Under the pieces are notes generated by a model. That model was not told the origin of the DNA and made no database searches. It saw nothing but the letters and a program-made list of their open reading frames with translations. This document shows, piece by piece, positions 1 to 64,000 of a DNA stretch of 64,000 nt. How positions within the stretch are numbered: the stretch's first letter is position 1; each line of letters starts with the position of its first letter. The translations under genes and the position numbers were made by a program. Source of the DNA: Patescibacteria group bacterium (GTDB lineage: Bacteria; Patescibacteriota; Saccharimonadia; Saccharimonadales; Saccharimonadaceae); NCBI GenBank assembly GCA_020160975.1, contig JAIUPJ010000001.1, positions 907,551-971,550 of the forward strand, given 5' to 3'.

Positions 1-1221
1 AATATCGCCTTTTGGGGAGTAGACAAAGATGCGATCGCCAAATAGATCAACCTTGAGGTCTTCTTCGTTAAACTCTTTGCCTTCTTTGATCAGCGAAGCG
101 GCATGCTGGAGGTCTGCAATCCAGTGCAAGTCGGCGGGTAGCTGTGCAATCGTCCCTTTTTTATAGGCATCTGAAAGCTTCTGTTCGTTATAGTGAAAGC
201 TTGCGGCCAGCCCACGCTCGGCATAATCGTGCATCTCATGAGTACGCACTTGAAATTCGACTGGCTGACCCGAATGGGCGATCACCGTCGTGTGGAGGCT
301 TTGGTAGCCGTTTGGCTTTGGTTGAGCGATGTAATCTTTGATACGATCGACCATCGGTTCGTACATGCTATGAAGTTCGCCGAGCACTAGGTAGCAGGTA
401 GAGACATCGTCGACCACGATGCGTAGCGCCATGAGATCGTAGATGTCGTCAATATTTGGCACACGCTTCATTTTTTTGTAAAGGCTATAGACGCTTTTGA
501 CACGACCGTCGATTTCGTGGGGTATTTTTTCTTGATTCAGGTGGTCTTCGACTTCGCGGCGGACGCGCTCGAGTTTTCGTTTGCTTTTCTTGAGCCGGCT
601 GGCCATCAGAGTCTTGGTATTTGCAAATTCCTTTGGAGAGAGATACTGAAAACTGAGCTCTTCGAGCTGCACGCGCACCCGTCCCATGTTGAGTCGGTCG
701 GCGAGCGGCGCAAAAACCTCGATTGTTTCACGGGCAATTTTTTTCTGTTTGGGCGGTGATTTGTACTGGAGGGTTTGCATATTGTGCAGTCGGTCGGCGA
801 GCTTGATGATTATGACGCGGATGTCTTGGCCGACCGCGATCAGTAGCTTGGTGAGATTATCGCGAGTCTGAGGTAAATAGCTCTCGAGATCGCGCATGCC
901 GGCGCGTGCCTGACTAACTTTTGTAACGCCATCGACAAGAAATGCCACATCGCGGCTAAAAAGATGTTCGATGTGATCGAGTGCGGCAGGGGTGTCCTCG
1001 ATGGTGTCGTGGAGTACTCCGGCAACAATCGTATCGATATCCATACCCCATTCAATCAGAAGCGCCGCAACATGAAGAGGATGAGTAATGTAGGGCGCGC
1101 CACTTTTGCGGAGTTGCCCTTCGTGCATCTCTGTTGCATAATCGATAGCGCGTTCCAGCACTTCTAGCTGCTGCTGGCTGTAGTGGGATTTGGCGACTCT
1201 CAGCAACTCGTGTTTATCCAT
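1..1221 (-). CDS. rel: RelA/SpoT-family (p)ppGpp synthetase/hydrolase; N-terminal ~407 codons present, 3' end lies beyond the window start
   Basis: Minus-strand frame is open from position 1 to the ATG at 1219-1221 (MDKHELLRVAKSHY...). HD-domain motifs (HDTIEDT, RLHNM) and synthetase-domain sequence are visible in my own translation. It is absent from the ORF track because there is no stop inside the window. Confidence 0.8.
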   Translation of the reverse strand, partial: MDKHELLRVAKSHYSQQQLEVLERAIDYATEMHEGQLRKSGAPYITHPLHVAALLIEWGMDIDTIVAGVLHDTIEDTPAALDHIEHLFSRDVAFLVDGVTKVSQARAGMRDLESYLPQTRDNLTKLLIAVGQDIRVIIIKLADRLHNMQTLQYKSPPKQKKIARETIEVFAPLADRLNMGRVRVQLEELSFQYLSPKEFANTKTLMASRLKKSKRKLERVRREVEDHLNQEKIPHEIDGRVKSVYSLYKKMKRVPNIDDIYDLMALRIVVDDVSTCYLVLGELHSMYEPMVDRIKDYIAQPKPNGYQSLHTTVIAHSGQPVEFQVRTHEMHDYAERGLAASFHYNEQKLSDAYKKGTIAQLPADLHWIADLQHAASLIKEGKEFNEEDLKVDLFGDRIFVYSPKGDI

Positions 1222-1305
1222 GCATATAGTATACCTGTTTTTGGGATGTGTGCTGTATACTAGAGGATAAAGAGCTAACGCTTAAGGGAAGGGAAAAACA
1301 CAAGT

Positions 1306-2322
1306 ATGATTCGAATCGCAATTAACGGGTTTGGCCGAATTGGGCGCAATGCGTTTAAGATTGCTTTTGAGCGGCAAGACGTCGAGGTAGTGGCCATCAA
1401 TGATTTGACGGACACGAAAACACTGGCGCATCTGCTCAAGCACGATAGCAGCTACGGGACATACGCGCATGAAGTTGGTCATGACGAAACAGGCATCATT
1501 GTAGACGGCAAGCACATTGCGGTGTTGGCTGAAAAAGAGCCGAGCGCATTGCCATGGCATGATCACCAGGTAGATGTAGTAATTGAATCGACCGGATTTT
1601 TCGTCGATCCTGCCAAAGCCCAAGCGCATATCGATGCCGGCGCCAAAAAAGTCGTGATCTCGGCACCTGCAAAAGGCGATGGAGCAGACACGATCGTACT
1701 GGGTGTTAATGAAGACAAGATCGCAGGTAGTACACCGGTAATCTCCAACGCCAGTTGCACAACGAACTGTATCACACCAGTGATGGCCGTGCTTGAGAGT
1801 GAGTTTGGTATCGAGAAAGCGATGATGACAACTGTGCATAGCTACACGGCAAGTCAGCGACTGCAGGATGCACCGGCCAAAGATTTACGTGAGGCGCGTG
1901 CTGCAGCGGAGAACATTGTTCCAACAACTACTGGCGCATCGATTGCGGCAGGCAAGGCATTACCCGCCATTGATGGCAAATTTGGTGGTCTGTCAGTCCG
2001 TGTCCCGACACCAGTCGTGAGCATGAGTGATTTCGTAGTATTGCTCAAGCGTGACGTTACCATTGAGGAAGTTAACCAAGTGTTTCGGGATGCAGCCGAA
2101 AAACCGTTTTATCAAGGGATTCTGGATGTAACAGAAGAGGAGTTGGTGTCGAGCGACTTTCGCGGCAACAGCCACAGTTGCATCATTGATCTGCCGCTGA
2201 CAAATGTTGTAGGAGGTAACCTCCTCAAGGTAGTGGCGTGGTATGACAACGAATGGGGATACAGTAATCGTCTAGTTGAGCTCGTTGCTGACGCTGGTCG
2301 GGCAGTCCAGAATCAACAGTAA
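1306..2322 (+). CDS. gap: glyceraldehyde-3-phosphate dehydrogenase
   Basis: 338 aa. N-terminal NAD-binding motif INGFGRIGR and the catalytic SNASCTTNC motif. GGAAGGGA RBS-like sequence upstream. Confidence 0.95.
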   Translation: MIRIAINGFGRIGRNAFKIAFERQDVEVVAINDLTDTKTLAHLLKHDSSYGTYAHEVGHDETGIIVDGKHIAVLAEKEPSALPWHDHQVDVVIESTGFFVDPAKAQAHIDAGAKKVVISAPAKGDGADTIVLGVNEDKIAGSTPVISNASCTTNCITPVMAVLESEFGIEKAMMTTVHSYTASQRLQDAPAKDLREARAAAENIVPTTTGASIAAGKALPAIDGKFGGLSVRVPTPVVSMSDFVVLLKRDVTIEEVNQVFRDAAEKPFYQGILDVTEEELVSSDFRGNSHSCIIDLPLTNVVGGNLLKVVAWYDNEWGYSNRLVELVADAGRAVQNQQ

Positions 2323-2331
2323 AGCAAAGGG

Positions 2332-3099
2332 GTGGGAATGACGCGATTTATCCATCGGAGTCTGAAACAACAGGTAACTAATCGAGGATTTACGATCGTT
2401 GAGTTAATTATGGTTGTCGTTGTAATTGCGATCTTGGCGGCGATTGTGATTGTTGCCTACAACGGCTCTCAGCGTCGGGCGATGGACGGGCAGGTACAGC
2501 AGACAATCTCTGATGCGCGCAAGAGTCTCCAGGTTTATTACGCGTTTAACAACAACTATCCACCAAATATCGCGAATACTGAATACGCACCGCCACTCAC
2601 AGTTGCAGTTGTGTTGTATACAGATGCTCCGCAGTTACCGATTTATTCTGGCTTGTCTACCAGTCAGAATGCCCAGTTGTTTCTCAATGCCTGCAATGGG
2701 TTTATGCCGATTGTGGATAATGGCACGACGTACAATACCTCCTGTGTCTACAATGGAAACAACGAGCATATCAAAGGCACGCAGAGCTCGAATGTCGTGA
2801 TTCATGGCCCGATAATTAACGAGTCGGACTTTGTGTTGACGTGTGGAGGGGCGTGTACGGCAACACAAAATAACATCATCAGTACCTTCAAGGCACAGGG
2901 CGGGTCATTCCCGGTAACAGTGCCGAAAAAAGGCAGTACACTGCCGTCACCAACATCGCTTGCAACCACGGGCCCCGCGTCTGATTACTGTCTAGAAGGT
3001 CGAGCTCCTCAGTTTCGCGATGTGATTTATCATGCTACCCCAGACGAGGCAGTCACCAAAGGCCCTTGTCCCACGACACCTACGCTGCATTACCCGTGA
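2332..3099 (+). CDS. type IV pilin-like protein (prepilin with class III signal)
   Basis: Basic leader ending in Gly, then FTIVELIMVVVVIAILAAIVIVAY, matching the G^F(T)xxE prepilin-peptidase motif. The remainder is Thr/Asn/Cys-rich. Confidence 0.75.
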   Translation: MGMTRFIHRSLKQQVTNRGFTIVELIMVVVVIAILAAIVIVAYNGSQRRAMDGQVQQTISDARKSLQVYYAFNNNYPPNIANTEYAPPLTVAVVLYTDAPQLPIYSGLSTSQNAQLFLNACNGFMPIVDNGTTYNTSCVYNGNNEHIKGTQSSNVVIHGPIINESDFVLTCGGACTATQNNIISTFKAQGGSFPVTVPKKGSTLPSPTSLATTGPASDYCLEGRAPQFRDVIYHATPDEAVTKGPCPTTPTLHYP

Positions 3100-3138
3100 G
3101 TGCTTTACAGCCTTGGTGATAGCGCTTATACTTAGGGT

Positions 3139-3600
3139 ATGAAGATTTTTCTCGGTGCTGACCACGGCGGCTACTATTTGAAAGAAAAGATCGCCGCCTA
3201 TCTCAGCAAACACGGCTATGAGTGGGAAGATGTTGGCGACAAAGAGCTTGACCCACAAGATGACTTTCCACAGTTTGCGCAGATGGCCGCAACAAAAGTG
3301 CTTGGTGAGGACGAAAAGACAGATCCGAGGGCGATTCTGATTTGCACCGGAGGTCAGGGTATGGCAATGGCGGCAAATCGATTCCGCGGCATACGCGCAG
3401 CGGTCATATGGGATTCATTCGAGGCCAAGGAGTCTCGCAATGATAACGACAGCAACGTATTGTGTCTGCCGGCCCGTGTACTCGATTCACCAGGCGACGA
3501 CCTCGAGATTTGGAAAGACATTATCGATACCTGGATCGGCACGCCATTTGCTGGTGCTGCTCGATACGCTAGGCGCAATGCAGAATTGGATAAGTTCTAA
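3139..3600 (+). CDS. rpiB: ribose-5-phosphate isomerase B (RpiB/LacAB family)
   Basis: 153 aa, N-terminus MKIFLGADHGGYYLKEKI, size and motifs typical of RpiB. Confidence 0.9.
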   Translation: MKIFLGADHGGYYLKEKIAAYLSKHGYEWEDVGDKELDPQDDFPQFAQMAATKVLGEDEKTDPRAILICTGGQGMAMAANRFRGIRAAVIWDSFEAKESRNDNDSNVLCLPARVLDSPGDDLEIWKDIIDTWIGTPFAGAARYARRNAELDKF

Positions 3601-4244
3601 TGACGGCGATTGCCCCTGCGATTCTGTGTGAAACTGAAGATGAATACAAGGCGACGATTGAGCGGCTTCATCCGTTTGCTAAGCGCGTCCATATTGATTT
3701 GACCGATGGTGAATTCGCTCCGACTTTTACGGTTGGAGTCAATCAAATCTGGTGGCCTGCTGAGTGGGAAGTAGACATCCATGCCATGGTGGCGCGTCCA
3801 TCGCAATACGTGGCGGCATTGATTCAACTTAAGCCATCTACTGTCATATTTCATGCCGAGGCCTCAGAAGATTTGACGACGACACTGCAGCAGCTCAAGG
3901 CTGCGGGAATCAAGGCGGGGGTGGCACTGCTGCGTCCTACAGTACCGAGCACAGTGCAATCGTATATCGAAGCCGCCGATCATGTGTTGGTGTTTTCGGG
4001 TGATCTTGGTCACTACGGCGGGACAGCGAGCTTGATGCAGCTCGAAAAAGTCCGCTTGATCCGTAACATTCATCCCACCGTCGAAGTTGGCTGGGATGGC
4101 GGTGCAAATCTTGAGAATGCCTTTAGTTTGTCGCAAGGTGGTATTGATGTCGTAAATTGTGGGGGAGCCATTAACACTGCGGCTGATCCAGCAGTCGCAT
4201 TTCGGCAACTAACGGAAGAAATTAATAAGCACGCGGTGATTTAG
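3600..4244 (+). CDS. rpe: ribulose-phosphate 3-epimerase-family protein
   Basis: 214 aa TIM-barrel-like protein with HIDLTDGEFAP and DVVNCGGAI motifs. Pentose-phosphate gene context. Stop and start overlap rpiB. Confidence 0.7.
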   Translation: MTAIAPAILCETEDEYKATIERLHPFAKRVHIDLTDGEFAPTFTVGVNQIWWPAEWEVDIHAMVARPSQYVAALIQLKPSTVIFHAEASEDLTTTLQQLKAAGIKAGVALLRPTVPSTVQSYIEAADHVLVFSGDLGHYGGTASLMQLEKVRLIRNIHPTVEVGWDGGANLENAFSLSQGGIDVVNCGGAINTAADPAVAFRQLTEEINKHAVI

Positions 4245-4252
4245 GGAGGTAT

Positions 4253-5104
4253 ATGCTAACGGAACGCCAGATCGAGCAAAAAGCCAACGAGATCCGAAAG
4301 AGTATCATCCGGATGCTTGAAGCAGCCGGTAGTGGGCATAGCGCTGGCCCGCTGGGGCTAGCCGATTTGCTTGCGACACTGTATTTTGGCGTGCTGAATG
4401 TCGATCCGAAACAGCCGGAGAAGTCTGATAGAGATGTATTTTTTCTGAGTAACGGCCACTGTGTGCCAGTCCAGTATGCCGCCATGGCTGAAGCAGGGTT
4501 TTTCCCGAAAGAAGAATTATTGACTCTCCGCAAATGGGGCTCCCGTCTACAAGGTCACCCTGAGCGCACGAAGTTACCTGGGCTGGAAAACACAAGCGGT
4601 CCGCTGGGATGCGGCATTGGACAGGGGGCTGGCTATGCCTATGCACTCCAGTACCTCGACCATCAGCCGCATCGCTGGGTCTATGTTGTCACTGGTGACG
4701 GCGAGCTGAACGAAGGCAACATTTGGGAATCAATTATGTTCGCCGGCAAGTATAAGCTCAGTCAGCTGATCGTGTTCGTTGACCGCAATAATATTCAGAT
4801 TGATGGCCCAACTGAGCAGGTTATGCCACTTGAGAACCTGCATGCAAAATGGGAATCCTTTGGTTGGCATGTTCAGGAAATCGATGGACACAATATCGAA
4901 AGTATTTTGGACGCTGTGGGGATGGCTAAGGCAATTGAAAATCGTCCAAGCGTCATCATTACCCATACAATTCCAGGAAAAAATGTCGATTTTATGGAAT
5001 ACAATTACAAATGGCACGGTATTCCGCCCAATAAAGAACAAGCCAAGGTAGCACTGAAAGAGCTGCGGACCATGGGCGGCAAGATACGCGCCGAGCACGA
5101 ATAA
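4253..5104 (+). CDS. transketolase, N-terminal (TPP-binding) subunit
   Basis: 283 aa with GHSAGPLGLADLL, GHCVPVQYAAMAEAG and the TGDGELNEGNIWE TPP-binding motif. Confidence 0.9.
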   Translation: MLTERQIEQKANEIRKSIIRMLEAAGSGHSAGPLGLADLLATLYFGVLNVDPKQPEKSDRDVFFLSNGHCVPVQYAAMAEAGFFPKEELLTLRKWGSRLQGHPERTKLPGLENTSGPLGCGIGQGAGYAYALQYLDHQPHRWVYVVTGDGELNEGNIWESIMFAGKYKLSQLIVFVDRNNIQIDGPTEQVMPLENLHAKWESFGWHVQEIDGHNIESILDAVGMAKAIENRPSVIITHTIPGKNVDFMEYNYKWHGIPPNKEQAKVALKELRTMGGKIRAEHE

Positions 5105-5127
5105 TCAAAGTAATCAGGAGAGTCATC

Positions 5128-6072
5128 ATGACGCCACAATCACCAGTACCAAGCGACCAGTCATCATTACCAGAACAGAATTCATTTGTTCCCACGCCTC
5201 CACAACCATCGTATGAGCAGCCACCACTGATGGCTCAGCCATCTACACCTGGCGTAGGAGCGCCCTATCAAGTGGCAGCAGAAAATCCTGGCAAGACACT
5301 GGGTATCGTTAGTATTGTTCTCGGTGCACTTATGATCTGGGTTGTCGGTCTGCCGCTTGGTATCGTCTCGATCGTCAAGTCGCGCAAAGCACAAGCATCT
5401 CCCATGCTTGGGATCATTGGAACGATCTTGAACGCGCTCGCGATTATCGGCTCGATTATTCTCGTCATGCTTGTTGTCATGGCGTATGGCGGTTTGAAAG
5501 AGAGCGCAAAAGAGGTACAGCAAGAAGCAATGAGTAACCAGGCTAAACTGGATGCGGAGACGCAATCGGCTGTGGGTGGTCTAGATGTGCCGATTACCGA
5601 ACCTTACAAAGTGACAAAGGGTGACGGCAATGCCTACTGGTCATTCCCGGCACCGCCGAGCGGCTGGAAGCTTGTTACGTTTGATAAAGAAGGGGTCAAT
5701 ACTATCCAGCGTACTGATGATTCCGCGCAGTTCACCTCATACCAAGGGATTGAGTCGATTACTGGCACTGACGAGGAGGCGACACGCACCGGCATCAACA
5801 CCTATTTGACGGCACTCAGTGCCAAGAAGGTTGGTGCGGAGTCTTCGATGATTATTTCACGCATGTCAGATGGCAAATCGGTTGAGTTTATCACCCAAAA
5901 CTACACATTCTTGGCGCCAGATAGCGTACCGGCAAAAGGCCGTATTGCGGGGCGAGTATTTGACAACGGGCATGTGCTGCTCGTGGCATACTATGCTCTC
6001 GAAGATACATTTAGTGAAACAGACTGGGATAGCCTCACCGCCAAGCTTCACATCAACGATGGAGTGATGTAA
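5128..6072 (+). CDS. hypothetical membrane protein (Pro/Gln-rich N-terminus, two TM helices, C-terminal globular domain)
   Basis: 314-aa ORF tightly packed between the two transketolase subunit genes. Hydrophobic stretch GIVSIVLGALMIWVVGLPLGIVSIV resembles a DUF4190-type segment. Confidence 0.5.
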   Translation: MTPQSPVPSDQSSLPEQNSFVPTPPQPSYEQPPLMAQPSTPGVGAPYQVAAENPGKTLGIVSIVLGALMIWVVGLPLGIVSIVKSRKAQASPMLGIIGTILNALAIIGSIILVMLVVMAYGGLKESAKEVQQEAMSNQAKLDAETQSAVGGLDVPITEPYKVTKGDGNAYWSFPAPPSGWKLVTFDKEGVNTIQRTDDSAQFTSYQGIESITGTDEEATRTGINTYLTALSAKKVGAESSMIISRMSDGKSVEFITQNYTFLAPDSVPAKGRIAGRVFDNGHVLLVAYYALEDTFSETDWDSLTAKLHINDGVM

Positions 6073-7071
6073 ATGACTCAGTACCCGCTCAACACCAAAC
6101 TTTATTCTGATGATCCCGACGTCGAGCCGACTCGCACTGGATTTGGCCGGGGGCTAAAGGTAGCGGGTGAAACAAACACAGCTGTTGTGGGACTCTGCGC
6201 TGATTTGGTAGAAAGTGTGCAAATGCATGTGTTTGCCGAGGCGTTTCCCGAGCGATATATCGAGATTGGGGTGGCCGAGCAAAACTTAGCAGCGGTGGCT
6301 GCTGGACTAGCGCGTGCCGGCAAAATTCCGTTCGCAGCTAGCTACGCGGCATTTAGCCCTGGGCGCAACTGGGAGCAGATCAAGACCATGACCGCACTTA
6401 ACGAGTTGCCAGTCAAGATGGTTGGGGCGCATGCTGGTTCGACAGTCGGCCCAGATGGAGCTACCCACCAGATGTTTGAAGATATCGCCATGATGCGAGT
6501 GATGCCGAATATGACAGTGGTGTGCCCAGGTGATTCAGTTGAGGCCGAGAAAGCTACCATAGCGCTGGCAGAACATCCCGGTGCTTGCTATCTACGCATT
6601 GCCAGGGAGAAGACGCCGATATTTAGCACGCATGAAAGCCCGTTCGAGATTGGCAAAGCCTATGTACTACGGGAGGGAAACGACGTGACGATTCTTTCAA
6701 CAGGTATTGAAACCCCCTATGCTTTGAAAGCCGCCCAAGCGCTAGCAAAAGATGGCATTGATGCCGAGGTTGTACACGTCCCGACCGTCAAGCCGCTCGA
6801 TACTAAGACGATTCTGATGAGTATCAAAAAAACTGGCCGTGCAGTGAGTTGTGAAGATGCACAGGCGGCGGGGGGGTTTGGCGGAGTGATTGCAGAGCTG
6901 CTATGCGACGAAATGCCTGCGCCGCTCCTCCGAATTGGGATCGATGATCGCTACGGCGAGTCAGGTGCGCCGTTGGAGGTGCACCAAAAACTTGGCTTAG
7001 CAGATGACTCGATCGCCACGCGTACGAAAGAATTTGTAGCTAGTCGTCCCCAATACAAGCCTGGCTTTTAA
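6073..7071 (+). CDS. transketolase, C-terminal (pyrimidine-binding) subunit
   Basis: 332 aa with the GVAEQNLAAVAAGLA motif and a C-terminal transketolase domain. Start overlaps the preceding stop (ATGTAAATG). Confidence 0.9.
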   Translation: MTQYPLNTKLYSDDPDVEPTRTGFGRGLKVAGETNTAVVGLCADLVESVQMHVFAEAFPERYIEIGVAEQNLAAVAAGLARAGKIPFAASYAAFSPGRNWEQIKTMTALNELPVKMVGAHAGSTVGPDGATHQMFEDIAMMRVMPNMTVVCPGDSVEAEKATIALAEHPGACYLRIAREKTPIFSTHESPFEIGKAYVLREGNDVTILSTGIETPYALKAAQALAKDGIDAEVVHVPTVKPLDTKTILMSIKKTGRAVSCEDAQAAGGFGGVIAELLCDEMPAPLLRIGIDDRYGESGAPLEVHQKLGLADDSIATRTKEFVASRPQYKPGF

Positions 7072-7160
7072 GATCGAGAAAATGAAAACGGCCCACCGAA
7101 AGGGCTCAAGCGCGAATGTGATTGAACACATTCGGCGAACCGTTTTCGATGGGCTTTTCC

Positions 7161-7406
7161 TCAGTCGGGGATAAGGAGCGAGCCGATGAGCCCCACGACG
7201 AAGCTGCCGAGCCACCACCCGAGGAAGTCTGTTCCGTGGTTCTGTGCCCAGCTGTACTGGACGATGGCGATGAACAGGATCGCGGCGATCACGATGAGGA
7301 GCTCGACGATCACGGGGAGCCTGTCGTGATAGGAAATCAGCGCGATCGCCACCAGGACGGGAGCGAAGAACGAAAGAACAACCAGGGCGAAGAGAAATGC
7401 CTCCAT
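7161..7406 (-). CDS. small two-TM membrane protein, possibly GlsB/YeaQ/YmgE family
   Basis: 81-aa ORF, strongly hydrophobic with a Gly-rich second helix (LGWWLGSFVVGLIGSLL). Local GC is clearly above the window average. Confidence 0.4.
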   Translation of the reverse strand: MEAFLFALVVLSFFAPVLVAIALISYHDRLPVIVELLIVIAAILFIAIVQYSWAQNHGTDFLGWWLGSFVVGLIGSLLIPD

Positions 7407-7590
7407 GGCTAGCCAACTTTCTGAGGTGCGCTGATCGCACCTCGGTAGAATGAACCGGAAATTGCGAACAGCTAAATCTCATTATAGCATACATATATAA
7501 AAATGTCAACTGTTCCTGTCAAGTCACGGGGGTGGTATACTAAGTAACAGATAAGCATGAGTAATTTCTAATCGATCAAAAGGGGTAAGT

Positions 7591-8502
7591 ATGGGCCTAA
7601 CAATAGCTGAAATTCGTGACAGGACACTCAGGGCACGACACTTGATGCAGCGTAGCCGCAGCCAAAGCTTTGCGGTCGGTGCATTTAATATCGACAACCA
7701 AGAGACATTGATTGCGGTGTGCCGAGCGGCGCAGAAGCTCAATGCCCCAGTGCTTGTCGAAGTCAGTGACGGTGAAGTGAAAGCTCTAGGCCTCGAGAAT
7801 ATTCGTGACCTGGTGGACAACTACCGCGACGAATACGGTGTCGAAATCTACATCAACCTCGACCATAGCCCTTCGGTCGAGGCTTGCAAACGCGCTATCG
7901 ACGCCGGCTATGAATTTATCCACATCGACATCTCACAGGCAAATCACGATGCGAGCGAAGAAGAAATTATTGCCAAGACAAAAGAAGTTGTTGAATACGC
8001 GAAATTTACTGGCGCGCTTGTAGAGAGTGAGCCTCATTACTTTGGTGGCAGCAGCAACCTCCACAAAGAAGAGATCGACTACGAGACCATCAAAAAAACC
8101 TTCAGCACACCTGAGGGAGCCAAGAGTTTCGTCGAAGCAACGGGCATCGATACCTTTGCCGCAGCCATCGGCAATTTGCACGGCAAATACCCAGTACCAA
8201 AACAACTCGATCTTGAGCTACTACAGAGAATCCGTGGATCAATCGACTGTCAGATATCACTCCATGGTGGTTCAGGAACACCGCTTGAGCAGTTCCGTGC
8301 GGCGGCCGAGATTGGTGTCAGTAAGATCAATATTAACAGTGATATGCGCGTGGCTTTTCGGGATACTCTAGTAAAAGTTCTTCAGGATAACCCCGATGAA
8401 TATGCCGTCGTCAAGCTCATGCCAGAGGTATATGAAGCGGTGCAGGTAGTGGTCGAAGAAAAGATCAACGCATTCGGGAGTGCAGGAAAGGCGGTGCGCT
8501 AA
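7591..8502 (+). CDS. fba: class II fructose/tagatose-bisphosphate aldolase
   Basis: 303 aa with AVGAFNIDNQETL, LDHS and HGGSG motifs of class II aldolases. Confidence 0.9.
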   Translation: MGLTIAEIRDRTLRARHLMQRSRSQSFAVGAFNIDNQETLIAVCRAAQKLNAPVLVEVSDGEVKALGLENIRDLVDNYRDEYGVEIYINLDHSPSVEACKRAIDAGYEFIHIDISQANHDASEEEIIAKTKEVVEYAKFTGALVESEPHYFGGSSNLHKEEIDYETIKKTFSTPEGAKSFVEATGIDTFAAAIGNLHGKYPVPKQLDLELLQRIRGSIDCQISLHGGSGTPLEQFRAAAEIGVSKININSDMRVAFRDTLVKVLQDNPDEYAVVKLMPEVYEAVQVVVEEKINAFGSAGKAVR

Positions 8503-9485
8503 TGGTCAAAATATTGGCAATTGGCAAGGCAACGCAAGACGTATTTCTTCGCAGTGATGAATTTGACCCGCATAAACAAGGTCAGCGCCTGTATACTGAA
8601 TTGCCGCTTGGGCTCAAGATGGAAGTCGAGGATGTGACATTTTGTACGGGTGGCAATGCGACCAATGTGGCTGTCACAATCGCACGGCAAGGCCTCGATA
8701 GTGCGTATTTGTGGGGGCTTGGTGAAGACCCAGCAAGTAATGCGATTTTACACGAACTTGATGGTGAAGGTGTCAGTACCCAGCATGTTATCCAGCAACC
8801 AGAGTACCAATCAGGGTACTCGGTGATTATGATCGCCACCAATGGCGAACGAACAATTCTAAATCATCGTGGACGGGCATTTGGCCGCACGGGTCGACAC
8901 GGGTTTGATCTAGGGGTGATCAAGGAGTTTGACTGGGTATATCCGACTTCACTAGGAGATGGCGGATTGCCGTTGTTGCGTGAAATTGTTGATGCGGCTG
9001 AAGCGGGTGGCGTAAAGGTGATGTTGAATCCAGCCGGGCCAGAACTTGCCGAGCCCGATAAACTCAAATCAATTCTCGAAAGTGTCGAAGTGCTCTGTGT
9101 TAATAAAGAGGAAATGAAAATGATAGTTCACGGGGAAACTCTGGAAGAGTTGGCACTGCATGCGCTTTCCTATGTCCCGGTGGCGATTGTCAGTGATGGG
9201 CCAAACGGTGTGGTGGCGACCGACGGGAAGACGATCGTTAGGGCGGGAATGTACGAAGACGTGCCGGTGATCGATCGGACAGGAGCAGGCGATGCCTTTG
9301 CTAGTGGCTTTTTGAGCCAGTGGAGTCAGGGAAAGTCGCTCAAAGATTCGATTGTCTTTGCCAGTGCCAATAGCACCAGTGTGGTAACTAAAATTGGCGC
9401 CAAAACGGGGATACTGCGCAAGGACGCACGGCTGCACGAGATGCCAATTCATGAATCACCAGTCAATCAGCGAGGAACGAAATAA
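8502..9485 (+). CDS. PfkB-family carbohydrate kinase
   Basis: 327 aa with GGNATNVA and the C-terminal DRTGAGDAFASGF signature. Directly follows fba. Confidence 0.85.
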   Translation: MVKILAIGKATQDVFLRSDEFDPHKQGQRLYTELPLGLKMEVEDVTFCTGGNATNVAVTIARQGLDSAYLWGLGEDPASNAILHELDGEGVSTQHVIQQPEYQSGYSVIMIATNGERTILNHRGRAFGRTGRHGFDLGVIKEFDWVYPTSLGDGGLPLLREIVDAAEAGGVKVMLNPAGPELAEPDKLKSILESVEVLCVNKEEMKMIVHGETLEELALHALSYVPVAIVSDGPNGVVATDGKTIVRAGMYEDVPVIDRTGAGDAFASGFLSQWSQGKSLKDSIVFASANSTSVVTKIGAKTGILRKDARLHEMPIHESPVNQRGTK

Positions 9486-10981
9486 TGGCAAAGTTTTTGC
9501 GCGAGATTCTCCAGGCACGTGAACCAGCATTTAGCCAAGCGATTCGGCAGCTCGAAGGGATGACTGGGCGACGTGGCACCGATGTAGCCTATGTGGCAGA
9601 TATTCTGGCCCGGGCTCATGCAGTGATGCGTCAAATTGGGCTTGACCCGGCCGACACAACGGCGCTGGAATTATACAAAGCGTTGGGGGCCCATAGCGCC
9701 TCGGCGACATTATTCCACAGTACTGATGACGTTGCACTTTTGATTGATGGCCACGTAGTGTCCTTTAATCACGACGATATTCATGAGAATCTCAGCAAGA
9801 CATTTGAACTGCGTACCGCCAAGCATGTTCGTTGTCAGATTCAGCATGGTATGACGGCACGCTATGTGGCGGCCGATGGCGACAATGAAGTGGCTATCCA
9901 GGAAATTGTGGCGCAAGCCGGCATGAATATTTGTGACTTGAGCGACTATCACGAACAAAAAGTTGCCAGTAAGCGAGCAGTTGAAAAAAAGCCGTACCTT
10001 CTATTTATCGGTGACATTTTTACCGATGCATTTATTCAGCTGGACGAAAAGTCGTCTAAGGTTATTGTTGAGGATGACGGGAAAAAATGGCTGGCGGTGC
10101 CATACGGTCAAAAGCCAAAGTACGAGCGAGTCGATATCGTGCGTTCAGTTGGCCCCGCGCCAAATGCTGCTGTATCCTGTTCGCGGCTAGGCCTTGATGC
10201 GGGCCTCATGGCTTGGGTAGGTGGCGATGACGTCGGCAAAGAAGCATTAAGTCATTTGACAAGAGAAGGTGTGAGCACTGAGCCGATGGTTGTTGAGCGC
10301 GACAAAGCTACGAGCTACTGGTACGTGCTTCGCTACAACGCCGATCGCACTATGCTGGTAAAAAGTGAAAAATACCAATATAAATGGCAAGCGCCAAAGA
10401 CTACCCCTGATTGGGTATACTTGTCGTATATTGGGGAAGATTCCTGGTCGTTGCACGAAAGTCTGCTTGATTATCTGGAAATCACACCGAATACGAAATT
10501 GGTGTTTCAGCCCGGTACATTTCACTTCGCGTGGGGGCCAAAGAAACTAAAGCGTTTGTATGCGCGAGCACACATTGTAATTGTCAATCGAGAAGAAGCA
10601 GTCGACATTACGGGCGCAGACTATCATTCACTGCGTGGGCTGGCTGATGCCTTACATGCGATTGGCCCTGAAATTGTAGTGATCACCGACGGCCCCGACG
10701 GCTCTTACGCATCTCATGACGGCAAGCTCTATCAGATGCCAAACTATCCTGACCCCGTACCGCCAAAAGAGCGCACAGGAGCAGGTGATGCCTTTGCGTC
10801 AACGTTTGTGGCCGCACTTGCCATTGGTAAGTCAATCGACGAAGCATTGTCATGGGCGCCGATCAACAGCATGAACGTCGTCCAGCACATTGGCGCTCAG
10901 GCAGGACTATTGAAGCGATCAAGCTTGCTGCAGTTCTTAAAAGATGCACCTAAAAACTACAAAATAAAGGAGATTGAGTAA
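9485..10981 (+). CDS. fusion protein: unknown N-terminal domain (~170 aa) plus a PfkB-family kinase domain
   Basis: 498 aa. C-terminal ~320 aa align by eye to PfkB kinases (TGAGDAFASTFVAALAIG). The N-terminal 170 aa have no motif I recognise. Confidence 0.7.
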   Translation: MAKFLREILQAREPAFSQAIRQLEGMTGRRGTDVAYVADILARAHAVMRQIGLDPADTTALELYKALGAHSASATLFHSTDDVALLIDGHVVSFNHDDIHENLSKTFELRTAKHVRCQIQHGMTARYVAADGDNEVAIQEIVAQAGMNICDLSDYHEQKVASKRAVEKKPYLLFIGDIFTDAFIQLDEKSSKVIVEDDGKKWLAVPYGQKPKYERVDIVRSVGPAPNAAVSCSRLGLDAGLMAWVGGDDVGKEALSHLTREGVSTEPMVVERDKATSYWYVLRYNADRTMLVKSEKYQYKWQAPKTTPDWVYLSYIGEDSWSLHESLLDYLEITPNTKLVFQPGTFHFAWGPKKLKRLYARAHIVIVNREEAVDITGADYHSLRGLADALHAIGPEIVVITDGPDGSYASHDGKLYQMPNYPDPVPPKERTGAGDAFASTFVAALAIGKSIDEALSWAPINSMNVVQHIGAQAGLLKRSSLLQFLKDAPKNYKIKEIE

Positions 10982-10982
10982 T

Positions 10983-11606
10983 ATGCGATATCAGATTTGC
11001 GTATCAGGCGCAGCAGCAGGAGAAACTGTCGGCACTTCGCATGATCAGGCGTTTGCACTTGGAGTTGAGATTGCAAAAGCCGGCAAGACGCTATTGACCG
11101 GCGCAACTGTTGGCCTGCCTCACTATGCGGCGATGGGGTTCACTGGCGTAAAAAATGCGAAAGGCTCATCAATCGGTTTTAGTCCGGCTAGTAGCTTCCG
11201 TGAGCATGTCGCGACGTATCGACTGCCAACCAAAGAGTTTGACTATATCAATTTCACCGGTATGGAATATGTTGGGCGCGATGTGCATCTGGTACGCAGC
11301 GCTGACGCGGTGATTACCGTTGGAGGACGCATGGGGTCACTTCACGAACTGGCAACTGCCCTGGAAAGCCGTAAAGTGTGTGGGGTATTGCTCGGGTCGG
11401 GCGGCCTGGCTGATTACGCAGCAACGCTACTCAAGCATATCGAGGCACCAGGCGGCAAAGACGTGCTGTTCGACACCGATCCGAAACGATTGGTGGCAAA
11501 GGTGGTGGCTGAGCTTGACAAAAAATATGCTGATTTTCACGACATAGATTATGAGCGGGACTACGCAAGGGCAGAGGTGCCAAAGCTGACAAACCGTCGA
11601 GGCTAG
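10983..11606 (+). CDS. LOG/TIGR00725-family Rossmann-fold protein
   Basis: About 208 aa with ICVSGAA... and TVGGRMGSLHEL, the LOG-like GGxGTxxE region. The ORF track shows an alternative TTG start at 10974. Confidence 0.55.
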   Translation: MRYQICVSGAAAGETVGTSHDQAFALGVEIAKAGKTLLTGATVGLPHYAAMGFTGVKNAKGSSIGFSPASSFREHVATYRLPTKEFDYINFTGMEYVGRDVHLVRSADAVITVGGRMGSLHELATALESRKVCGVLLGSGGLADYAATLLKHIEAPGGKDVLFDTDPKRLVAKVVAELDKKYADFHDIDYERDYARAEVPKLTNRRG

Positions 11607-11648
11607 CAGCAAGATGGCGGGAGCAATGGTACATAGTATAATAGAAGG

Positions 11649-13616
11649 ATGAGCAAATTCCGCCTGGCTTCAAACTACCGACCAACTGGCGACCAGCCGA
11701 CGGCGATCGCGGCTTTGGTAATGGGGCTAGAAAAAGGAGACAAGGAGCAAACGCTCTTGGGTGTGACAGGGTCGGGTAAGACGTTTACCATGGCGAATAT
11801 TATTGCCAAACGCAATGTTCCGACACTTGTGTTAGCGCACAATAAAACACTTGCGGCACAGCTCTATAGCGAGTTCAAATCATTTTTTCCCGACAACGAA
11901 GTTCATTATTTTGTGAGCTACTTTGATTATTATCAGCCAGAAGCCTATATCGCCAGCAGTGATACGTATATTGAGAAAGACAGTGCCATCAATGAAGAAA
12001 TTGACCGACTTCGTCACGCAGCCACAAGCGCACTCTTGACGCGTCGCGATACGATCATAGTGGCCAGTGTGAGCTGTATTTATGGTATCGGTTCGCCCGA
12101 TGATTATGCCGAAATGTCAATTACGGTGCAGCGCGGTGAACGCCGTGTGCAAGACAAATTTGTGCGACAACTGACTGATATCCAGTATCATCGCAACGAC
12201 ATTGATTTTGCACGCGGAACATTTCGGGTGCGTGGAGACGTAGTCGATATATTTCCCGCTGGTCATGATTCGGCTTATCGTATCGAATTTTTTGGTGATA
12301 CAGTAGATCGCATCACCAATATTGATCCACTTACTGGTGAAATATTACATGAGCCAGAATATGTAAAAATCTTTCCATCGAGTCACTACGTCACTCCGAA
12401 GGACAAGGTTGCGCGAGCAATTGAAAACATCAAACTCGAATTTGAGTCACGCATGGCATGGTTTGAGAAGCACGATAAATATCTGGAAGCGCAGCGTTTG
12501 GCGCAGCGTACCAAATTTGACCTTGAGATGCTCGAAGAAACAGGCTTTGTGAAAGGTATCGAAAACTATAGCCGCTATCTCACCAACCGAGAGCCTGGCG
12601 AGCAACCAGCAACATTGCTCGATTATTTCCCTGATGACTTTTTGTTGTTTGTGGACGAAAGTCACGTTACCTTGCCACAGGTACGAGGCATGTATAACGG
12701 TGACCGCGCGCGTAAAGAGATTTTGGTCGAGTATGGGTTTCGGTTGCCAAGTGCACTTGATAACCGCCCATTGAAGTTTGAAGAATTTGACCGGCACATC
12801 AACCAGGCGATATTTGTTTCTGCAACGCCAGGGCCATATGAAAAAGAGCATACACCAGAGATGGTACAGCAAATTATTCGCCCAACCGGCCTGCTCGACC
12901 CGCCGATTGATGTGCGCGGCAGTGAGGGTCAGATCGACGATCTGATCGCTGAGATTCGTGACCGCACAGCCAAACATCAACGCGTGCTAGTGACGACACT
13001 TACCAAGCGAATGGCAGAGGATCTCAGCCAGCACCTGATTGATATTGGTATAAAAACGGCGTACATTCACAGCGATATTGATACGCTGGAGCGTGGTGAT
13101 ATTTTGCGAGATCTTCGTATGGGTGTCTATGACGTGCTGGTAGGGATTAATCTTTTGCGCGAAGGGCTTGATTTGCCTGAGGTATCACTGGTAGCGATTA
13201 TTGATGCCGACAAAGAGGGGTTTTTGCGCAGTGAGGGCGCGCTAATCCAGACAATTGGGCGCGCAGCTCGCCATGTCGAAGGATCGGTGATTATGTATGC
13301 CGACAATGTGACAGATAGCATGCGACGCGCGATCGACGAGACGAACCGGCGCCGAGAGATCCAGCATGAGTATAACGTCAAGCATGGGATCACACCGCGT
13401 GGTGTCGACAAAGCAATAGACGAAGGGCTACGCGCGATTATTCCGCAAAAGGAAGATACAAAGAACAAACTTAACCTCAATAAAATTCCAAAAGATGAAT
13501 ACGGTAGCTTGGTGAAAGACCTCGAAGGCCAGATGAAACTAGCCAGCGCTAATCTTGAGTTCGAGCGGGCCGCCGAACTGCGCGATCTGATTGCAGATAT
13601 AAAAAGCAAAATGTAA
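11649..13616 (+). CDS. uvrB: excinuclease ABC subunit B
   Basis: 655 aa. Helicase motifs GVTGSGKT and DESH, plus a C-terminal UVR domain ([13 protein letters not shown]). Confidence 0.97.
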
Positions 13617-13817
13617 CTCACCCCTCAGACCACACCGCTCGAACCGCAGTGATAGCACTCATCTGTTATGCTGCAAGCTGTTTGGTATGTCGCTCAAATC
13701 ATCGTGATCAAGTAAATTCTTGAGGTAACCCAAGGAGTCAAAGTTAGACCAGTGCGAAGAATAATGATGTTCACCCCGCACCAGACAGCTTTTTCGGCAC
13801 TTTATAATCCACGGTAG

Positions 13818-15584
13818 CTATTCCTGCGAGACGATCAGTACAGTATATGCAGGCAGAGAGATGGTAGCGAGTGACTGATCATCGGTCGTAATATGCTCGA
13901 TGGAAACATTTGCAAAATCGCTGCTGTAGCCACTCCAGGTGCTGTTGAACCGAACTTTCCATGCCCCGGAGCGTGGCAATGTGAGCTGGTAAGTTGTGAA
14001 ATTCTGGTCACTAATATTTGCGACAACTAGCACGTCATCACCTGGGCCACCATCCTGCCATCGATGGTATCCGATAACTCCATTGTTATCATCCTGGTGA
14101 AAAATAGCGGTGTGTTGGCCAAGCAGACCAGCGGTATTGTGATGGTGGTTGAGCCGAAGATCAATCAAATGACGATGAGCGGTGATAATTCCAGCGTGCT
14201 TGGTCGCTTGCTCCCACTCTAGTGCTTCCCAGTCATTGAAAGCGCCTTTTTGCAAAAATTCACTACCCTGGAGAAGCATAGGGATACCCGGACCGGTGAG
14301 CATGAGGCTATTGGCAAGCAGGAGCGTTTGGCGGGCTTCCAGGCTGGTAGGATCCTGAGGATTGATGGCGTCGTTAAGGCGTACTGATCCATTAGCCGCA
14401 GTGTCGTGCGAATCGCTGAAGATGACTTTCTCAAATACATTGCCGTTATACGATTTTTCGAGCACATTACGAATACTAGCAAGCGTACGAGGATGGTTAG
14501 GTGTCACGCCCAGGGAATCTCGTACCGCATGCGGAAAGCTTAGCTCCCACTGCGCATCAAATGCACACCCATTGTCGGCTCGTGCCTTGGTGAGGAAGGC
14601 GCTATTGGCGCAATCCTCAGCGATCATGATAGCCTGGGGATTGATTTTGTGGGCAAGCGCCACGATGTCTTGCAGAAGAAACCATGCATCGGGAATATCA
14701 TGTGCTGGATCATTGTCGCGTCCTTCGGTATTTCTCATGTATATTGTCGAGTCAATACGTAGTCCATCGAGTCGGTATTCAGTTAGCCACATAGTTATAT
14801 TATCGAGTATAAATTGGCGCACTTCCGGCCTACCATAATCTGGCCGGCCTCCCCATGGCGTGTCGCCACGCTCGTCGTTGTAGAAGTAGATGCCGCCGCG
14901 GTTGTTTTCGCTCCAGCCGTCAAATTGCCACAAATCAGTATTGCCAGAAAAATGATTGTAGACGACATCGAGAATTACTCCTATGCCGCGTTTGTGAGCC
15001 TCGCGCACAAATTTCATCAATCCATGACGTCCGCCGAGCATCGCCTCGACGCTATAGATATAATTTGGCGCGTAGCCCCATCCATTGCTGTACGCCATGC
15101 TAGTAACGGGCATTAGTTCAATCATGTTGACGCCGAGATCACTTAAGTAGTCGAGCTTTTCAATCGCAGAATCAAATGTGCCAGGCGTGGAGGCATCGGG
15201 ACGGTGAAAGGTGCCGACATGCAGTTCGTAAATCACTTGCTGATCATGAGGCGGAGGAACGAATGTGACATCCTCCCAGTCAAACGTGTCGTCGACAATC
15301 ACACTTAAGCCCTGGTCGCTGCTCGTGATTGCGCGCGCTCGAGGGTCGTTTTTCTCGATTACATTCGTCCCGGTTTTAATTAAGTATTTGTAGACATGAC
15401 CGGGCTCAACGTCATCGATTGTCACTGACCAATACCCGTCCTGCTCGCTCTCAAGCGGAATGGGATGGTCGGGCGTGAAGGTTCCGGCAATTTGTATTGC
15501 GCTCGCAAACGGTGCCCACAGCCGAAATTCGGCACGTTTGCCGCGGAGGGTGACGCCCATGTTTTTTTTGACTTGGTGAGGCAT
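13818..15584 (-). CDS. GH13 alpha-amylase-family enzyme with N-terminal CBM48 (TreZ/branching-enzyme-like)
   Basis: 588 aa. YELHVGTF, GVILDVVYNH, RLDGLRID and FSDSHD conserved regions of GH13. Confidence 0.8.
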   Translation of the reverse strand: MPHQVKKNMGVTLRGKRAEFRLWAPFASAIQIAGTFTPDHPIPLESEQDGYWSVTIDDVEPGHVYKYLIKTGTNVIEKNDPRARAITSSDQGLSVIVDDTFDWEDVTFVPPPHDQQVIYELHVGTFHRPDASTPGTFDSAIEKLDYLSDLGVNMIELMPVTSMAYSNGWGYAPNYIYSVEAMLGGRHGLMKFVREAHKRGIGVILDVVYNHFSGNTDLWQFDGWSENNRGGIYFYNDERGDTPWGGRPDYGRPEVRQFILDNITMWLTEYRLDGLRIDSTIYMRNTEGRDNDPAHDIPDAWFLLQDIVALAHKINPQAIMIAEDCANSAFLTKARADNGCAFDAQWELSFPHAVRDSLGVTPNHPRTLASIRNVLEKSYNGNVFEKVIFSDSHDTAANGSVRLNDAINPQDPTSLEARQTLLLANSLMLTGPGIPMLLQGSEFLQKGAFNDWEALEWEQATKHAGIITAHRHLIDLRLNHHHNTAGLLGQHTAIFHQDDNNGVIGYHRWQDGGPGDDVLVVANISDQNFTTYQLTLPRSGAWKVRFNSTWSGYSSDFANVSIEHITTDDQSLATISLPAYTVLIVSQE

Positions 15585-15660
15585 ATGTTATTAGTATAAA
15601 GCATAAGTAGTATCATATACATCTTTGAGAGCAGTAAAGGCTAGGGTATAATAAGAGGCA

Positions 15661-15951
15661 ATGAGTACAATCTCTACCGATGATGTGCGGCATCTCGCCG
15701 CGTTGAGTAATTTGCAGCTGAGCGATGATGAAGTGACGGCGCTCCAGCTTGATCTTGGCAACATTCTGACGTATATCGAACAGCTCGGATCGCTTGACAC
15801 CTCACACGTGGAGCCCACCTACCAGGTGACTGGTCTTGAAAATGTCTGGCGCGATGACACAGTACGGGAAAGCACCGTGACTCGTGAGGATTTGCTGGCA
15901 CTTGCACCCGAGCAAGCAGACCAGAGCGTAAAGGTACCAAAAGTACTATGA
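15661..15951 (+). CDS. gatC: Asp/Glu-tRNA amidotransferase subunit C
   Basis: 96 aa, directly upstream of and overlapping gatA. Typical GatC sequence. Confidence 0.9.
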   Translation: MSTISTDDVRHLAALSNLQLSDDEVTALQLDLGNILTYIEQLGSLDTSHVEPTYQVTGLENVWRDDTVRESTVTREDLLALAPEQADQSVKVPKVL

Positions 15952-17360
15952 GCCAAACGATTACCGATATTATCGCAAGCATACAAGCCGGCCAGACATC
16001 AGCTCGTGCCGAGGTTGAGACGGCGCTTGCAAAAGCTCGCGAGCACGAATCATACCATGCATTACTTCATTTGACGGAAGAAAGAGCGCTACAGCGAGCT
16101 GATGAGATTGATGCTCGTCTCAAGGCAGGCGAGAAGGTTGGCGAGCTTGCAGGAGTGCCGTTCGTTGTTAAAGATAACTTTTTGGCATTTGGCGCACCAA
16201 CCACAGCAGCAAGCAAGCTGTTGGAGAATTTTGATGCGCCAGTTCAAGCAACGGTGGTTGAAAAGCTTGAAGCCGCTGGAGCGATTTGTATCGGCAAGTC
16301 GAACCTCGATGCATTTGCTCATGGTGGCTCAACAGAGAATTCTGCATATGGTGTCACTCACAATGCGTTTGATACCACAAGAGTCGCTGGCGGTTCTTCA
16401 GGTGGTTCGGCCGTGGTGACTGCACTTGATATTGTGCCGTTTGCCCTCGGCAGCGACACGGGAGGATCAATTCGGCAGCCGGCGAGTTTTAACGGTATTT
16501 TTGGCTACAAACCGACCTATGGCATGGTCAGTCGATACGGTGTTGTAGCCATGGCTAGCAGCACCGACTGTATGGGCTGTTTCGCACGCACCGCAGACGA
16601 TGTGGCACGAGTCATGGCCATCATGGCTGGTCAAGATGACAAAGACATGACGACATTACCTAACTATTTTGTCCCAACTGCACCGTCTAAGATAAATGCG
16701 AAAATCGGTGTCATCAAAGAAACGATGGGGGATGGTGTTGATGACGATGTCCGTCATGCGACTGAGCAATATATTGCGTCACTGCGCGCTGCTGGACACA
16801 CAGTTGACGAAGTGAGTATGCCTACCTTGCCGCTCGCACTCGCAATGTATTACATCATTGTTCCTGCCGAAGTTTCAAGCAACCTAGCACGGTATGATGG
16901 GATTCGGTACGGTCGTCGTGCGAGTGGTGTCCAAACGCTTGCCGAGCTATATGGACGTTCCCGTGACGAAGGATTTGTGACGGAAAATAAACGGCGGATT
17001 ATGATTGGAAGCTACGTGCTCTCGAGCGGTTTTTTTGATGCATACTACCAGCAAGCGCAAAAGGCGCGCACGTTGCTCATGGGCGAATTTTCAGGACTGT
17101 TTAATGAGTATGACTTTTTATTGTCGCCAACTGCACCAACGGTGGCATTCGGCATCGGTGAAAACACTAGTGATCCTGTCAAAATGTATCTCAGCGATGT
17201 CATGACAGTTCCGCCGAGCTTGGCAGGCTTGCCAGCTATCAGTGTGCCGGCAGGAGAAAATGCCGCAGGCTTGCCGATCGGTGTGCAGTTAATTGGTCCT
17301 ATGAAGTCGGATGCCGCATTGATCGCACTGAGCGGCAGCATGGAGGTGCACCGTGGATAG
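15948..17360 (+). CDS. gatA: Asp/Glu-tRNA amidotransferase subunit A (amidase)
   Basis: 470 aa with the amidase signature GGSSGGSAV and the GVPFVVKDNF motif. Confidence 0.95.
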   Translation: MSQTITDIIASIQAGQTSARAEVETALAKAREHESYHALLHLTEERALQRADEIDARLKAGEKVGELAGVPFVVKDNFLAFGAPTTAASKLLENFDAPVQATVVEKLEAAGAICIGKSNLDAFAHGGSTENSAYGVTHNAFDTTRVAGGSSGGSAVVTALDIVPFALGSDTGGSIRQPASFNGIFGYKPTYGMVSRYGVVAMASSTDCMGCFARTADDVARVMAIMAGQDDKDMTTLPNYFVPTAPSKINAKIGVIKETMGDGVDDDVRHATEQYIASLRAAGHTVDEVSMPTLPLALAMYYIIVPAEVSSNLARYDGIRYGRRASGVQTLAELYGRSRDEGFVTENKRRIMIGSYVLSSGFFDAYYQQAQKARTLLMGEFSGLFNEYDFLLSPTAPTVAFGIGENTSDPVKMYLSDVMTVPPSLAGLPAISVPAGENAAGLPIGVQLIGPMKSDAALIALSGSMEVHRG

Positions 17361-17775
17361 TCCTGCAATTTCTTTTCTTCTCGCCGGAGTCGTGCTCGTG
17401 TCGCTTGTTGGTGTGATTTATCTAATGATTGGCATGAAGGCGGGAGCACGTCTGGCCGTCGAAAAATACCAGTCTCGCTGGATGGCTATCGAAAGTTCAC
17501 TCGACCGTCACAACCCTAGCAGCTGGACACTCGCGGTACTCGAAGCCGACAAGTTGCTCGACAAAGCGTTGCGGGAGCGGAACTTTCGTGGCAATACCAT
17601 GGGTGAGCGTATGAAATCTGCCCAGAAAGTTTGGAAAAACGCCAATCACATATGGACGGCTCACAAGATTCGTAATCAACTGGCACATGACACGGACGCA
17701 GACATCAGTTACGACACTGCTGCTCGATCACTGGTAGCGTTTAAGCAAGGCTTGAAAGATTTAGGGGCAATTTAA
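17353..17775 (+). CDS. hypothetical membrane-anchored protein with a C-terminal Rx4H (HEPN-like) motif
   Basis: 140 aa. N-terminal TM helix, then an alpha-helical region containing KIRNQLAHD. Overlaps the gatA stop and ends 3 nt before gatB. Confidence 0.5.
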   Translation: MDSPAISFLLAGVVLVSLVGVIYLMIGMKAGARLAVEKYQSRWMAIESSLDRHNPSSWTLAVLEADKLLDKALRERNFRGNTMGERMKSAQKVWKNANHIWTAHKIRNQLAHDTDADISYDTAARSLVAFKQGLKDLGAI

Positions 17776-17777
17776 CA

Positions 17778-19244
17778 ATGAGTATACTTAAATCAGAAAT
17801 TTTCGACACCTATGAAATGACAATCGGTGTTGAGTGTCATGTGCAGCTTGCGACCAAGACGAAATTATTCAGCCCAGCAGACAACGATGCGCGCGATGCC
17901 GATCCGAATAGCAAGGTACACCCGATTGACTTTGGGCTTCCTGGTATGTTGCCAGTGCTCAACCGCCATGCTGTAGATTTGGCGATCCGCGCGGGCAAAG
18001 CGCTGAATGCCGAGATTGCAAACATCAGTCGCTTTGACCGCAAACATTATTTCTATCCCGATCTACCAAAAGGCTATCAGACTACTCAGATGTATCAGCC
18101 GATAATTCTTGCAGGCTATGTTGAGGCACCACTTGAAGATGGTAGCTCGGTGAGGGTGCGCGTGCACCATGCTCATATGGAAGAGGATGCCGGCAAATTA
18201 ACTCACTTCGGGGGGTATAGCCTGGTGGATCTCAACCGCGCTGGCACGCCGTTGATTGAAATTGTGTCAGAGCCAGATATTCACTCCGCTGCTGAGGCAC
18301 GGGCATATGCCACCGAGCTTCACCGCTTGATGACATATGCGGGCGTGACACATGGTGACTTATATCATGGCAATATGCGTTTTGATGTCAACGTCAGTGT
18401 GGCAAAGAAAGGTGCTGCCGAGCTTGGAAAGCGCGCCGAGGTCAAGAACCTTAACTCTTTCCGCAGTGTTGAACGTGCTGCAGAGTACGAGTTCCGTCGA
18501 CAGGTTGAGCTACTTGAAAGCGGCGAGCGAGTGGTGCAAGAAACGCGAGGATGGAGTGATGACTCGGGTATGACTACCAGCCAGCGCAGCAAAGAGGATG
18601 CCCAGGATTATCGCTATATGCCCGACGCTGATATTCCGCCGATTGTGCTAACTGATGAGGAGATTGCTGAGATTCAAGCAGATATGCCGATGTTGCCCGG
18701 TGAATTCCGGGACACACTGAGAGGTGCTGGGCTTGATTTTGCGATGACCGAGACTGCGCTCGCGATTACTGATGCAAAAGTTCGCGATTTTCTTGTTGAG
18801 ATCGCGGCAGCTACTAACGGCGAAGTGCGTCGACGAATTTTGAACTGGCTCGTTATTGATGTGCAAGGCAAAGTAAGTGCTGGTGATGATACGTGGGAAG
18901 GCAAGCAACTACTACCTGACCATATCGTGCAGCTTGCGGAGATGGCGGAGAAAAACGAAATCAGTAGCAACTCAGCAGTCACTGTATTGTTCGAAATGCT
19001 GTCAAGCGGTGATGCGCCTCGAATGATTGCAGAAGCAAAGAATCTCTTGCAGGTGAGCGACGAAAACGCGATCGGCGAGATTGTCGATGCAGTAATGGCC
19101 CATGAAGCGTCAGCCGCTTCGATTGCAGATATCAAGGCTGGCAAAGACAAAGCGATCGGCTATCTTGTCGGGCAAGTCATGAAGCAGTCACAGGGCAAAG
19201 CCAACCCTGCACTTGCACAAAAACTAATTCGCGAAAGACTCTAA
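17778..19244 (+). CDS. gatB: Asp/Glu-tRNA amidotransferase subunit B
   Basis: 488 aa. N-terminus ...YEMTIGVECHVQL... and a GatB/YqeY C-terminal domain. Confidence 0.95.
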   Translation: MSILKSEIFDTYEMTIGVECHVQLATKTKLFSPADNDARDADPNSKVHPIDFGLPGMLPVLNRHAVDLAIRAGKALNAEIANISRFDRKHYFYPDLPKGYQTTQMYQPIILAGYVEAPLEDGSSVRVRVHHAHMEEDAGKLTHFGGYSLVDLNRAGTPLIEIVSEPDIHSAAEARAYATELHRLMTYAGVTHGDLYHGNMRFDVNVSVAKKGAAELGKRAEVKNLNSFRSVERAAEYEFRRQVELLESGERVVQETRGWSDDSGMTTSQRSKEDAQDYRYMPDADIPPIVLTDEEIAEIQADMPMLPGEFRDTLRGAGLDFAMTETALAITDAKVRDFLVEIAAATNGEVRRRILNWLVIDVQGKVSAGDDTWEGKQLLPDHIVQLAEMAEKNEISSNSAVTVLFEMLSSGDAPRMIAEAKNLLQVSDENAIGEIVDAVMAHEASAASIADIKAGKDKAIGYLVGQVMKQSQGKANPALAQKLIRERL

Positions 19245-19252
19245 GGAGGAAT

Positions 19253-20155
19253 ATGAAACGACCAACCAAAGCAATCATCGCTGCTGCAGGATTTGGCACA
19301 CGGTTCTTGCCTCAAACCAAAGCGATGCCAAAAGAAATGATGCCCCTGATTGACAAGCCAATCATCCAGTACGTTGTGGAAGAATTGGTAGCGGCCGGAG
19401 TGAAAGACATCATTATCGTGGGCTCCAGCAACAAGCGTGCTATCGAAGATCATTTTGATATGCCGAGCGAAGAGTTGCTGGCAAACCTGCGCGCAGGAGG
19501 AGAGAAGAAGCAGCCTTTTATTGATCAGATTGAGGCAATTGGCGATCTGGCTAATTTCATCTATGTACGTCAAAAAGGTCCCTATGGAAATGCGACGCCC
19601 CTCGCTTGTGCCGCTCACCTAGTGGATCCAAATGAATCGTTCTACTACACCTGGGCGGATGATTTTTTCATGGCAACACCGAGCCGCTTTGTGCAAATGG
19701 CAGAAGTAGCAGAGGAGCGTGATGGTGCGGTGCTATCCTGTAAACGTTCTGTCCATGAAGAAGAATATACCAAATATGGGTTTGTGGCAGGCGAAGAGGT
19801 GACTGATGGCGTTATCAAGATGAGTTCGGTTGCCGAAAAACCAGGTAAGCAACAGGCGCCGAGCGATCTGGCGAGCGTCAGTAGCTACTTGCTTCCGGGA
19901 AAGTTCTTTAGCTACCTAGAGGAGGCAAAGGCGAACTTTGATGGGATGGGCGAATTCACTTTTCAGCCAATCATGCAGGCGATGATTGATGACGGCCATT
20001 CATTCTATGGTTGCGAAATCAAGAATGGCACGTTCTACGATACAGGTGATAAGCTTGAATACCTAAAAACAGTCATTGATTTTGGCCTCGCTCACCGCTC
20101 GCTCGGGCCGGCGCTTCGCGAGCATTTGAGTGCACGAATAAATCAGAACTCGTGA
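19253..20155 (+). CDS. galU: UTP-glucose-1-phosphate uridylyltransferase
   Basis: 300 aa with the nucleotidyltransferase motif AAGFGTRFLPQTKAMPKEM. AGGAGG RBS upstream. Confidence 0.9.
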   Translation: MKRPTKAIIAAAGFGTRFLPQTKAMPKEMMPLIDKPIIQYVVEELVAAGVKDIIIVGSSNKRAIEDHFDMPSEELLANLRAGGEKKQPFIDQIEAIGDLANFIYVRQKGPYGNATPLACAAHLVDPNESFYYTWADDFFMATPSRFVQMAEVAEERDGAVLSCKRSVHEEEYTKYGFVAGEEVTDGVIKMSSVAEKPGKQQAPSDLASVSSYLLPGKFFSYLEEAKANFDGMGEFTFQPIMQAMIDDGHSFYGCEIKNGTFYDTGDKLEYLKTVIDFGLAHRSLGPALREHLSARINQNS

Positions 20156-20247
20156 ACTATTTCACAACCGAGGCGTTCCCATCGGTGCTATACTAAATAT
20201 AGCGTCGTACAAACGCGAACGCACTAAACAAAGGAGCTTTCATTTCT

Positions 20248-20484
20248 ATGGAATGGGCACAAATTCTAGTTATCATTCTGTCGGTATTTTTAGCGCTTTT
20301 CCTGGTGCTCGCGATCGTCTTGACGGCCTTGCTTATCAAGGTGACACGACAGATAAAAGGCATCACGGCAACCGCAGAGCGGACTGCTCTCAAATTTGAG
20401 AGTGCAGCCGATAGTGCCGCCAAGTTTGCATCGCCGATCGCGATCGCTAGACTCGTACAAAGTTTTATTAATAGAGCTAAATAG
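20248..20484 (+). CDS. small membrane protein
   Basis: 78-aa ORF with one long TM segment. Confidence 0.4.
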   Translation: MEWAQILVIILSVFLALFLVLAIVLTALLIKVTRQIKGITATAERTALKFESAADSAAKFASPIAIARLVQSFINRAK

Positions 20485-20496
20485 GAGGACAATTCT

Positions 20497-20811
20497 ATGT
20501 CAAAAGGTAAATTTGCACTAGGAGCGTTGCTTGGAGCGGCTGCAGGTGTTGTCGCGGGTGTACTCGCTGCGCCAAAATCAGGCAAAGAAACTCGTGCTGA
20601 TCTGAAGGCAAAAGCCGATGAGATAAAGACGCAGGCTGACAAAAAAGCTGCCGAAGTCAAAAAGCAAGGCGAGAAAGTCTATGAAGACACTCGCAAGCAA
20701 GTCGAAACCGCCGTCAAAGAAGGCAAGAAGACGGTCGACGACTATCGTGGTCGTGCCGAGCGTGCACTCGATAGCGCAAAGGCAGAGCTGAAAGACGAAA
20801 AGAAGAAATAG
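20497..20811 (+). CDS. YtxH-like (DUF948) small stress-type protein
   Basis: 104 aa. N-terminal GALLGAAAGVVAGVLAAPKSGKETR, then a Lys/Glu-rich helical region. Confidence 0.55.
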   Translation: MSKGKFALGALLGAAAGVVAGVLAAPKSGKETRADLKAKADEIKTQADKKAAEVKKQGEKVYEDTRKQVETAVKEGKKTVDDYRGRAERALDSAKAELKDEKKK

Positions 20812-20951
20812 ATCTTTGAGCTTGGATTTTGGAAAAGACGCCTTGGTATACTGGGCGTTTTTTCGTACAATCAACAAAAGCTCTAAGTTCTAACTCCATT
20901 GAACTTTTCTATCAAATCTGCCACACTACATACATAGACAGGATCATTATA

Positions 20952-21242
20952 ATGCCACTAACATTTTGGAAAAAACTCAAGAAAAACATTCAAGAAGGCA
21001 ACGAACGCGGGGCGCGACAATCAGTGCTTGAAGAGCTCTTCAATGACTTTAATCGCAACCGGTTCTCGGTATACAAGTTCAATTTTTTCCGTGGCATATT
21101 TTTTGGACTTGGATCGGTGCTTGGCGGCACGGTCGTGCTAGCGGTATTGGTATGGTTGCTCAACTTAACTGGCCATCTCGTTCCTGGTGTGGCTGGATTT
21201 ATCGATCATGTCGTCGAGTTGATGCAAACTGCCAAGCAATAG
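20952..21242 (+). CDS. hypothetical small membrane protein
   Basis: ORF track extends to 20829, but the ATG at 20952 (MPLTFWKK...) is the more plausible start. One C-terminal TM helix. Confidence 0.35.
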   Translation: MPLTFWKKLKKNIQEGNERGARQSVLEELFNDFNRNRFSVYKFNFFRGIFFGLGSVLGGTVVLAVLVWLLNLTGHLVPGVAGFIDHVVELMQTAKQ

Positions 21243-21304
21243 CGTAAACAAGTGGATTTTACTACAGTACCACCGCGTGCGCTACGGTATAATAAGACGT
21301 AGAT

Positions 21305-24300
21305 ATGCCAAGAGCACAGGAGGGGAACGTAGCATCGGGCAGCTCGCTATTACCGAGCGATTTTGTTCATTTGCACAATCATACTCACCATTCACTGCTC
21401 GACGGCCTGACTAAAATTCCAGCGCTGGTTGAGACGGTAAAAAATTATGGCATGTCCGCTACTGCAGTAACCGATCATGGGACAATGAGCGGCGTACTGG
21501 AGTTCTACAAGGCGGCAGTTGATGGCGAAATCAAGCCGATTCTTGGCATCGAAGCTTATGTTGCGGCCCGGAGCAGATTTGATCGTGATCCCGCCAAAGA
21601 CAAGGCCCGATATCACCTAACGCTCCTTGCCATGAACGACGAGGGGTATCGAAATATCATGAAACTGTCGACGCTGGCCAATCTTGAGGGTATGTACTAC
21701 AAGCCTCGCATGGATCATGATATTCTCGAGCAGTATAGCGCCGGCGTAATCGCCTTGAGCGGGTGTGCTAGCGGCGAGGTGGGTGAGAGTCTCCGTTCGG
21801 ATGACTACGAAAAAGCCAAGGAAGTCGCCGCCTGGTACAAGCGTATCTTCGGCGATCGCTATTACCTTGAAATCCAAGACCATGGTCACGAGGACGCACC
21901 ATTTACCTGGGATGTACAACAAAAAATCAATGCAGGGTTGATGAGGCTAAGCAAAGAACTCGATATCCCTTGTGTGGTCACCTGCGACGGTCACTATTTG
22001 ACACATGATGACCAGGAGGCTCATGAGATATTGCTCTGTGTCGGTACTGGCTCGTTCCTAAGCGACCCTAAGCGTATGAGTCTCAAAGAATTTGAGTTAC
22101 ACGTGACTGATCCGCGCGATATCATCGCTCGGTGGGGCAAAAGTCACCCAGAATTTATCACCAATACAAAGGCTATCGCCGACCGCTGCCATGTTAATAT
22201 CGAGTTGGGCCGTATTCTGATCCCAAAGTTTCCTGTACCCGAGGGTGAAACCGAAAAAAGTTATCTCGACAAGCTAGTGTATCGGGGTCTGGCGATTCGT
22301 TATGCCGGAAAAATGCGTGAAGAAGCGGCACAATTATCCATCCCAAAGATCGAGAAAATCCTCACTGAGGAGGTTAAAGATCGTGTGCATATGGAGTTTG
22401 AAGTGCTGGAGCGCATGGGGTACAACGGCTATTTCTTGATTGTGCAAGATTTTATCAACTGGGGCAAAGACCAAGGTATTATTTTTGGCCCGGGTAGGGG
22501 TAGCGCCGCTGGTAGTATCATCGCTTATGCCCTTCATATTACCGACCTGGATCCATTGCGGTACGACTTGCTGTTTGAGCGATTTTTGAACCCAGATCGT
22601 ATTTCGATGCCAGATATTGATATTGATATTCAAGACACCCGCCGCGACGAAGTGATCGCCTATTGCGCCGACAAGTACGGTGATGCGCGTGTAGCGAATA
22701 TCGTCACGTTCGGCAAGATGGCAGCGCGTGCGGCCGTACGCGATGTAGCGCGTGTGCTCCAGGTGCCCTACGCCGAGGCTGATCGGCTCAGCAAGATGAT
22801 CCCGCCACCAGTTCAAGGCCGGCATATTCCACTTTCGGTCAGCGTCAAGGAAGATCAGGATTTGCGACGCGAGTACGAAGAGAATCCCACCGCCAAAGAG
22901 GTGTTTGATTTTGCGATCCGTCTCGAGGGGACGATTCGTAGCCATGGCGTACACGCGGCTGGTGTGGTGATTGCGCCTGATGACATTGTAAACTACGTTC
23001 CGCTCGAGATGGCCCAAAAAGGCGTGGTAGCCACGCAATATCCTATGGGCCCGGTCGAGGAGCTTGGGCTGCTAAAGATGGATTTTCTCGGGCTCTCGAA
23101 CCTCACAATCATCAAAAATGCGCTGCGTATCATCCGTAAAGTTTACAACGTAGAGATCGATCTGTCGGCTATTCCACTGGATGACACGAAGGCTTACGAG
23201 TTATTCCAACGAGGAGACACGACGGGCGTATTCCAGCTTGAATCTGCCGGCATGAAACGGTATTTGCGCGAGCTAAAGCCAAGCACCTTTGACGATATTA
23301 TCGCCATGGTCGCGCTCTATCGGCCAGGCCCAATGCAATTTATTGATAGCTTTATCAAGCGCAAACACGGCGAAGAAAAGATCACGTACTTGCACCCAGG
23401 CATGGAAAATTCGCTCAAAAACACATATGGGATTTTGGTCTACCAAGAGCAGTTTATGCAGATCAGTAAGGAGTGGTGCGGGTTTACCGGTGGGCAAGCA
23501 GACACCCTGCGAAAGGCCGTCGGTAAGAAAAAGATCGATCTCATGCGCAAAGTAAAAGTTGATTTTGTCAAAGGTGCCGTCGAGCATGGCGGTGCGACCC
23601 AAGAAGTAGCCGAGATGTTCTGGGGTCAGCTGGAAGAGTTTGCTAACTACTGTTTTAACAAGAGCCACGCGGCGTGCTATGGACTGATTGCTTACTGGAC
23701 AGCGTATCTCAAAGCGCATTACCCCGACGCATTTATGGCGGCGCTGATGACGAGCGATGCCGATGACATTGACCGACTGGCGATTGAGATTACTGAGTGC
23801 AAGCATATGGGTCTGTCGGTGCTGTTGCCTGATGTCAATGATTCCTTTGTCGAATTTGCCGTTGTGCCAGGCAAGCAGCAAGTACGCTTTGGTATGGCAG
23901 CGGTCAAAGGGGTAGGAGTGGCGGCGGTCGAGGAAATTATCCGAGCTCGAGAGCTTGATGGCAAGTTCAAAAGCGTCGAAGATTTTGCAAAACGTGTTAG
24001 CACCAGCAAGGTAAACAAAAAAGCCTGGGAAGCGCTGATCAAAGCGGGCGGATTCGATACGTTGGGCGACCGAAGTGACTTGTTGTTCAACCTCGAAAAT
24101 ATCCTCGGTTTCGCGAGCAAGCTCCAAAAAGAAGCATTGAGCGGCCAGACAGACTTGTTTGGTGCGCTCGTGGCCAGTGGCGGCGACGAATTGATGCCGT
24201 CGATTGAGCTCAAGTCTGCACCAGCCAAATATACCGACAAAGAACAGTTGATGTGGGAGAGGGAACTTATGGGACTCTATATTTCTGCGCATCCGCTTGA

Positions 24301-25009
24301 CAACTTTGAAGCCTTTTTCGAAGAACAAACCATCCCATTGCATAGCGTGGGCAAAAACATTGATGGTCAAAAAATCACAATTGGTGGCATCGTGACCACA
24401 ATTCGTACTATCGTCACAAAAAGCGGTAGTAAAATGGCGTTTGTCGGCATCGAGGACAAAACAGGCGAATGCGAAATCATTGTTTTTCCGAAATTATACG
24501 AGCAATTGGGTGACACGTTAAAGTCGGATGTTGTACTAAAAATCACTGGCAATGTTAATGCGCGTGACCGCGAAGGAAACATGGTCGATGAGACCAAGCT
24601 TATCGCTGACGAAATAAGTATCGTGACTGATCGTGAACTTTCACAGTATGAAAGTCACGGCCGTAAAATGGTGGCGCCGACGGGGCGCGCAACTGTCACG
24701 CGCAAGCGCTACCCAAGCAAGTCCGAGCCAGCCATTGCCAAGACCGTTTCCATGCCCGCCCCTATGCCCGAACCGGTGGCGTTAATCGCGAAGACGCTTT
24801 ATGTGCAGGTCGCCAATCCAGACGATCACGCCGCCCTGATCGCTCTGAAAAAAGCTTGCAATACTTATCCAGGCGAGTCGGATGTAGTGCTGGTGCTTGG
24901 CGACAACAAGCAGTCTGCAGTGCGACTGCCATTTCGGGTGGAGACAAGCGACGGGCTAGTAGCCCAACTAAGCGAACTGCTTGGTGCGGAAGCAGTTGCG
25001 GTTAAGTAG
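21305..25009 (+). CDS. dnaE: DNA polymerase III alpha subunit
   Basis: 1234 aa. PHP domain (FVHLHNHTHHSLLDG), polymerase core and OB-fold regions. Confidence 0.97.
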   Translation: MPRAQEGNVASGSSLLPSDFVHLHNHTHHSLLDGLTKIPALVETVKNYGMSATAVTDHGTMSGVLEFYKAAVDGEIKPILGIEAYVAARSRFDRDPAKDKARYHLTLLAMNDEGYRNIMKLSTLANLEGMYYKPRMDHDILEQYSAGVIALSGCASGEVGESLRSDDYEKAKEVAAWYKRIFGDRYYLEIQDHGHEDAPFTWDVQQKINAGLMRLSKELDIPCVVTCDGHYLTHDDQEAHEILLCVGTGSFLSDPKRMSLKEFELHVTDPRDIIARWGKSHPEFITNTKAIADRCHVNIELGRILIPKFPVPEGETEKSYLDKLVYRGLAIRYAGKMREEAAQLSIPKIEKILTEEVKDRVHMEFEVLERMGYNGYFLIVQDFINWGKDQGIIFGPGRGSAAGSIIAYALHITDLDPLRYDLLFERFLNPDRISMPDIDIDIQDTRRDEVIAYCADKYGDARVANIVTFGKMAARAAVRDVARVLQVPYAEADRLSKMIPPPVQGRHIPLSVSVKEDQDLRREYEENPTAKEVFDFAIRLEGTIRSHGVHAAGVVIAPDDIVNYVPLEMAQKGVVATQYPMGPVEELGLLKMDFLGLSNLTIIKNALRIIRKVYNVEIDLSAIPLDDTKAYELFQRGDTTGVFQLESAGMKRYLRELKPSTFDDIIAMVALYRPGPMQFIDSFIKRKHGEEKITYLHPGMENSLKNTYGILVYQEQFMQISKEWCGFTGGQADTLRKAVGKKKIDLMRKVKVDFVKGAVEHGGATQEVAEMFWGQLEEFANYCFNKSHAACYGLIAYWTAYLKAHYPDAFMAALMTSDADDIDRLAIEITECKHMGLSVLLPDVNDSFVEFAVVPGKQQVRFGMAAVKGVGVAAVEEIIRARELDGKFKSVEDFAKRVSTSKVNKKAWEALIKAGGFDTLGDRSDLLFNLENILGFASKLQKEALSGQTDLFGALVASGGDELMPSIELKSAPAKYTDKEQLMWERELMGLYISAHPLDNFEAFFEEQTIPLHSVGKNIDGQKITIGGIVTTIRTIVTKSGSKMAFVGIEDKTGECEIIVFPKLYEQLGDTLKSDVVLKITGNVNARDREGNMVDETKLIADEISIVTDRELSQYESHGRKMVAPTGRATVTRKRYPSKSEPAIAKTVSMPAPMPEPVALIAKTLYVQVANPDDHAALIALKKACNTYPGESDVVLVLGDNKQSAVRLPFRVETSDGLVAQLSELLGAEAVAVK

Positions 25010-25505
25010 CCAAGGCGTAAAGCGCGATACCCGTTGCAACCGAAACATTGAATGATTCTTTTTTGCCTTGCATAGGGATTTCGATAATATCGTCGCATTG
25101 AGCGAGGAGCGCTGGCTCGATACCATGGACTTCCTCGCCGAGCAGAAGTGCGATTTTTTGAGGGCGCGCGTAGTCCTGTAGACTGACTGAATTCACCGCT
25201 TGTTCCAACGCAACAATATGAAATTCCGCTAGATCTGGTGCCGCTAGATCTAGCGTTTCGCGGCGTTCAAAAGGCACGAGCTGCTCGGCACCGAGCGCGG
25301 TTTTATGGATTTGTTTTGTGATCTTCTCGGCCTCATGTGGCAGCCGCCCCTGCACAGGGTCGTTCTCATCAGCAAGGGGTACAGGAGTATACCCGCTCAA
25401 GATGATTTTTGACACACCAAATCCTTCGCAGGTACGAAAAATCGACCCCACGTTATGGGTACTACGGATGTTGTGGGCGATGACGATGATTTCGGATTTT
25501 TTCAT
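25002..25505 (-). CDS. SpoU/TrmH-family RNA 2'-O-methyltransferase
   Basis: 167 aa with HNIRSTHNVGSIFRTCEGFG. Converges on and overlaps the dnaE end by 8 nt. Confidence 0.85.
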   Translation of the reverse strand: MKKSEIIVIAHNIRSTHNVGSIFRTCEGFGVSKIILSGYTPVPLADENDPVQGRLPHEAEKITKQIHKTALGAEQLVPFERRETLDLAAPDLAEFHIVALEQAVNSVSLQDYARPQKIALLLGEEVHGIEPALLAQCDDIIEIPMQGKKESFNVSVATGIALYALAT

Positions 25506-25513
25506 TACTAATT

Positions 25514-25567
25514 GTTAACTGAAAACTTATTGTAAACTGAAACATGACACCTGTAAACTGTTGAAAC
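25514..25567 (+). promoter_or_regulatory. three AACTG(N0-2)GAAAC direct repeats in the spoU/pilB divergent intergenic region
   Basis: gttAACTGAAAAC (25514-26), gtaAACTGAAAC (25531-43) and gtaAACTGttGAAAC (25552-67), at 18-21 nt spacing, just upstream of the pilB RBS (GAGGGA) and ATG at 25595. Confidence 0.35.
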
Positions 25568-25594
25568 CACAAGCAGTTTGCTACACTAGAGGGA

Positions 25595-27217
25595 ATGAAC
25601 GAAGACGAAATCCAGCAGCGACGGCGCGAGCAAGATGAGCACTCCACACAGCAGCGCGCGGCACTTTTAGGGTTGCAGTATCTCGATACCCAGCAGATAG
25701 AAGAGAGTCTGCCGCTCGCGATCGGTATCATGACGGTCGAAGAGATGCATAAGAACCGGATGGTGCCGCTCGTCAAAGGCGGCGCAGAGGTGGCGTATCA
25801 AATCGGCGTCACCACGCAGACCCCACAAACAGTCCTGCAGAAGATGAAGATGGACTACACTGAGCGCGGTGAGATAGTGCAGTTCCTACTGATTAGTCTC
25901 AGCGGCTACCGAGCCTTTATGAATCGGTTTGACCCCCCCAAGAAAGTGGTTTACGATGATATCGAGATTGCCAAAGACGGCGACAGCGATACCATCAATC
26001 AAGTCAGTCAAACACTCAATACCGTCAGTAGCGAAGAGATTTTTGACTTTATTATCAATCAAGCCGACAAGCTCGGCGCCAGCGACATTCACATCGAGAA
26101 TGAGCGTGAAAGTATCCGGGTGCGTATGCGTGTCGATGGCGCGCTTCACGCCGTGGCACATCTCGAAAAAGATCGCTACCGCGTCATTATGGGAGAACTG
26201 GCTAGTCGCGCAGGTATCAGTAGTGCAGCACGCCAGTCGCAGTCGGGGCATATGCAAAAAGAGATCACGAATGGCAGTGCGACTCATCTATTGAACCTTC
26301 GTGTCGAAACAGTACCGACTATGTACGGTCAAGACGCCGTGCTTCGTCTGTTTAACTTTGACGAGTCACTCTTGCAGCTTGATCGACTTTCCATTCCAGA
26401 TAAACAGCGCGCCCAAATTGATGAAGTGATTAGCCACCCGCGCGGATTAGTACTGATGGTAGGGCCAACCGGGAGCGGTAAATCAACCACGCTCTACAGT
26501 ATGCTCAATGCCCTCAACACTCAAGACCGTAAGCTCATTACGCTCGAGGATCCGATTGAGTATGGGCTGACGGGCATTTCTCAGATTCCGATCGATACCA
26601 CCGGTGGTCAGAGCTTTGCTGACGGACTTCGCAGTGTACTGCGACTCGACCCTGATGTCGTCATGGTGGGAGAAATCCGCGATACCGACACGGCAAAGAC
26701 AGCCATTCAGGCGTCTATCACTGGACACCTCGTGCTGTCGAGCTTCCACGCCAATTCTACGAGCGCAGCCTTTAGTCGTATGATTGACATGATTGGCGTC
26801 AACCCGATCTTCTCTAGTGCGGTGCGCCTGGTGATTGCTCAGCGCCTGGTACGGCGGTTGGTGGACGACACCAAAGAAGAGTACGAGCCTGATGAAGCAA
26901 CGCGAAATTACGTGCGCAGGATTCTTGCGAATGTGCCAGAGGGGACTGATATGCCAGACCTCGATCACTTTAAGCTTTGGCGACCAGTGCCGAGTGACGA
27001 TGCGCCGTTTGGGTATAAGGGGCGTATCGTGATTATGGAGCAGCTGATTGTTGATGAGGAAATCCAAAAGTTCATCCGTGGTGACGTAGAAGAAGTGCAC
27101 CCTGATGCGATTGAAAAAGTCGCCAAGAGTCGCGGCATGCTGACACTCGAGCAAGTTGGCGTACTGGCCGCTCTCAGGGGTGAAACAACTCTCGAAGAAG
27201 TCGGACGCGTGGTCTAG
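25595..27217 (+). CDS. pilB: type IV pilus assembly ATPase (GspE/PilB family)
   Basis: 540 aa. Walker A GPTGSGKST, Asp box, Walker B and His box of secretion ATPases. Confidence 0.9.
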   Translation: MNEDEIQQRRREQDEHSTQQRAALLGLQYLDTQQIEESLPLAIGIMTVEEMHKNRMVPLVKGGAEVAYQIGVTTQTPQTVLQKMKMDYTERGEIVQFLLISLSGYRAFMNRFDPPKKVVYDDIEIAKDGDSDTINQVSQTLNTVSSEEIFDFIINQADKLGASDIHIENERESIRVRMRVDGALHAVAHLEKDRYRVIMGELASRAGISSAARQSQSGHMQKEITNGSATHLLNLRVETVPTMYGQDAVLRLFNFDESLLQLDRLSIPDKQRAQIDEVISHPRGLVLMVGPTGSGKSTTLYSMLNALNTQDRKLITLEDPIEYGLTGISQIPIDTTGGQSFADGLRSVLRLDPDVVMVGEIRDTDTAKTAIQASITGHLVLSSFHANSTSAAFSRMIDMIGVNPIFSSAVRLVIAQRLVRRLVDDTKEEYEPDEATRNYVRRILANVPEGTDMPDLDHFKLWRPVPSDDAPFGYKGRIVIMEQLIVDEEIQKFIRGDVEEVHPDAIEKVAKSRGMLTLEQVGVLAALRGETTLEEVGRVV

Positions 27218-27438
27218 CAATAAAAACCTGAGTCTAAAAAACTTCTCCAATGTACCGTACAGCGGCTGCAGCCCCGTTCTCTCTGTAAGAGGTACCTGGC
27301 GCACAGCGGTGCTTAGTGGAAGGTTTTGAGATGTAGGTACAAAATACTTGCGCTTTTTGAAACAAAGCGTACAATAGTACTATTCACATTTGAAACAAAC
27401 ATATTGTAATTTAATCAAAAATGTGATATAATGTAATA

Positions 27439-28185
27439 ATGACTAGAGAAACCATCGTTTCTTTAGGCTTTGCAAGCAGTCGCGAGCAAGCCGACTCAGT
27501 CGCCACATTACTCGAACAACATAGTGGCCTTCCATTTCGGGGGGTCAATTTTAGTTCGGCGATAAGCAATCCAGAGGCATTCGGCGAACATATCCATGAC
27601 CGTGACGTGATTGCACACTCGGCGGGTGAATATGCGGTGAAGCTTGCCACTGAATATGGTGCATTGCCGCGTAGTGCGACGTTTATTGCGCCGCCGATTC
27701 CTGAACGTGTACGACGTCTCGTCTGGCGTGGCGCCTTGATTGGCTATGATGACCCGGCGACACGGTTTGACATGGATGAAAAAATCACCAATTTTTCTGC
27801 CAAGACCGAAATCAAACGGCATCCCATCCTCAACTTTGGTGCAATTGCAAAACTAGGGCATTTCGCGTCGCTCGACTATGCATTAGAGCTGCAAAAAAGC
27901 GGTGTACCAGTGACGATCGGGTTTATGGAGCACGACGGGCTATTTAACCTGTCAACAATCGACCCAGGCGCGATAACAGCCCTGCGTGGTGCTGGCGTGG
28001 TGGTCAAGCAGATACGCGGTACGCATACGCGCTTTACTGCCAATCCTGTCAATACCATGAATGAGATTGCGATGGCGCCCGAGCTCGTCGCACCGATTTC
28101 GACGCTTGATCCTTCTTTGAGTTTTCGTGGTACCGTGTTGCCTCATCTCGGGGCATTTGCTGCGCGATTGAGAAGCGCTGCTTAA
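27439..28185 (+). CDS. hypothetical protein, possibly an alpha/beta-hydrolase fold (AHSAG nucleophile-elbow-like motif)
   Basis: 248-aa ORF. Extended -10 (TGTGATATAAT) at 27421-27432. Confidence 0.4.
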   Translation: MTRETIVSLGFASSREQADSVATLLEQHSGLPFRGVNFSSAISNPEAFGEHIHDRDVIAHSAGEYAVKLATEYGALPRSATFIAPPIPERVRRLVWRGALIGYDDPATRFDMDEKITNFSAKTEIKRHPILNFGAIAKLGHFASLDYALELQKSGVPVTIGFMEHDGLFNLSTIDPGAITALRGAGVVVKQIRGTHTRFTANPVNTMNEIAMAPELVAPISTLDPSLSFRGTVLPHLGAFAARLRSAA

Positions 28186-29333
28186 CGAATAACCGCGGCG
28201 ATGGCCGGTACGAGGCGTTCATCGAACACACTGGGTATCACTTCATCGGCGTTTGGATTTTCGACGAGTGCGGCGATCGTTTCGGCAACTGCGATTTTGT
28301 GCAGATCAGTGATCTGCTTGACGCCATTATCGAGTGCGCCACGGAAAATGCCAGGGAAGGCGATGGCATTGTTGACTTGGTTCGGGAAGTCGCTGCGGCC
28401 AGTAGCAACAACAGCCGCGCCGGCGCTTTTTGCTAGGTCGGGCATGATTTCGGGGGTTGGGTTTGACAGGGCAAATATAATAGGCTGATCAGCCATCTTG
28501 CGCACCATGTCCTCTGTCAACAAACCTGGTTTGCTGACACCGATGAAGATGTCGGCACCGTCGATGGCATCGTCGAGTGTGCCGCTGCGCGAGCTGTCGA
28601 CGTACTGAAGGAGGGCTTTTTTCTCATCGTTGAGGTCGGTACGGGAGTCGCCGACGATACCTTTGCTATCGACGGCGATGATGCTCGTTGCTCCATATTG
28701 ATGGAGCAATTTCATGATGGCGGTACCGGCGGCACCTGCACCAATCGTGACGATTTTGCAGTCGACGAGATTTTTGCCGGTGACTTTCATGGCGTTGATG
28801 AGCCCGGCCAGCACTACGATAGCGGTGCCGTGCTGGTCGTCATGAAAGACTGGTATGTCGCACTCGGCCTTAAGCCGCTCTTCGATCTCAAAGCACTGCG
28901 GTGCTGCGATGTCTTCGAGATTGATAGCCCCAAAGCTTGGAGCGATGGCCTTGACGGTTGCCACGATTTCATCGGGTGTGTGCACGTCGAGGACGATGGG
29001 TACGCTGTCGATGCCCGCAAACTCTTTGAACAGAAAGGCTTTTCCCTCCATCACAGGCATGCTGGCTTTTGGCCCAACATTACCGAGACCAAGCACTGCT
29101 GTGCCGTCAGAAATGACGGCTACCAGATTGTTTGTCCAGGTATAGATAGGCAGTAGTGATTCGTCAGCGGCGATTTGACGGCTGACTTCGGCGACACCTG
29201 GCGTGTAGTAGGCGCTGAGTTTATCACGGTTGAGTTCTGATTCGTCACGAAGTTTTGTGGTAATTTTACCCTTATGTTGTTTGTGAAGGTCGAGGGCGAG
29301 TTGATTATAGTCCATAAGTCTAGTATAAATCAT
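28182..29333 (-). CDS. NAD(P)-dependent malic enzyme (short form)
   Basis: 383 aa with the YTPGVAEVSRQIA motif, a malic-enzyme NAD-binding domain and GAGAAGTAI. An internal Met at 29315 is an alternative start. Confidence 0.9.
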   Translation of the reverse strand: MIYTRLMDYNQLALDLHKQHKGKITTKLRDESELNRDKLSAYYTPGVAEVSRQIAADESLLPIYTWTNNLVAVISDGTAVLGLGNVGPKASMPVMEGKAFLFKEFAGIDSVPIVLDVHTPDEIVATVKAIAPSFGAINLEDIAAPQCFEIEERLKAECDIPVFHDDQHGTAIVVLAGLINAMKVTGKNLVDCKIVTIGAGAAGTAIMKLLHQYGATSIIAVDSKGIVGDSRTDLNDEKKALLQYVDSSRSGTLDDAIDGADIFIGVSKPGLLTEDMVRKMADQPIIFALSNPTPEIMPDLAKSAGAAVVATGRSDFPNQVNNAIAFPGIFRGALDNGVKQITDLHKIAVAETIAALVENPNADEVIPSVFDERLVPAIAAVIR

Positions 29334-29517
29334 TGTGAATATTCAGAAAAAGTGATGGAATATATATTTCAGATGTAGCAAGATTGGTCTATTCTACCGG
29401 TAGTGACGTGAGTTTCCACCTCCCAGCTCTTGCAAGCCTCTCTATAGCCTAGGTGGGGTGGGCGCGCTGTTTTAGCGGCCTTCCCAGCGACACAGCCTCT
29501 GATCTATGCAACTCTCT

Positions 29518-29546
29518 TGAAAAAGGAGAGTTTTTTTGATATAATC
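29518..29546 (+). promoter_or_regulatory. sigma70-type promoter for rplS (TTGAAA-N17-TATAAT)
   Basis: Read directly: ttgaaa aaggagagtttttttga tataat, about 40 nt upstream of the rplS ATG. Confidence 0.5.
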
Positions 29547-29585
29547 AACAGTTGATTGTAAATATAAGTAATAAGCGAGTAACAG

Positions 29586-30092
29586 ATGAGTTTTGCATTG
29601 ATTCAGAAAGTCAACGACGAGCAGAAGAAAAAGCAAGTTGTCGACGTCCGTAGCGGTGATACCGTAAAGGTCTACCAGAAGATTAAAGAAGGTGCCAAAG
29701 AGCGTATTCAGATGTTTGAAGGCGTGGTAATCCGCACCGATAACAAGGGCCAACATACTAGCCGTATTACCGTGCGCAAAATTGCCAGCGGTGTTGGTGT
29801 CGAGAAGAGCTTCTTACTCCACAGCCCACTTGTCGAAAAAGTCGAAGTCGTGCGCCGTAGTAAGGTTCGCCGCAACTTCCTGAGCTTCCTTCGTCAGCGC
29901 AGTGGTAAGTCAGCTCGACTCACGGCCGTGCAGTTTGACCGCGAAGCCATCAATGATGTGCATGATGCCAAGGCTGAAGCCGAAGCAGAACGCCTCAAGG
30001 AAGAAGCAAAAGCAGCCGAAAAAGCCGCAGCTGAGGCTGAGCTTGAGGCCAAACAGGCTGAGGTCGAAGCACGTCACGCCGACGCAAAATAA
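29586..30092 (+). CDS. rplS: 50S ribosomal protein L19 with a ~45-aa Ala/Glu/Lys-rich C-terminal extension
   Basis: Core L19 sequence (VRSGDTVKVYQKIKEG...RITVRKIASGVGVEK...). C-terminal tail is EAEAERLKEEAKAAEKAAAEAELEAKQAEVEARHADAK. Confidence 0.9.
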   Translation: MSFALIQKVNDEQKKKQVVDVRSGDTVKVYQKIKEGAKERIQMFEGVVIRTDNKGQHTSRITVRKIASGVGVEKSFLLHSPLVEKVEVVRRSKVRRNFLSFLRQRSGKSARLTAVQFDREAINDVHDAKAEAEAERLKEEAKAAEKAAAEAELEAKQAEVEARHADAK

Positions 30093-30114
30093 TTTATTGC
30101 CAAGAAATGCAAGT

Positions 30115-30150
30115 GCCCCGGCTGCTCCTTATGAGCGGCTGGGGCTTTTC
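30115..30150 (+). terminator. intrinsic terminator after rplS (bidirectional; also faces the minus-strand ORF ending at 30170)
   Basis: A 13-bp stem gccccggctgctc / gagcggctggggc (two G-U pairs) with loop cttat, followed by TTTT. Confidence 0.6.
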
Positions 30151-30169
30151 GTTGTGCTGGGGAGCGACG

Positions 30170-30586
30170 CTACTGGGCGGTTTGCGGCCGGTAGTTGACC
30201 TCGAACGTTAGCAGGTAGCGGGCCACCTTGCGCCCGGTCAACCGACGCCTCTTGGTATGCGTCATGAGACGCAAGAGCGCATAGTTGGCAATCGCAGGAT
30301 AAATCATCTCCGCAAGCTCGGCCGCGTCCTCCCATACCAGATTAACCTTCATCGACCCACTGTCGTCGCTATATAACTCGTCATGCAGCCAGTTACTAAC
30401 GCTCGTACTAGTGTATGGCCGGTTGATCTTCATCTTCCGCACGCCGGAGATGCTTGGGTACTGGTGCATCAGGTTAAGCATCACCTGCGAGCCATGGGTT
30501 GCACTTATCATTTGTGTCGGGCTGGTAGGTACAACGGATTGATATTTTATAACAGATATATGAGAAATCACTACTTCCAGGAACAA
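30170..30586 (-). CDS. hypothetical protein
   Basis: 138-aa ORF with no recognisable motif. Coding status uncertain. Confidence 0.3.
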   Translation of the reverse strand: MFLEVVISHISVIKYQSVVPTSPTQMISATHGSQVMLNLMHQYPSISGVRKMKINRPYTSTSVSNWLHDELYSDDSGSMKVNLVWEDAAELAEMIYPAIANYALLRLMTHTKRRRLTGRKVARYLLTFEVNYRPQTAQ

Positions 30587-30639
30587 GTGCGTACGAACAT
30601 GTTGAATATTTAAAAATTAAATCATAGAATAAACCTATT

Positions 30640-31173
30640 ATGCTTAAGACGCACAAGGCATTTACTATCGTCGAACTTCTCATCGTGGTTGTCGTAATCG
30701 CCATCCTTGCGGCAATTACAATTATTGGATACAACGGGATTACTACGCGTGCGGAAAATGCAAAAACGGTAAGTGGTGTCGCTGCAATAATTAAAGGACT
30801 CTCTATGTATGCACAACTCAACGGTGTCTACACTACCGATGCGTACGCATGCATAGGATCAACGTCTTACGTGTGTGGCAATACAAACAGTGGGCCAGTA
30901 TGCGTGGCTCAGGGGAGGGTCAATAGCACAGGCTCGCTTGCTTCTGACCTGAGCAGTACTATCAATAAAATTCCTGATTTAAGCTCACAACAGATCACTT
31001 GCTCAACTGGTGCGACGTATCGTGGGGGCTTCGTGTCCACCTCGAATAGCCGAAAGTCATCAACAGTGGTGTATTTTCTCAAGGGCAGCTCTACTCCCTG
31101 TGGCATAATTGGTACGAGTCGTTCTGTAGACGGAGGTCTTGTCGCATGCGAGTACGCACTGCCAAATCTATAA
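30640..31173 (+). CDS. type IV pilin-like protein (second paralog)
   Basis: MLKTHKA|FTIVELLIVVVVIAILAAITIIGY. Same hydrophobic N-terminal helix as the 2332 gene, but Ala rather than Gly at position -1. Cys-rich C-terminal domain. Confidence 0.7.
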   Translation: MLKTHKAFTIVELLIVVVVIAILAAITIIGYNGITTRAENAKTVSGVAAIIKGLSMYAQLNGVYTTDAYACIGSTSYVCGNTNSGPVCVAQGRVNSTGSLASDLSSTINKIPDLSSQQITCSTGATYRGGFVSTSNSRKSSTVVYFLKGSSTPCGIIGTSRSVDGGLVACEYALPNL

Positions 31174-31212
31174 TGATTTTTTGTTTGGCTCTTAGGAGCT
31201 TATAATACCTGC

Positions 31213-32178
31213 ATGATACTTGGGATTGACGAAGCGGGTCGTGGCCCATGGGCGGGGCCTTTGGTAGTGGGTGCGGTTGTGCTTGGCGGTGCTCGTATTG
31301 AGGGACTGAATGACAGCAAGAAGCTGACGAAGAAGCGTCGTGAGGAATTGTATAACCAAATCAAACAGCAGGCTACTTCGGCGGCTGGTTGGGTGAGCGC
31401 GCAGGAACTCGACGATATGGGCATGAGTGCCGCGCTGCGGCTGGCGACGCGGCGAGCGGTAGAAAAGATCGCTGTACCCTACCACGAGATCATCATCGAC
31501 GGTACAATTAATTTCTTGGCAGATACAAGCAAGGGCGGCTACGTGACGACGCTTCCAAAAGCAGATTCATTGATACCGAGCGTGTCGGCGGCGTCCATCG
31601 TGGCGAAGGTTGAGCGTGATCGGTATATGGCGGAGCTTGACGAGCGTCATCCCGGCTATGGGTTTGCTAAGCATGCAGGCTATGGAGTGGCCGCGCATCG
31701 TGCAGCGATCGAAAGGCTCGGGGTGACGCCGGAACACCGGCTGAGTTTTGCACCGCTGCAGAAATATGCTTCGCGAGACTCGTCTCATTTGGGTGCAGCG
31801 GCTTCTGCTGGCGGTCGGCCTGAGGCAACCCCGACCACTCGTAGCATCGGTGATAGGAGCGAAACGGTCGCCGCCAACTATCTTGTGCGCTATGGTCACG
31901 AAATCATCGCTCGCAACTGGCGGACCAAATACTGCGAGATCGATATTATTTCCCGAAAAAACGACACACTCTACTTTACCGAAGTCAAGCATCGAAAGAA
32001 CGGGAAAGCTGGTGATGGGATGGCGGCAATCACCACAAAAAAGCAAAACCAAATGGCATTTGCTGCAAAATTTTATGTGCATACGCAACTACGCGACTCG
32101 CCAGTGAATTTGCGCCTCTCCGCGATAGCGACCACAGGTGAGCAGCCAGAGGTGACCGACTATATTGTTATTGAGTAA
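31213..32178 (+). CDS. rnhB: ribonuclease HII fused to a YraN/UPF0102 endonuclease-like domain
   Basis: N-terminal ~190 aa is RNase HII (ILGIDEAGRGPWAGPLVVGAV; DSKKL). After a Ser/Ala/Gly-rich linker, the C-terminal ~110 aa match UPF0102/YraN (AANYLVRYGHEIIARNWR..EIDIISRKNDTLYFTEVKHRKN). Confidence 0.8.
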   Translation: MILGIDEAGRGPWAGPLVVGAVVLGGARIEGLNDSKKLTKKRREELYNQIKQQATSAAGWVSAQELDDMGMSAALRLATRRAVEKIAVPYHEIIIDGTINFLADTSKGGYVTTLPKADSLIPSVSAASIVAKVERDRYMAELDERHPGYGFAKHAGYGVAAHRAAIERLGVTPEHRLSFAPLQKYASRDSSHLGAAASAGGRPEATPTTRSIGDRSETVAANYLVRYGHEIIARNWRTKYCEIDIISRKNDTLYFTEVKHRKNGKAGDGMAAITTKKQNQMAFAAKFYVHTQLRDSPVNLRLSAIATTGEQPEVTDYIVIE

Positions 32179-32193
32179 TGCTATTATAATTCT

Positions 32194-32784
32194 ATGGACA
32201 TAGCTAGTCTTGGTATTTATACACTCCTCCTTGTCGTTGTCACTTTGCTTGTTGTTTGGCTAGTAACGAACAAAAAAAGTGTGAAGGTATCAACAAAACA
32301 TCTGGTACTCGGTGCCATCTTAATGTCGGCGCTTGGGCCTTTGGGGGAGATTTTTGTTGGTACGGTTTATCAGTATGTTGCGGGCTTTCCCTTGTGGCAG
32401 TATCAGATATTTCCTGTTCATCACGCCTATACTTCGCTCTATGCACCGGTTATTTGGGCGGTAGGAGGGGTAGAGTTATGTCTGATGGACGCATATCTAA
32501 GGGGTAAAACTGCATCTCGGATGTGGCGGCACATCTTTCTTGCAGTCGATATCTTAATTGTTGAGCTTCTCATCAACATCGGTCTTGTTCTGGCTTTTGG
32601 ACAAATGATCTTCCGCTATACTCCAGGCGATTTACTGCACTTTTCTTCACTGCAAACCTTGCCATTTTATTTCATCGCAGGACTCGTTTTTACTGGCGCT
32701 TTCAAAATACTAAAACCAAATAGCTACCGCGCTGCATCATTATTTGGCTTTATAATGTTTGTCGTCGTATTTCTTGCAAACTAA
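32194..32784 (+). CDS. hypothetical polytopic membrane protein
   Basis: 196 aa with about 5 predicted TM helices. Confidence 0.5.
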   Translation: MDIASLGIYTLLLVVVTLLVVWLVTNKKSVKVSTKHLVLGAILMSALGPLGEIFVGTVYQYVAGFPLWQYQIFPVHHAYTSLYAPVIWAVGGVELCLMDAYLRGKTASRMWRHIFLAVDILIVELLINIGLVLAFGQMIFRYTPGDLLHFSSLQTLPFYFIAGLVFTGAFKILKPNSYRAASLFGFIMFVVVFLAN

Positions 32785-32785
32785 G

Positions 32786-35302
32786 CTATAGCTGTTTTAG
32801 GCGCTCGCAGACAGCTTGCTGGTTCTTTTCGATGAGATCGACGCGGCCCTGAAGGTCGGTGATGCCCATTTCAATCACTCGCTTGAGGCCTATGTTGTGG
32901 AGCATTGGTGTGAAGAAATCGGTGTATTCCTGGAGCTGTCGGCGAGTCATCAGGAATTGCCCGGCGTACCGGGGATAATAATCGTAGCTCTTGTCGCTGC
33001 CAAAAGTTTTTTCAATCCACGTCCAATTATCGCGTAGCCATTGCCAGGTACGTTCCCGGGCATGCCGGTTGATCAGCATGTAAATAAACCAATAGGTTGT
33101 GTCTTGGGGGCGAATCAGCTCGGTGTTTGTCAGCATGCCAAGCACCCACTCGATGCTGGCTCTATCCTTGACGCAAGTAACCGCTCCGCGAATATCCTCT
33201 TTGAGATCGGGCGAAACTTCATGCTGGTAGCGCTCCATCAGCGAGGTCAGGAGCTCGGGGTTCTCACCATAGCGCACATCGACGCCAACCAGTAGCCCGC
33301 GCAGCTCGGGGTCAAGTGTCTCTAGTGGTTGGGCGCGAGCGCGGCGAATCGCTTCGGTGATTACCGCTTGATCCTCGCTGTAAATCATCTCGGTAATCAT
33401 GCGAGTACGAAGTTTAATGTCGTTGTCCGATTCGTTGTCTCGCTTGTCCCAGCCGAGCCGCTCGAACTGCGTGCGAGCAAGTTCGCCGACAAAGGTTCGT
33501 AATTTTTTCTCTGCTACCTGGTCGTTCTCAATAAATTTCTTGAGTTCGTTGATTGCCATCACGATCGCATCCCAGACTTGCTCTTCAGATTCGTTTTGAT
33601 ACGCACCGAGGATGTCGATTAATGTCGAAGGATGAACCTCGCCGCCGCGAACTAATAGAATCTGCTCGTTGAGGAGCTGGAGGCGTTGAGCGGTAGTGAG
33701 CTCGCCGCGTTGAAGTCGATCCAGTAGTGCCGCCAGAAGCGCTTCGTCATAATGGGTGATAAAGTGTGCGCTATTGTGTTGGTTGAGGAGAAGCGAAGAG
33801 CCAGTATAAGTAACGACAGCTTCCCTAGTGTCGAGCAGAGTCGGAACTTCGGGGCTTTCGGCCTCGAGCGGAATCGGCCAGAGCTGGTCCCTAGAGTTGT
33901 GAGGCCCGATGAAGAACTGGGATTGGCGAAGCGTCAATTCATTGTTATCGAGATGGGCTGTCACAACCGGGTAGCCTGGTTGTGAAATCCAGGCTTTCAT
34001 GAGGCTGCCAATCGCTTTGCCGCTGGCGGCATCGAGACAATCCCATAGATCTGTTTCGTCGGTGTTTTGGTAGGCAAATCTGGTGAAATATTCTTTCAGC
34101 CCGGCGCGAAAGGCGTCTTCGCCAATGTACTCCATCATCATACGTAATAGTCGTGCGCCTTTGCTGTAAACAATCGCGCCATCAAAAATTGACTGAATCT
34201 CATCCGGATGGTGAACGTCGGTCTGCACTGATTGGACACCGTCAATCGCATCACGGCGAGCTGCCATGACAGCCGAACCGGCATCAAAATCTAGCCAAAC
34301 GTTCCAGTCTGGGTGAAGGGCGTTGGGTGCGATATTCTCCATGATACTGGCAAAACTTTCATTGAGCCAGAGGTTGTTCCACCATTTCATAGTGACGAGA
34401 TTGCCAAACCACTGATGGCTGAGCTCGTGAGCGATGACAGCACTGACGTATTGACGAGCATTGATACTGCTGTGGGTTTTGTCGACGATGAGGGCAGTTT
34501 CGCGGTAGGTGATAAGCCCCCAGTTCTCCATGGCGCCGGCACTAAAGTCTGGTACTGCCACATGATCAGCCTTGGGCAGCGGATACGGTACGCCAAAATA
34601 ATCATCAAAAAACTCGATGATCTTGACAGCTTCTTCGAGGGCAAATTGCAGACTTTTACTTTTCTGAACGGGGGTGGCCCAGACTGTGACCTCGACTCCC
34701 TGCGACGTTGTTGCCGATGCTGACTGGAGCTCGCCCATGACGATAGCGAGTAGATAGGTGCTCATGCGGGGTGTAGTGTCAAAGGTCGTGACCAGCCTAT
34801 CGTCGATAGTGTTTTGGCTTGTCGCCGGCATGTTGCCGAGCACGGCAATGCCGGTTTCTGTCGTGACGGTGACGTCAAAGGTGGCTTTGGCGGCCGGCTC
34901 ATCGATACACGGAAACACTTCGCGCGCATAGTGGCTTTCAAACTGCGTTACAAGCAATTCTTTCTTCTGCCCCTCATGCGTGAAGTAGCACGGGTACAGT
35001 CCATGCAGCGAGTCGGTGATGCTGCCGTGGTAGGTAATAGTGACCGTGTGGTCTCCTGGCGTCAGGCCATCCTGAGAAATCGTCACTTCGTCATCCTGCC
35101 CGTAGCTAAACTGTGCCGGCTGGTCGTCAATAGTAGTCTCTGTAATGCTGAGGTCGTGCGCGTGTACGGCTATCTGGCCATTGACAGACGATCCAGTGAG
35201 GATGACCGTACCTTGGAAGGTTCGCCCTGTGCGGTCGATCACGAGATTTAGATTGTAGTTGGTGGGGATAAATCGATCAAGGAGACGAGAAACTGTTTGC
35301 AT
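32786..35302 (-). CDS. pepN: aminopeptidase N (M1 family zinc metallopeptidase)
   Basis: 838 aa with GAMEN and HELSHQWFGNLVT...E motifs. Confidence 0.95.
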   Translation of the reverse strand: MQTVSRLLDRFIPTNYNLNLVIDRTGRTFQGTVILTGSSVNGQIAVHAHDLSITETTIDDQPAQFSYGQDDEVTISQDGLTPGDHTVTITYHGSITDSLHGLYPCYFTHEGQKKELLVTQFESHYAREVFPCIDEPAAKATFDVTVTTETGIAVLGNMPATSQNTIDDRLVTTFDTTPRMSTYLLAIVMGELQSASATTSQGVEVTVWATPVQKSKSLQFALEEAVKIIEFFDDYFGVPYPLPKADHVAVPDFSAGAMENWGLITYRETALIVDKTHSSINARQYVSAVIAHELSHQWFGNLVTMKWWNNLWLNESFASIMENIAPNALHPDWNVWLDFDAGSAVMAARRDAIDGVQSVQTDVHHPDEIQSIFDGAIVYSKGARLLRMMMEYIGEDAFRAGLKEYFTRFAYQNTDETDLWDCLDAASGKAIGSLMKAWISQPGYPVVTAHLDNNELTLRQSQFFIGPHNSRDQLWPIPLEAESPEVPTLLDTREAVVTYTGSSLLLNQHNSAHFITHYDEALLAALLDRLQRGELTTAQRLQLLNEQILLVRGGEVHPSTLIDILGAYQNESEEQVWDAIVMAINELKKFIENDQVAEKKLRTFVGELARTQFERLGWDKRDNESDNDIKLRTRMITEMIYSEDQAVITEAIRRARAQPLETLDPELRGLLVGVDVRYGENPELLTSLMERYQHEVSPDLKEDIRGAVTCVKDRASIEWVLGMLTNTELIRPQDTTYWFIYMLINRHARERTWQWLRDNWTWIEKTFGSDKSYDYYPRYAGQFLMTRRQLQEYTDFFTPMLHNIGLKRVIEMGITDLQGRVDLIEKNQQAVCERLKQL

Positions 35303-35342
35303 ATATGTATTGTATCAGAGAAACACGGGGTATACTGGACTC

Positions 35343-36077
35343 ATGAAACAACGTCGCCGGCGAGTTCTGGGAGTGATATTGATTGCGATTGCAATCGCGC
35401 TGATGACGGTGAATTCTGGCCAGTCTCAGTTTGGCGCGCCAACAACGTCTACGCGGCCGTCTGGTCCAAACATTACCGATGCGAGCCTGCCGAAAGAGAA
35501 TCCCCCGCAACCAACACCGCTCGCGATCGTCGTGCTGGATACCATCGCCATCAAGGGGCGTGCGCCCAAGACTGATTATCGACGGGTGCAATTTGGTGAC
35601 GGATGGATACTGGTTGGAAACTGCGACACGCGCAACATCATTCTCAACCGCGATCTAACCGATGTAACGCTGACGGGCTGCAAGGTGGCGACAGGCAAGC
35701 TGACCGACCCGTACACAGGTAAGCTGATTGATTTTCAGCGCGGGCCCGAGGGGAGCACGTTGATACAGATTGATCATGTGGTGGCGCTGAGCAACGCTTG
35801 GCAAACCGGTGCGCAGTTGCTGACGCTTCAGCAGCGGATTGCCTTTGCTAATGACCCACTCGAATTGCTGGCGGTTGATGGCAACGCCAATCAAGCAAAG
35901 GGCGATGGTGACGCCGCGACCTGGCTACCGGCAAACAAAGCCTTTCGCTGCCAATACGTCGCACGTCAAATTGCGGTGAAAGCTAAGTATAGTTTGTGGG
36001 TGACACAGGCCGAGAAAGAGGCTATGCAGCGGGTGCTCAGGGAATGTCCGGAGCAGACGGTACCGGGAGTGAGGTAG
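35343..36077 (+). CDS. membrane-anchored/secreted DUF1524 (HNH-like nuclease) family protein
   Basis: Start MKQRRRRVLGVILIAIAIALM (signal/TM), then a low-complexity linker, then a DUF1524-type core (GCKVATGKLTDPYTGKLIDFQRG...IDHVVALSNAWQTGA...DGNANQAKGD). ORF track start 35259 is less likely. Confidence 0.6.
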   Translation: MKQRRRRVLGVILIAIAIALMTVNSGQSQFGAPTTSTRPSGPNITDASLPKENPPQPTPLAIVVLDTIAIKGRAPKTDYRRVQFGDGWILVGNCDTRNIILNRDLTDVTLTGCKVATGKLTDPYTGKLIDFQRGPEGSTLIQIDHVVALSNAWQTGAQLLTLQQRIAFANDPLELLAVDGNANQAKGDGDAATWLPANKAFRCQYVARQIAVKAKYSLWVTQAEKEAMQRVLRECPEQTVPGVR

Positions 36078-36865
36078 GGTTGGTCTTAGAGCTTAGAGCA
36101 TAGCTAAACTGCAAAAATAACCCTTGGTTCTAAGTCTTAAGTCGTAAAAAATTGTTTTTCGTCATTCCGGACTTGATCCAAAATTTAAAGATTCTGGTGT
36201 GCTTCTTCTCTAGAAAATCAAATCCTTTCTTTTGTCTCATCAAAAGAAACAAAACCGACCACCTTTGGAGTCAAAGGTGGAGAAACCTCTGGGGCGGCTT
36301 CCCTCCGCCGGGAACAGCAACTACGACTTTCTTGGAAGACTGCGGAGTCTTTGTTCAGTGAGCAGGAACAAAGACGAAGTCCTCGTCTTGCCAGGAAAGC
36401 CGTAGTCACCGTGTCTCGGGTCAGTCCAGATGCCCCAGACCCCAGGACGCAGCAGAGCTGCTTATTTCAGCGGCTCTGCCGCAAAATACTGCAGTCACTC
36501 GTGACTGTACACCTAATGGGTCTTGGGAGCTCAAGAACCCAAGAAGACTGAGGATTGTCTTTTGGAGTCATTCACGACATTGTTTCCACTACAAACAATA
36601 GCGATACTGTAGTGGAATGCCCTTTAGGGCAGTATGTCGTGACCAAAAGACAAGCAGAAGGCTTCTTGGCGTGAATGAGATATCCCAATGTCGTGTTTGG
36701 TTCTTTGATCGAAACAAAGAACTGTTTCCCTCGCTTTGCAGCAAAGCGAGTCGCTTTTTGCTTCTTTGGCGAAAGAAAAAGAAGTGGATTTATTCGGTTC
36801 TTTTGGATAAAGAGCTAGACTTACCCGTTTTGCAAAAAGGAGACGGCATATAAATTTTTAATCCC

Positions 36866-36934
36866 AAAATGTCAAAACCCCACCCTCACCACACTGGCGG
36901 AGCGGGGCTCGACGCCGAGTGGGTGAGGGTGGGG
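36866..36934 (-). terminator. strong intrinsic terminator read on the minus strand
   Basis: 13-bp perfect stem ccccaccctcacc / ggtgagggtgggg (36878-36934), followed on the minus strand by TTTTGACATTTT. Confidence 0.5.
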
Positions 36935-37261
36935 TGAATCAGAGGGCTGCTTGATACGCGCTGTCGGACGTCTTGATGAACCAAGGCCTCCAAAGCGGTA
37001 GTAGCGGTAGTTTCCTCAAGACAAGTGTCACTGGGTAGTGGCGGCTGTCAGCTGAGCTTGTCCCTACAGATCCCCACATGTGTCTTTGTCTGCGCTTGTA
37101 GATGAAGTGCACAGCAGGGCTCTTCGAGGTTCCTTTTGTGCGTTCATGCCGCTGCACTTGAGTGATCGTGCAGTTGGAGGCGACGACGACGACTTCCATT
37201 GTGCGAGTGATCACAGCATCTCCCATGATTGAGTGTCCAAAAACCAAAAACTTCCATTTTA

Positions 37262-37293
37262 ATTATGACAAAACTAACTATATTTGTCAAGTT
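37262..37293 (-). promoter_or_regulatory. minus-strand sigma70-like promoter (TTGACA-N17-CATAAT)
   Basis: Reverse complement of 37262-37293 reads ttgacaaatatagttagttttgtcataat. Points leftwards into the ORF-poor region. Confidence 0.4.
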
Positions 37294-37310
37294 TTGCGAT
37301 GTTGTAACAG

Positions 37311-40292
<2,982 letters not shown>

Positions 40293-40409
40293 CAGATGTG
40301 TATTATACCAGCGATTGACATTTTGCCACTTGTTTGCTATGATCAATAAGTACAGATCCGGCCGGCAGGTCGGACTTTTTCGTAGAAAATAACTGAAAGG
40401 AGTCTGACA

Positions 40410-41528
40410 ATGGAAGACTTAAACATTAAACAACTCACCCTCGCAGTGCGTACTATCGCAGAGGAAAAGAACCTGCCCGAAGAGACAGTGATGGAAGTCA
40501 TCGAGCAGGCAATTGCGGCTGCATGGCGCCGTGACAATGGTGAGCGCGAGCAGGAAGTGCGCGCCGAGCTAAACGTCAATGACGGTACCGCTAAGGTATA
40601 TGTACAGCGTGAAGTGGTCGAAGATCCGATCAACGACGCGACCGAAATCAGCCTGGCAGACGCCAAAAAGGTCAAAAAAGACGCCAAACTCGAAGATATC
40701 ATCGAGGAAGAGCACACCGTGACGAGCTTCGGCCGTGTAGCGGCACAAACAGCCAAGCAAGTGGTGCTCCAGCGCCTACGCGAAGCTGAGCGCGAAGTAG
40801 TGCTGGTGGAGTTTGAAGACAAAATCGGCACCGTGGTCAACGGTATGGTGCAGCGCGTCGAGCCACGCGTGGTGCGTGTCGAGATCAACAAAGCGGTCGG
40901 TATATTGCCGCAGAGTGAGCAGATTCAGGGTGAATTCTACTCTGTTGGACAGCGTATCAAGGTCTTTATCAAGGATATCGAGCGCGACAACCGTGGCCCA
41001 CAGCTCATCCTCAGCCGTGGTAACGAAGCCTTCGTCGAGTATCTCTTCCGCCAAGAAGTGCCAGAGATGGAGACAGGCGCGGTCGAGATTAAGGGTATCG
41101 CCCGCGAAGCTGGTCGTCGTACTAAATTGGCCGTAGCAAGCACAGTACCTGGTGTTGATCCAGTAGGTACCTTCGTTGGTGGACATGGCACGCGTGTCAA
41201 TGCTGTTATGAATGAAATCGGAGACCAGGAGAAAATCGATATCGTTACTTTTGATGACAATGTCGATACCTACATCCGCAATGCGCTTTCACCGGCTGAA
41301 GTGGTGAAAGTAGAGATTGACGAAGAGGCCAAGCGTGCTAAGGTATTTGTGAGTGAAGACCAGCAATCAATTGCTATTGGTCGTGGTGGCCAAAATGTCC
41401 GCCTGGCAAGCAAACTGACCGGCTACGAACTTGATATTGAGACTGCAGTCGCTAAGCCAGCTGAAAAGAAGCCAAAAAAGAATATCGAAGAAGGCCTCTT
41501 CGCAGCTATTGAAGAGCAAGGCGAGTAG
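40410..41528 (+). CDS. nusA: transcription termination/antitermination factor NusA
   Basis: 372 aa. NusA N-terminal domain, S1 and two KH domains (GRGGQNVRLASKLTG). Confidence 0.9.
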   Translation: MEDLNIKQLTLAVRTIAEEKNLPEETVMEVIEQAIAAAWRRDNGEREQEVRAELNVNDGTAKVYVQREVVEDPINDATEISLADAKKVKKDAKLEDIIEEEHTVTSFGRVAAQTAKQVVLQRLREAEREVVLVEFEDKIGTVVNGMVQRVEPRVVRVEINKAVGILPQSEQIQGEFYSVGQRIKVFIKDIERDNRGPQLILSRGNEAFVEYLFRQEVPEMETGAVEIKGIAREAGRRTKLAVASTVPGVDPVGTFVGGHGTRVNAVMNEIGDQEKIDIVTFDDNVDTYIRNALSPAEVVKVEIDEEAKRAKVFVSEDQQSIAIGRGGQNVRLASKLTGYELDIETAVAKPAEKKPKKNIEEGLFAAIEEQGE

Positions 41529-41550
41529 TCACTCTTCTGCAAAAAAGAAA

Positions 41551-41573
41551 GCCTCCAGATGGGGGCCTTTTTG
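41551..41573 (+). terminator. intrinsic terminator after nusA
   Basis: gcctcc agat gggggc hairpin (one G-U) followed by cttttt. Confidence 0.45.
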
Positions 41574-41652
41574 CTGATATTGAAGAGGGCACCCTCTCCA
41601 GAGATTTCTCTCCGGAGGGGTGCCCTCGTGTCGCCAGTGGCGACGAGTTGAG

Positions 41653-43641
41653 TCAGGCCTCGTTGCTCGCTTCCGCAGAGCTCGGGGTCGACTCGGTGGT
41701 GCCTTGCGGCTTGCTGGTCGTGGCCTGAGCCACGAGCAGCTGCAGCAGCTCGAGCAGGTTGCCACCACCACCGCCGCCCGTGATGAGGGTCTGCGGCATG
41801 TACGGCGTCTGGCTCTTGCTCAGTGCATCGACGACGGCCACGGCAGCGGTCTGACCCGCACCGATGGCGTCACGCTGCGCCTGGTATCCAGCCGCCTGGC
41901 CCTCACCGAGGGCTCGGGCGGCGGAGCCGTTGGCTTCACCGATGGCACGGATCTTGGCAGCCTCACCGGCACCGAGCTCCTCCAGGACCTTGCGGTCACC
42001 GGTCGCCTTGGCCACGGCAGCTTCGGCGTTCGCCCTGTTGATCTCGACCGAGACCTGGGCGGCGGCCTTCTGCTGCTGCATGTCAGCCTGACCCTTCATC
42101 GCCTCCATGTCGATGCGCGCGTTCTCGGCGTCCTTCTGGGCGCCGTACGTCTGCTTCTTCTGGTTGGCGATTTCTCGGGTTCTGAGAACCTCGGCGAGGT
42201 CATCGGGAAGTCTGACGTCCTGGATGTAGACGCCGCGCACCTCGACGAAGTACTCGTTGAGGTACTCCTTGATGTACTCGGTGGCCTTCTGCTGAACGCT
42301 GCTGCGGGTCTGGATGAAGTCCGTTGCCGCAAGCTTGGAGAGCGTGTCGCGGAAGTAGTTGCCAACCGCGGCCTGAAGGACCTCGTTCACCAACTTGGCG
42401 ATCGACTCCACCGACCCGATCACCTTGGCGGCGTTCGTGTCGGGGATGTGGATCTGGACTTGCAGTTCGATCGCGAACTCGAACGCGTCGTTCGACTTCG
42501 CAACGATGGTGCTGAGCTCCCTGTCGAGGCCGTGCTCGGACTCGACGTTGTCGGCCCAGTTGAGCTGCAGGATGCTGGTGGGGACGATGATCGGCTGGTA
42601 GATGGTCTGGTTGAGACCCTTCTTGCTGGTGCGGATCACATCCGACCAGATGCCTTCGTGACCGGGTGCCACGATGGATCCGAACTTGTACGTCTCACCG
42701 GACTTGTCCTCAGTCGGCAGGCCGACGTACGCCTTGATGACCGCGACCTGGCCCTGCTCGACCACCAGCATGGGCTGGAGGTCGACCTTGAACAGGAAGG
42801 GGTTGATGGCGTAGTCACCCGAACGCAGCACGTCATGCTGAAGGCCTCGGCGGCCTCCCGCATCCAGGAACGCCTGGGCGTCCTGGTAGTTGTTGTGCAG
42901 TGCGTTGTGGTCGCCGAGCACCGTCTGGATGACCTCATTCGAGGAAGCGTTGGACGCCTCCAACGAGCGGATGTCATCGAAGCTACCGATGCGGCCGGCA
43001 ATCGTTCCCGGCTCGAGCGGCGGACCGTCGAGCGCGGTGAGGATGCCAACCTGGTCGGTGGGGATGGTGACGTAGTGCAGGTCCTTGCTCTGTGCGAGCT
43101 GAACCATCTGCTCGGCGTCACGGTTGACGGGTCGCCCATAGGTACCGTTGACCGTCACCACGATGAAGGCATCGGGGTGGATGGTGTAGGTACCCGGGGT
43201 GAGCACGTGACGCTGGACGCCCTGCTGGCCACCGTTGTCGACGAAGGACTTGACGTCCTGAAAGTTGCCGTACTCGGGCTTGTAGGCCGCGCTCGTCGCT
43301 CCCGTCGGAATCGGTGCTCCCACCTGGGAGATGACGATGCCGAAGGTCTTGTCCGGGATGCTGATGATCGGCACCTTGCGGTTGCTGAACATCGGCCACA
43401 GACGAAGGTGAGGGCCGGTCGCGAGGGCACCTGGCTGGATGCCGTTCTCGCCGTTGAGCGCGATGAAGCCGTTGTTTTCGAGCGACTTCCCGCCGAAGTT
43501 CTTCGTGAGAAAGGCGTTGTAGCCCTCACGTACGAACATGAAGCTCTTCGCGAAGACGAACAGGACGATGAGAACGACCAGTCCGATCACGATGAGCATC
43601 GGTGAGATGCTGATACCAAAGGGCACGAGAGTTCCTTTCAC
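41653..43641 (-). CDS. flotillin-like SPFH/band-7 protein (FloT/YqiK type)
   Basis: 662 aa. N-terminal TM, SPFH domain, Ala/Glu-rich flotillin repeats and a Gly-rich C-terminus. The gene is about 65% GC, against about 50% for its neighbours. Confidence 0.85.
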   Translation of the reverse strand: MKGTLVPFGISISPMLIVIGLVVLIVLFVFAKSFMFVREGYNAFLTKNFGGKSLENNGFIALNGENGIQPGALATGPHLRLWPMFSNRKVPIISIPDKTFGIVISQVGAPIPTGATSAAYKPEYGNFQDVKSFVDNGGQQGVQRHVLTPGTYTIHPDAFIVVTVNGTYGRPVNRDAEQMVQLAQSKDLHYVTIPTDQVGILTALDGPPLEPGTIAGRIGSFDDIRSLEASNASSNEVIQTVLGDHNALHNNYQDAQAFLDAGGRRGLQHDVLRSGDYAINPFLFKVDLQPMLVVEQGQVAVIKAYVGLPTEDKSGETYKFGSIVAPGHEGIWSDVIRTSKKGLNQTIYQPIIVPTSILQLNWADNVESEHGLDRELSTIVAKSNDAFEFAIELQVQIHIPDTNAAKVIGSVESIAKLVNEVLQAAVGNYFRDTLSKLAATDFIQTRSSVQQKATEYIKEYLNEYFVEVRGVYIQDVRLPDDLAEVLRTREIANQKKQTYGAQKDAENARIDMEAMKGQADMQQQKAAAQVSVEINRANAEAAVAKATGDRKVLEELGAGEAAKIRAIGEANGSAARALGEGQAAGYQAQRDAIGAGQTAAVAVVDALSKSQTPYMPQTLITGGGGGGNLLELLQLLVAQATTSKPQGTTESTPSSAEASNEA

Positions 43642-43741
43642 TCTACGTTGGGTGTCGGGATTGACACTGAAAATAAATTATAGCATTCTTTTCTAAATTA
43701 TGCAATTTTATGTCACAGAATAAATATGAAATATACGTAAA

Positions 43742-43768
43742 TTAGCACTCGCACTTGACGAGTGCTAA
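43742..43768 (+). promoter_or_regulatory. CIRCE element (HrcA operator), a perfect match to the consensus
   Basis: TTAGCACTC-gcacttgac-GAGTGCTAA read directly: 9-bp inverted repeat with a 9-nt spacer, identical to the CIRCE consensus TTAGCACTC-N9-GAGTGCTAA. Confidence 0.85.
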
Positions 43769-43784
43769 TTTGTGCGTTAAAATC
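43756..43784 (+). promoter_or_regulatory. sigma70-type promoter for clpC (TTGACG-N17-TAAAAT) overlapping the CIRCE
   Basis: ttgacg agtgctaatttgtgcgt taaaat. The -35 lies inside the right arm of the CIRCE. GGAGGG RBS at 43817-22 and ATG at 43831. Confidence 0.5.
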
Positions 43785-43830
43785 AGAGGTGACGTGGGCG
43801 ATTAATGCCCAGAAACGGAGGGCAATTACT

Positions 43831-46302
43831 ATGATGCCAGAAGATTTTGCAGAGTTTATTTCACACCTATCTGATAATGCCAAGATGAGCGTGCAGCACG
43901 CTGACGCCATCGCGCGTGGCAACGGCAGCAACTATATTGGCACTGAACACCTGTTGCTGGGCGTGCTTGCACAAGGTTCGAGTGCAGGTGCAAAAGTCAT
44001 GGCAGATGCCGGAGTGACATTGGCAAAGGCTGAGCAACTACTAGACATTAAGCCGACGCAGATTGTCGTGAGCACTGGCGCCGTAGGCCTCAGTGACACC
44101 GCATTGCTGACGCTGCGTATGGGCTGGGAGACCGCCAAAGAGTTTAATCACGAGCACCTAGGCACCGAACATATTCTTTACAGCCTACTTCGCCAGAACA
44201 CGGCGCGTGCAACTACATTGCTACGCGATGAGATGAATATCGATATCGATGATGTCGTGAGTGAATTGGAGAGTTACTTTGACCGCATCCGTGGCGAACA
44301 TGGTGATGTCGCAACTGAGCCAAAGACACGTCCGGTCAAAGGTGGTGCGTTGAGTACATTCGGGATTGATTTGACTGCTAAAGCATTGACTGGTGAGCTC
44401 GATGCGATGATTGGCCGCGCCAAAGAAACTGAACGACTAGTGACAGTTCTAAGTCGCCGCACGAAGAACAACCCGGTGCTGATTGGGGAGCCAGGGGTTG
44501 GTAAAACAGCTATCGTAGAAGGGCTCGCGCAACGAATTGTGCACGAAGAAGTGCCCGATCACCTGCTCGACAAGCGGGTGATCATGCTTGATATGGCCGC
44601 GATGATCGCTGGTACAAAGTATCGCGGTGAGTTTGAAGATCGTCTCAAAAAAGTTGTCAATGAAATCAAGAAATCGGGCAATACGATTGTCTTCATCGAC
44701 GAATTACACCTTCTTGTGGGCGCGGGGGCTGCCGAGGGTAGCATGGATGCGGCCAATATCTTGAAGCCAGCCCTAGCACGCGGCGAGCTGCATATGATCG
44801 GCGCGACTACGCTGGATGAGTATCGCAAGTATATCGAAAAAGACACTGCGCTTGAAAGGCGATTCCAGACAATTATCGTTAAGGAACCAAGTCTCAAAGA
44901 GACGCTCGGTATTTTAAAGGGCTTGAAGGGTTACTATGAAAAGCATCACGGTGTGGCGATGAGCGATGATATCCTCGAAGCGGCCGTGTACATGAGTGAT
45001 CGCTACGTGGCGGATCGGTTCATGCCGGACAAAGCGATCGATGTGATTGATGAAGCCGCGGCGTTAGTGCGAGTCAAACAAGGGCACAAGCCAAGCAAGC
45101 AGCGCGAGTTACTCAAGGAGCTCAAAAACCTTAACGAGCGTATGGAAGAGGCTGTGGCGGCTGAAGACTATGAACGAGCAGCGCTCTACAAGCAGCGCGT
45201 TAGCCAGATCCAAGAAAAACTGGAAGTGGTCCGCGAGACACAAGAGCGAAAGGATGCAATTGCCCTGAGCGAGGACGACATCTCGCATGCTATCGCTGTC
45301 ATGACAAATATTCCTGCAGAAAAGGTGAAAACCAACGAAGCGGCGCTCCTAAAAACACTCGAGAAACAACTCGCTAAGTACGTGATTGGCCAGGAAGAAG
45401 CGGTCACAAAAGTAGCAAAAGCGATTCGCCGCAGCCGTAGCGGGGTGGCTAGCGAAAAGCGACCGATCGGTAGCTTTGTATTTATGGGTCCAACTGGGGT
45501 TGGTAAAACAGAGCTAGCGCGGGTCTTAGCTCGAGAGGTATTTGGAAGTGCCGATGCCTTGATCAAAATTGACATGAGTGAGTTTGGCGAAAAGCACACG
45601 ACCAGCCGACTAATCGGTGCGCCTGCAGGCTATGTGGGATATGAAGACGGCGGCAAGCTGACCGATAAAGTGCGACGCCAGCCATATAGTGTGATTTTGT
45701 TTGATGAGATCGAAAAAGCACATCCTGAGGTGTTTCAGTTGATGCTACAGCTACTTGAAGACGGCACATTGACAGATGCAAAAGGTCGCGCGGTGAGTTT
45801 TCGCAACACCATAATCATCATGACGAGCAATCTCGGTGCCGATAAGATGATGAAAGAATCGACACTTGGATTTGGTGGTACGACCAGTGAAAGTAAGCTA
45901 GAAGACATCCATGCTCGCAACGCCCGCGCGACGCAAGAAGAGTTGGAAAAGTTTATGCGCCCAGAGCTCATTAATCGTCTAGACGGCGTCGTCACTTTCC
46001 GGGCCTTGACTCGCCCTGAAGTCGGGAAGATATTTGATCTACTGGTCGAAGAGCTTCGCCAGAGGCTGGTGCGACAAAGTATCGGCATTCACGTGACGCC
46101 TGCAGCCAAAAAGTATTTGATCGGCAAGGGGTACAGTACGAAATTTGGCGCTCGTCCACTGAGGCGGACAATTGAGGACGAACTAGAGCATCGCATTGCT
46201 GAGGGAATATTGGGTTCTGAGTACCAAAAAGGCGCTATACTAGAAGTACGAATCGACAAGGGAGTGCTCCAGATTGAACCAAGAAACGAATCTGACAAGT
46301 AA
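43831..46302 (+). CDS. clpC: ATP-dependent Clp protease ATP-binding subunit ClpC (class III AAA+ chaperone)
   Basis: Two Clp-N repeats, two AAA+ modules (GEPGVGKT; GPTGVGKT), and a UVR motif between them. The track ORF starts at 43762, but RBS and promoter support 43831 (MMPEDF...). Confidence 0.9.
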
Positions 46303-47308
46303 TACCACCGTAGTAGCACCGCCACCGCGGCGCAAGAATTATATGTGGCGTGCTGTCCTATCGGCTGCCGCAGTGCTGGTGTTGTCTGGGTGTGGGATCC
46401 TGTATGGGCAGCAGGTTGTCGATGCTATAAAAGCTAGGTTGTATCATCCGACAGGGCAGATTGAGAGCGTCACCACGCGTCTTCAGTTGACCGACAGAGG
46501 TAGAGATATCTTCTATGCCACCAACCCTTTGGTTGAGTCAAAACAAGAGTTCAATAACAATTGCCAAAGCGAGGAACGTACAGTCGCAATCTTGGGCTGC
46601 TACTACCGTGATCGCGTGTATTTGTACGCTATTGCCAACGAAAAGCTCGACGGCACACTAGAGGTCACAGCAGCGCACGAGATGCTGCATGCGGCATACC
46701 AGCGGTTGAACTTTTTTGAACGAGCACGAGTTGACCAATTGATAAAAACGCAATATGCCGCGCTGAAAGACGACGCTTCTCTGAAAGAGATTATGCAGTA
46801 TTATCAGCAAGCGGAACCGGGGGCTGAGATCAACGAGCTCCACTCGATCCTTGGCACTACTGTGGCAACACTTGATCCCGAACTCGAGCAGTACTACAAT
46901 CGCTATTTTGGTGACCGGGCATCAATAGTGGCGCTTAATGCAACGTACAACAAAGTGTTTGGTGACATCAAAAAGCAAACCGATGAACTGGAAGCTCGCA
47001 TCAAGGTTACCGAGACGAGCCTCAAGGCAGACCTCGGGGTATACGAGGTCGACAGGCGACAGGTTGAGCTGGATATCAGCAACTTTAATGAGCAAGCAAG
47101 CACCGGTGCATTTGCGACACGTAGTGCATTTAATGCCGCGCGTAGTGCGCTAGTAGCTCGTGTGGATGCGCTAAACACGCGCCGTGATGAGATTAATCAG
47201 CGAGTGGCGGCCTACAACGCAGATGTGGCGGCGATCAATAAACTGGCAGTACAAGCGAGTGATCTCTATAAGAGTATCAATGGTGCTGAGACGACGACGG
47301 GCGTGTAG
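46274..47308 (+). CDS. hypothetical lipoprotein-like protein with an HExxH motif and a C-terminal coiled coil
   Basis: 344 aa. N-terminal hydrophobic segment ending LSGCG (lipobox-like). AAHEMLHAAY motif. Sits between clpC and radA. Confidence 0.5.
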   Translation: MNQETNLTSNTTVVAPPPRRKNYMWRAVLSAAAVLVLSGCGILYGQQVVDAIKARLYHPTGQIESVTTRLQLTDRGRDIFYATNPLVESKQEFNNNCQSEERTVAILGCYYRDRVYLYAIANEKLDGTLEVTAAHEMLHAAYQRLNFFERARVDQLIKTQYAALKDDASLKEIMQYYQQAEPGAEINELHSILGTTVATLDPELEQYYNRYFGDRASIVALNATYNKVFGDIKKQTDELEARIKVTETSLKADLGVYEVDRRQVELDISNFNEQASTGAFATRSAFNAARSALVARVDALNTRRDEINQRVAAYNADVAAINKLAVQASDLYKSINGAETTTGV

Positions 47309-47310
47309 AG

Positions 47311-48663
47311 ATGGCAAAAGCAAAGTCACGTTTCGTTTGTCAACAATGCGGTGCGAGTTTTCCTAAATGGACCGGCAAATGTGAGAATTGCGGCGAGTGG
47401 AACAGCCTCGTCGAGCAAGTAATCGCCTCGACAGGCAACTCGGTTGTGGCGCGGAGTTCGCATAGCGGCAAACTACTCGTGCCTCAGACGATGCGCTCGA
47501 TCAGTGCCGAAGCATCGACCGCGCGACTTACAACTGGTATCGGGGACTTAGACCTCGTACTTGGAGGTGGAGTCTTGCCGGGCGGGGTTATTCTCCTTGC
47601 AGGCCAGCCGGGAATTGGTAAGTCGACGTTACTGTTGCAGGTTGCAGCATCAATCGCTGCAAAACACACAGTGCTCTATGCAAGCGGTGAAGAAAGCGCT
47701 AGTCAAGTCAAATTGCGAGCGGCGCGGCTGGGAGCAGAAGCGGGTGATGATTTGCATTTTGTGGCCAGCACCAGCGCCGATGACATCGCCGCAACGATTC
47801 GCAGCGGTACGTATTCGCTCGTCATTATCGATAGTATCCAGACGCTAAGTCTTGATGAAATTTCGAGCGCACCGGGAACGGTTAGTCAGATTACCAACTC
47901 CTCGAATGTGATTATCCGAGCTGCAAAAGAATCAGGTGCGGCAGTCATACTGGTAGGGCATGTGACCAAGGAGGGTTCAATTGCCGGCCCGAAAGTGCTC
48001 GAGCATTTAGTGGATGTCGTCTTGCAGTTCGAGGGCGACCGCTACGGCGGGTTCAAAGTAGTACGCGCGATCAAAAACCGCTATGGCTCAACCAGTGAGG
48101 CTGCGATCTTTGAAATGGGTGAGCGAGGGCTTGAATTGGTGGAAAATCCCTCGGCAGCGCTGCTTGCGGAACGGCAAATTACTGACGGGTCGGTGGTGCT
48201 GGCGACGCTTGAAGGCAATCGGCCTATTCTGGTAGAAATTCAAGCACTTGTCAATCACACGAATTTCGGGTATCCTAAAAGAACAGCAAGTGGGTTCGAT
48301 CTCAACCGACTTAATCTCCTCATCGCGGTGCTGGAGAGGCGCACCAAACTGAATTTATCGGATAAAGATATCTATATCAATGTCGTGGGAGGACTTAAGC
48401 TTGCTGATCCAGCTGCCGATTTGGCGGTGGCTATGGCGATTGCTAGCGCTGCCGCTGGTCGCAAATTAGGTGATGAACTAGTGGTGTTTGGTGAGGTAGG
48501 TTTGGGAGGCGAAATTCGTTCGGCACAGCTGGCCGACAAACGTATCGCTGAGGCCAAGAAACTTGGGTTCACCAGGGCAATTGCTCCTGCAGGAGGCAGA
48601 AAAGATTCATTTATAACAGGCGTGCGCGACTTGCGACACGCATTAATCGACTACCTGAAGTAA
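47311..48663 (+). CDS. radA: DNA repair protein RadA/Sms
   Basis: 450 aa. N-terminal C4 zinc finger (CQQCG...CENCGEW), RecA-like Walker A (GQPGIGKST) and a Lon-like C-terminal domain. Confidence 0.95.
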   Translation: MAKAKSRFVCQQCGASFPKWTGKCENCGEWNSLVEQVIASTGNSVVARSSHSGKLLVPQTMRSISAEASTARLTTGIGDLDLVLGGGVLPGGVILLAGQPGIGKSTLLLQVAASIAAKHTVLYASGEESASQVKLRAARLGAEAGDDLHFVASTSADDIAATIRSGTYSLVIIDSIQTLSLDEISSAPGTVSQITNSSNVIIRAAKESGAAVILVGHVTKEGSIAGPKVLEHLVDVVLQFEGDRYGGFKVVRAIKNRYGSTSEAAIFEMGERGLELVENPSAALLAERQITDGSVVLATLEGNRPILVEIQALVNHTNFGYPKRTASGFDLNRLNLLIAVLERRTKLNLSDKDIYINVVGGLKLADPAADLAVAMAIASAAAGRKLGDELVVFGEVGLGGEIRSAQLADKRIAEAKKLGFTRAIAPAGGRKDSFITGVRDLRHALIDYLK

Positions 48664-48707
48664 TTATCAGGAGATACGCGGAGTTCTACTTATTGGGAAT
48701 TCTCTGA

Positions 48708-49694
48708 ATGCACCTCACTGAGTGGGCTCCTGGTATCTATCGAAAGGAACGTATGGAAACAAAAGACATTATATTACTTGCTGTGACACTGCTGATACTT
48801 GGCGAAGTCACATATTTGTTGGCACGATTGCCAAAAACGTCAATTAAAGCTAAGGATCGTGCTGTGTTAGTCGATACCTCGGTGCTGATGGATGGGCGCA
48901 TCACTGCTCTAGCACGAACAGGATTTATCGGCGGGACGCTGGTAATTCCACGAAGTGTGGTTGGTGAGCTGCAGTTTTTGGCTGACAATGCAGACGCTGA
49001 CAAGCGCGCCCGTGCGCGGCACGGACTCGATATCGTGACAGAATTGCAGCATATGCCCGAAGTAGAAGTAGAATTGCTACAGGATGGTAGCCGTGCCACT
49101 GAAGGCGTGGATGAGCGGCTGCTTGCACTCGCTAAGAAGCACCAGGCGGTTATTTGTACGCTTGACTATAATCTCAACAAGGTTGCGGTTGTAGAGGGCA
49201 TCACGGTACTCAATATCAATGAGCTGGCGCAGGCGCTTCGCATGGCGCACTTGCCTGGTGAGGAATTGATGATCGAGGTCGTGCAAAAAGGTCAAGACAG
49301 CCATCAAGGCGTGGGGTACCTTCCTGACGGCACGATGGTAGTGGTTGAACAAGCGAATAAGCTGATCGGACAAGCAGTACAGGTTGAGATTGTTCGCAGC
49401 CTCCAGACCGCTGCCGGCAAGATGATGTTTGCAAAGAGAGTTGGCGTTAAGCCAGTAGCTACCCAGGGAACAGCCGTGCTCAAGGCGGCCGTTTCATCGA
49501 CGGGCGGAAGAAAGCAGGCGCAGACCACGCAACGTCAGAATTCGACTGAGCCCGAGAAACACGGACAGCAGAACCGCCGCACAAATGATACACCGAAACG
49601 CGCCTCTCAGCGACGAGCGTATCATGCCCAGCCAAAGCGGCAGAGCAGAGATCGTGAGGATGCACTGCTCGATCTCGTGAATAACCAGAAGTAA
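48708..49694 (+). CDS. PIN and TRAM domain protein (YacL-like)
   Basis: N-terminal TM, PIN domain (AVLVDTSVLMDGR) and C-terminal TRAM. An alternative start is the Met at 48756. Confidence 0.8.
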   Translation: MHLTEWAPGIYRKERMETKDIILLAVTLLILGEVTYLLARLPKTSIKAKDRAVLVDTSVLMDGRITALARTGFIGGTLVIPRSVVGELQFLADNADADKRARARHGLDIVTELQHMPEVEVELLQDGSRATEGVDERLLALAKKHQAVICTLDYNLNKVAVVEGITVLNINELAQALRMAHLPGEELMIEVVQKGQDSHQGVGYLPDGTMVVVEQANKLIGQAVQVEIVRSLQTAAGKMMFAKRVGVKPVATQGTAVLKAAVSSTGGRKQAQTTQRQNSTEPEKHGQQNRRTNDTPKRASQRRAYHAQPKRQSRDREDALLDLVNNQK

Positions 49695-49707
49695 CGAGAA
49701 AAATAAT

Positions 49708-49731
49708 CCCCTCCGTAGAGGGGTTATTTTT
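49708..49731 (+). terminator. bidirectional intrinsic terminator between yacL and the PBP gene
   Basis: cccctc cgta gagggg followed by ttattttt; A-run on the other side. Confidence 0.6.
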
Positions 49732-49751
49732 AGCTAGTCGTTACTTCTTCT

Positions 49752-52430
49752 TCAGTGGCCATTATATGGAACAGGAGAAGCGCTGGCACTGTAGTACGCC
49801 ACGTCAGTCACGGTTGCACCGAGATTACAGCTCGAGTTGACTTCTGACAAGCTAACCGGGAAACTGCCGCTTGCAGAGATAGACTGCGTAGAGATCGTCT
49901 GCGAACCACAGGTGACAGTCAGCTTCTGGAGTGCAAATCGACCATTGGTGACGTTGACGGTGACGGACTTTGCGCTATTGTTTGGCGTACTGATCGTAAC
50001 GGTGGGCTGCGCATCGCCGCACTGGTGTGTGTCGTCATTTTCGTTCGGGAGATAACCGTCGGGAGCAGTGACGATCTCTTTTTTGGTATACGGATCGATA
50101 GTTTTGCTAACAGCGATATCGATTTTTGCGCTAGCGGGCGTGCAGTCCGTCGCCTTTTTTTTGGAAGCTTTGTCGAAGGTCATCGTTGCATTGGTGATTG
50201 ACTGCGTCTTGTTGTAGTACGACGGATATATCTCATTGCCGATTCGCTGAATGCCACTTGGCGCAGTGAACCAGTCGCTGTACTGAGCTTTTCCTTGTTC
50301 GACGTAAAGCTTGGTGACATCAGCCATAGTTCGGTCAAAGAACATAGCCGGAATCAGCGAGTTGCCTTGCCGTAGCGGTGTGGTGTCAGGGTTGCCTAGC
50401 CATACTGCCATCGACAGATTTGGCGTGAAGCCAACTGTCCAGATATCTTTCGGTACGATCTTGCCATAGAGCTCACCATTGCTAGTGCCGGTTTTTGCCG
50501 CGGCCTTGACACGAAGGGCGTTGAGGCTAAACAGGTAGTCCTGATTCCAACCAAGACCTGCGCGGGCGGCGGAGTCACCCATGATGTCTGCGACGATGTA
50601 GGCTGCCTGCGGGTCAATAACTTGTTTGGTTTCAGACTTGTAGCTTTTAAGGGTCTGCCCTGTGCTATTTGTGACTTTGAGGATGGTGGTTTGTGGCATA
50701 TAGACACCCATGCGGCCAAGCGAGGCAAACGCATTGACGTGGTCAACAAGTCGCGTCCCGCAGCCGCCAATAGCGCTCGACAGGCCTGCCTGGGCGTCGG
50801 CACCTTGGGTGCAATAATAGGTGTCACCAAGATTGCGAACCGTCTCCCAGGTGCTGCCTTCTCGGTTTTTTTCGTTGATACCCATTGCCTTAATAGCAGG
50901 GATATTGCGCGAACGATCCAACGCAAGGCGAAGGTTGATATTACCCTGGAACTTTCCATCGGCATTCTGTGGTTTGTACCCGCCAGGGAAAGTCGTAGCC
51001 GTATCGGCAAGGACTGACCCACTACCAAAGTTGGCATTGCCTTCTCCTTGGTTTTGGAAAAGTTGGGCATACACTAATGGCTTAATCGACGAGCCAGGCT
51101 GGATAAATCCAGTCGCCGCATTGTCTTGACCAAATCCAGGGTAGGCAAAATCGCGGCTGCCGACCAGCGCAACCAATTGACCGGTCTTAGTGTCTTCAAT
51201 TGCCGCCGCGCCGTTAGTAAAGCCGGCGTAGTTGGCGCAATTAATATACCCACAGTTACGATCGGTCATCTCACCGCTGAACATGGCAGTCATACTTTCT
51301 TCGAGCTTCGTCTGGACATCGTAGTCCAGCGTGGTTTTGACAGTGAGGCCACCGTTGCCGACAACCGTTTTTCCGAGAGTTTTCTCTAGCTGGGTGCGCA
51401 CCATCAGGACGAAATGCGGTGCTTTGATGCCAGCGAGCTGGTCAGCAAGCGGCTGAACAGTATCCATAATAGCGACTTTTTTGGCGGCCTCGGCTTCTTC
51501 CTTGGTGATGTATTTCATCTCTACCATACCATCGAGAACTTTATGCTGGCGTTCCACAAGTGCCTCGTGCCCTTCGACGTTATAGGGATTGTAGACCGAT
51601 GGGTTGTTGGGGATTGCGGCTAGTAGCGCACATTCTGGGAGCGTCAACTCTTTTGAAGATTTGTGGAAGTAGGTTTGTGCCGCCGACTCGACGCCGTTGC
51701 GACGCCCACCGTAGGGTGATTCATTGAGGTAGAGGCCAAGAATTTGGTCTTTTGGATAGAGCCGCTCGACCTCGATCGCCAGAATCATTTCCTTAATTTT
51801 ACGGGGAACACCTGCCAGACCGCGCTGCTGTGCTTCGTCGGCAAAGTAGACTTGTTTTACCAACTGCTGTGTCAGAGTCGAACCACCCTGGACAGCATTG
51901 CCCTGTGAGTTACTGATGAAAGCACGCAGTAGGCCGCTTGGGCTAATGCCGTTGTGCTGATAAAATTCTTTATCCTCGATAGCGATCGTGGCCTTGCCCA
52001 TGCAGGGTGAAATTGTTTTTGGATCAACGACAAGCGTGTAATCACCATCGCCCTTGTCTTCCCAGAGTAGTTTGTCGTTGCGGTCGTAGTATTTTGTGAC
52101 CGTGGTCTTGACACGCTGAGACAGTGTGCCAGGCCGAATCGCATCGAGATCTTTGCGGTAATAAGCAAATAACGCCAATACCATCAGGATGCTAATTGCT
52201 AGAAATACCCCGAGGCCCTTGAGTAGCGCCAACGCACCGCGACGGCTAAACCAAAATGCAGCAACACGCTTTGGGTGGAGGCGATGAATGATTCGCTTAA
52301 GAGGATGCTTGGGGAGCGTGGCGAGATATTCGGCTTTCTTGCGCGCCTTGGTATCTTTTTTGGTGCGGCGCTTGGTCGCGAGATTTGAGTACACGCTAAT
52401 GGCGCGTGAAGGCTTCTTCGTTTTTACCAC
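49752..52430 (-). CDS. class A penicillin-binding protein (transglycosylase plus transpeptidase) with a ~200-aa Ser/Thr-rich C-terminal extension
   Basis: 892 aa. GT51 motifs (EDKEFYQHNG; GGSTLTQQLVK), transpeptidase SxxK/SxN/KTG, and a long C-terminal tail. Confidence 0.9.
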   Translation of the reverse strand: MVKTKKPSRAISVYSNLATKRRTKKDTKARKKAEYLATLPKHPLKRIIHRLHPKRVAAFWFSRRGALALLKGLGVFLAISILMVLALFAYYRKDLDAIRPGTLSQRVKTTVTKYYDRNDKLLWEDKGDGDYTLVVDPKTISPCMGKATIAIEDKEFYQHNGISPSGLLRAFISNSQGNAVQGGSTLTQQLVKQVYFADEAQQRGLAGVPRKIKEMILAIEVERLYPKDQILGLYLNESPYGGRRNGVESAAQTYFHKSSKELTLPECALLAAIPNNPSVYNPYNVEGHEALVERQHKVLDGMVEMKYITKEEAEAAKKVAIMDTVQPLADQLAGIKAPHFVLMVRTQLEKTLGKTVVGNGGLTVKTTLDYDVQTKLEESMTAMFSGEMTDRNCGYINCANYAGFTNGAAAIEDTKTGQLVALVGSRDFAYPGFGQDNAATGFIQPGSSIKPLVYAQLFQNQGEGNANFGSGSVLADTATTFPGGYKPQNADGKFQGNINLRLALDRSRNIPAIKAMGINEKNREGSTWETVRNLGDTYYCTQGADAQAGLSSAIGGCGTRLVDHVNAFASLGRMGVYMPQTTILKVTNSTGQTLKSYKSETKQVIDPQAAYIVADIMGDSAARAGLGWNQDYLFSLNALRVKAAAKTGTSNGELYGKIVPKDIWTVGFTPNLSMAVWLGNPDTTPLRQGNSLIPAMFFDRTMADVTKLYVEQGKAQYSDWFTAPSGIQRIGNEIYPSYYNKTQSITNATMTFDKASKKKATDCTPASAKIDIAVSKTIDPYTKKEIVTAPDGYLPNENDDTHQCGDAQPTVTISTPNNSAKSVTVNVTNGRFALQKLTVTCGSQTISTQSISASGSFPVSLSEVNSSCNLGATVTDVAYYSASASPVPYNGH

Positions 52431-52543
52431 GTTTATTTACTTCCCATAAGCAATATTACTTTCATTATATACCAAAACAGCCTGTGCGCGAATTGATTTT
52501 TCGTGGTACTATAACTACGATAAATAGAGAGAGGAAACAGCCC

Positions 52544-53755
52544 ATGACACTTTCAGAAGAGCTCGCGTGGCGAGGGTTTATCAACCAATCGACCTTCGCT
52601 GATATCAAAGAATTGGACGAACAGACCCGGACTTTCTATTGGGGCGTTGACCCAAGTGCAGATAGTATGACGATTGGCCACTTAGCGCCAGCGATGATGA
52701 TTCGGCATTTTATGAACCACGGCTACAAAGCAATTTTACTGGCCGGCGGTGCTACGGGCATGATTGGTGACCCAGACGGCAAAAAACAAGAGAGAGACTT
52801 GAAGTCCCCTGAAGAAATTAGCCGCAATGTTGACGGATTAGTCGCGCAGTACAAGACGGTGTTTGCTGGCCAAGAGTTTGATCTTGTGAACAACTACGAC
52901 TGGTTCCATGAAATTGGCTTTTTGCAGTTTTTGCGTGAGGTTGGTAAGCATATGAGTATGACACAGCTGCTCGATCGAGAGTTTATCAAGTCTCGTATCG
53001 GTGAAGGCGGCGAAGGGATTAGTTATGCTGAGTTTAGTTATGCGTTGATCCAGGGCTACGACTTCCTCCATTTATTCCGTGAAAAAGGCGCGACGCTACA
53101 GGTGGCGGGCGCCGACCAGTGGGGTAATAGTATCGCCGGCGTGTCACTAATTCGCAAACTAGAAAGCGCAGAAGCACATGTCTTTACAACGCCCCTCATT
53201 ATCAACAAGCAAACAGGAGTGAAGTTCGGCAAGAGCGAGGCGGGCGCCGTGTGGCTCGATCCTGCCAAGACCAGTCCCTACCAGTTCTATCAGTTTTGGT
53301 TGAACTGCGACGACGAGACCAGCGAAGATTTGATAAAAATTTACACTTTGCTTGGCAAAGATGAAGTAGAGGGTGTCATTGTGTCCCACAAAAGCAATCC
53401 CGGAGCACGCTTGTTGCAAAAAACCCTCGCACGCGAGGTTACTGAGCTCATACACGGTCGTGAGCGCTGCGAATCAGTAGAGCGGGTCACCGCTGTATTG
53501 TTCGGCGGTGAGAACTTCCAGAGTTTGAGCGAAGCAGATATTGATGAGCTTGCTGCCGAAATCCCAACTGTCAGCAAGCAGACGGTTGTTACAGCTCTTG
53601 TCGAATCAGAAGTTGTCGCGAGCAATGGCGAAGCCAAGCGCTTGATCGAAGGAGGCGGCGTAAGTGTGAATGGTCAAAAAATTACCGATGACCACGATAT
53701 AACAGAGACAAGTTTAGTCAAAAAAGGCAAAAATAGTTTTGTGCTCGTACGCTAA
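52544..53755 (+). CDS. tyrS: tyrosyl-tRNA synthetase
   Basis: HIGH-region (DPSADSMTIGHL), KFGKS (KMSKS) and a C-terminal S4 domain. The RBS GAGAGAGGA supports the ATG at 52544 rather than the ORF-track start 52406. Confidence 0.93.
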   Translation: MTLSEELAWRGFINQSTFADIKELDEQTRTFYWGVDPSADSMTIGHLAPAMMIRHFMNHGYKAILLAGGATGMIGDPDGKKQERDLKSPEEISRNVDGLVAQYKTVFAGQEFDLVNNYDWFHEIGFLQFLREVGKHMSMTQLLDREFIKSRIGEGGEGISYAEFSYALIQGYDFLHLFREKGATLQVAGADQWGNSIAGVSLIRKLESAEAHVFTTPLIINKQTGVKFGKSEAGAVWLDPAKTSPYQFYQFWLNCDDETSEDLIKIYTLLGKDEVEGVIVSHKSNPGARLLQKTLAREVTELIHGRERCESVERVTAVLFGGENFQSLSEADIDELAAEIPTVSKQTVVTALVESEVVASNGEAKRLIEGGGVSVNGQKITDDHDITETSLVKKGKNSFVLVR

Positions 53756-53808
53756 CCTGTGTGATTATGTAGGCTGAGGCACTGATCATATATAACTTGG
53801 AGGTAAAA

Positions 53809-55584
53809 ATGAACGATTTGCAAAGCCATCTTTCCGAAGCGGCAGTCAACAATATTGAAATATGGCTGACACTGCCGAAGTATGCCGAGTACAAGCAGGA
53901 GCTTCTAGCAATGATTGAGGCTAAACGATGGAAAGATCTTGAAGACTCATTTTTTAAGGTTATAGAATTTGGGACCGGAGGACGACGGGGTGCAACAGGC
54001 GTGGGAAGTAATCGAATTAACCGCGTCACAATTGGCGAATCAACGCAAGCGCTCTGTCTCTATGCTGCACAAGCTGATTCAGAGGCGCCCACAAAAGGAG
54101 TCGTGATCGCCTGTGACACCCGACTAAGCTCACCGGAGCTTAGTCGTTATGCAGCTCAGGTAGCTGCAGCCAACGGATTTAAGACATATATCTTCGATAG
54201 TTTTCGTGCGACACCCGAACTAAGTTTTGCGGTGAGAGAGCTGGGCTGTGCAGTTGGTATTGTCATCAGTGCTAGTCATAATCCCCCCGCTGATAACGGC
54301 TTCAAAGCGTATTGGAGTGATGGTGGACAGCTTGTCGCACCTCATGACAAAGGCGTACTTGAAGTAGCAGCAAAGGTCGAAATGATACAATCGCTCGACT
54401 CTTACGAAGAAGGTGTCGCTAGCGGGAAGATAACCATAATCTCTAGCGAGATTGATGACAAATACCTTAATGCTGTCGTCGCGCAGGCAGAAGGATCGGT
54501 CCGTGATATCAAGATTGTCTACTCGCCTTTACACGGTGCTGGACAGACAAATGTATTACCAGCCCTAGAGCGGGCGGGTTTTAAAGACATCATCATTGTC
54601 GCTGATCAAATGGTGCCGGATGGAAACTTCCCTACAATAGAGAATGGCAAGCCTAACCCGGAAGAAAAGGTAGCAAATGACCGCGCTGTGGCGCTCATGC
54701 TTGCAGAGGATGCCGATATCGCGATTACGAACGATCCAGATGCCGACCGGATTGGCGTGATGGTGCGCCAGGGTGACGAACCCATTTACTTGAACGGTAA
54801 CCAGGCTGCGGTACTGGCTACTGAATACGCGCTTCGCAAGAGACACGAAAGAAGCGAGCTTACGTCACGTCACTACGTAGCTAAAACTATCGTGACAACA
54901 GACATGCTTGGAGCGGTCGCGGATCAATATGGCGTAAAGACGTATGGCAATATGTTAATCGGGTTTAAGTATATTGGTGAGCTGATTCTTAATAAAGAAA
55001 ACACTGACGAGGTGTTTGTGATCGGGGGCGAGGAGAGCTACGGACTGCTAAAAGGTGATTATGCGCGAGATAAAGACGGCGCGACCGGTGCGTTGCCGCT
55101 CACAGAATATGCTGCAGAGCTAAAAGCAGAAGGTAAAACTTTGTGGGATAGAATGCTGGAGTTGTATGTAGAGTACGGCCTTTACGTAGAGCGACTCGAT
55201 ACGATGGTGTGCCCAGGTGCTGAGGGATTCATGCAGATGCAACAAATCATGGCAGACTTGCGCGATAATCCACCGACGCAGATTGATAACCATAAAGTAA
55301 CGGCTGTGCTAGACTACAAGACGCTCAAGCGAACCGAACTAAAGACTGGCGAGACAACAAAGATCGACTGCATATCAGGTGATGTGTTCGTATTGGAGTT
55401 TGGTGATAGGCGTCGTCGTATCACTATTCGTCCGAGCGGCACTGAGCCAAAGCTGAAGTTTTACAATCAATGGCACACTGAAGCGAGTAACCCTAAATCG
55501 GACTACGATGAAGTGATGCAGGAGCTTGAAAACACTTCGAGAGAACTAGAGGGGATTTTACTTGCTCGTATCAGTTCATGTTGA
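53809..55584 (+). CDS. alpha-D-phosphohexomutase (phosphoglucomutase/phosphomannomutase family)
   Basis: Active-site SASHNPP, metal-binding DPDADR and sugar-binding GEESYG motifs. Confidence 0.85.
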   Translation: MNDLQSHLSEAAVNNIEIWLTLPKYAEYKQELLAMIEAKRWKDLEDSFFKVIEFGTGGRRGATGVGSNRINRVTIGESTQALCLYAAQADSEAPTKGVVIACDTRLSSPELSRYAAQVAAANGFKTYIFDSFRATPELSFAVRELGCAVGIVISASHNPPADNGFKAYWSDGGQLVAPHDKGVLEVAAKVEMIQSLDSYEEGVASGKITIISSEIDDKYLNAVVAQAEGSVRDIKIVYSPLHGAGQTNVLPALERAGFKDIIIVADQMVPDGNFPTIENGKPNPEEKVANDRAVALMLAEDADIAITNDPDADRIGVMVRQGDEPIYLNGNQAAVLATEYALRKRHERSELTSRHYVAKTIVTTDMLGAVADQYGVKTYGNMLIGFKYIGELILNKENTDEVFVIGGEESYGLLKGDYARDKDGATGALPLTEYAAELKAEGKTLWDRMLELYVEYGLYVERLDTMVCPGAEGFMQMQQIMADLRDNPPTQIDNHKVTAVLDYKTLKRTELKTGETTKIDCISGDVFVLEFGDRRRRITIRPSGTEPKLKFYNQWHTEASNPKSDYDEVMQELENTSRELEGILLARISSC

Positions 55585-55615
55585 CTGTTTACAGTGCGAG
55601 GTATACTAGTTTAGT

Positions 55616-57799
55616 ATGAACCTAGCGACGAGTCTTGACCAGATAAAGGGAGTGGGGCCGAAAACTGCCGAGCAACTGCGCACGGCGGGGCTTCGGACGG
55701 TCGGCGATTTGCTGATGTTCTTACCGATGCGGCACGAGGATTTTACAGGACTTACGACGATTGCTGATCTTAAGCCTGGCAAAGTCACTATAAAGGCACG
55801 GTGTGAGGCGATTTCGACGCGACCGGTGCGCCGTGGCCTACGCCTAACTACCGCGGTATTGGCAGACGACACCGGCAAGCTCAATGCCGTGTGGTTCAAC
55901 CAGCCATATCGTACTCAGCAGCTTGGCGGTAGCAACGATGAATTTTATTTTAGCGGTGCGTTCGAATACAATTACGGCAAATATCAGCTGACAAATCCTA
56001 GTGCGGAGCTGGCAAAAGATTTGCCGGTGCAGGCAGAGCGCCTCGTGCCGGTGTATCACTCGATTCGTGGCCTCAAGAGTCAGGTGGTGCGCAAAGTGCT
56101 CGAGGAACTGCGCCCACTCATGAGTGTGCTGCCCGAAACGCTTCCTGAATCTATCGTGGCATCAGAAAAGCTGATGAGCCGCGCAGATGCTATCGCTACG
56201 ATGCATTTCCCGAAACGACTTGAAGACGTCACCAAGGCGCGCGAGCGGTTGGCGTTTGAGGAGTTGTTTGAGCTACTGCTCGCGAGTCAATTAAATAAGC
56301 AGTCGAACCAAAAGCTCGCTGGGTATCATATTCCGTTTGAGGTGAGTGTTGTCAAAGATTTTGTGTCACAGCTGCCGTTTCAGCTGACGAACGCTCAGCG
56401 AAAAGCCGCCTGGGATGTTGTGCAAGATTTTGAAAAATCCGTACCAATGAACCGGCTACTCCAGGGCGATGTCGGCAGCGGCAAGACTGTTGTTGCCGGG
56501 TTGGCGGCACGACAGGCGGCGAGCCAGGGCTACCAGACGGCTATCATGGCTCCGACTGAAATCCTCGCCACCCAGCATGCCGAGACGCTCGACAGGCTTT
56601 TGGCGCCTTTTGGCGTGAAGGTCGGTCTGTTGATTGGCAGCGTCAAGGGTAAGGCCCGGACGACGCTGTATGAGCAAATTGCGAACGGGAAAGTTGATGT
56701 GGTGGTTGGCACGCACGCACTCATTCAGGACAAGGTCGAGTTTCATAACCTTGGCTTTGTTGTCATTGATGAGCAGCATCGATTTGGAGTCGAGCAGCGG
56801 CAGAAATTGCTCGCAAAGTCGAAAGGGAGCGTCCGTCCATTTACTTCTTCACAATCGGTCAGGCCTGGAGAATCTAGGCCTACGGGCCTGGAATCTCCAG
56901 AGATTGACGCGCGGATCGTCAATGGTTCAGAATTGAACGGACGGACGCCTCACGATGAGCCGGCGCTTGTGCAAGGACTTTTGCCCCACTTACTCGCGAT
57001 GACTGCGACGCCCATTCCGCGTAGCCTTGCACTTACCGTCTATGGCGAGCTGGACATTAGTGTGCTAAATGAGCGCCCGGCCAATCGCTTGCCCATCAAA
57101 ACGCAGATTGTGTCGCCAGTGTCGGCGGCGAAGATCTACGAGCAGGTCGATAAGGAGATTGCAACTGGTCGTCAAGTTTATGTTATTTGCAGCTTGATCG
57201 AGGAAAACCCGGACAATGAGGTAAAAAGTGTACAAGTAGAGTATAAACGGCTCAAAAACAGTGTGTTTGGTCATCGCAAGATCGGCCTGCTGCATGGTAA
57301 GATGAAGCCGACAGAAAAAGAGCAGGTTATGCAGGACTTCAAGGACAAAAAATACGATATCCTTGTCAGCACTACCGTCGTCGAGGTAGGTGTTGACGTG
57401 TCTAACGCTACTGTGATGATCATCGAAAATGCCGATCGGTTTGGCTTGGCGCAGCTGCACCAGCTGCGTGGGCGCGTGGGACGAGCAGAGTACCAGAGTT
57501 ACTGCTATCTGATGATGAGCGGAACAAACAAGCCAAGCGAACGGCTACGCGAAGTTGAGAAAAGTAATGACGGCTTTTACCTCGCTGAAGTTGATATGCA
57601 ACTGCGTGGCCCGGGCGAAATCTATGGTCGCATGCAGAGCGGCGCGCTCAATCTCCAGATTGCGACACTCGCCGACACGGCGCTCATTTCTCGTGCGCAA
57701 AAAGCCGCCAAGCGCTTCATCGAGCACGAAGATATCGGTAGTTATGCTGGTCTGAACGAGCGTGTCCGGTACTATCAGCGCCTGACGACGCTGAATTAG
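55616..57799 (+). CDS. recG: ATP-dependent DNA helicase RecG (carries a ~40-aa in-frame insertion between helicase motifs II and III)
   Basis: 727 aa. Wedge domain, Walker A GDVGSGKT, DEQH and MTATPIPRS motifs. Confidence 0.95.
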   Translation: MNLATSLDQIKGVGPKTAEQLRTAGLRTVGDLLMFLPMRHEDFTGLTTIADLKPGKVTIKARCEAISTRPVRRGLRLTTAVLADDTGKLNAVWFNQPYRTQQLGGSNDEFYFSGAFEYNYGKYQLTNPSAELAKDLPVQAERLVPVYHSIRGLKSQVVRKVLEELRPLMSVLPETLPESIVASEKLMSRADAIATMHFPKRLEDVTKARERLAFEELFELLLASQLNKQSNQKLAGYHIPFEVSVVKDFVSQLPFQLTNAQRKAAWDVVQDFEKSVPMNRLLQGDVGSGKTVVAGLAARQAASQGYQTAIMAPTEILATQHAETLDRLLAPFGVKVGLLIGSVKGKARTTLYEQIANGKVDVVVGTHALIQDKVEFHNLGFVVIDEQHRFGVEQRQKLLAKSKGSVRPFTSSQSVRPGESRPTGLESPEIDARIVNGSELNGRTPHDEPALVQGLLPHLLAMTATPIPRSLALTVYGELDISVLNERPANRLPIKTQIVSPVSAAKIYEQVDKEIATGRQVYVICSLIEENPDNEVKSVQVEYKRLKNSVFGHRKIGLLHGKMKPTEKEQVMQDFKDKKYDILVSTTVVEVGVDVSNATVMIIENADRFGLAQLHQLRGRVGRAEYQSYCYLMMSGTNKPSERLREVEKSNDGFYLAEVDMQLRGPGEIYGRMQSGALNLQIATLADTALISRAQKAAKRFIEHEDIGSYAGLNERVRYYQRLTTLN
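56828..56947 (+). mobile_element. 120-bp element bounded by perfect 10-bp inverted repeats (gcgtccgtcc ... ggacggacgc) with internal direct repeats, inserted in frame in recG; candidate MITE/RPE-like element
   Basis: Read directly. IRs at 56828-37 and 56938-47. Internal near-direct repeats ggcctggagaatct / ggcctggaatctcc flank a palindromic aggcct. Length 120 = 40 codons, no stop. Confidence 0.45.
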
Positions 57800-57944
57800 C
57801 CAGTGCAAACGTAATCAGTTTCTGCTAGTATAATACCAATGGAGACTCTAATGTGCCGGCAGGGAAAAGCGCAGCCAGTCCGAGTGGATTTACTCCACTC
57901 CACCGCGCGATGGGAAAAACCGTAGGTTTGTCCTATTTCTATCT

Positions 57945-58751
57945 ATGTATTCTGGCACCACTATTCACGGCAAATCGGGCGACATCATGGGTGTCCACCA
58001 AAAGATCGATCGCGTCGCGCGGCGGCATTTTGGTGTGCTACCGGGTGTGGCAGGTGGTTTTCCTACCATCAAAGAAATTTTGCATTTTGAGGGCAACAAC
58101 GGGCCTGACGGTATCAAGCGCAAGAGCCCGAGCATCGACGAGCCGTGGCATTATGTTGACCCTACAAGACCAGACGACACCGAACTTATGACGATGATTC
58201 TGGATCATCATCACAATCTTGTCGAGGCACTTCAGAGCGGCAACCAGCCACGGGCGGCATTTGAGGCCGCTTGGCTTGCCCACGCCATTGTCGATGGACT
58301 GACACCTGCGCATCACTATCCTCTTGGCGACAAAATTGAGGAGCTATGGGGCAAGCCAAAGGACGAGCGTCTCACGATTCGGGAAAAAAATGTTATCAAA
58401 GGCAAAAATCGCCGCGACACCATTAGCAAGAACTGGCAGTACTGGGGAGCGAAGGGCGTGTTCGTGACGCATGGACTATTTGAGCTAGGTGTCGCAACAA
58501 GCATCAAGACAACGCGTTTTCGCGGCATCGGCCCATCGCATGAATGGCTGAAGCACGCTGACGACAGGGGGCTGGAAAAGGTGTTTAGCGATGCTGTGCA
58601 GCAGATTTTTGCGCTCGACATGTATCATAATTTTTGGCAGAATGGCTGGTCGACCCAGCTCGCACAGCAAACTCGCAAAGAGCTCGTACCAGAGATTATT
58701 CGAGTTGTGTCATACTTTTGGTATCATGCCTATCGCGAGGCAGAGCTATGA
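57945..58751 (+). CDS. hypothetical protein; possible zinc-dependent phospholipase-C/P1-nuclease-like fold
   Basis: 268-aa ORF. HAIVDGLTPAHH resembles the H-x3-D-x2-TP-x-H metal-binding segment of the Zn-PLC family. A likely alternative start is the Met at 57987. Confidence 0.35.
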   Translation: MYSGTTIHGKSGDIMGVHQKIDRVARRHFGVLPGVAGGFPTIKEILHFEGNNGPDGIKRKSPSIDEPWHYVDPTRPDDTELMTMILDHHHNLVEALQSGNQPRAAFEAAWLAHAIVDGLTPAHHYPLGDKIEELWGKPKDERLTIREKNVIKGKNRRDTISKNWQYWGAKGVFVTHGLFELGVATSIKTTRFRGIGPSHEWLKHADDRGLEKVFSDAVQQIFALDMYHNFWQNGWSTQLAQQTRKELVPEIIRVVSYFWYHAYREAEL

Positions 58752-59308
58752 GCTCAATTCGCGTGATTTCAGGACGCTTCGGTGGGCGCAAGCTCGATGC
58801 GCCAAGCGAGGGCAATACCCGTACCAAACCGATGGGCGAGCGAATCCGCAACGCGCTGTTCAACAGTATCGGTGCAGAGATTCAAGATGCACGGGTGCTC
58901 GATGCGTTTGCTGGCACGGGCTCAGTTGGCATCGAGGCGCTGAGCCGTGGGGCAGAGTTTGTGACATTTGTTGAGCGTGACAATGTAGCGGGCAAAATAC
59001 TCATCAACAATATCGCGGCTCTCGGCTTGAAGGGCGAGACGGAGATTATTCGCACAACAATCAACAATTGGCTCGAGACGTCTCAGCACGAGTTGTACGA
59101 TGTTATTTTCGCCGATCCACCCTATCATGATGTGCAGTTATCCACAGTCAGTAAGCTCTTTGCTCTTCTCAAACCCAATGGGCTTATGGTATTATCTCAT
59201 CCAGGAAGAGGTGAGGTGCCAAATCTAATCAAGCTCGGAATTGTTGTGGTGGACAATCGTAGTTATGGAAATGCCTATCTCACCTTCTTCCGCCGAAGAA
59301 GTGACTAG
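58748..59308 (+). CDS. rsmD: 16S rRNA (guanine966-N2)-methyltransferase RsmD-family
   Basis: MSSIRVISGRFGGRKL...TRPM..RIR.ALFN..VLDAFAGTGSVGIEALSRGA...ADPPY. ATGA overlap with the upstream ORF. Confidence 0.85.
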   Translation: MSSIRVISGRFGGRKLDAPSEGNTRTKPMGERIRNALFNSIGAEIQDARVLDAFAGTGSVGIEALSRGAEFVTFVERDNVAGKILINNIAALGLKGETEIIRTTINNWLETSQHELYDVIFADPPYHDVQLSTVSKLFALLKPNGLMVLSHPGRGEVPNLIKLGIVVVDNRSYGNAYLTFFRRRSD

Positions 59309-59328
59309 CACCCTCCTAGGGTGTTTTT
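59309..59328 (+). terminator. intrinsic terminator after rsmD
   Basis: caccct cct agggtg followed by ttttt. Confidence 0.55.
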
Positions 59329-59481
59329 AATTGGGTTAACGACAAGGCAAATAAAAGCCGTCTCGTATATGTCACCATAAAACTTTTATCACCTGAGAAC
59401 TGTACTGTGCGCTCCATAATTTCTCCTTTTCTATTGGTGAGTCCAGTATATCAAAATTCTATTTTTACTCGGCAAAGCTAG

Positions 59482-59507
59482 TTGCAGGTGAGTGTGTTTG
59501 ATATAAT
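59482..59507 (+). promoter_or_regulatory. extended -10 promoter for tRNA-Leu (TTGCAG ... TGaTATAAT)
   Basis: ttgcag at 59482-87 and tgatataat at 59499-59507, 10 nt upstream of the tRNA 5' end. Confidence 0.4.
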
Positions 59508-59517
59508 ATGTGTATAC

Positions 59518-59602
59518 GCGGATGTGGTGGAATTGGTAGACACGCATGCCTTAGGAGCATGTGCCTCACGGCGTGAAGGTTCAAGTCCTTTCATCCGCAC
59601 CA
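59518..59602 (+). tRNA. tRNA-Leu (anticodon TAG) with long variable arm and encoded CCA
   Basis: Cloverleaf folded by hand. Acceptor GCGGATG/CATCCGC, anticodon stem CATGC/GCATG with loop CTTAGGA, T-arm GGTTCAAGTCC, 3' ACCA. Confidence 0.9.
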
Positions 59603-59712
59603 TGCAAAGAATCGATCGTTTGGTCGGTTTTTTGTTTTGTGTGAATAGAAGTGGCTACTGCTCACGCTTATGCTAAAATATAGGCAATGAGTGTAATACT
59701 ATTGGGGGTTAG

Positions 59713-61338
59713 ATGAATAAGGTTGCGTCCTACTTGCGCGGGCATATTAGCGGCGAGGTAACGACCCGTGACGATGTGCGTGAGGCAATGAGCATCGACG
59801 GTGGCGTGTTGCGGTTGAAGCCAGACATGGTGATTTATCCGCGTAACACCAACGATGTCCGTAAAGTCGCGAGATTTAGCTGGCAACTAGCTGAGAAGGG
59901 GCACGTGTTGCCAGTGACAGTGCGTGGAGCGGGGACTGACGCCACGGGTGCGGCGATCGGCAAAGGCGTCTCGCTCGTCACGACCGCACATATGAATCGC
60001 TTGTTTGAATACGATGCGAAGCAAAAACTAGTTCGTCTACAACCAGGCGTTACAATCGGAGCACTCAACCAAGGGCTGGCGTTGCACGGTGCAAACATTA
60101 TGGCGCTGGTCGGCTCTCACCCCTATGGTACCGTTGGCGGAGCGATTGCGAGCGCCACAACCGGACGGTTGGCGGGCAAGTACCAGACTATTGAGCCAGC
60201 AATTGACCAGCTAGAGGTGGTACTGGCAAATGGCGATGTCCTGCAAACCAAACGTATCAACAAACGCGAGCTCAGTAAAATCAAGGGTGAGCAGAGCTTT
60301 GTGGGCGATATCTACCGTGGGATTGACCGGATTATAGAAGATTATGCCGAGGTCTTGGACACGCTGCGATCAAACGATGCCGTCGGCTATAATACTATCG
60401 CGGATGTGAAACAAAAGGACGGGAGCTTCGACTTGACACCACTGTTTGTGGGTAGCCAAGGCACGCTAGGGATTGTCACTGAAATGATCATGAAAGCGGA
60501 GTTCCGTAGTCTTCACACTGCCGTCGCTGCTTTGACCTTTGACAGCAGTAATGCCGCTCGAGATGCAATCGATGATCTTTGCAAGCTAAGCCCGGCTTTT
60601 GTAGAGTATTTCGATGCACAGCTTTTCGATACAGCGGCGAAGGCTGGTCGTGAGTATGCATTCTATGCTGAGGCAGCGTCTACGCTCACTCCGGCATCAG
60701 TGATTATTGTCGGGTTCGATGATTTTAGCGAACGACACCGTGCAAAACACCTTAAGCGACTTACCAAGCGATGGGGAAAGAGTGAGGGCGTCGTGCTGGC
60801 ATCAGCCGATGGCGACAAGGCAGAGGACATTCTCGCTGCGCTTGATGTTGCTCACTATACGATGTGGCCCGACCAAGCTACTGGCGCCACGCCACGTCTG
60901 TTTGGCGGCTTTCATGTGCCAACTGAGCGACTCGAGGATTTCGCACGCGGTCTCGAGCTACTCGCAGACAAAGAGCACGTCGACCTGCCATTGGCTGGTC
61001 ACGCGTATACAAATACCTACAGCGTGTACCCCACGCTATCTCTCAGCAAAGTTGGTGACAAACAAAAAATCTTTAAGCTGCTTGATGAACTGACAAAACT
61101 TGTGTATGACCACAGTGGCACGATGCTCGCGGAAGGCGGCGAAGGTCGAGTGAAGGCAAAATTTGTCTACAGCCATCTAGACGACAAGCTGGTCCAGATG
61201 TACGACGAGATTCGCAACGTATGCGATCCACGCGGGACGCTGAACCCCGGCGTCAAGCAAGTCAACGAAGTACGACAGCTGGCTGAAATTCTTCGTGACC
61301 ACCACGAGGCAGGCCAAAACGCTCGGTATGGACTGTAG
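59713..61338 (+). CDS. FAD-linked oxidase (GlcD/D-lactate dehydrogenase-like, PCMH-type FAD-binding domain)
   Basis: 541 aa. N-terminal FAD-binding segment (VIYPRNTNDV...VTVRGAGTDATGAAIG) and a C-terminal FAD-oxidase domain. Confidence 0.8.
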   Translation: MNKVASYLRGHISGEVTTRDDVREAMSIDGGVLRLKPDMVIYPRNTNDVRKVARFSWQLAEKGHVLPVTVRGAGTDATGAAIGKGVSLVTTAHMNRLFEYDAKQKLVRLQPGVTIGALNQGLALHGANIMALVGSHPYGTVGGAIASATTGRLAGKYQTIEPAIDQLEVVLANGDVLQTKRINKRELSKIKGEQSFVGDIYRGIDRIIEDYAEVLDTLRSNDAVGYNTIADVKQKDGSFDLTPLFVGSQGTLGIVTEMIMKAEFRSLHTAVAALTFDSSNAARDAIDDLCKLSPAFVEYFDAQLFDTAAKAGREYAFYAEAASTLTPASVIIVGFDDFSERHRAKHLKRLTKRWGKSEGVVLASADGDKAEDILAALDVAHYTMWPDQATGATPRLFGGFHVPTERLEDFARGLELLADKEHVDLPLAGHAYTNTYSVYPTLSLSKVGDKQKIFKLLDELTKLVYDHSGTMLAEGGEGRVKAKFVYSHLDDKLVQMYDEIRNVCDPRGTLNPGVKQVNEVRQLAEILRDHHEAGQNARYGL

Positions 61339-61350
61339 CAGGCACTCAAG

Positions 61351-61818
61351 CTAGTTCAGAGGAATTGTTGTGCGATTAGTGATACCTAATCGCTTTGCCT
61401 CTCCAGCGTTGATTTCTATCACCGTCCTCGCATCGCTGAAGAGGGGATTCGAAAAGATGGTCTTTGGGTAGCTCGAGGGTTGGGCATCGTGCACAACATA
61501 AATCACACGGTTGTCTTTGTCGAGCCAGAGGATATCGATCGGGTAGCTCATGCCTTTCATCCATATTGTCATCTGCCCTTTGCCGTGAAACAGCATGCCG
61601 TAGCGTGGGGGCAGCGTCGGTACCGCACTGAGGCCAAGGCGCTTTTCCTCATCGGTGCGGGTTTCGAGCAGCGTAAAGTCTTTGCTGCCGATCCGCGCTA
61701 TCAGTCGTGGGTAAGTCGGTAATCTCGGAGTGTTGTCGGTGGGCATAGGACGCACGATTGCCGCTAGTAAGAAAGCTCCGATACTCATCAGCACAACACT
61801 AACCCAAAACCTCAGCAT
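61351..61818 (-). CDS. DUF192-family secreted/membrane-anchored protein
   Basis: Conserved DUF192 block LGLSAV..L....GMLFHGK.....IWMKGMSYPIDILWLD. The ORF extends to 61932, but the Met at 61816-18 followed by a TM helix is the more plausible start. Confidence 0.6.
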   Translation of the reverse strand: MLRFWVSVVLMSIGAFLLAAIVRPMPTDNTPRLPTYPRLIARIGSKDFTLLETRTDEEKRLGLSAVPTLPPRYGMLFHGKGQMTIWMKGMSYPIDILWLDKDNRVIYVVHDAQPSSYPKTIFSNPLFSDARTVIEINAGEAKRLGITNRTTIPLN

Positions 61819-62182
61819 GATGCCTTCTAGTATAGCGTAGTAGGAGGTGATACCTAAAAAAGACGAGCATACACTCGTCTCTTTACTCTGAAATGGTTCG
61901 GATAGGAGGACTTGGTCGCGGTTACGCCACACCGAAAGTCAAGCAAGTGAGCTTAGCTCATTTGTGAAGTTTCCTTGCAAAGCTACCTCGAGTCACTTCT
62001 CACCTCCACGACGTGTCGATTCGAGTTCTTAAATTGATACCATCGAAAAATTTGAGTACTATGGCGGAAAATCGTTCTAAACGAAACAGAAGCCGGGGAG
62101 GTCGGCACCATGCTCACTACCTATAATTCAGCTTTTAATGCATTCAGTTATATAAAAGCATATATCTCTAGTGTGAATGTAT

Positions 62183-62211
62183 TGACAACCCCAACCATAA
62201 CCATAATAATG
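62183..62211 (+). promoter_or_regulatory. candidate promoter (TTGACA-N17-AATAAT) for the repeat-protein gene
   Basis: ttgaca accccaaccataaccat aataat. GGGAG RBS at about 62264 and ATG at 62278. Confidence 0.35.
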
Positions 62212-62277
62212 AAAAGCAATTGTTTGATGCGAGCAAACAAAAAGTGAGAGACAACTAAATAGAGGGAGTAGAAGTGC

Positions 62278-64000
62278 ATGACAGCGCTCGCATCCAAGTT
62301 CGGGGTGAATACTAAAAAGCATACACAGGCCAAATTGTGGCAACGCATAGCAACGCTACTGACAGCGTTTGTTCTGATGGGTAGCGCGCTGGCGCAGATC
62401 GCACAGGCGGCGCCAGGTGATTACGTGTGGCAGAAGGCGGAGACGAATCTGATCGGAGACCAGAGCAACTGGTACTCCATCGCTAGCTCCAGCGACGGCA
62501 GCAAGCTCGCCGCGGTCGTGTCGGGCGGCTTCATCTACACCTCATCCGACTCCGGTGCCACCTGGACGGAGCAAACCGCCGCCGGCTCGCGTTACTGGCA
62601 ATCCATCGCTAGCTCCAGCGACGGCACGAAGCTCGCCGCGGTCGAATCAGAGTGGAACGGCACCAACTATGTCGGCTCCGTCTACACCTCATCCGACTCC
62701 GGCGCCACCTGGACGGAGCGCACCGCCGCCGGCTCGCGTAGCTGGTACTCCATCGCCAGCTCCAGCGACGGCACGAAGCTCGCCGCGGTTGACTATGGCG
62801 GCTTCGTCTACACCTCATCCGATTCCGGTGCCACCTGGACGGAGCAAACCGCCGCCGGCTCGCGTTACTGGTACTCCATTGCCAGCTCTAGCGACGGCAG
62901 CAAGCTCGCCGCGGTCGTGTCGGGCGGCTCCGTCTACACCTCATCCGATTCCGGTGCCACCTGGACGGAGCAAACCGCCGCCGGCTCGCGTAGCTGGTAC
63001 TCCATCGCTAGCTCCAGCGACGGCAGCAAGCTCACTGCGGTCGTGTCGTACGGCTCTGTCTACACCTCATCCGACTCTGGCGCCACATGGACGGAGCGCA
63101 CCGCCGCCGGTCCGGGTAGCTGGTACTCCATCGCCAGCTCTAGCGACGGCACGAAGCTCGCCGCGGTCGCCTACGGCGGCTCCCTCTACACCTCATCCGA
63201 TTCTGGTGCTACCTGGACGGAGCGCACCGCCGGCGGCTCGCGTAACTGGCGATCCATCGCTAGCTCCAGCGACGGCACGAAACTCGCCGCGGTCGAGTCG
63301 GGCGGCTCCCTCTACACCTCATCCGATTCTGGTGCTACCTGGACGGAGCGCACCGCCGGCGGCTCGCGTTACTGGTCCTCCATCGCCAGCTCCAGCGACG
63401 GCAGCAAGCTCGCCGCGGTCGTTTTGGGCGGCTCCGTCTACACCTCATCCGACTCTGGCGCCACCTGGACGGAGCGCACCGCCGCCGGCTCGCGTTACTG
63501 GTCCTCCATCGCCAGCTCCAGCGACGGCAGCAAGCTCGCGGCGGTCGAATCGGGCGGCTCCGTCTACACCTCATCCGACTCCGGCGCCACCTGGACGGAG
63601 CGCACCGCCGCCGGCTCGCGTAACTGGTCCTCCATCGCCAGCTCTAGCGACGGCAGTAAGCTGGTCGCGGCGGTCGCCTACGGCGGCTCCCTCTACACCT
63701 CATCCGATTCTGGTGTTACCTGGACGGAGCGCACCGCCGCCGGCTCACGTGACTGGTACTCCATCGCCAGCTCCAGCGACGGCAGCAAGCTCGCCGCGGT
63801 CGTTTGGGGCGGCTCCGTCTACACTTCGTCCGATTCCGGCGCCACTTGGACGGAGCAAACCGTCGCCGGCTCGCGTGACTGGTACTCCATCGCCAGCTCC
63901 AGCGACGGCAGCAAGCTCGCCGCGGTCGTTTGGGGCGGCTCCGTCTACACTTCGTCCGATTCCGGCGCCACTTGGACGGAGCAAACCGTCGCCGGCTCGC
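62278..64000 (+). CDS. secreted Asp-box (BNR) repeat beta-propeller-type protein; 5' part only, continues beyond the window end
   Basis: Own translation: signal peptide MTALASKFGVNTKKHTQAKLWQRIATLLTAFVLMGSALAQIAQA|AP..., then about 12 tandem ~42-aa units, each W(Y/S)SIASSSDG(S/T)KLAAV..GG.(V/L)YTSSDSGATWTE(Q/R)TAAGSR.. and each carrying an S-x-D-x-G-x-T-W Asp box. No stop before 64000, hence absent from the ORF track. Confidence 0.75.
   Translation, partial: MTALASKFGVNTKKHTQAKLWQRIATLLTAFVLMGSALAQIAQAAPGDYVWQKAETNLIGDQSNWYSIASSSDGSKLAAVVSGGFIYTSSDSGATWTEQTAAGSRYWQSIASSSDGTKLAAVESEWNGTNYVGSVYTSSDSGATWTERTAAGSRSWYSIASSSDGTKLAAVDYGGFVYTSSDSGATWTEQTAAGSRYWYSIASSSDGSKLAAVVSGGSVYTSSDSGATWTEQTAAGSRSWYSIASSSDGSKLTAVVSYGSVYTSSDSGATWTERTAAGPGSWYSIASSSDGTKLAAVAYGGSLYTSSDSGATWTERTAGGSRNWRSIASSSDGTKLAAVESGGSLYTSSDSGATWTERTAGGSRYWSSIASSSDGSKLAAVVLGGSVYTSSDSGATWTERTAAGSRYWSSIASSSDGSKLAAVESGGSVYTSSDSGATWTERTAAGSRNWSSIASSSDGSKLVAAVAYGGSLYTSSDSGVTWTERTAAGSRDWYSIASSSDGSKLAAVVWGGSVYTSSDSGATWTEQTVAGSRDWYSIASSSDGSKLAAVVWGGSVYTSSDSGATWTEQTVAGS
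62467..64000 (+). repeat. tandem array of near-identical ~126-bp (one 150-bp) coding repeats, GC-rich
   Basis: The sequence tggtactccatcgc(t/c)agctccagcgacggca(g/c)(c/g)aagctcgccgcggtc...tacacctcatccga(c/t)tc(c/t)gg(t/c)gccacctggacggagc recurs about 12 times at >90% identity. Confidence 0.85.

Follow-up and report, generated by a model that had tools for sequence, protein, structure and literature searches.

A strain-variable modular insert of inverted hairpin-rich units and a small-gene cassette at the GmrSD-yhhQ junction in Saccharibacteria

REP units are palindromes of about 20-40 nt that occur in many dispersed copies per genome, with a cognate RAYT flanked by the same repeat; the REP/BIME and REPIN-RAYT systems are reportedly the subject of Nunvar 2010 and of Bertels and Rainey 2011. 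Like them, the locus reported here carries intergenic palindromic units as inverted pairs. It also resembles ERIC/IRU, Correia, RUP and BOX elements, which as generally described are imperfect-palindrome rods of ~130-170 nt that form mosaics, lie between genes and can carry terminators. With GOLLD, ROOL, OLE, HEARO/omega RNA and raiA it has in common a long, ORF-poor structured stretch with a patchy, strain-variable distribution, and with tandem intrinsic terminators it shares G+C-containing hairpins followed by U-tracts (T2 and H, below) whose pairing is kept via compensatory changes. Two further systems, again as generally described, have a counterpart here: sedentary chromosomal integron cassettes with a conserved attC (VCR-type), in which unrelated orphan small ORFs are swapped between conserved flanks with a conserved, imperfect ~59-nt palindrome 3′ of the ORF, and the par/fst and txpA-RatA type I toxin-antitoxin loci, in which a promoted small ORF lies beside a convergent, structured, terminator-capped RNA-like unit.

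The locus lies within a 64,000-nt stretch of DNA (the window; all coordinates are positions in it, and L-numbers label related loci and relatives), between a gene encoding GmrSD_C (DUF1524) on the left and yhhQ on the right. The hairpin-dense 1.2-kb gap described there by the first-pass annotation is real. All eleven stem-loops that it listed were found where it had placed them when checked in the sequence, and 36080-37310 holds 7 perfect hairpins (stem at least 8 bp, loop 3-35) where about 0.6 would be expected (0.55 ± 0.78, maximum 5, in 300 dinucleotide shuffles of the region; 0.67 by the rate elsewhere in the window, Poisson P = 6.5 × 10−6). Minimum free energy (MFE) z-scores over 300 nt were strong across 36250-37149, ranging from -5.3 to -9.2 on the plus strand and from -3.5 to -9.4 on the minus strand, against mostly -2 to +2 in the flanking genes. 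Long ORFs in the window are separated by a median of 34 bp, and this is the sole large ORF-poor gap, two further apparent ones being filled by an 81-aa gene and by a 224-aa ORF plus a tRNA. The structured extent, earlier drawn over the whole interval, holds for 36212-36940 and fails at 37000-37300, where folding is at chance level. Stem tops of the form CTTTG...CAAAG occur 4 times in the 64 kb, 3 of the 4 inside the interval; with only these copies, a genome-wide uptake or terminator motif was rejected. The parts of the interval, from left to right, are as follows.

36212-36443, minus strand: unit A, made up of a rod hairpin and, after it, tandem terminators (T2)
36289-36437, minus strand: rod hairpin of unit A, ~150 nt, beginning GGGGUCUGGGGC and closing GCCCCAG
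36280-36259, minus strand: hairpin of the first T2 terminator of unit A, followed by UCGGUUUUGUU, from the terminator scan
36249-36226, minus strand: hairpin of the second T2 terminator, after the first T2 hairpin and followed by GGAUUUGAUUUUCU
36444-36517, plus strand: spacer at the 5′ ends of A and B1, with hairpins at 36449-36482 and 36492-36507 and a conserved GCCGCAAAAUA
36518-36795, plus strand: unit B1, a rod, hairpins and tandem terminators
36523-36688, plus strand: rod of unit B1, ~170 nt, with top hairpins at 36584-36617 and 36618-36632
36700-36722, plus strand: hairpin of unit B1 between rod and terminators
36730-36750, plus strand: first tandem terminator of unit B1, followed by UCGCUUUUUG, from the terminator scan
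36762-36785, plus strand: second tandem terminator of unit B1, followed by UGGAUUUAUU
36796-36873, no strand assigned: B2, an A+T-rich spacer on which the ends of B1 and of the cassette converge, holding the U-tract of H
36874-36935, minus strand: H, a 59-nt hairpin with GGGGUUUUGACAUUUU after it on the minus strand, the predicted intrinsic terminator of the cassette
36939-37247, minus strand: orphan small ORF (C), its frame kept in L081
37262-37290, minus strand: predicted sigma-70 promoter of the cassette, TTGACA-17-CATAAT with an upstream TG (11/12 matches)
37294-37322, plus strand: predicted yhhQ promoter, TTGCGA-17-TATACT, at the right-hand edge of the insert

Units A and B1 are built alike. 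In both, an imperfect rod of ~150-170 nt has GGGKCUKGGG at its start and CCCMAR at its close. The units meet back to back at their 5′ ends, and each carries two tandem terminators directed outward, those of A toward GmrSD and those of B1 toward the cassette. A hairpin followed by a U-tract, as in an intrinsic terminator, was found at 36280-36259 (minus), at 36730-36750 (plus) and at H (minus). Over its full length, a covariance model made from the A/X units also aligns to the plus strand at 36518-36794 (37 bits, E = 3 × 10−8), indicating that A and B1 are distantly paralogous inverted units. The pair is bracketed by inverted T2 units of ~55 nt (36226-36283 vs 36723-36785), which are also readable as outward terminators. 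Homologs of A were found as X in L009 (3572-3775), as X in L080 and as A2 in L009 (4692-4945), the last being an additional A-type copy in inverted orientation, moved to a place beside yhhQ; a search of the 64-kb window and of ~147 kb of related loci with nhmmer and the covariance model returned no further unit copy. The B region and its L009 counterpart are collinear, with 73% identity, and a 34-nt block (~36668-36707) is identical in both, B2 is poorly conserved relative to L009, and the spacer hairpin at 36492-36507 differs in sequence in every homolog.

Comparison with relatives for covarying base pairs, which the first-pass annotation had proposed, did reveal compensatory pairs, 25 per unit, from only 3-4 sequences. 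In the A/X units, 25 of 54 pairs (RNAalifold) were changed on both sides. Unit B1 had 25 of 117 such pairs in alignment A4, where it is 96.3% paired, vs 9.1 ± 2.5 when shuffled (0/500) and 1-6 in slid controls; since no more than 3-4 independent sequences are available, these statistics are thin, and they are inflated by relatedness. Within these alignments, the changes show a structure of A and B1 that appears to have been kept through compensation. We report A and B1 as hairpin-rich non-coding units of a previously undescribed family.

The direction in which the units would be read was examined from several features. Terminator-like T-tracts follow the unit hairpins on the outward strand only, in the window as well as in L009 and L080, and the plus-strand terminator-like sites of B1 are kept in relatives in three different stem versions. 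Outward folding was better by 2-15 kcal/mol in 7/7 unit copies, and G·U pairs were more numerous in the outward orientation, both in the A/X units (27 on the minus strand vs 12 on the plus strand) and in the B region (38 vs 16 cells). These three features thus favour outward transcription of the units, as predicted from sequence. A scan and inspection by eye, in the window and in the homologs, found no conserved sigma-70-like promoter upstream of A or B1. The A2 copy of L009 has a weak candidate promoter (TTGTCA-15-GATAAT), with none alike conserved at the other units; the -35 region of this candidate is in common with the cassette promoter.

No Rfam family accounts for these units. Rfam 15 gave no match in the region at the gathering score, and at E ≤ 10 the window together with L009, L080, L081 and L082 yielded only chance miRNA- and snoRNA-like matches far below threshold. 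GOLLD, ROOL, OLE, HEARO and raiA, which had been put forward as families to be scanned, were thus without a match, and the earlier failure to recognise RNase P, tmRNA, SRP or 6S RNA agrees with the Rfam scan. A further ground for rejecting these four is that close relatives lack the element, as they would not if it were a core RNA. An RNAI-like match in L009 (3539-3633, E = 0.14) proved to be just three consecutive hairpins, and a preQ1 riboswitch for yhhQ was discarded, there being no match and the yhhQ promoter lying downstream of the insert. The large ornate ncRNAs have multi-junction folds with conserved internal loops, whereas the stems of the interval are long and nearly perfect, its parts are non-collinear and interrupted by internal terminators, and no covariance model matched at E ≤ 10. 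Tandem intrinsic terminators, for their part, leave over the 150-170-nt upstream rods and the sequence-conserved linkers.

The right third of the interval reads as a separate minus-strand cassette composed of a predicted promoter, an orphan ORF and the predicted terminator H. The first-pass statement that no ORF here has a protein-like composition is probably wrong for 36939-37247: the frame spans 102 codons from TTG 37247, 95 from ATG 37226 or 85 from ATG 37199 (the last start also present in L081), is called by gene callers in other assemblies, and aligns to its L081 homolog at 81% nucleotide identity without indels, with substitutions distributed 14/14/26 by codon position. Only the ORF itself was matched among 1.8 billion representatives, and it had no Pfam, PADLOC or PHROG match. 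The 100-aa cassette ORF of L009 likewise matches only itself; its AlphaFold model is of low confidence (pLDDT 64), and a C1q/TNF-like fold was not trusted (E at least 0.016, TM at most 0.43). Hairpin H consists of a 14-bp outer stem, an inner 8+4-bp extension and a conserved loop, with its U-tract at 36873-36860 on the minus strand, inside B2; its C-A mismatches, as seen on the plus strand, would become U·G pairs when the minus strand is read. H is kept in L009, L017, L081 and L082, with a decayed remnant in L061, and four unrelated minus-strand ORFs all stop 0-3 nt from it. The cassette promoter, whose L009 equivalent matches at 12/12 positions, has a -35 region in common with the divergent yhhQ promoter, and this is where cassette swaps break; the yhhQ promoter is kept in relatives with an empty slot. 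While the cassette ORFs (61-102 aa, not hydrophobic or membrane-like) are swapped, the A/B1 units stay unchanged, and the B1 and cassette terminators lie ~65 nt apart with no transcript overlap. Integron cassettes differ in that here there is one cassette per locus and the 5′ breakpoint is the shared -35 hexamer; core sites R″/R′ (RYYYAAC / GTTRRRY) were not found flanking H, nor was an integron integrase found among the called genes of the loci. Type I toxin-antitoxin loci differ as well, in that the ORFs here do not encode short hydrophobic peptides, antisense overlap is not apparent and the units outlast the change of ORF.

The occupancy of the junction varies between strains. GmrSD and yhhQ are separated by merely 72 bp in L011, 18 bp in L015, 71 bp in L087 and 6 bp in L088; the same slot holds decayed H alone in L061, a PadR module in L013, and a RAYT with REPs in L017 and L081. 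Comparison of these loci shows the interval to be a strain-variable modular insert at a tight GmrSD_C-yhhQ junction in one Saccharibacteria sub-clade. In one and the same strain comparison, the insert has 6 differences in 556 nt (1%) vs 105 in 696 nt (15%) for yhhQ, and contig ends of other assemblies recur at 36421, 36700 and 36755, the last at the B1/B2 side; L080 also has its own, different left flank. The contrast in divergence and the contig breaks at module junctions indicate recent lateral exchange, and the pattern they show is that of an apparent mosaic exchange of the insert. Phage and plasmid records gave no blastn match, and five pattern scans of viral collections returned nothing real, a viral match (L020) being a chance one inside a coding region. 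An 18-mer of H had 58 matches in GTDB genomes, one in Saccharibacteria (L061) and the rest by chance, and a 20-mer from the B core had 2 in JGI metagenomes, of which L080 is real and L079 is chance.

We consider it about an even call that the interval is a modular insert made of the cassette and two inverted, outward-read RNA units and spread by recombination. Under this explanation A and B1 would function as RNAs transcribed outward, with transcription of each stopping at its own terminators, and homologous recombination at module junctions would carry the insert between strains. The units are most probably putative structured 3′-end or insulator modules of the insert, a guess from their geometry: they would block read-through into GmrSD, or antisense transcription into the cassette, and the extra copy of L009 would block transcripts entering yhhQ. 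Equally, they may be free-standing structured small RNAs. The more specific proposal that A/X and B1 form a new Saccharibacteria family of expressed structured RNAs, inverted pairs of which travel with a swappable orphan-gene cassette, is offered tentatively, as something we regard as possible and somewhat doubtful.

Because their stems are ~91% Watson-Crick, a serious rival reads A and B1 as selfish foldback repeats of DNA, i.e., MITE- or REPIN-like non-autonomous elements whose hairpins are an inverted-repeat by-product, kept perfect via template switching or required by a transposase that acts on single-stranded DNA, with RNA structure incidental; we give this perhaps one chance in a few. 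DNA palindromes maintained by template switching would look alike, and the helices predicted on both strands have no G·U asymmetry (12 vs 14 cells by orientation); strand MFE z-scores do not differ between orientations. The inverted copies with their bracketing T2 units, the third, relocated copy in L009, the accessory, mosaic distribution and the failure to find promoters for the units all fit such a repeat, as does the slot being a hotspot in which sister strains carry, in exactly this position, a RAYT-like Y1 transposase with flanking REPs. Against it, the RAYT of L017/L018 is flanked by a REP (GCTATCGGGTCGTACCCGATAGC) unrelated to the units, neither this REP nor the RAYT occurs in the window, and the window has no transposase near the interval. 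The first-pass suggestion of a REP-like array or decayed mobile element stands in part: this is an accessory, exchanged insert of repeated palindromic units with RAYT/REP in the sister-strain slot, but the units are about ten times REP length (230-280 nt vs 20-40 nt), have no other copy in the 64 kb, are not multi-copy as far as was detectable, and carry RNA-like features. Unlike the MITE-like ERIC/IRU, Correia, RUP and BOX elements, they gave no definable terminal inverted repeats with accompanying target-site duplications, and their apparent copy number is 2-3, all at one locus. No direct repeat, as a target-site duplication would leave, was seen at the L009 A2 junctions compared with the empty site of the window; the GmrSD-side junction is too diverged for this comparison. 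The outward-only T-tracts, the terminator hairpins kept through three stem versions, and the G·U counts and folding energies, which are asymmetric in the union test, also speak against a foldback repeat, as does the lack of any additional copy in the ~147 kb of related loci.

Three other explanations were weighed. The idea that A and B1 are small RNAs acting in trans or as antisense, for instance as regulators of the cassette like those of type I toxin-antitoxin systems, with unrecognised promoters, has in its favour a structured body with tandem terminators, as in a small-RNA gene, the convergence of B1 on a strongly promoted small ORF, and the L009 A2 candidate promoter whose -35 region coincides with that of the cassette; it is improbable given the size and non-hydrophobic nature of the cassette ORFs, the non-overlapping transcripts, the persistence of units through ORF changes and the missing conserved promoter. 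Less probable still is the single large structured ncRNA that the first-pass annotation had entertained, a minus-strand molecule of ~1 kb comparable to GOLLD, ROOL or OLE, with its promoter at 37290 and its terminator at 36259. This promoter, a strong one, and this terminator do bracket the interval on that strand, the MFE is -400 kcal/mol over 1021 nt, and the patchy distribution recalls ROOL and GOLLD. This RNA would nevertheless have a strong predicted terminator (H) in its middle and further internal terminators both ways, its first 350 nt would be a replaceable, unstructured ORF cassette (z about 0), and its parts are not collinear, C being swapped for unrelated ORFs and H standing alone in L061; moreover, Rfam is silent, B1 looks better on the plus strand, and L009 has its extra A-type copy on the opposite strand beside yhhQ. 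Hardly credible at all is a frameshifted protein-gene remnant. Short ORFs of 40-102 codons do occur on both strands, but tblastx similarity to the L009 homolog is equal over all six frames, Pfam offers no significant family (sole match, E = 0.96), none of 5.8 billion proteins is related to a 78-aa ORF that covers the best-conserved block, and the conservation is explained by compensatory base-pair changes.

Saccharibacteria have reduced, gene-dense genomes with short intergenic regions. Against this background, a 0.7-kb structured non-coding block is unusual in a phylum reported to be without validated small RNAs (bioRxiv 10.1101/2022.03.25.485537). If the more specific proposal of an expressed RNA family is right, A and B1 would count with the first structured RNAs of a regulatory or insulator kind known from Saccharibacteria, and they could do more than terminate, for example sequester a protein or control the cassette. 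Should the units be expressed, they would constitute a new structured RNA family that is directly testable; if they are selfish foldback repeats, the candidate phyla radiation would gain a new type of repeat. In both cases the result cautions against taking a hairpin-dense gap for one giant RNA. The locus also shows how accessory DNA is assembled and exchanged in this phylum: a tight junction between core genes serves as a hotspot for differing inserts, one type of which brings its own terminator-capped structured units together with a slot for swapping orphan small genes.

The gap at 36080-37310, between a GmrSD_C (DUF1524) gene and yhhQ, is the sole truly large ORF-poor one in the 64 kb, where the median gap is 34 bp; the contig derives from a Saccharibacteria (TM7) metagenome. 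All of the stem-loops listed in the first-pass annotation were found in the sequence, and their density is far above chance: the region holds seven perfect hairpins (stem of at least 8 bp), against 0.55 ± 0.78 expected from its dinucleotide shuffles and 0.67 from the remainder of the window (P = 6.5 × 10−6). Folding z-scores are −5 to −9 across 36250-37150 on both strands and about 0 in the flanks. The suggestion of a single giant RNA is not borne out. The interval is an accessory insert of mosaic build. One component is an orphan-gene cassette that can be swapped and that carries its own promoter and hairpin terminator; the other is an inverted pair of units, each a rod plus tandem terminators, whose family is missing from Rfam.

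Features of the interval and its neighbours (window coordinates)
35259-36077: GmrSD_C/DUF1524 gene, left neighbour (Pfam E = 2.3 × 10−16)
36212-36795: structured core, comprising units A and B1
36212-36443: unit A, which aligns (alignment, nhmmer) with copy X in L009 and L080 and copy A2 in L009
36444-36795, plus strand: unit B1, with two small hairpins, a rod of ~170 nt, one hairpin and a double terminator
36874-36935: hairpin H, 59 nt, with GGGGUUUUGACAUUUU downstream of it on the minus strand
36939-37290, minus strand: small-ORF cassette (right third)
Right neighbour: yhhQ/Vut_1, then tgt and queA

The Rfam 15 scan of the window returned a tRNA elsewhere and no other match. Permissive scans of the region and three homologous loci gave chance matches only. 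Large ornate RNAs, as described in PMC12286853, include GOLLD, ROOL and OLE, and TM7x is reported to lack validated small RNAs (bioRxiv 10.1101/2022.03.25.485537). No similar DNA was found in phage and plasmid records. A decayed protein gene was rejected, tblastx similarity being spread over all frames. The interval is similar to REP/REPIN-RAYT systems, rod-forming MITEs (ERIC, Correia, BOX), tandem terminators, VCR-type integron cassettes and type I toxin-antitoxin loci, but does not show the full set of features that defines any of them.

We compared the GmrSD-yhhQ slot across yhhQ neighbourhoods of relatives and one GTDB representative. The slot is empty at L011, L015, L087 and L088 (gaps of 72, 18, 71 and 6 bp) and contains only a decayed H at L061 (270-bp gap). 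It is occupied by a PadR gene and a 143-aa gene at L013/14, by a RAYT-like Y1 transposase gene (Pfam E = 2.6 × 10−6) between REP palindromes, followed by H and a 61-aa ORF, at L017/18, by the same REP beside H and then an ORF of type C (the cassette's orphan ORF) at L081, and by a homolog of the window's interval at L006/7, L082, L009/L010 and L080. These states indicate that the tight junction is ancestral; the slot is a hotspot for differing accessory inserts.

The transposase gene (205 aa; L017 380-1135, also L018) adjoins H and is flanked by the REP palindromes GCTATCGGGTCGTACCCGATAGC, with a further copy beside H in L081 (13-30), whose contig begins just left of the REP and therefore leaves the RAYT gene outside the visible sequence. 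Both the gene and its REP are absent from the window. The PadR-family regulator and its 143-145-aa partner (L013 3157-3942, L017 2223-3015, L081 1199-1991) lie in the slot in one lineage and directly downstream of yhhQ in others, and seem to be another mobile accessory module.

At the slot's left edge, several relatives carry 2-3 repeats of TAGAGCTTRG directly 3' of the GmrSD stop codon (window 36086-36100; L061 2540-2570; L017 275-300). At its right edge, yhhQ, whose nearest named relatives are from Saccharibacteria oral taxon 955 (67-69% identity), probably starts at the ATG at 37332 (region 37311-37335) rather than as in the 231-aa ORF call: its relatives have 224 aa, and that call includes the −10 TATACT (37317-37322). 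With this start, the mRNA would be leaderless or nearly so, an arrangement also seen in L009 and L011. The window's second hairpin cluster (7072-7590) is part of a minus-strand gene (7161-7406) for a predicted membrane protein of 81 aa. This gene has a 5'-UTR hairpin and a terminator, with a strong promoter around 7510, and the cluster has no relation to the insert.

Comparison with L009 (yhhQ 83% identical), L080, L081 and L082 split the interval into modules. The cassette has a promoter (TTGACA-17-CATAAT, TG upstream), the L009 counterpart of which is a 12/12 promoter, and its ORF, 81% identical to the L081 copy, keeps frame without indels, with third-position-enriched substitutions (14/14/26 by codon position). 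Unrelated ORFs of 100, 61 and 73 aa take its position in L009, L017 and L082, those of L009 and L017 with good ribosome-binding sites. All four ORFs stop 0-3 nt from H, lack Pfam, PADLOC or PHROG matches and have no relative in large protein collections. Between L017 and L081, the left flank is 97.7% identical and the yhhQ promoter is common while the ORFs differ, the right breakpoint of the swap falling at the shared −35 hexamer. In L082 (yhhQ 98% identical), the canonical −35/−10 of the window, L009 and L017 is seemingly missing upstream of the 73-aa ORF (395-460 region); a 5'-UTR hairpin (CGCG...CGCG GAACC type) is common to L082, L009 and L017. H is the terminator of the cassette; where its copies in relatives have a C-A mismatch on the plus strand, the minus strand would form U·G.

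The insert has also been exchanged between strains. Over 36755-37310, the window and L006/L007 differ at 6 of 556 positions, compared with 105 of 696 in yhhQ. In L080, identity to the window is complete over 36700-37159 and declines leftward (89% over the entire 36433-37159 match), and the left-hand gene is unrelated. There (936-1367), X, B1, H and C adjoin not GmrSD but the end of an unrelated gene, which has a terminator of its own; the element thus occupies a second genomic setting. In independent assemblies, contigs break off at 36421, 36700 and 36755, all of them module junctions; contig ends inside the element coincide there and at 37343-37347 (L083, L084; L007; L006, L082, L086), as would be the case if co-occurring strains carried different modules beyond these points. 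Homologous recombination is the most likely means by which the insert moves.

On the window's minus strand, A-type copies form a rod of ~150 nt, closed by GGGG(C/G)...(G/C)CCCC, then two hairpins with U-tracts; A2 is an additional inverted copy adjoining yhhQ in L009. Both sides changed in 25 of 54 predicted pairs across four copies. In B1, whose rod tip is two hairpins and whose double terminator is of the same kind as A's, 96.3% of 117 pairs are paired across three copies, and 25 changed on both sides, compared with 9.1 ± 2.5 in shuffles (0/500) and 1-6 in a slid-partner control. For the terminator hairpin at 36730-36750, three different versions occur, each fully paired. A covariance model from A/X copies only could be aligned along its whole length to plus-strand positions 36518-36794 (37 bits, E = 3 × 10−8), which makes B1 a distant paralog of A in inverted orientation. 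Searches of the window and of ~147 kb of related loci turned up no additional copy.

Three signals, each weak but all in agreement, point to outward reading of the units (minus strand for A, plus strand for B1): T-tracts follow terminal hairpins on the outward strand only, G·U cells in the union of structures predicted in both orientations favour outward over inward (A/X 27 vs 12; B 38 vs 16), and outward folding is better by 2-15 kcal/mol in 7 of 7 copies. Against this, 91% of pairs in the helices that the two strands share are Watson-Crick, and G·U is no rarer in one orientation than in the other (12 vs 14 cells); z-scores show no strand difference, and no conserved promoter was found for the units, whose 5' ends abut; the sole candidate is at A2 of L009 (TTGTCA-15-GATAAT). 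The main rival explanation sees in the units selfish foldback DNA repeats, with stems kept nearly perfect at the DNA level. Units A and B1 are judged most likely to act as RNA: they may be stable small RNAs, or structured 3'-end or insulator modules that would confine transcription to the insert.

Follow-up and report, generated by a model that had tools for sequence, protein, structure and literature searches.

A putative HrcA operator within the clpC promoter of Saccharibacteria

Introduction

The Saccharibacteria and other Patescibacteria represent a large and barely characterised part of bacterial diversity whose gene regulation is almost unexplored. The locus described here, which lies in a 64 kb window (the whole stretch of DNA that was analysed), raises the question of whether a CIRCE palindrome directly ahead of a clpC gene acts as an operator for the repressor HrcA and, if it does, how much of the cell's proteostasis machinery is placed under that repressor. 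In the literature searched, HrcA is named together with Saccharibacteria or Patescibacteria in only two works, neither of which deals with their gene regulation, and the main text of the paper on Southlakia epibionticum makes no mention of HrcA, Clp, or heat shock (PMC10633639).

A CIRCE element interleaved with the clpC promoter

The palindrome and the predicted expression signals that accompany it are arranged as follows.

43742..43768, no strand: predicted CIRCE operator, TTAGCACTC-gcacttgac-GAGTGCTAA (left arm 43742-43750, spacer 43751-43759, right arm 43760-43768)
43755..43760, plus strand: −35 hexamer TTGACG from the promoter scan, with TTGAC in the CIRCE spacer and the final G as the first base of the right arm
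43778..43783, plus strand: −10 hexamer TAAAAT from the promoter scan, 17 nt past the −35
43796..43810, plus strand: 5′-UTR stem-loop GGGC-gattaat-GCCC from single-sequence folds, just past the predicted transcription start
43817..43822, plus strand: Shine-Dalgarno sequence GGAGGG, read directly, with GGAGG kept before the start in relatives

The pattern TTAGCACTC-N9-GAGTGCTAA has a single match in the window, at 18 of 18 positions and with no mismatches, exactly as the original prediction had it. When up to three mismatches were allowed, this match was still the only one in the 64 kb, against an expectation of 0.02 from shuffled sequences. Element and promoter together read TTAGCACTCgcacttgacGAGTGCTAA. 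The pair TTGACG-17-TAAAAT agrees with the promoter consensus at 10 of 12 positions; in the region scanned, only one other plus-strand site looks as much like a promoter. Both the hexamer and its 17-nt gap to TAAAAT had been called correctly, but the −35 had been placed in the right arm, where only its final G lies: TTGAC occupies spacer positions 5 to 9, the hexamer straddles the boundary between spacer and arm, and the right arm takes up most of the −35/−10 spacer.

Transcription of clpC would start at about 43790, promoter and start both being consensus predictions. Close relatives fold a stem-loop at the equivalent place in the 5′-UTR, with sequences that differ from the one seen here (again from single-sequence folds). 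The distance from the CIRCE to the ClpC-type gene is 63 nt. Its previously proposed ribosome-binding site (GGAGGG) and start codon (43831) agree with the sequence and with the N termini of homologues; because these homologues begin M(M)PEDFA, translation starts at the ATG at 43831, not at the GTG at 43762. The element is identical on five independent assemblies of this organism encoding an identical ClpC (L001 to L005) and is therefore no assembly artefact.

The clpC gene, its probable operon, and its neighbours

Downstream of the promoter, four genes on the same strand are followed by a terminator.

43831..46302, plus strand: clpC, encoding a ClpC-type Hsp100 ATPase of 823 aa (Pfam Clp_N twice, AAA, AAA_lid_9, UVR, AAA_2, and ClpB_D2-small)
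46274..47308, plus strand: open reading frame of 344 aa, with a start maybe near 46343, LSGC and HEMLH motifs in its translation, and a coiled-coil tail
47311..48663, plus strand: radA (Pfam Zn_ribbon_LapB, AAA_25, and ChlI), starting 3 nt past the 344-aa frame
48708..49694, plus strand: PIN/TRAM (YacL-like) gene (Pfam PIN and TRAM)
49708..49723, found by the terminator scan on both strands: bidirectional intrinsic terminator, CCCCTCCGTAGAGGGG followed by a T-run

The product of the first gene has the marks of a ClpC: Clp_N repeats, two AAA+ modules with Walker A motifs at residues 219 and 553, a short middle domain of the UVR type, and a ClpP-docking loop of the form [LIV]-G-[FL], the tripeptide LGF at residues 688 to 690. 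It scores under the ClpB and ClpA equivalog cut-offs, and its length equals that of the Southlakia Clp ATPase SEML1_0512 (823 aa), which stands in the order queA, nusA, clpC, hypothetical gene, radA that is also seen in the window (PMC10633639). The 344-aa frame, for which no Pfam or NCBIfam family was found, is a predicted membrane- or lipid-anchored protein with an HExxH motif. We considered whether it might be a divergent HrcA and rejected the idea, as it has no HrcA family match and is of the membrane-anchored HExxH kind. A gene occupies the same position in Southlakia (SEML1_0511), and in TM7x one locus number, TM7x_02275, intervenes between the Clp ATPase and radA.

The genes are tightly packed, a scan ahead of radA found no convincing terminator, and the sole strong terminator (49708-49723) lies past the PIN/TRAM gene; a four-gene operon clpC-orf344-radA-PIN/TRAM is therefore likely. 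In it the 344-aa frame and radA are probably co-transcribed with clpC, and the PIN/TRAM gene is probably the final member, so that co-transcription of radA and yacL with clpC, earlier raised as a possibility, is plausible. Upstream of clpC lie a divergent Band_7/SPFH gene and nusA, in keeping with the earlier observation that no ctsR-mcsA-mcsB genes precede it. The element had also been said to lie in a region shared with a divergent flotillin gene. The divergent Band_7 gene is indeed there, yet it appears to carry no regulatory weight: among the relatives compared, only one (L018) shares it with this strain, and over 50 nt separate the operator from the gene's likely extended −10 promoter (TGCTATAAT, plus-strand positions 43678-43686). 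Joint control of this gene was rejected on those two grounds.

Conservation of the operator at clpC

Relatives of the ClpC in species-representative genomes belong to Candidatus Saccharibacteria, Saccharimonas, and Saccharimonadales and are 92 to 67% identical to it, which places the window in a Saccharimonas-like member of the ultrasmall Saccharibacteria (TM7, CPR/Patescibacteria). Wherever a Saccharibacteria locus included the clpC upstream region, which was the case in 40 other species (L006 to L045), a CIRCE was present ahead of the gene (40/40); the same query returned 38 loci from outside the Saccharibacteria, and none of these carries one. The copies are perfect in 31 of the 40 species and have one or two mismatches in the other nine. 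These mismatches are transitions only, confined to outer positions 1 and 3 and their mirror positions 27 and 25, and the inner GCACTC/GAGTGC is invariant. The distance from element to start codon ranges from 52 to 91 nt, with one locus at 154 nt. When the promoters are aligned on the element, the majority-base frequency of the arms is 98.2%, as against 58.8% for the spacer and 48.8% for the 20-nt flanks. The CIRCE at clpC is thus not a chance occurrence and, judged by this pattern of substitution, is under strong purifying selection.

The promoter is kept together with the operator. TTGAC falls within the CIRCE spacer, at spacer position 5 or 3, in all 41 clpC promoters, and every one of them has a −10 of the form TAnnnT 17 to 18 bp past the TTGAC hexamer. 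In distant lineages TTGAC lies 2 nt further left and the −10 shifts along with it, the arms remaining fixed. This is the mark of an operator and a promoter that overlap, are both functional, and are both under selection.

A short HrcA in Saccharibacteria

In tblastn searches, hrcA, groES, groEL, dnaK, and grpE were found neither in the window nor in 80 loci of clpC relatives, and ctsR gave no match there either, with a seed that, unlike the HrcA seed, was unvalidated. Saccharibacterial seeds again found none of the chaperone and hrcA genes, and hrcA, groES, and dnaK were absent from the 64 kb window together with about 17 kb of flanks. Two window frames of about 540 aa that had been considered as GroEL were rejected, being a T2SSE ATPase and an FAD oxidase. 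A comparison of the clpC loci with the HrcA matches found none with both on one contig, and none of the five HrcA clusters that were looked up came from the samples of the window organism. A B. subtilis HrcA seed matched Bacillaceae only. Given its relatives, this very genome presumably encodes an HrcA as well.

The original prediction presupposed such a gene, and the relatives do supply one, in the form of a large family of short HrcAs (235 to 257 aa) with PF01628 and PF03444. In Southlakia, a cultivated Saccharibacterium, it is represented by SEML1_0720, a protein of 242 aa annotated as KEGG K03705 (hrcA) with Pfam PF01628 and PF03444 (Wang et al. 2023 supplementary tables, PMC10633639). Its structural domains match 1STZ, the gene is essential by Tn-seq, and it sits in an hrcA-grpE-dnaK operon (PMC10633639). 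The protein of metagenomic locus L307, used as a seed, gave at least 8,000 scored HrcA candidates, all at E < 1e-10. The best 120 of these are 189 to 257 aa long (median, 237) and carry PF01628 with or without PF03444; the named ones among these 120 are labelled either "Candidatus Saccharibacteria bacterium" or "Patescibacteria group bacterium."

In alignments, Saccharibacterial and other CPR HrcAs are without some 100 central residues of the B. subtilis protein and other long forms. We take this missing segment to be the domain that, in the T. maritima structure, is inserted and serves dimerisation. Conservation is good in the wHTH region (SSATIR.EM...HTSAGR.PTDKGYR), for which the match to T. 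maritima HrcA (1STZ) has an E value of 3.8e-16. An AlphaFold model of the short HrcA built from 50 family members was of moderate confidence (pLDDT 69); a fold search with it gave 1stz_A as the best PDB match (E = 5.8e-6), and further matches were to IclR-type regulators, sensor kinases, and isolated GAF domains. By analogy with characterised HrcAs, the short form would bind CIRCE and depend on GroEL.

Other transcription units with the same operator

A plain CIRCE scan of viral contigs gave at least 120 matches, mostly on unrelated contigs; hence the pattern used to scan metagenomes was CIRCE with TTGAC in the spacer, which returned at least 120 loci. Among the loci listed, the first downstream gene is a clpC of the Saccharibacteria type, a short hrcA, dnaK, groES, clpP, a Firmicute-type clpB, or hsp20. 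Further CIRCE copies had been anticipated by the original prediction, and within the lineage they turned up before hrcA, dnaK, groES, and clpP.

A short HrcA (217 to 245 aa) followed by grpE and dnaK was found at no fewer than 18 loci. One of them, L307, has the order gmk, CIRCE, hrcA, grpE (154 aa), dnaK (633 aa), dnaJ and mirrors the Southlakia arrangement. The CIRCE lies ahead of hrcA in six Saccharibacterial lineages (L307 and the L332, L340, L343, L353/354, and L355-359 groups). Five further HrcA clusters were examined with their context, and in each of them a CIRCE immediately precedes hrcA, as a perfect copy or as the symmetric variant CTAGCACTC-N9-GAGTGCTAG; a −35-like hexamer is usually present in the spacer. 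The element also stands directly before dnaK (L332, L214, L265, L275, L311, and others). The DnaK proteins of these loci are 76 to 88% identical to a verified Saccharibacterial DnaK, as compared with 54 to 71% for other lineages; one such locus also has a short hrcA upstream, and the loci have a second CIRCE-like site just past the −10.

The clpP loci have the order hisS-tig-(x)-CIRCE-clpP-(x)-rpoB, which is that of Southlakia SEML1_0496 to SEML1_0491. A CIRCE before groES, with groEL following, was found at L220, L317, L274, L287, and L326, where GroES is 88 to 93 aa long (89 aa in Southlakia); a divergent small frame and a downstream MacB-type ABC transporter accompany these genes, as they do in Southlakia and TM7x. 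We have assigned the groES loci to Saccharibacteria by synteny and protein length only. Taken together, at least five predicted transcription units in Saccharibacteria share the operator-in-promoter design, namely those of clpC, hrcA, dnaK, groES, and clpP.

Proposed mechanism and alternative readings

Our preferred reading, to which we attach a probability of roughly 0.85, is that the palindrome is an HrcA operator within the sigma-70-type promoter of a clpC-orf344-radA-PIN/TRAM operon, from which HrcA would exclude polymerase until the operon is derepressed along with the chaperone and clpP units. Because the −35 lies inside the operator and the right arm lies in the −35/−10 spacer, HrcA should block RNA polymerase, and a dimer on the operator would act by promoter occlusion. 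By analogy with the B. subtilis model, HrcA would be inactivated when GroEL/ES is titrated by unfolded proteins, and the clpC operon would then be derepressed along with hrcA-grpE, dnaK, groESL, and clpP; for the GroEL-titration model itself we follow its citation in a later paper (PMC7737663). In this scheme we infer that HrcA binds and represses, that the signal is heat or proteotoxic stress, where transcription starts, and that the downstream genes are co-transcribed. The original prediction held that HrcA has taken over the heat-shock control of clpC in this organism, and that view now has comparative support: the operator is conserved in 40 of 40 species, the lineage has an HrcA, the same operator stands at canonical targets, and no CtsR was found.

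A first alternative accepts that HrcA binds but holds that the regulon is a homeostatic or host-association proteostasis switch, responsive to chaperone load or life-cycle stage and not primarily to heat shock; the truncated HrcA, which lacks the central segment of characterised HrcAs, might sense something besides GroEL. In TM7x the genes of the putative regulon change in concert between the initial encounter with the host and the recovery phase, with no temperature shift: log ratios between the two phases are −1.38 for GroES, −1.14 for GroEL, −2.18 for DnaK, −1.34 for DnaJ, −0.58 for GrpE, −1.97 for RadA (TM7x_02270), and −0.71 for the adjacent Clp ATPase (TM7x_02280) (PMC10768705 supplement). 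The shift of the Clp ATPase and radA in the direction of the chaperones is at the same time circumstantial support for the preferred reading, that of the Clp ATPase being smaller than that of dnaK and the experiment being one of host association, not heat shock. In Southlakia, moreover, hrcA is essential by Tn-seq, and clpC and clpP are not (PMC10633639). Against this stand the operator, the wHTH recognition region, and the targets (groESL, dnaK, grpE, and Clp), all of which are those of the classical heat-shock regulon, and a response to chaperone load would by default include heat. We therefore regard a switch of this kind as unlikely, if worth keeping in view, and favour heat-shock control by HrcA.

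It is much less probable that the palindrome is an inert relic, a chance palindrome, or a site for another protein, with clpC expressed constitutively or controlled in some other way, for example by a CtsR-like regulator. In Firmicutes clpC is usually controlled by CtsR (PMC6305308), and the window has no hrcA. The negligible chance expectation (0.02 at up to three mismatches), however, speaks against coincidence, and conservation down to 67% ClpC identity is incompatible with a relic. As for another regulator, the lineage HrcA has a well-conserved wHTH, and the promoter has no CtsR box: a search of 43600-43830 for RGTCAAA-NAN-RGTCAAA with up to three mismatches found no match, the nearest to the promoter lying inside clpC at 45072. 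No ctsR or mcsAB genes were found nearby, and the annotation of the complete Southlakia genome contains no K03708, K19405, K13640, or K03089 (CtsR, McsB, HspR, and RpoH) and no MerR-family entry.

Least credible of all is a structural role for the palindrome, either as an RNA hairpin on the transcript or as an intrinsic terminator or insulator separating clpC from the Band_7 gene. The terminator scan does flag it, with a stem of 14 pairs and a following ACGTATATTT on the minus strand and a shorter stem on the plus strand. However, the T-run is poor, no gene ends adjoining the palindrome on either strand, and the Band_7 gene is missing from nearly all the relatives in which the element is kept. 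What is conserved over 41 species is the sequence of the arms (98%), where pairing alone would give covariation, and the same 18 bases stand ahead of hrcA, dnaK, groES, and clpP. Neither the palindrome nor the 5′-UTR stem-loop matches an Rfam family. Nor can the hairpin form in the clpC mRNA, whose predicted start lies downstream of both the left arm and the −35.

Scope and significance of a proposed HrcA regulon

If HrcA is the repressor of clpC, a broader reading suggests itself. In Saccharibacteria, and probably in much of the CPR/Patescibacteria, a minimal HrcA consisting of a wHTH and a GAF-like domain, without the central inserted domain, may by itself keep all of the cytosolic proteostasis machinery repressed, as its one master regulator, through promoter-embedded operators, some of them driving leaderless mRNAs, and the class III (CtsR) regulon would have been absorbed into its own. 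The proposed targets are hrcA-grpE, dnaK-dnaJ, groESL, clpP, and the clpC-radA operon. We hold this to be somewhat better than an even bet. If true, it would define a transcription-factor regulon in this phylum for the first time and account for the essentiality of hrcA in Southlakia: the whole Saccharibacterial proteostasis set seems to depend on one truncated HrcA.

What is new here is the placing of clpC and clpP among the HrcA targets and the phylum in which a well-known system is found; the mechanism is not new. Apparently, this is also the first regulon to be described for the Saccharibacteria phylum. A conserved pair of operator and repressor that spans clpC, clpP, groESL, and dnaK provides a concrete regulatory circuit to study in newly tractable organisms (PMC10633639), and CIRCE promoters would be natural stress-responsive parts for Saccharibacterial genetic systems.

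Comparison with known heat-shock regulons

The closest formal counterpart is the classical class I regulon of B. subtilis. It has the same operator consensus and a repressor of the same family (PF01628/PF03444) as Saccharibacteria; in both, an autoregulated hrcA comes first in an hrcA-grpE-dnaK operon, and groES and dnaK are among the targets. Saccharibacteria differ in having the operator also at clpC and clpP, which in B. subtilis are class III (CtsR) genes. The B. subtilis CIRCE lies downstream of the promoter, between the transcription start and the start codon. The Saccharibacterial operator is instead interleaved with the −35 and the promoter spacer, and its repressor is about 100 aa shorter. 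This predicted interleaving is not unique to Saccharibacteria: Firmicute-like (Clostridia-type) promoters of clpB (ClpB of 858 to 863 aa) and hsp20 have the same geometry, with TTGAC in the CIRCE spacer and the −10 past the right arm.

The Firmicutes CtsR cluster offers a second comparison. In B. subtilis its gene order is ctsR-mcsA-mcsB-clpC-radA-disA-yacL. The order of clpC, radA, and a PIN/TRAM yacL-like gene resembles that of the window, and clpP is co-regulated with clpC in Firmicutes, as it would be here. The window, however, has no ctsR, mcsA, or mcsB and no heptad repeat, and its operator is a CIRCE, which sets the locus outside the CtsR regulon.

Lactic acid bacteria and their relatives show that the boundary between the two regulons can move. 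Streptococci have HrcA and CtsR regulons that partly overlap, staphylococci have an HrcA regulon nested within that of CtsR, and clpL is regulated by HrcA in Lactobacillus gasseri (PMC6305308, PMC3192767). In Oenococcus oeni, hrcA and CIRCE are absent and CtsR alone controls dnaK and groEL (PMC6305308, PMC3192767), the mirror image of the situation proposed here. Those Firmicutes do have CtsR, whereas in Saccharibacteria HrcA is apparently the sole known heat-shock regulator and clpC itself is a target.

The Mollicutes (Mycoplasma, Spiroplasma, and Acholeplasma) are likewise genome reduced and host dependent, with HrcA as the one conserved stress regulator. Their CIRCE elements stand ahead of chaperone genes, the Hsp100 gene clpB, and the protease gene lon (PMC5138195, PMC7737663), and tandem copies at some promoters are common to Mollicutes and Saccharibacteria. 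The Mollicutes regulon is backed by heat-shock transcriptomics and depletion, and that of the Saccharibacteria is predicted from sequence comparison. The targets differ too, being clpB and lon in the Mollicutes and clpC and clpP here, and so does the phylum, here Patescibacteria. If the proposed regulon holds, genome reduction would have left HrcA alone in charge of heat-shock control in the Saccharibacteria too, independently of the Mollicutes.

Operators, leaders and translation starts

The dnaK promoters of metagenome loci L214, L265, L275, L311, L277, L281 and L293 carry two sites of the CIRCE type in tandem: a CIRCE, the predicted HrcA operator, covering the -35 and spacer, and then, about 10 nt 3' of the -10, another site resembling it, such as TTGGCACTC-N9-GAGTGCTAA. 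At hrcA, in two lineages, a weaker second site adjoins the start codon (L340, 9971-9997; L343, 9973-9999).

At clpP (L262, L271, L295) and at hrcA (L354, L355), only 6 to 9 nt separate the predicted -10 hexamer from an ATG that no Shine-Dalgarno sequence precedes; judged from sequence, the transcripts of both genes are probably leaderless in Saccharibacteria. By contrast, clpC and groES have leaders of 30 to 70 nt with GGAGG. The clpC leader contains the following feature:

43796-43810, short stem-loop directly 3' of the predicted clpC transcription start, compared with the equivalent position in the clpC loci of 40 other Saccharibacteria species (L006-L045)

Among close relatives its pairing is retained while its sequence varies, and in more distant relatives the clpC leader is longer and bears a conserved CGCTTGCGC. 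The stem-loop has no match in Rfam and may serve as a 5' stabilizer of the mRNA. One of the compared loci, L017 (JBLMYW010000054.1), bears a typical Saccharibacterial clpC locus, with a 78% identical ClpC and a perfect CIRCE, under the record title "Acidobacteriota bacterium MAG219"; it is probably a mis-binned contig.

CIRCE beyond Saccharibacterial chaperone genes

Among the matches listed for IMG/VR viral contigs (L092-L211), many contigs have perfect CIRCE sites that do not adjoin chaperone genes. At least six of these contigs (L114, L143, L153, L161, L195, L203) share the spacer CCCGAAGCA, L148 has three CIRCE copies in tandem, spaced 49 nt, and L107 has one at each contig end. Phages may exploit the HrcA of their hosts. 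The design with TTGAC inside the CIRCE was also found, among the matches listed, on contigs that are not Saccharibacterial, where it precedes genes for an RpoH-like sigma factor (L249, L251, L330) or an FmdB-type zinc-ribbon protein (L225, L229, L306), or a dnaJ (L284).

Neighbors of clpC

Three reading frames flank clpC in the window:

41653-43641, minus strand, GC-rich Band_7/SPFH gene (GC 0.58)
41620-43605, plus strand, long ORF antisense to the Band_7/SPFH gene
46274-47308, plus strand, 344-aa ORF between clpC and radA

Because the Band_7/SPFH gene is confined, among the clpC relatives compared, to the window strain and L018, it looks like an insertion separating nusA from clpC. The JGI and Logan gene callers mark the antisense ORF in its place, which has no family match. 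The 344-aa ORF, with no family in Pfam or NCBIfam, has a lipobox-like LSGC, an HExxH motif (HEMLH) and a coiled-coil tail; its position is occupied by a gene, SEML1_0511, in Southlakia and by an intervening locus number in TM7x.

Further downstream, GC rises to 0.62 and GC skew is reversed at 62001-64000, near which several independent assemblies stop. In L089 this region encodes a 771-aa protein of no family whatsoever, and it may be variable or repeated.

A short HrcA

Genes of the short hrcA type lie at loci L307, L332, L340, L343, L354 and L355. In Saccharibacteria and other CPR the protein is about 100 aa shorter than characterized HrcAs (median 237 aa, n = 120, the best 120 of 8000 scored candidates, P0121-P0240); its central segment is missing, but its wHTH and GAF-like C-terminal portion are retained. 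The top fold match of its predicted model, which is of moderate confidence, is 1STZ, the Thermotoga maritima HrcA.

What the first reader, a model, noticed from the sequence alone, without database searches (positions are those of the whole stretch)
56828..56947. In-frame 120-bp inverted-repeat element inside recG (MITE / RPE-like insertion into a helicase core)
Between the DEQH box and the MTATPIPR motif, recG has about 40 extra codons, SVRPFTSSQSVRPGESRPTGLESPEIDARIVNGSELNGRT, relative to the short E. coli-type spacer. The extra DNA is bounded exactly by a perfect 10-bp inverted repeat, gcgtccgtcc at 56828-37 and ggacggacgc at 56938-47. It contains internal direct repeats ggcctggagaatct / ggcctggaatctcc around a palindromic AGGCCT. 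It is exactly 120 bp with no stop, so the helicase frame is kept. This looks like a miniature inverted-repeat element that inserted into a coding sequence and is tolerated as a surface loop. The Rickettsia palindromic elements (RPEs) are the known example of this; it would be unusual here and unusual inside RecG's motor domain.
Basis: partly seen in the sequence, partly recalled or inferred. Interest (0 to 1): 0.7.

Follow-up and report, generated by a model that had tools for sequence, protein, structure and literature searches.

The report
Conserved hairpin element translated inside recG
The extra loop in this Saccharibacteria RecG helicase is an in-frame copy of a previously undescribed ~130-nt hairpin-shaped DNA element that also occurs between genes in related genomes, a rare case outside Rickettsia of selfish-looking palindromic DNA being read through as protein.

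Summary
The inverted repeat is real but 1 nt off (56829-38 / 56939-48). It is only the outer part of a ~128-nt hairpin (56825-56952; RNA z -6.1, DNA z -5.4).

Against insert-free relatives the extra DNA is 153 bp, or 51 codons (56825-56977), not 120 bp. AlphaFold predicts a disordered loop between helicase motifs II and III.

The same element sits at the same recG site in at least five separate Saccharibacteria lineages, once as two units in opposite orientation. It also lies intergenic, just behind stop codons, at three other loci. One of those loci is empty in an 88%-identical relative.

Its architecture is unusual. The asymmetric core hairpin and a 3' bulge are conserved (76-97% identity where synonymous sites are saturated). 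The outer stems have randomised sequence yet stay ~90% paired, and 30 of 45 pairs show double changes. G·T and A·C mismatches are equally common, which points to a DNA-level palindrome rather than a sense-strand RNA.

Copy number is low: one in this 64-kb window and none extra in ~280 kb of related loci searched. I found no shared terminal repeats, no clear target duplication, no transposase and no other protein host.

It resembles a Rickettsia palindromic element (RPE) but is not a classical MITE. It is a new variant of a known kind.

The parts
55616..57799 (+). recG ORF (727 aa), intact, with all helicase motifs. This is the host gene of the insertion.
   Evidence: ORF list. 8000 homologues, with Pfam RecG_wedge/DEAD/Helicase_C/RecG_dom3_C. 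PDB matches to RecG 9wm0 and 1gm5.
56825..56977 (+). The whole insertion relative to insert-free alleles: 153 bp, 51 codons, residues 404-454 (GSVRPF...ALVQG).
   Evidence: Protein alignment of 120 homologues. Nucleotide alignment to the empty allele L047. Residues 404-454 have pLDDT ~24 and no secondary structure. There is no counterpart in E. coli or T. maritima RecG.
56825..56952 (+). The hairpin element proper: 128 nt, matching the family covariance model from end to end.
   Evidence: Model R1 scores 112.1 bits, E 9e-26. It is the only match in the window above 22 bits, even with filters off. Fold z-scores are -6.1 (RNA) and -5.4 (DNA).
56829..56855 (+). Left arm of the outer stem. The sequence is lineage-specific.
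   Evidence: the repeat finder I1: 27-nt arms, 78% complementary. Between lineages the outer columns are only 15-46% identical, yet the outer helix is 88.5% paired.
56922..56948 (+). Right arm of the outer stem. It includes GGACGGACGC at 56939-48.
   Evidence: Relative to the L003-type copy this arm is 18 nt longer, reading directly from the alignment.
56865..56900 (+). Conserved apical hairpin CTGGAGAATCTAGGCC-TACG-GGCCTGGAATCTCCAG. It has an invariant A·A mismatch and an invariant T·G pair, and encodes ESRPTGLES. The 25-nt core is 56871-56895.
   Evidence: the repeat finder I2. The columns are invariant in 11 copies. The core hairpin is 76-97% identical between lineages whose four-fold sites are 34-51% identical.
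56909..56925 (+). Conserved segment GCGCGGATCGTCAATGG. Its middle ~10 nt form an unpaired bulge on the 3' arm only.
   Evidence: The consensus structure leaves 10 columns unpaired here in all copies. GCG, A, T and G are invariant. The motif even survives in the core-deleted 60-nt remnant in L046.
56953..56977 (+). 3' tail of the insertion (ACGATGAGCCGGCGCTTGTGCAAGGA region). It is homologous to the outermost right stem of the recG copies in L003, L005 and L007, but has no pairing partner in this lineage.
   Evidence: Comparison of the right flanks and the folds. This is a reading of those outputs.
56813..56820 (+). Host flank GCAAAGTC (codons A-K-S). It is complementary to the host flank on the other side, so the insertion sits in the loop of a small host palindrome.
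   Evidence: The fold of 56813-56983 pairs the two flanks. The empty allele L047 reads GCAAAA-TCAAAGC-TTTTGC.
56976..56984 (+). Host-side flank GACTTTTGC (the end of the insert plus codons L-L-P). It is the partner of 56813-56820.

Best explanation
The segment is one copy of a small, low-copy palindromic DNA element family of Saccharibacteria. Its unit is a ~128-nt hairpin. In this genome the copy lies inside recG, between helicase motifs II and III. It is translated as a 51-residue disordered surface loop that RecG tolerates.

**Shown.**
- The element has a conserved, asymmetric apical hairpin plus a one-sided bulge, which looks like a recognition module.
- Its outer stems drift in sequence at the neutral rate but stay complementary.
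- It occurs at unrelated loci.
- It is present or absent among close relatives, both in recG and at one intergenic site.

**Inferred.**
- It behaves as selfish or neutral DNA whose constraint acts on the DNA, not on the peptide and not on the sense mRNA.
- The arms are kept complementary by intra-palindrome correction (template switching at quasipalindromes, or hairpin-directed repair), perhaps with selection for a foldable substrate.
- New loci are reached by an unknown trans-acting activity that recognises the core.
- The recG allele carrying the element spreads and is lost mainly by homologous recombination through the very conserved DEQH...TATPIPR flanks in these naturally competent bacteria.
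For: **Structure.**
- 90.9% of cells are paired, against 31-41% when the partners are slid.
- 30 of 45 pairs show double changes, in 118 cells against 13-24 when slid. No shuffle out of 500 reaches the observed values.

**Nucleotide-level constraint, not peptide-level.**
- The core hairpin is 76-97% identical where four-fold synonymous sites of the same genes are 34-51% identical. The outer stems are 15-46% identical.
- In the near-identical pair L003/L006 the apical 14 nt are swapped as a block, AGGCCTGCGGGCCT to GGGGCAAAACGCCC. Pairing is kept but the peptide changes from RPAGL to GAKRP.
- The loop is predicted disordered.

**DNA rather than sense RNA.**
- G·T pairs (15, not counting the invariant one) are about as frequent as A·C mismatches (16) in the stems of 10 copies.
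- The second unit in L003/L006 keeps the full consensus at 110-116 bits although it is antisense to recG.

**Dispersal.**
- L033, L038 and L043/L044 carry full copies (105-117 bits) between unrelated genes.
- L048 and L049, whose Kef protein is 88% identical to that of L043, have a 56-nt spacer where L043 has 198 nt.

**Patchy occupancy of recG.**
- Insert-bearing proteins fall in one clade that also contains the insert-free P0003, P0004 and P0010.
- Isolated carriers P0051, P0057 and P0013 sit inside insert-free clades.
- UBA1932-type RecG, only 67% identical to the query, also carries it.

**Recombination.**
- L001 recG is ~65% identical to the window in its 5' third and 98-99% identical in the rest.
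- P0057 is 98.8% identical to insert-free P0067 and P0069. All differences lie at the insertion, and the inserted copy there is an old, decayed one.

**Short-term constraint.** Of 12 point differences between close pairs, 8 are unpaired, 3 preserve pairing and 1 breaks it, although 75% of positions are paired.
Against: - Mobility is inferred, not seen. There are no two copies in one genome apart from the tandem pair in L003/L006.
- No target-site duplication, transposase or other partner gene was found.
- Copy number is very low: one in 64 kb here and none extra in ~280 kb of related loci searched.
- Only three intergenic loci turned up in two very large collections, although those scans needed an exact core.
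- All three intergenic copies, and the main recG copies, are in the sense orientation, the intergenic ones just behind a stop codon. That would also suit an RNA 3'-end or stability element.
- The invariant T·G and A·A positions and the one-sided bulge are typical of protein-bound RNA.
- The G·T versus A·C count rests on about 30 mismatches and on predicted folds.
- Intra-palindrome correction is an explanation taken from general knowledge. It was not tested here.
Confidence: 0.6

Rival explanations
1. It is a functional structured RNA module, for example a 3'-end, stability or processing element bound by a specific protein. It works in the sense transcript. The recG copy either regulates recG expression or is a tolerated stray copy.
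For: - Strong covariation with a conserved asymmetric internal loop, an invariant U·G and an A·A mismatch.
- All three intergenic copies lie 10-20 nt behind a stop codon, in the sense orientation and ahead of the next gene's promoter.
- The recG copies of six lineages are all in the sense orientation.
Against: - G·U and A·C mismatches are equally frequent.
- The inverted unit in L003/L006 keeps the full consensus on the antisense strand.
- There is no U-tract after any copy and no terminator call.
- There is no Rfam match even at E = 10.
- The element is absent from most relatives at both loci, so it is dispensable.
Confidence: 0.2
2. It is a site-specific, homing-like element that repeatedly targets this exact recG position. 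The target could be the loop of the small host palindrome GCAAAA...TTTTGC, much as IS1397 targets the loops of REP palindromes. Each lineage would have acquired it independently.
For: - The same codon position is occupied in at least five separated lineages.
- In L003/L006 a second, strongly diverged unit sits at the same left junction in the opposite orientation.
- The empty site is itself a mini-palindrome.
- The intergenic copies lie where terminator hairpins are expected, and the empty L048 spacer has an 8-bp hairpin right after the stop codon.
Against: - The flanks of the three intergenic copies share nothing with the recG site.
- The recG copies share a 3' tail and partial outer-stem similarity, which suggests common descent of the recG allele.
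- Recombination is demonstrably active in this gene and explains the patchiness without homing.
- No endonuclease or recombinase is associated with the element.
Confidence: 0.12
3. It is a classical MITE: a deletion derivative of an insertion sequence, moved by a DDE transposase that recognises terminal inverted repeats and makes target-site duplications.
For: It has the right size and an overall inverted-repeat shape, and it is present or absent among relatives.
Against: - The termini are the least conserved part, at 15-46% identity.
- The conserved part is central.
- No consistent target duplication was found.
- There is one copy in 64 kb and no transposase next to any copy.
Confidence: 0.05
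4. It is an ordinary lineage-specific protein loop, and the inverted repeat is a coincidence.
For: A 10-bp inverted repeat alone is within chance. This loop of RecG tolerates length variation.
Against: - The whole-hairpin z-score is -6.
- Covariation is seen across 11 copies.
- Non-coding copies exist at other loci.
- The peptide changes radically while pairing is kept.
Confidence: 0.02

Closest known systems
Rickettsia palindromic elements (RPE; Ogata et al. 2000; reviewed in PMC10969869)
   Same: A palindromic repeat of about 100-150 bp that folds into a long hairpin. It is inserted in frame into a housekeeping gene, has no stop codon, is translated as an extra surface segment, and also occurs in non-coding DNA.
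   Different: - The phylum differs (Patescibacteria/Saccharibacteria).
- Only one protein host (recG) was found, against dozens in Rickettsia.
- Copy number is very low.
- The conserved part is the centre, and the ends are free to vary.
- The same site is occupied in many lineages.
- Sequence relatedness to RPEs was not tested, because no RPE library was available.
Other bacterial small palindromic repeats with occasional intragenic copies (ERIC/IRU, Correia/NEMIS, BOX, Nezha; reviews PMC2229807, PMC3184786, PMC10969869)
   Same: They are non-autonomous, hairpin-forming and mostly intergenic behind genes. They sometimes fuse in frame with ORFs.
   Different: Those families have conserved terminal repeats, usually target duplications, and tens to hundreds of copies per genome. 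None of these was seen here.
REP / REPIN elements mobilised by RAYT (Y1 HUH) transposases, and IS200/IS605-type hairpin recognition
   Same: Recognition of an imperfect hairpin with defined mismatches rather than of terminal repeats. No target duplication. Action through single-stranded DNA would fit a conserved asymmetric core.
   Different: REPs are 20-40 nt with GTAG or CGTC tags and are highly repeated (PMC3733652). No such tag, no RAYT and no high copy number was seen here. This is an analogy of mechanism only.
Quasipalindrome template-switch correction and arm-to-arm gene conversion of palindromes (general knowledge: Ripley model; the Lovett laboratory's E. coli work; human Y-chromosome palindromes)
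   Same: It explains arms that diverge between lineages at the neutral rate yet stay complementary within a copy, with G·T and A·C intermediates equally common.
   Different: This is a process, not an element family. It does not explain the conserved core, the bulge or the dispersal.
Inteins and homing introns in conserved motifs of DNA-metabolism genes
   Same: Occupancy of one precise site, flanked by extremely conserved sequence, in a replication or repair gene. The distribution is patchy and consistent with spread by recombination.
   Different: There is no endonuclease, no splicing domain, and no need for removal, because the insert is simply translated.

Membership tests
MITE (IS-derived, DDE transposase) | Terminal inverted repeats whose sequence is shared by the copies of the family | tested here: not met
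   The outermost ~20 columns on each side are 15-46% identical between copies, which is the level of saturated synonymous sites. The 10-bp repeat GCGTCCGTCC occurs only in the window/L001 lineage.
MITE (IS-derived, DDE transposase) | Target-site duplication flanking the element | tested here: inconclusive
   The filled allele (window) compared with the empty one (L047) allows at most AAG(G) on both sides. No common direct repeat is seen in L003, L005, L007, L008 or L017. The intergenic filled and empty pair is too diverged to read.
MITE (IS-derived, DDE transposase) | Several to many copies per genome | tested here: not met
   There is one copy in the 64-kb window with filters off. No extra copy was found in ~280 kb of Saccharibacteria loci. 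Whole genomes could not be fetched, so the total per genome is unknown.
MITE (IS-derived, DDE transposase) | A related autonomous insertion sequence with the same ends | not testable with these tools
   No transposase lies next to any copy (gene tables; ORFs). A genome-wide search was not possible.
Rickettsia palindromic elements (RPE) | A ~100-150-bp palindromic repeat folding into a stable hairpin | tested here: met
   A 128-nt hairpin of -49 to -74 kcal/mol in every copy, with covariation.
Rickettsia palindromic elements (RPE) | In-frame, stop-free insertion in an ORF, compatible with the protein fold (surface segment) | tested here: met
   All recG copies (60, 135, 153, 225 and 264 nt) are in frame and open. 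Residues 404-454 are predicted disordered, between a helix and the motif III strand.
Rickettsia palindromic elements (RPE) | Insertions in many unrelated genes | tested here: not met
   A profile of the encoded peptides run against 5.8 billion proteins found only a spurious 71-aa ORF over an intergenic copy. phmmer against 1.84 billion representatives found only two repetitive chance hits.
Rickettsia palindromic elements (RPE) | Sequence relatedness to RPE-1 to RPE-10 and a Rickettsiales host | not tested
   No RPE sequences were available. The host here is Saccharibacteria, so this is at most an analogue.
REP / REPIN (RAYT-associated) | A 20-40-nt imperfect palindrome with a GTAG or CGTC tag, extragenic, in high copy number, with a RAYT gene | tested here: not met
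   The unit is 128 nt, no tag is conserved at the foot of the hairpin, and copy number is low. The presence of a RAYT gene in the genome could not be tested.
Integron attC site | Conserved outer R''/R' boxes (RYYYAAC / GTTRRRY) with a variable centre | tested here: not met
   The arrangement is the opposite: the centre is conserved and the ends vary. The alignments show no such boxes at the ends.
Any curated RNA family (Rfam 15) | A match to a family covariance model | tested here: not met
   At the gathering threshold the window gives only a tRNA at 59518-59599. Positions 56780-57000 give nothing up to E = 10. L033, L038 and L043 give no hits.

The most novel reading that the evidence does not exclude
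The element represents a new kind of prokaryotic mobile hairpin. It would be recognised through a conserved, asymmetric central stem-loop and bulge rather than through its ends. It would be moved as folded single-stranded DNA into the loops of pre-existing hairpins: terminator-like hairpins behind genes, and the mini-palindrome at this recG codon. It would be self-maintaining as a palindrome by template switching. That would explain the invariant mismatches, the free but complementary outer stems, the repeated hits in both orientations at one recG site, and the positions just behind stop codons.
Probability: 0.15. Interest if true: 0.8.

Novelty: new variant of a known kind. Interest (0 to 1): 0.55.

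Why it matters
In-frame palindromic 'selfish DNA' inside essential genes has been a near-unique curiosity of Rickettsia. Finding an analogue in Saccharibacteria suggests the phenomenon recurs where genomes are small and recombination is frequent. Saccharibacteria are reduced, epibiotic and naturally competent members of the Candidate Phyla Radiation.

This family also gives a clean natural experiment. In one element, a recognition core is under strong nucleotide-level constraint. Around it, stems have lost all sequence similarity but kept pairing. That lets DNA-level palindrome maintenance be separated from RNA-level selection.

In practice, the covariance model can flag these inserts. Annotators will then not mistake them for frameshifts, assembly errors or novel RecG domains. 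The presence or absence of the insert is also a handy strain marker in oral Saccharibacteria.

Tried and rejected
- **Other copies in the window.** blastn-short with the segment and its flanks gave only chance 9-13-mers. The covariance model gave nothing above 22 bits apart from the element itself and its own reverse strand, with default filters and with filters off.
- **Genome-collection scan with the exact core**. About 20 hits in Alphaproteobacteria turned out to be one conserved coding gene (...INLGLTAWNLK...) without a long hairpin. I rejected them as chance. Metagenome hits L039-L041 lack the bulge and the stems and were also rejected.
- **In-frame copies in other proteins.** A profile of 10 encoded peptides against 5.8 billion proteins returned only P0121, a spurious ORF across an L038-type copy. 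phmmer of the 51-aa insert against 1.84 billion representatives returned two repetitive proteins that match EIDARIVNG by chance.
- **Other libraries.** Viral contigs, phage records, plasmid records and Rfam gave no match.
- **Literature.** I found no paper on palindromic or MITE-like elements in Saccharibacteria.
- **Promoter and terminator scan.** One weak promoter-like match and no terminator; not informative.
- **Target-site duplication.** None could be established.
- **Taxonomy of L038.** Exact protein look-up did not establish it.
- **Readings considered and rejected.**
  - Integron attC site: the conservation pattern is the reverse.
  - RNA-level excision (an intron-like or bulge-helix-bulge element): every recG copy is in frame and stop-free, which excision would not require.
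  - Assembly artefact: the insert is present in independent ENA, Logan, NCBI and JGI assemblies.
Full report
**What is in the sequence.** The window carries an intact recG gene (55616-57799, + strand, 727 aa). GCGTCCGTCC lies at 56829-38 and GGACGGACGC at 56939-48. The coordinates 56828-56947 are the 40 stop-free codons SVRPF...NGRT.

A perfect 10-bp inverted repeat within 150 nt is not unusual here. There are about 20 such places in the window, and shuffles give 8.9 +/- 3.6 ten-mer pairs against 33 observed. What is unusual is that the repeat forms the outer end of one long imperfect hairpin:
- The outer arms are 27 nt at 78% complementarity.
- The inner hairpin is 56865-80 / 56885-900 at 88%.
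- Folding gives -67.3 kcal/mol as RNA (z = -6.1, no shuffle as good) and z = -5.4 as DNA.

**It is an insertion, and it is 153 bp.** The organism is an oral-type Saccharibacteria; the homologues include 'Candidatus Saccharibacteria oral taxon 955'.
- Of the 120 best RecG clusters, most are 676-680 aa and have nothing at this position. That includes P0003 and P0004, the closest insert-free homologues (86% identity by BLASTP; 92-93% over the columns aligned).
- Relative to them the query has 51 extra residues, 404-454 (GSVRPF...ALVQG), which is 56825-56977.
- Solved RecG structures (E. coli 9wm0, T. maritima 1gm5) align on both sides and have no counterpart.
- An AlphaFold2 model gives pLDDT of about 24 and no secondary structure for exactly residues 404-454. 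These lie between the helix after DEQH and the motif III strand.

**The same thing in other lineages.** Related inserts occupy the same position in several other proteins: P0001 and P0002 (51 aa), P0005, P0008 and P0051 (45 aa), P0006 and P0007 (88 aa), P0013 (20 aa) and P0057 (75 aa). I fetched their DNA.
- Every insert folds into a long hairpin.
- The 88-aa insert is two units 4 nt apart. The first carries the core in reverse-complement orientation.
- The 60-nt insert of L046 keeps an outer stem and the bulge motif but has lost the core.
- The 225-nt insert of L045 is a decayed copy.

**Anatomy of the family.** An alignment of 11 copies shows four parts:
- An invariant apical hairpin, GAGAATCT(A/G/T)GG..-loop-..CC(T/C/A)GGAATCTC, with an A·A mismatch and a T·G pair kept in every copy. 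Both are strictly reverse-complemented in the inverted unit.
- A middle stem that co-varies.
- A conserved one-sided bulge on the 3' arm, GCGC.GAT.GT(C/T)AATG.
- An outer stem of about 20-25 bp whose sequence differs completely between lineages.

Pair counts on the consensus structure are as follows:

| Measure | Consensus structure | Partners slid by 1-3 columns |
|---|---|---|
| Cells paired | 90.9% | 31-41% |
| Cells with a change on both sides | 118 | 13-24 |

In addition, 30 of 45 pairs show double changes, and no shuffle out of 500 reaches the observed values.

Identity between the window and five other lineages, by region:

| Region | Identity |
|---|---|
| Four-fold synonymous sites of recG | 34-51% (saturated) |
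| Outer stems of the element | 15-46% |
| Middle stem and bulge | 50-78% |
| Core hairpin | 76-97% |

The core is therefore under nucleotide-level constraint. The outer stems have lost all sequence similarity while remaining paired.

**The constraint is not on the peptide.** In the near-identical pair L003/L006 the apical 14 nt differ as a block, AGGCCTGCGGGCCT against GGGGCAAAACGCCC. Pairing is retained, but the peptide changes from ESRPAGLES to ESGAKRPES. Among close pairs there are 12 point differences. Eight are in unpaired positions, three preserve pairing and one breaks it, although 75% of positions are paired.

**Copies outside recG.** An exact-core scan of one genome per species found four Saccharibacteria loci. 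Three are recG. One (L033) is intergenic, directly behind the stop codon of a 315-aa gene. A looser scan of metagenome contigs added two more intergenic loci:
- L038 lies about 15 nt behind the stop of a glycogen-debranching-like gene.
- L043, which is identical to L044, lies between a VIT1 gene and a Kef-type antiporter gene.

All score 105-117 bits with a covariance model built from the alignment. All are in the sense orientation of the upstream gene. L043 is Saccharibacteria by its Kef homologues. Relatives whose Kef protein is 88% identical (L048, L049) have a 56-nt spacer where L043 has 198 nt. Presence or absence is therefore polymorphic outside recG as well.

**What it is not.**
- The window has no second copy, with default filters or with filters off.
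- About 280 kb of related loci hold no extra copy.
- The ends are not conserved, and no consistent target duplication is visible.
- No transposase lies next to any copy.
- No other protein carries the encoded peptide.
- Viral contigs, phages, plasmids and Rfam give no match.
- I found no paper on such elements in Saccharibacteria.
- It therefore fails the defining tests for a classical MITE and for REP/REPIN.
- It shares with the Rickettsia palindromic elements the behaviour but not the breadth of hosts. That behaviour is a hairpin repeat read through in frame as a surface segment (review PMC10969869).

**DNA or RNA?** Two observations favour a DNA-level palindrome.
- In the stems of ten copies, G·T pairs number 15, leaving out the invariant one. 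A·C mismatches number 16. An RNA selected on the sense strand should tolerate the first and purge the second.
- The inverted unit in L003/L006 is as diverged from its neighbour as copies from different lineages are. It still keeps the full consensus on the strand antisense to recG.

Some features point the other way. All three intergenic copies lie just behind stop codons in the sense orientation. The invariant non-Watson-Crick positions and the bulge would also suit a protein-bound RNA. I keep that rival at about 0.2.

My inference is that the arms are kept complementary by correction within the palindrome. Candidates are template switching at quasipalindromes or hairpin-directed repair, both known from general knowledge and not tested here. 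The core and bulge would then be a recognition module for an unknown trans-acting factor.

**How the recG allele is distributed.** I built a tree of RecG with the insert masked.
- The query, P0001, P0002, P0005, P0006/7 and P0008 fall in one clade, which also contains the insert-free P0003, P0004 and P0010.
- P0051, P0057 and P0013 are isolated carriers inside insert-free clades.
- The UBA1932-type RecG, only 67% identical to the query, carries it too.

Recombination is demonstrably active in this gene.
- L001 recG is about 65% identical to the window in its first third and 98-99% identical in the rest.
- P0057 is 98.8% identical to insert-free P0067 and P0069. All differences lie at the insertion, yet its inserted copy is old and decayed.
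- The simplest reading is allelic transfer through the highly conserved flanks, in bacteria known to be naturally competent (general knowledge).

A site-specific, homing-like preference is not excluded (about 0.12). The empty site is itself a mini-palindrome, GCAAAA-TCAAAGC-TTTTGC. The second unit in L003/L006 also landed at the same junction.

**Verdict.** This is an in-frame copy of a dispersed palindromic element, analogous to the Rickettsia elements. It is not a MITE with terminal repeats, and recG is its only known coding host.

It is a new variant of a known kind. Its distinctive features are a conserved centre, freely evolving but complementary outer stems, low copy number and recurrent occupancy of one recG site. 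Whole-genome scans with the model, partner-gene profiling and transcript or peptide mapping would settle the mechanism.

Noticed in passing
window 62673-64000 (runs off the end of the window): A tandem array of a 126-bp unit, at least 10.5 copies with 89% matches. It lies in GC-rich coding-looking DNA and corresponds to a 42-aa repeat containing ...SSDSGATWTE..., which looks like Asp-box/BNR repeats. It is probably a large repeat-domain surface protein.
   Followed up: partly
window 36078-37310: About 1.2 kb with no ORF of 120 aa or more. It holds several strong hairpins: 36555-36686 at -59 kcal/mol, and a perfect 14-bp GC-rich stem CCCCACCCTCACC/GGTGAGGGTGGGG at 36877-36935. There is no credible Rfam match even at E = 1. 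The 11-mer CCCACCCTCAC also forms the outer stem of the intergenic element copy in L043, which may be chance.
   Followed up: partly
window 41620-43640: A GC-rich stretch with ORFs of 661 and 662 aa open on both strands. It contains the lowest folding energies in the window. Its composition differs from the 51.5% GC of the window as a whole.
   Followed up: no
L001 2063-4252 compared with window 55616-57799: recG of L001 is a mosaic. Its first ~800 nt are about 65% identical to the window and the rest is 98-99% identical, with the breakpoint near window position 56420. This shows recombination between diverged Saccharibacteria lineages within this gene, or a chimeric assembly.
   Followed up: partly
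L010, L012, L015, L019-L021, L023, L024, L026, L027, L029-L031, L034: About 14 Alphaproteobacteria or Rhizomicrobium genomes contain the 25-nt core pattern inside one conserved coding gene (...INLGLTAWNLK...). There is no long hairpin. This is a chance or convergent match and a warning for pattern-based searches.
   Followed up: yes
window 59518-59599: A tRNA gene about 1.7 kb downstream of recG. It is the only Rfam gathering-level hit in the window.
   Followed up: no
L046 2131-2208 and L045 4183-4425: Two further states of the recG site. One is a 60-nt remnant that keeps the outer stem and the bulge motif but has lost the core hairpin (-43.6 kcal/mol, z = -7). The other is a 225-nt decayed and expanded copy that no longer matches the covariance model. 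Together they show the element decaying in place while the reading frame is kept.
   Followed up: partly
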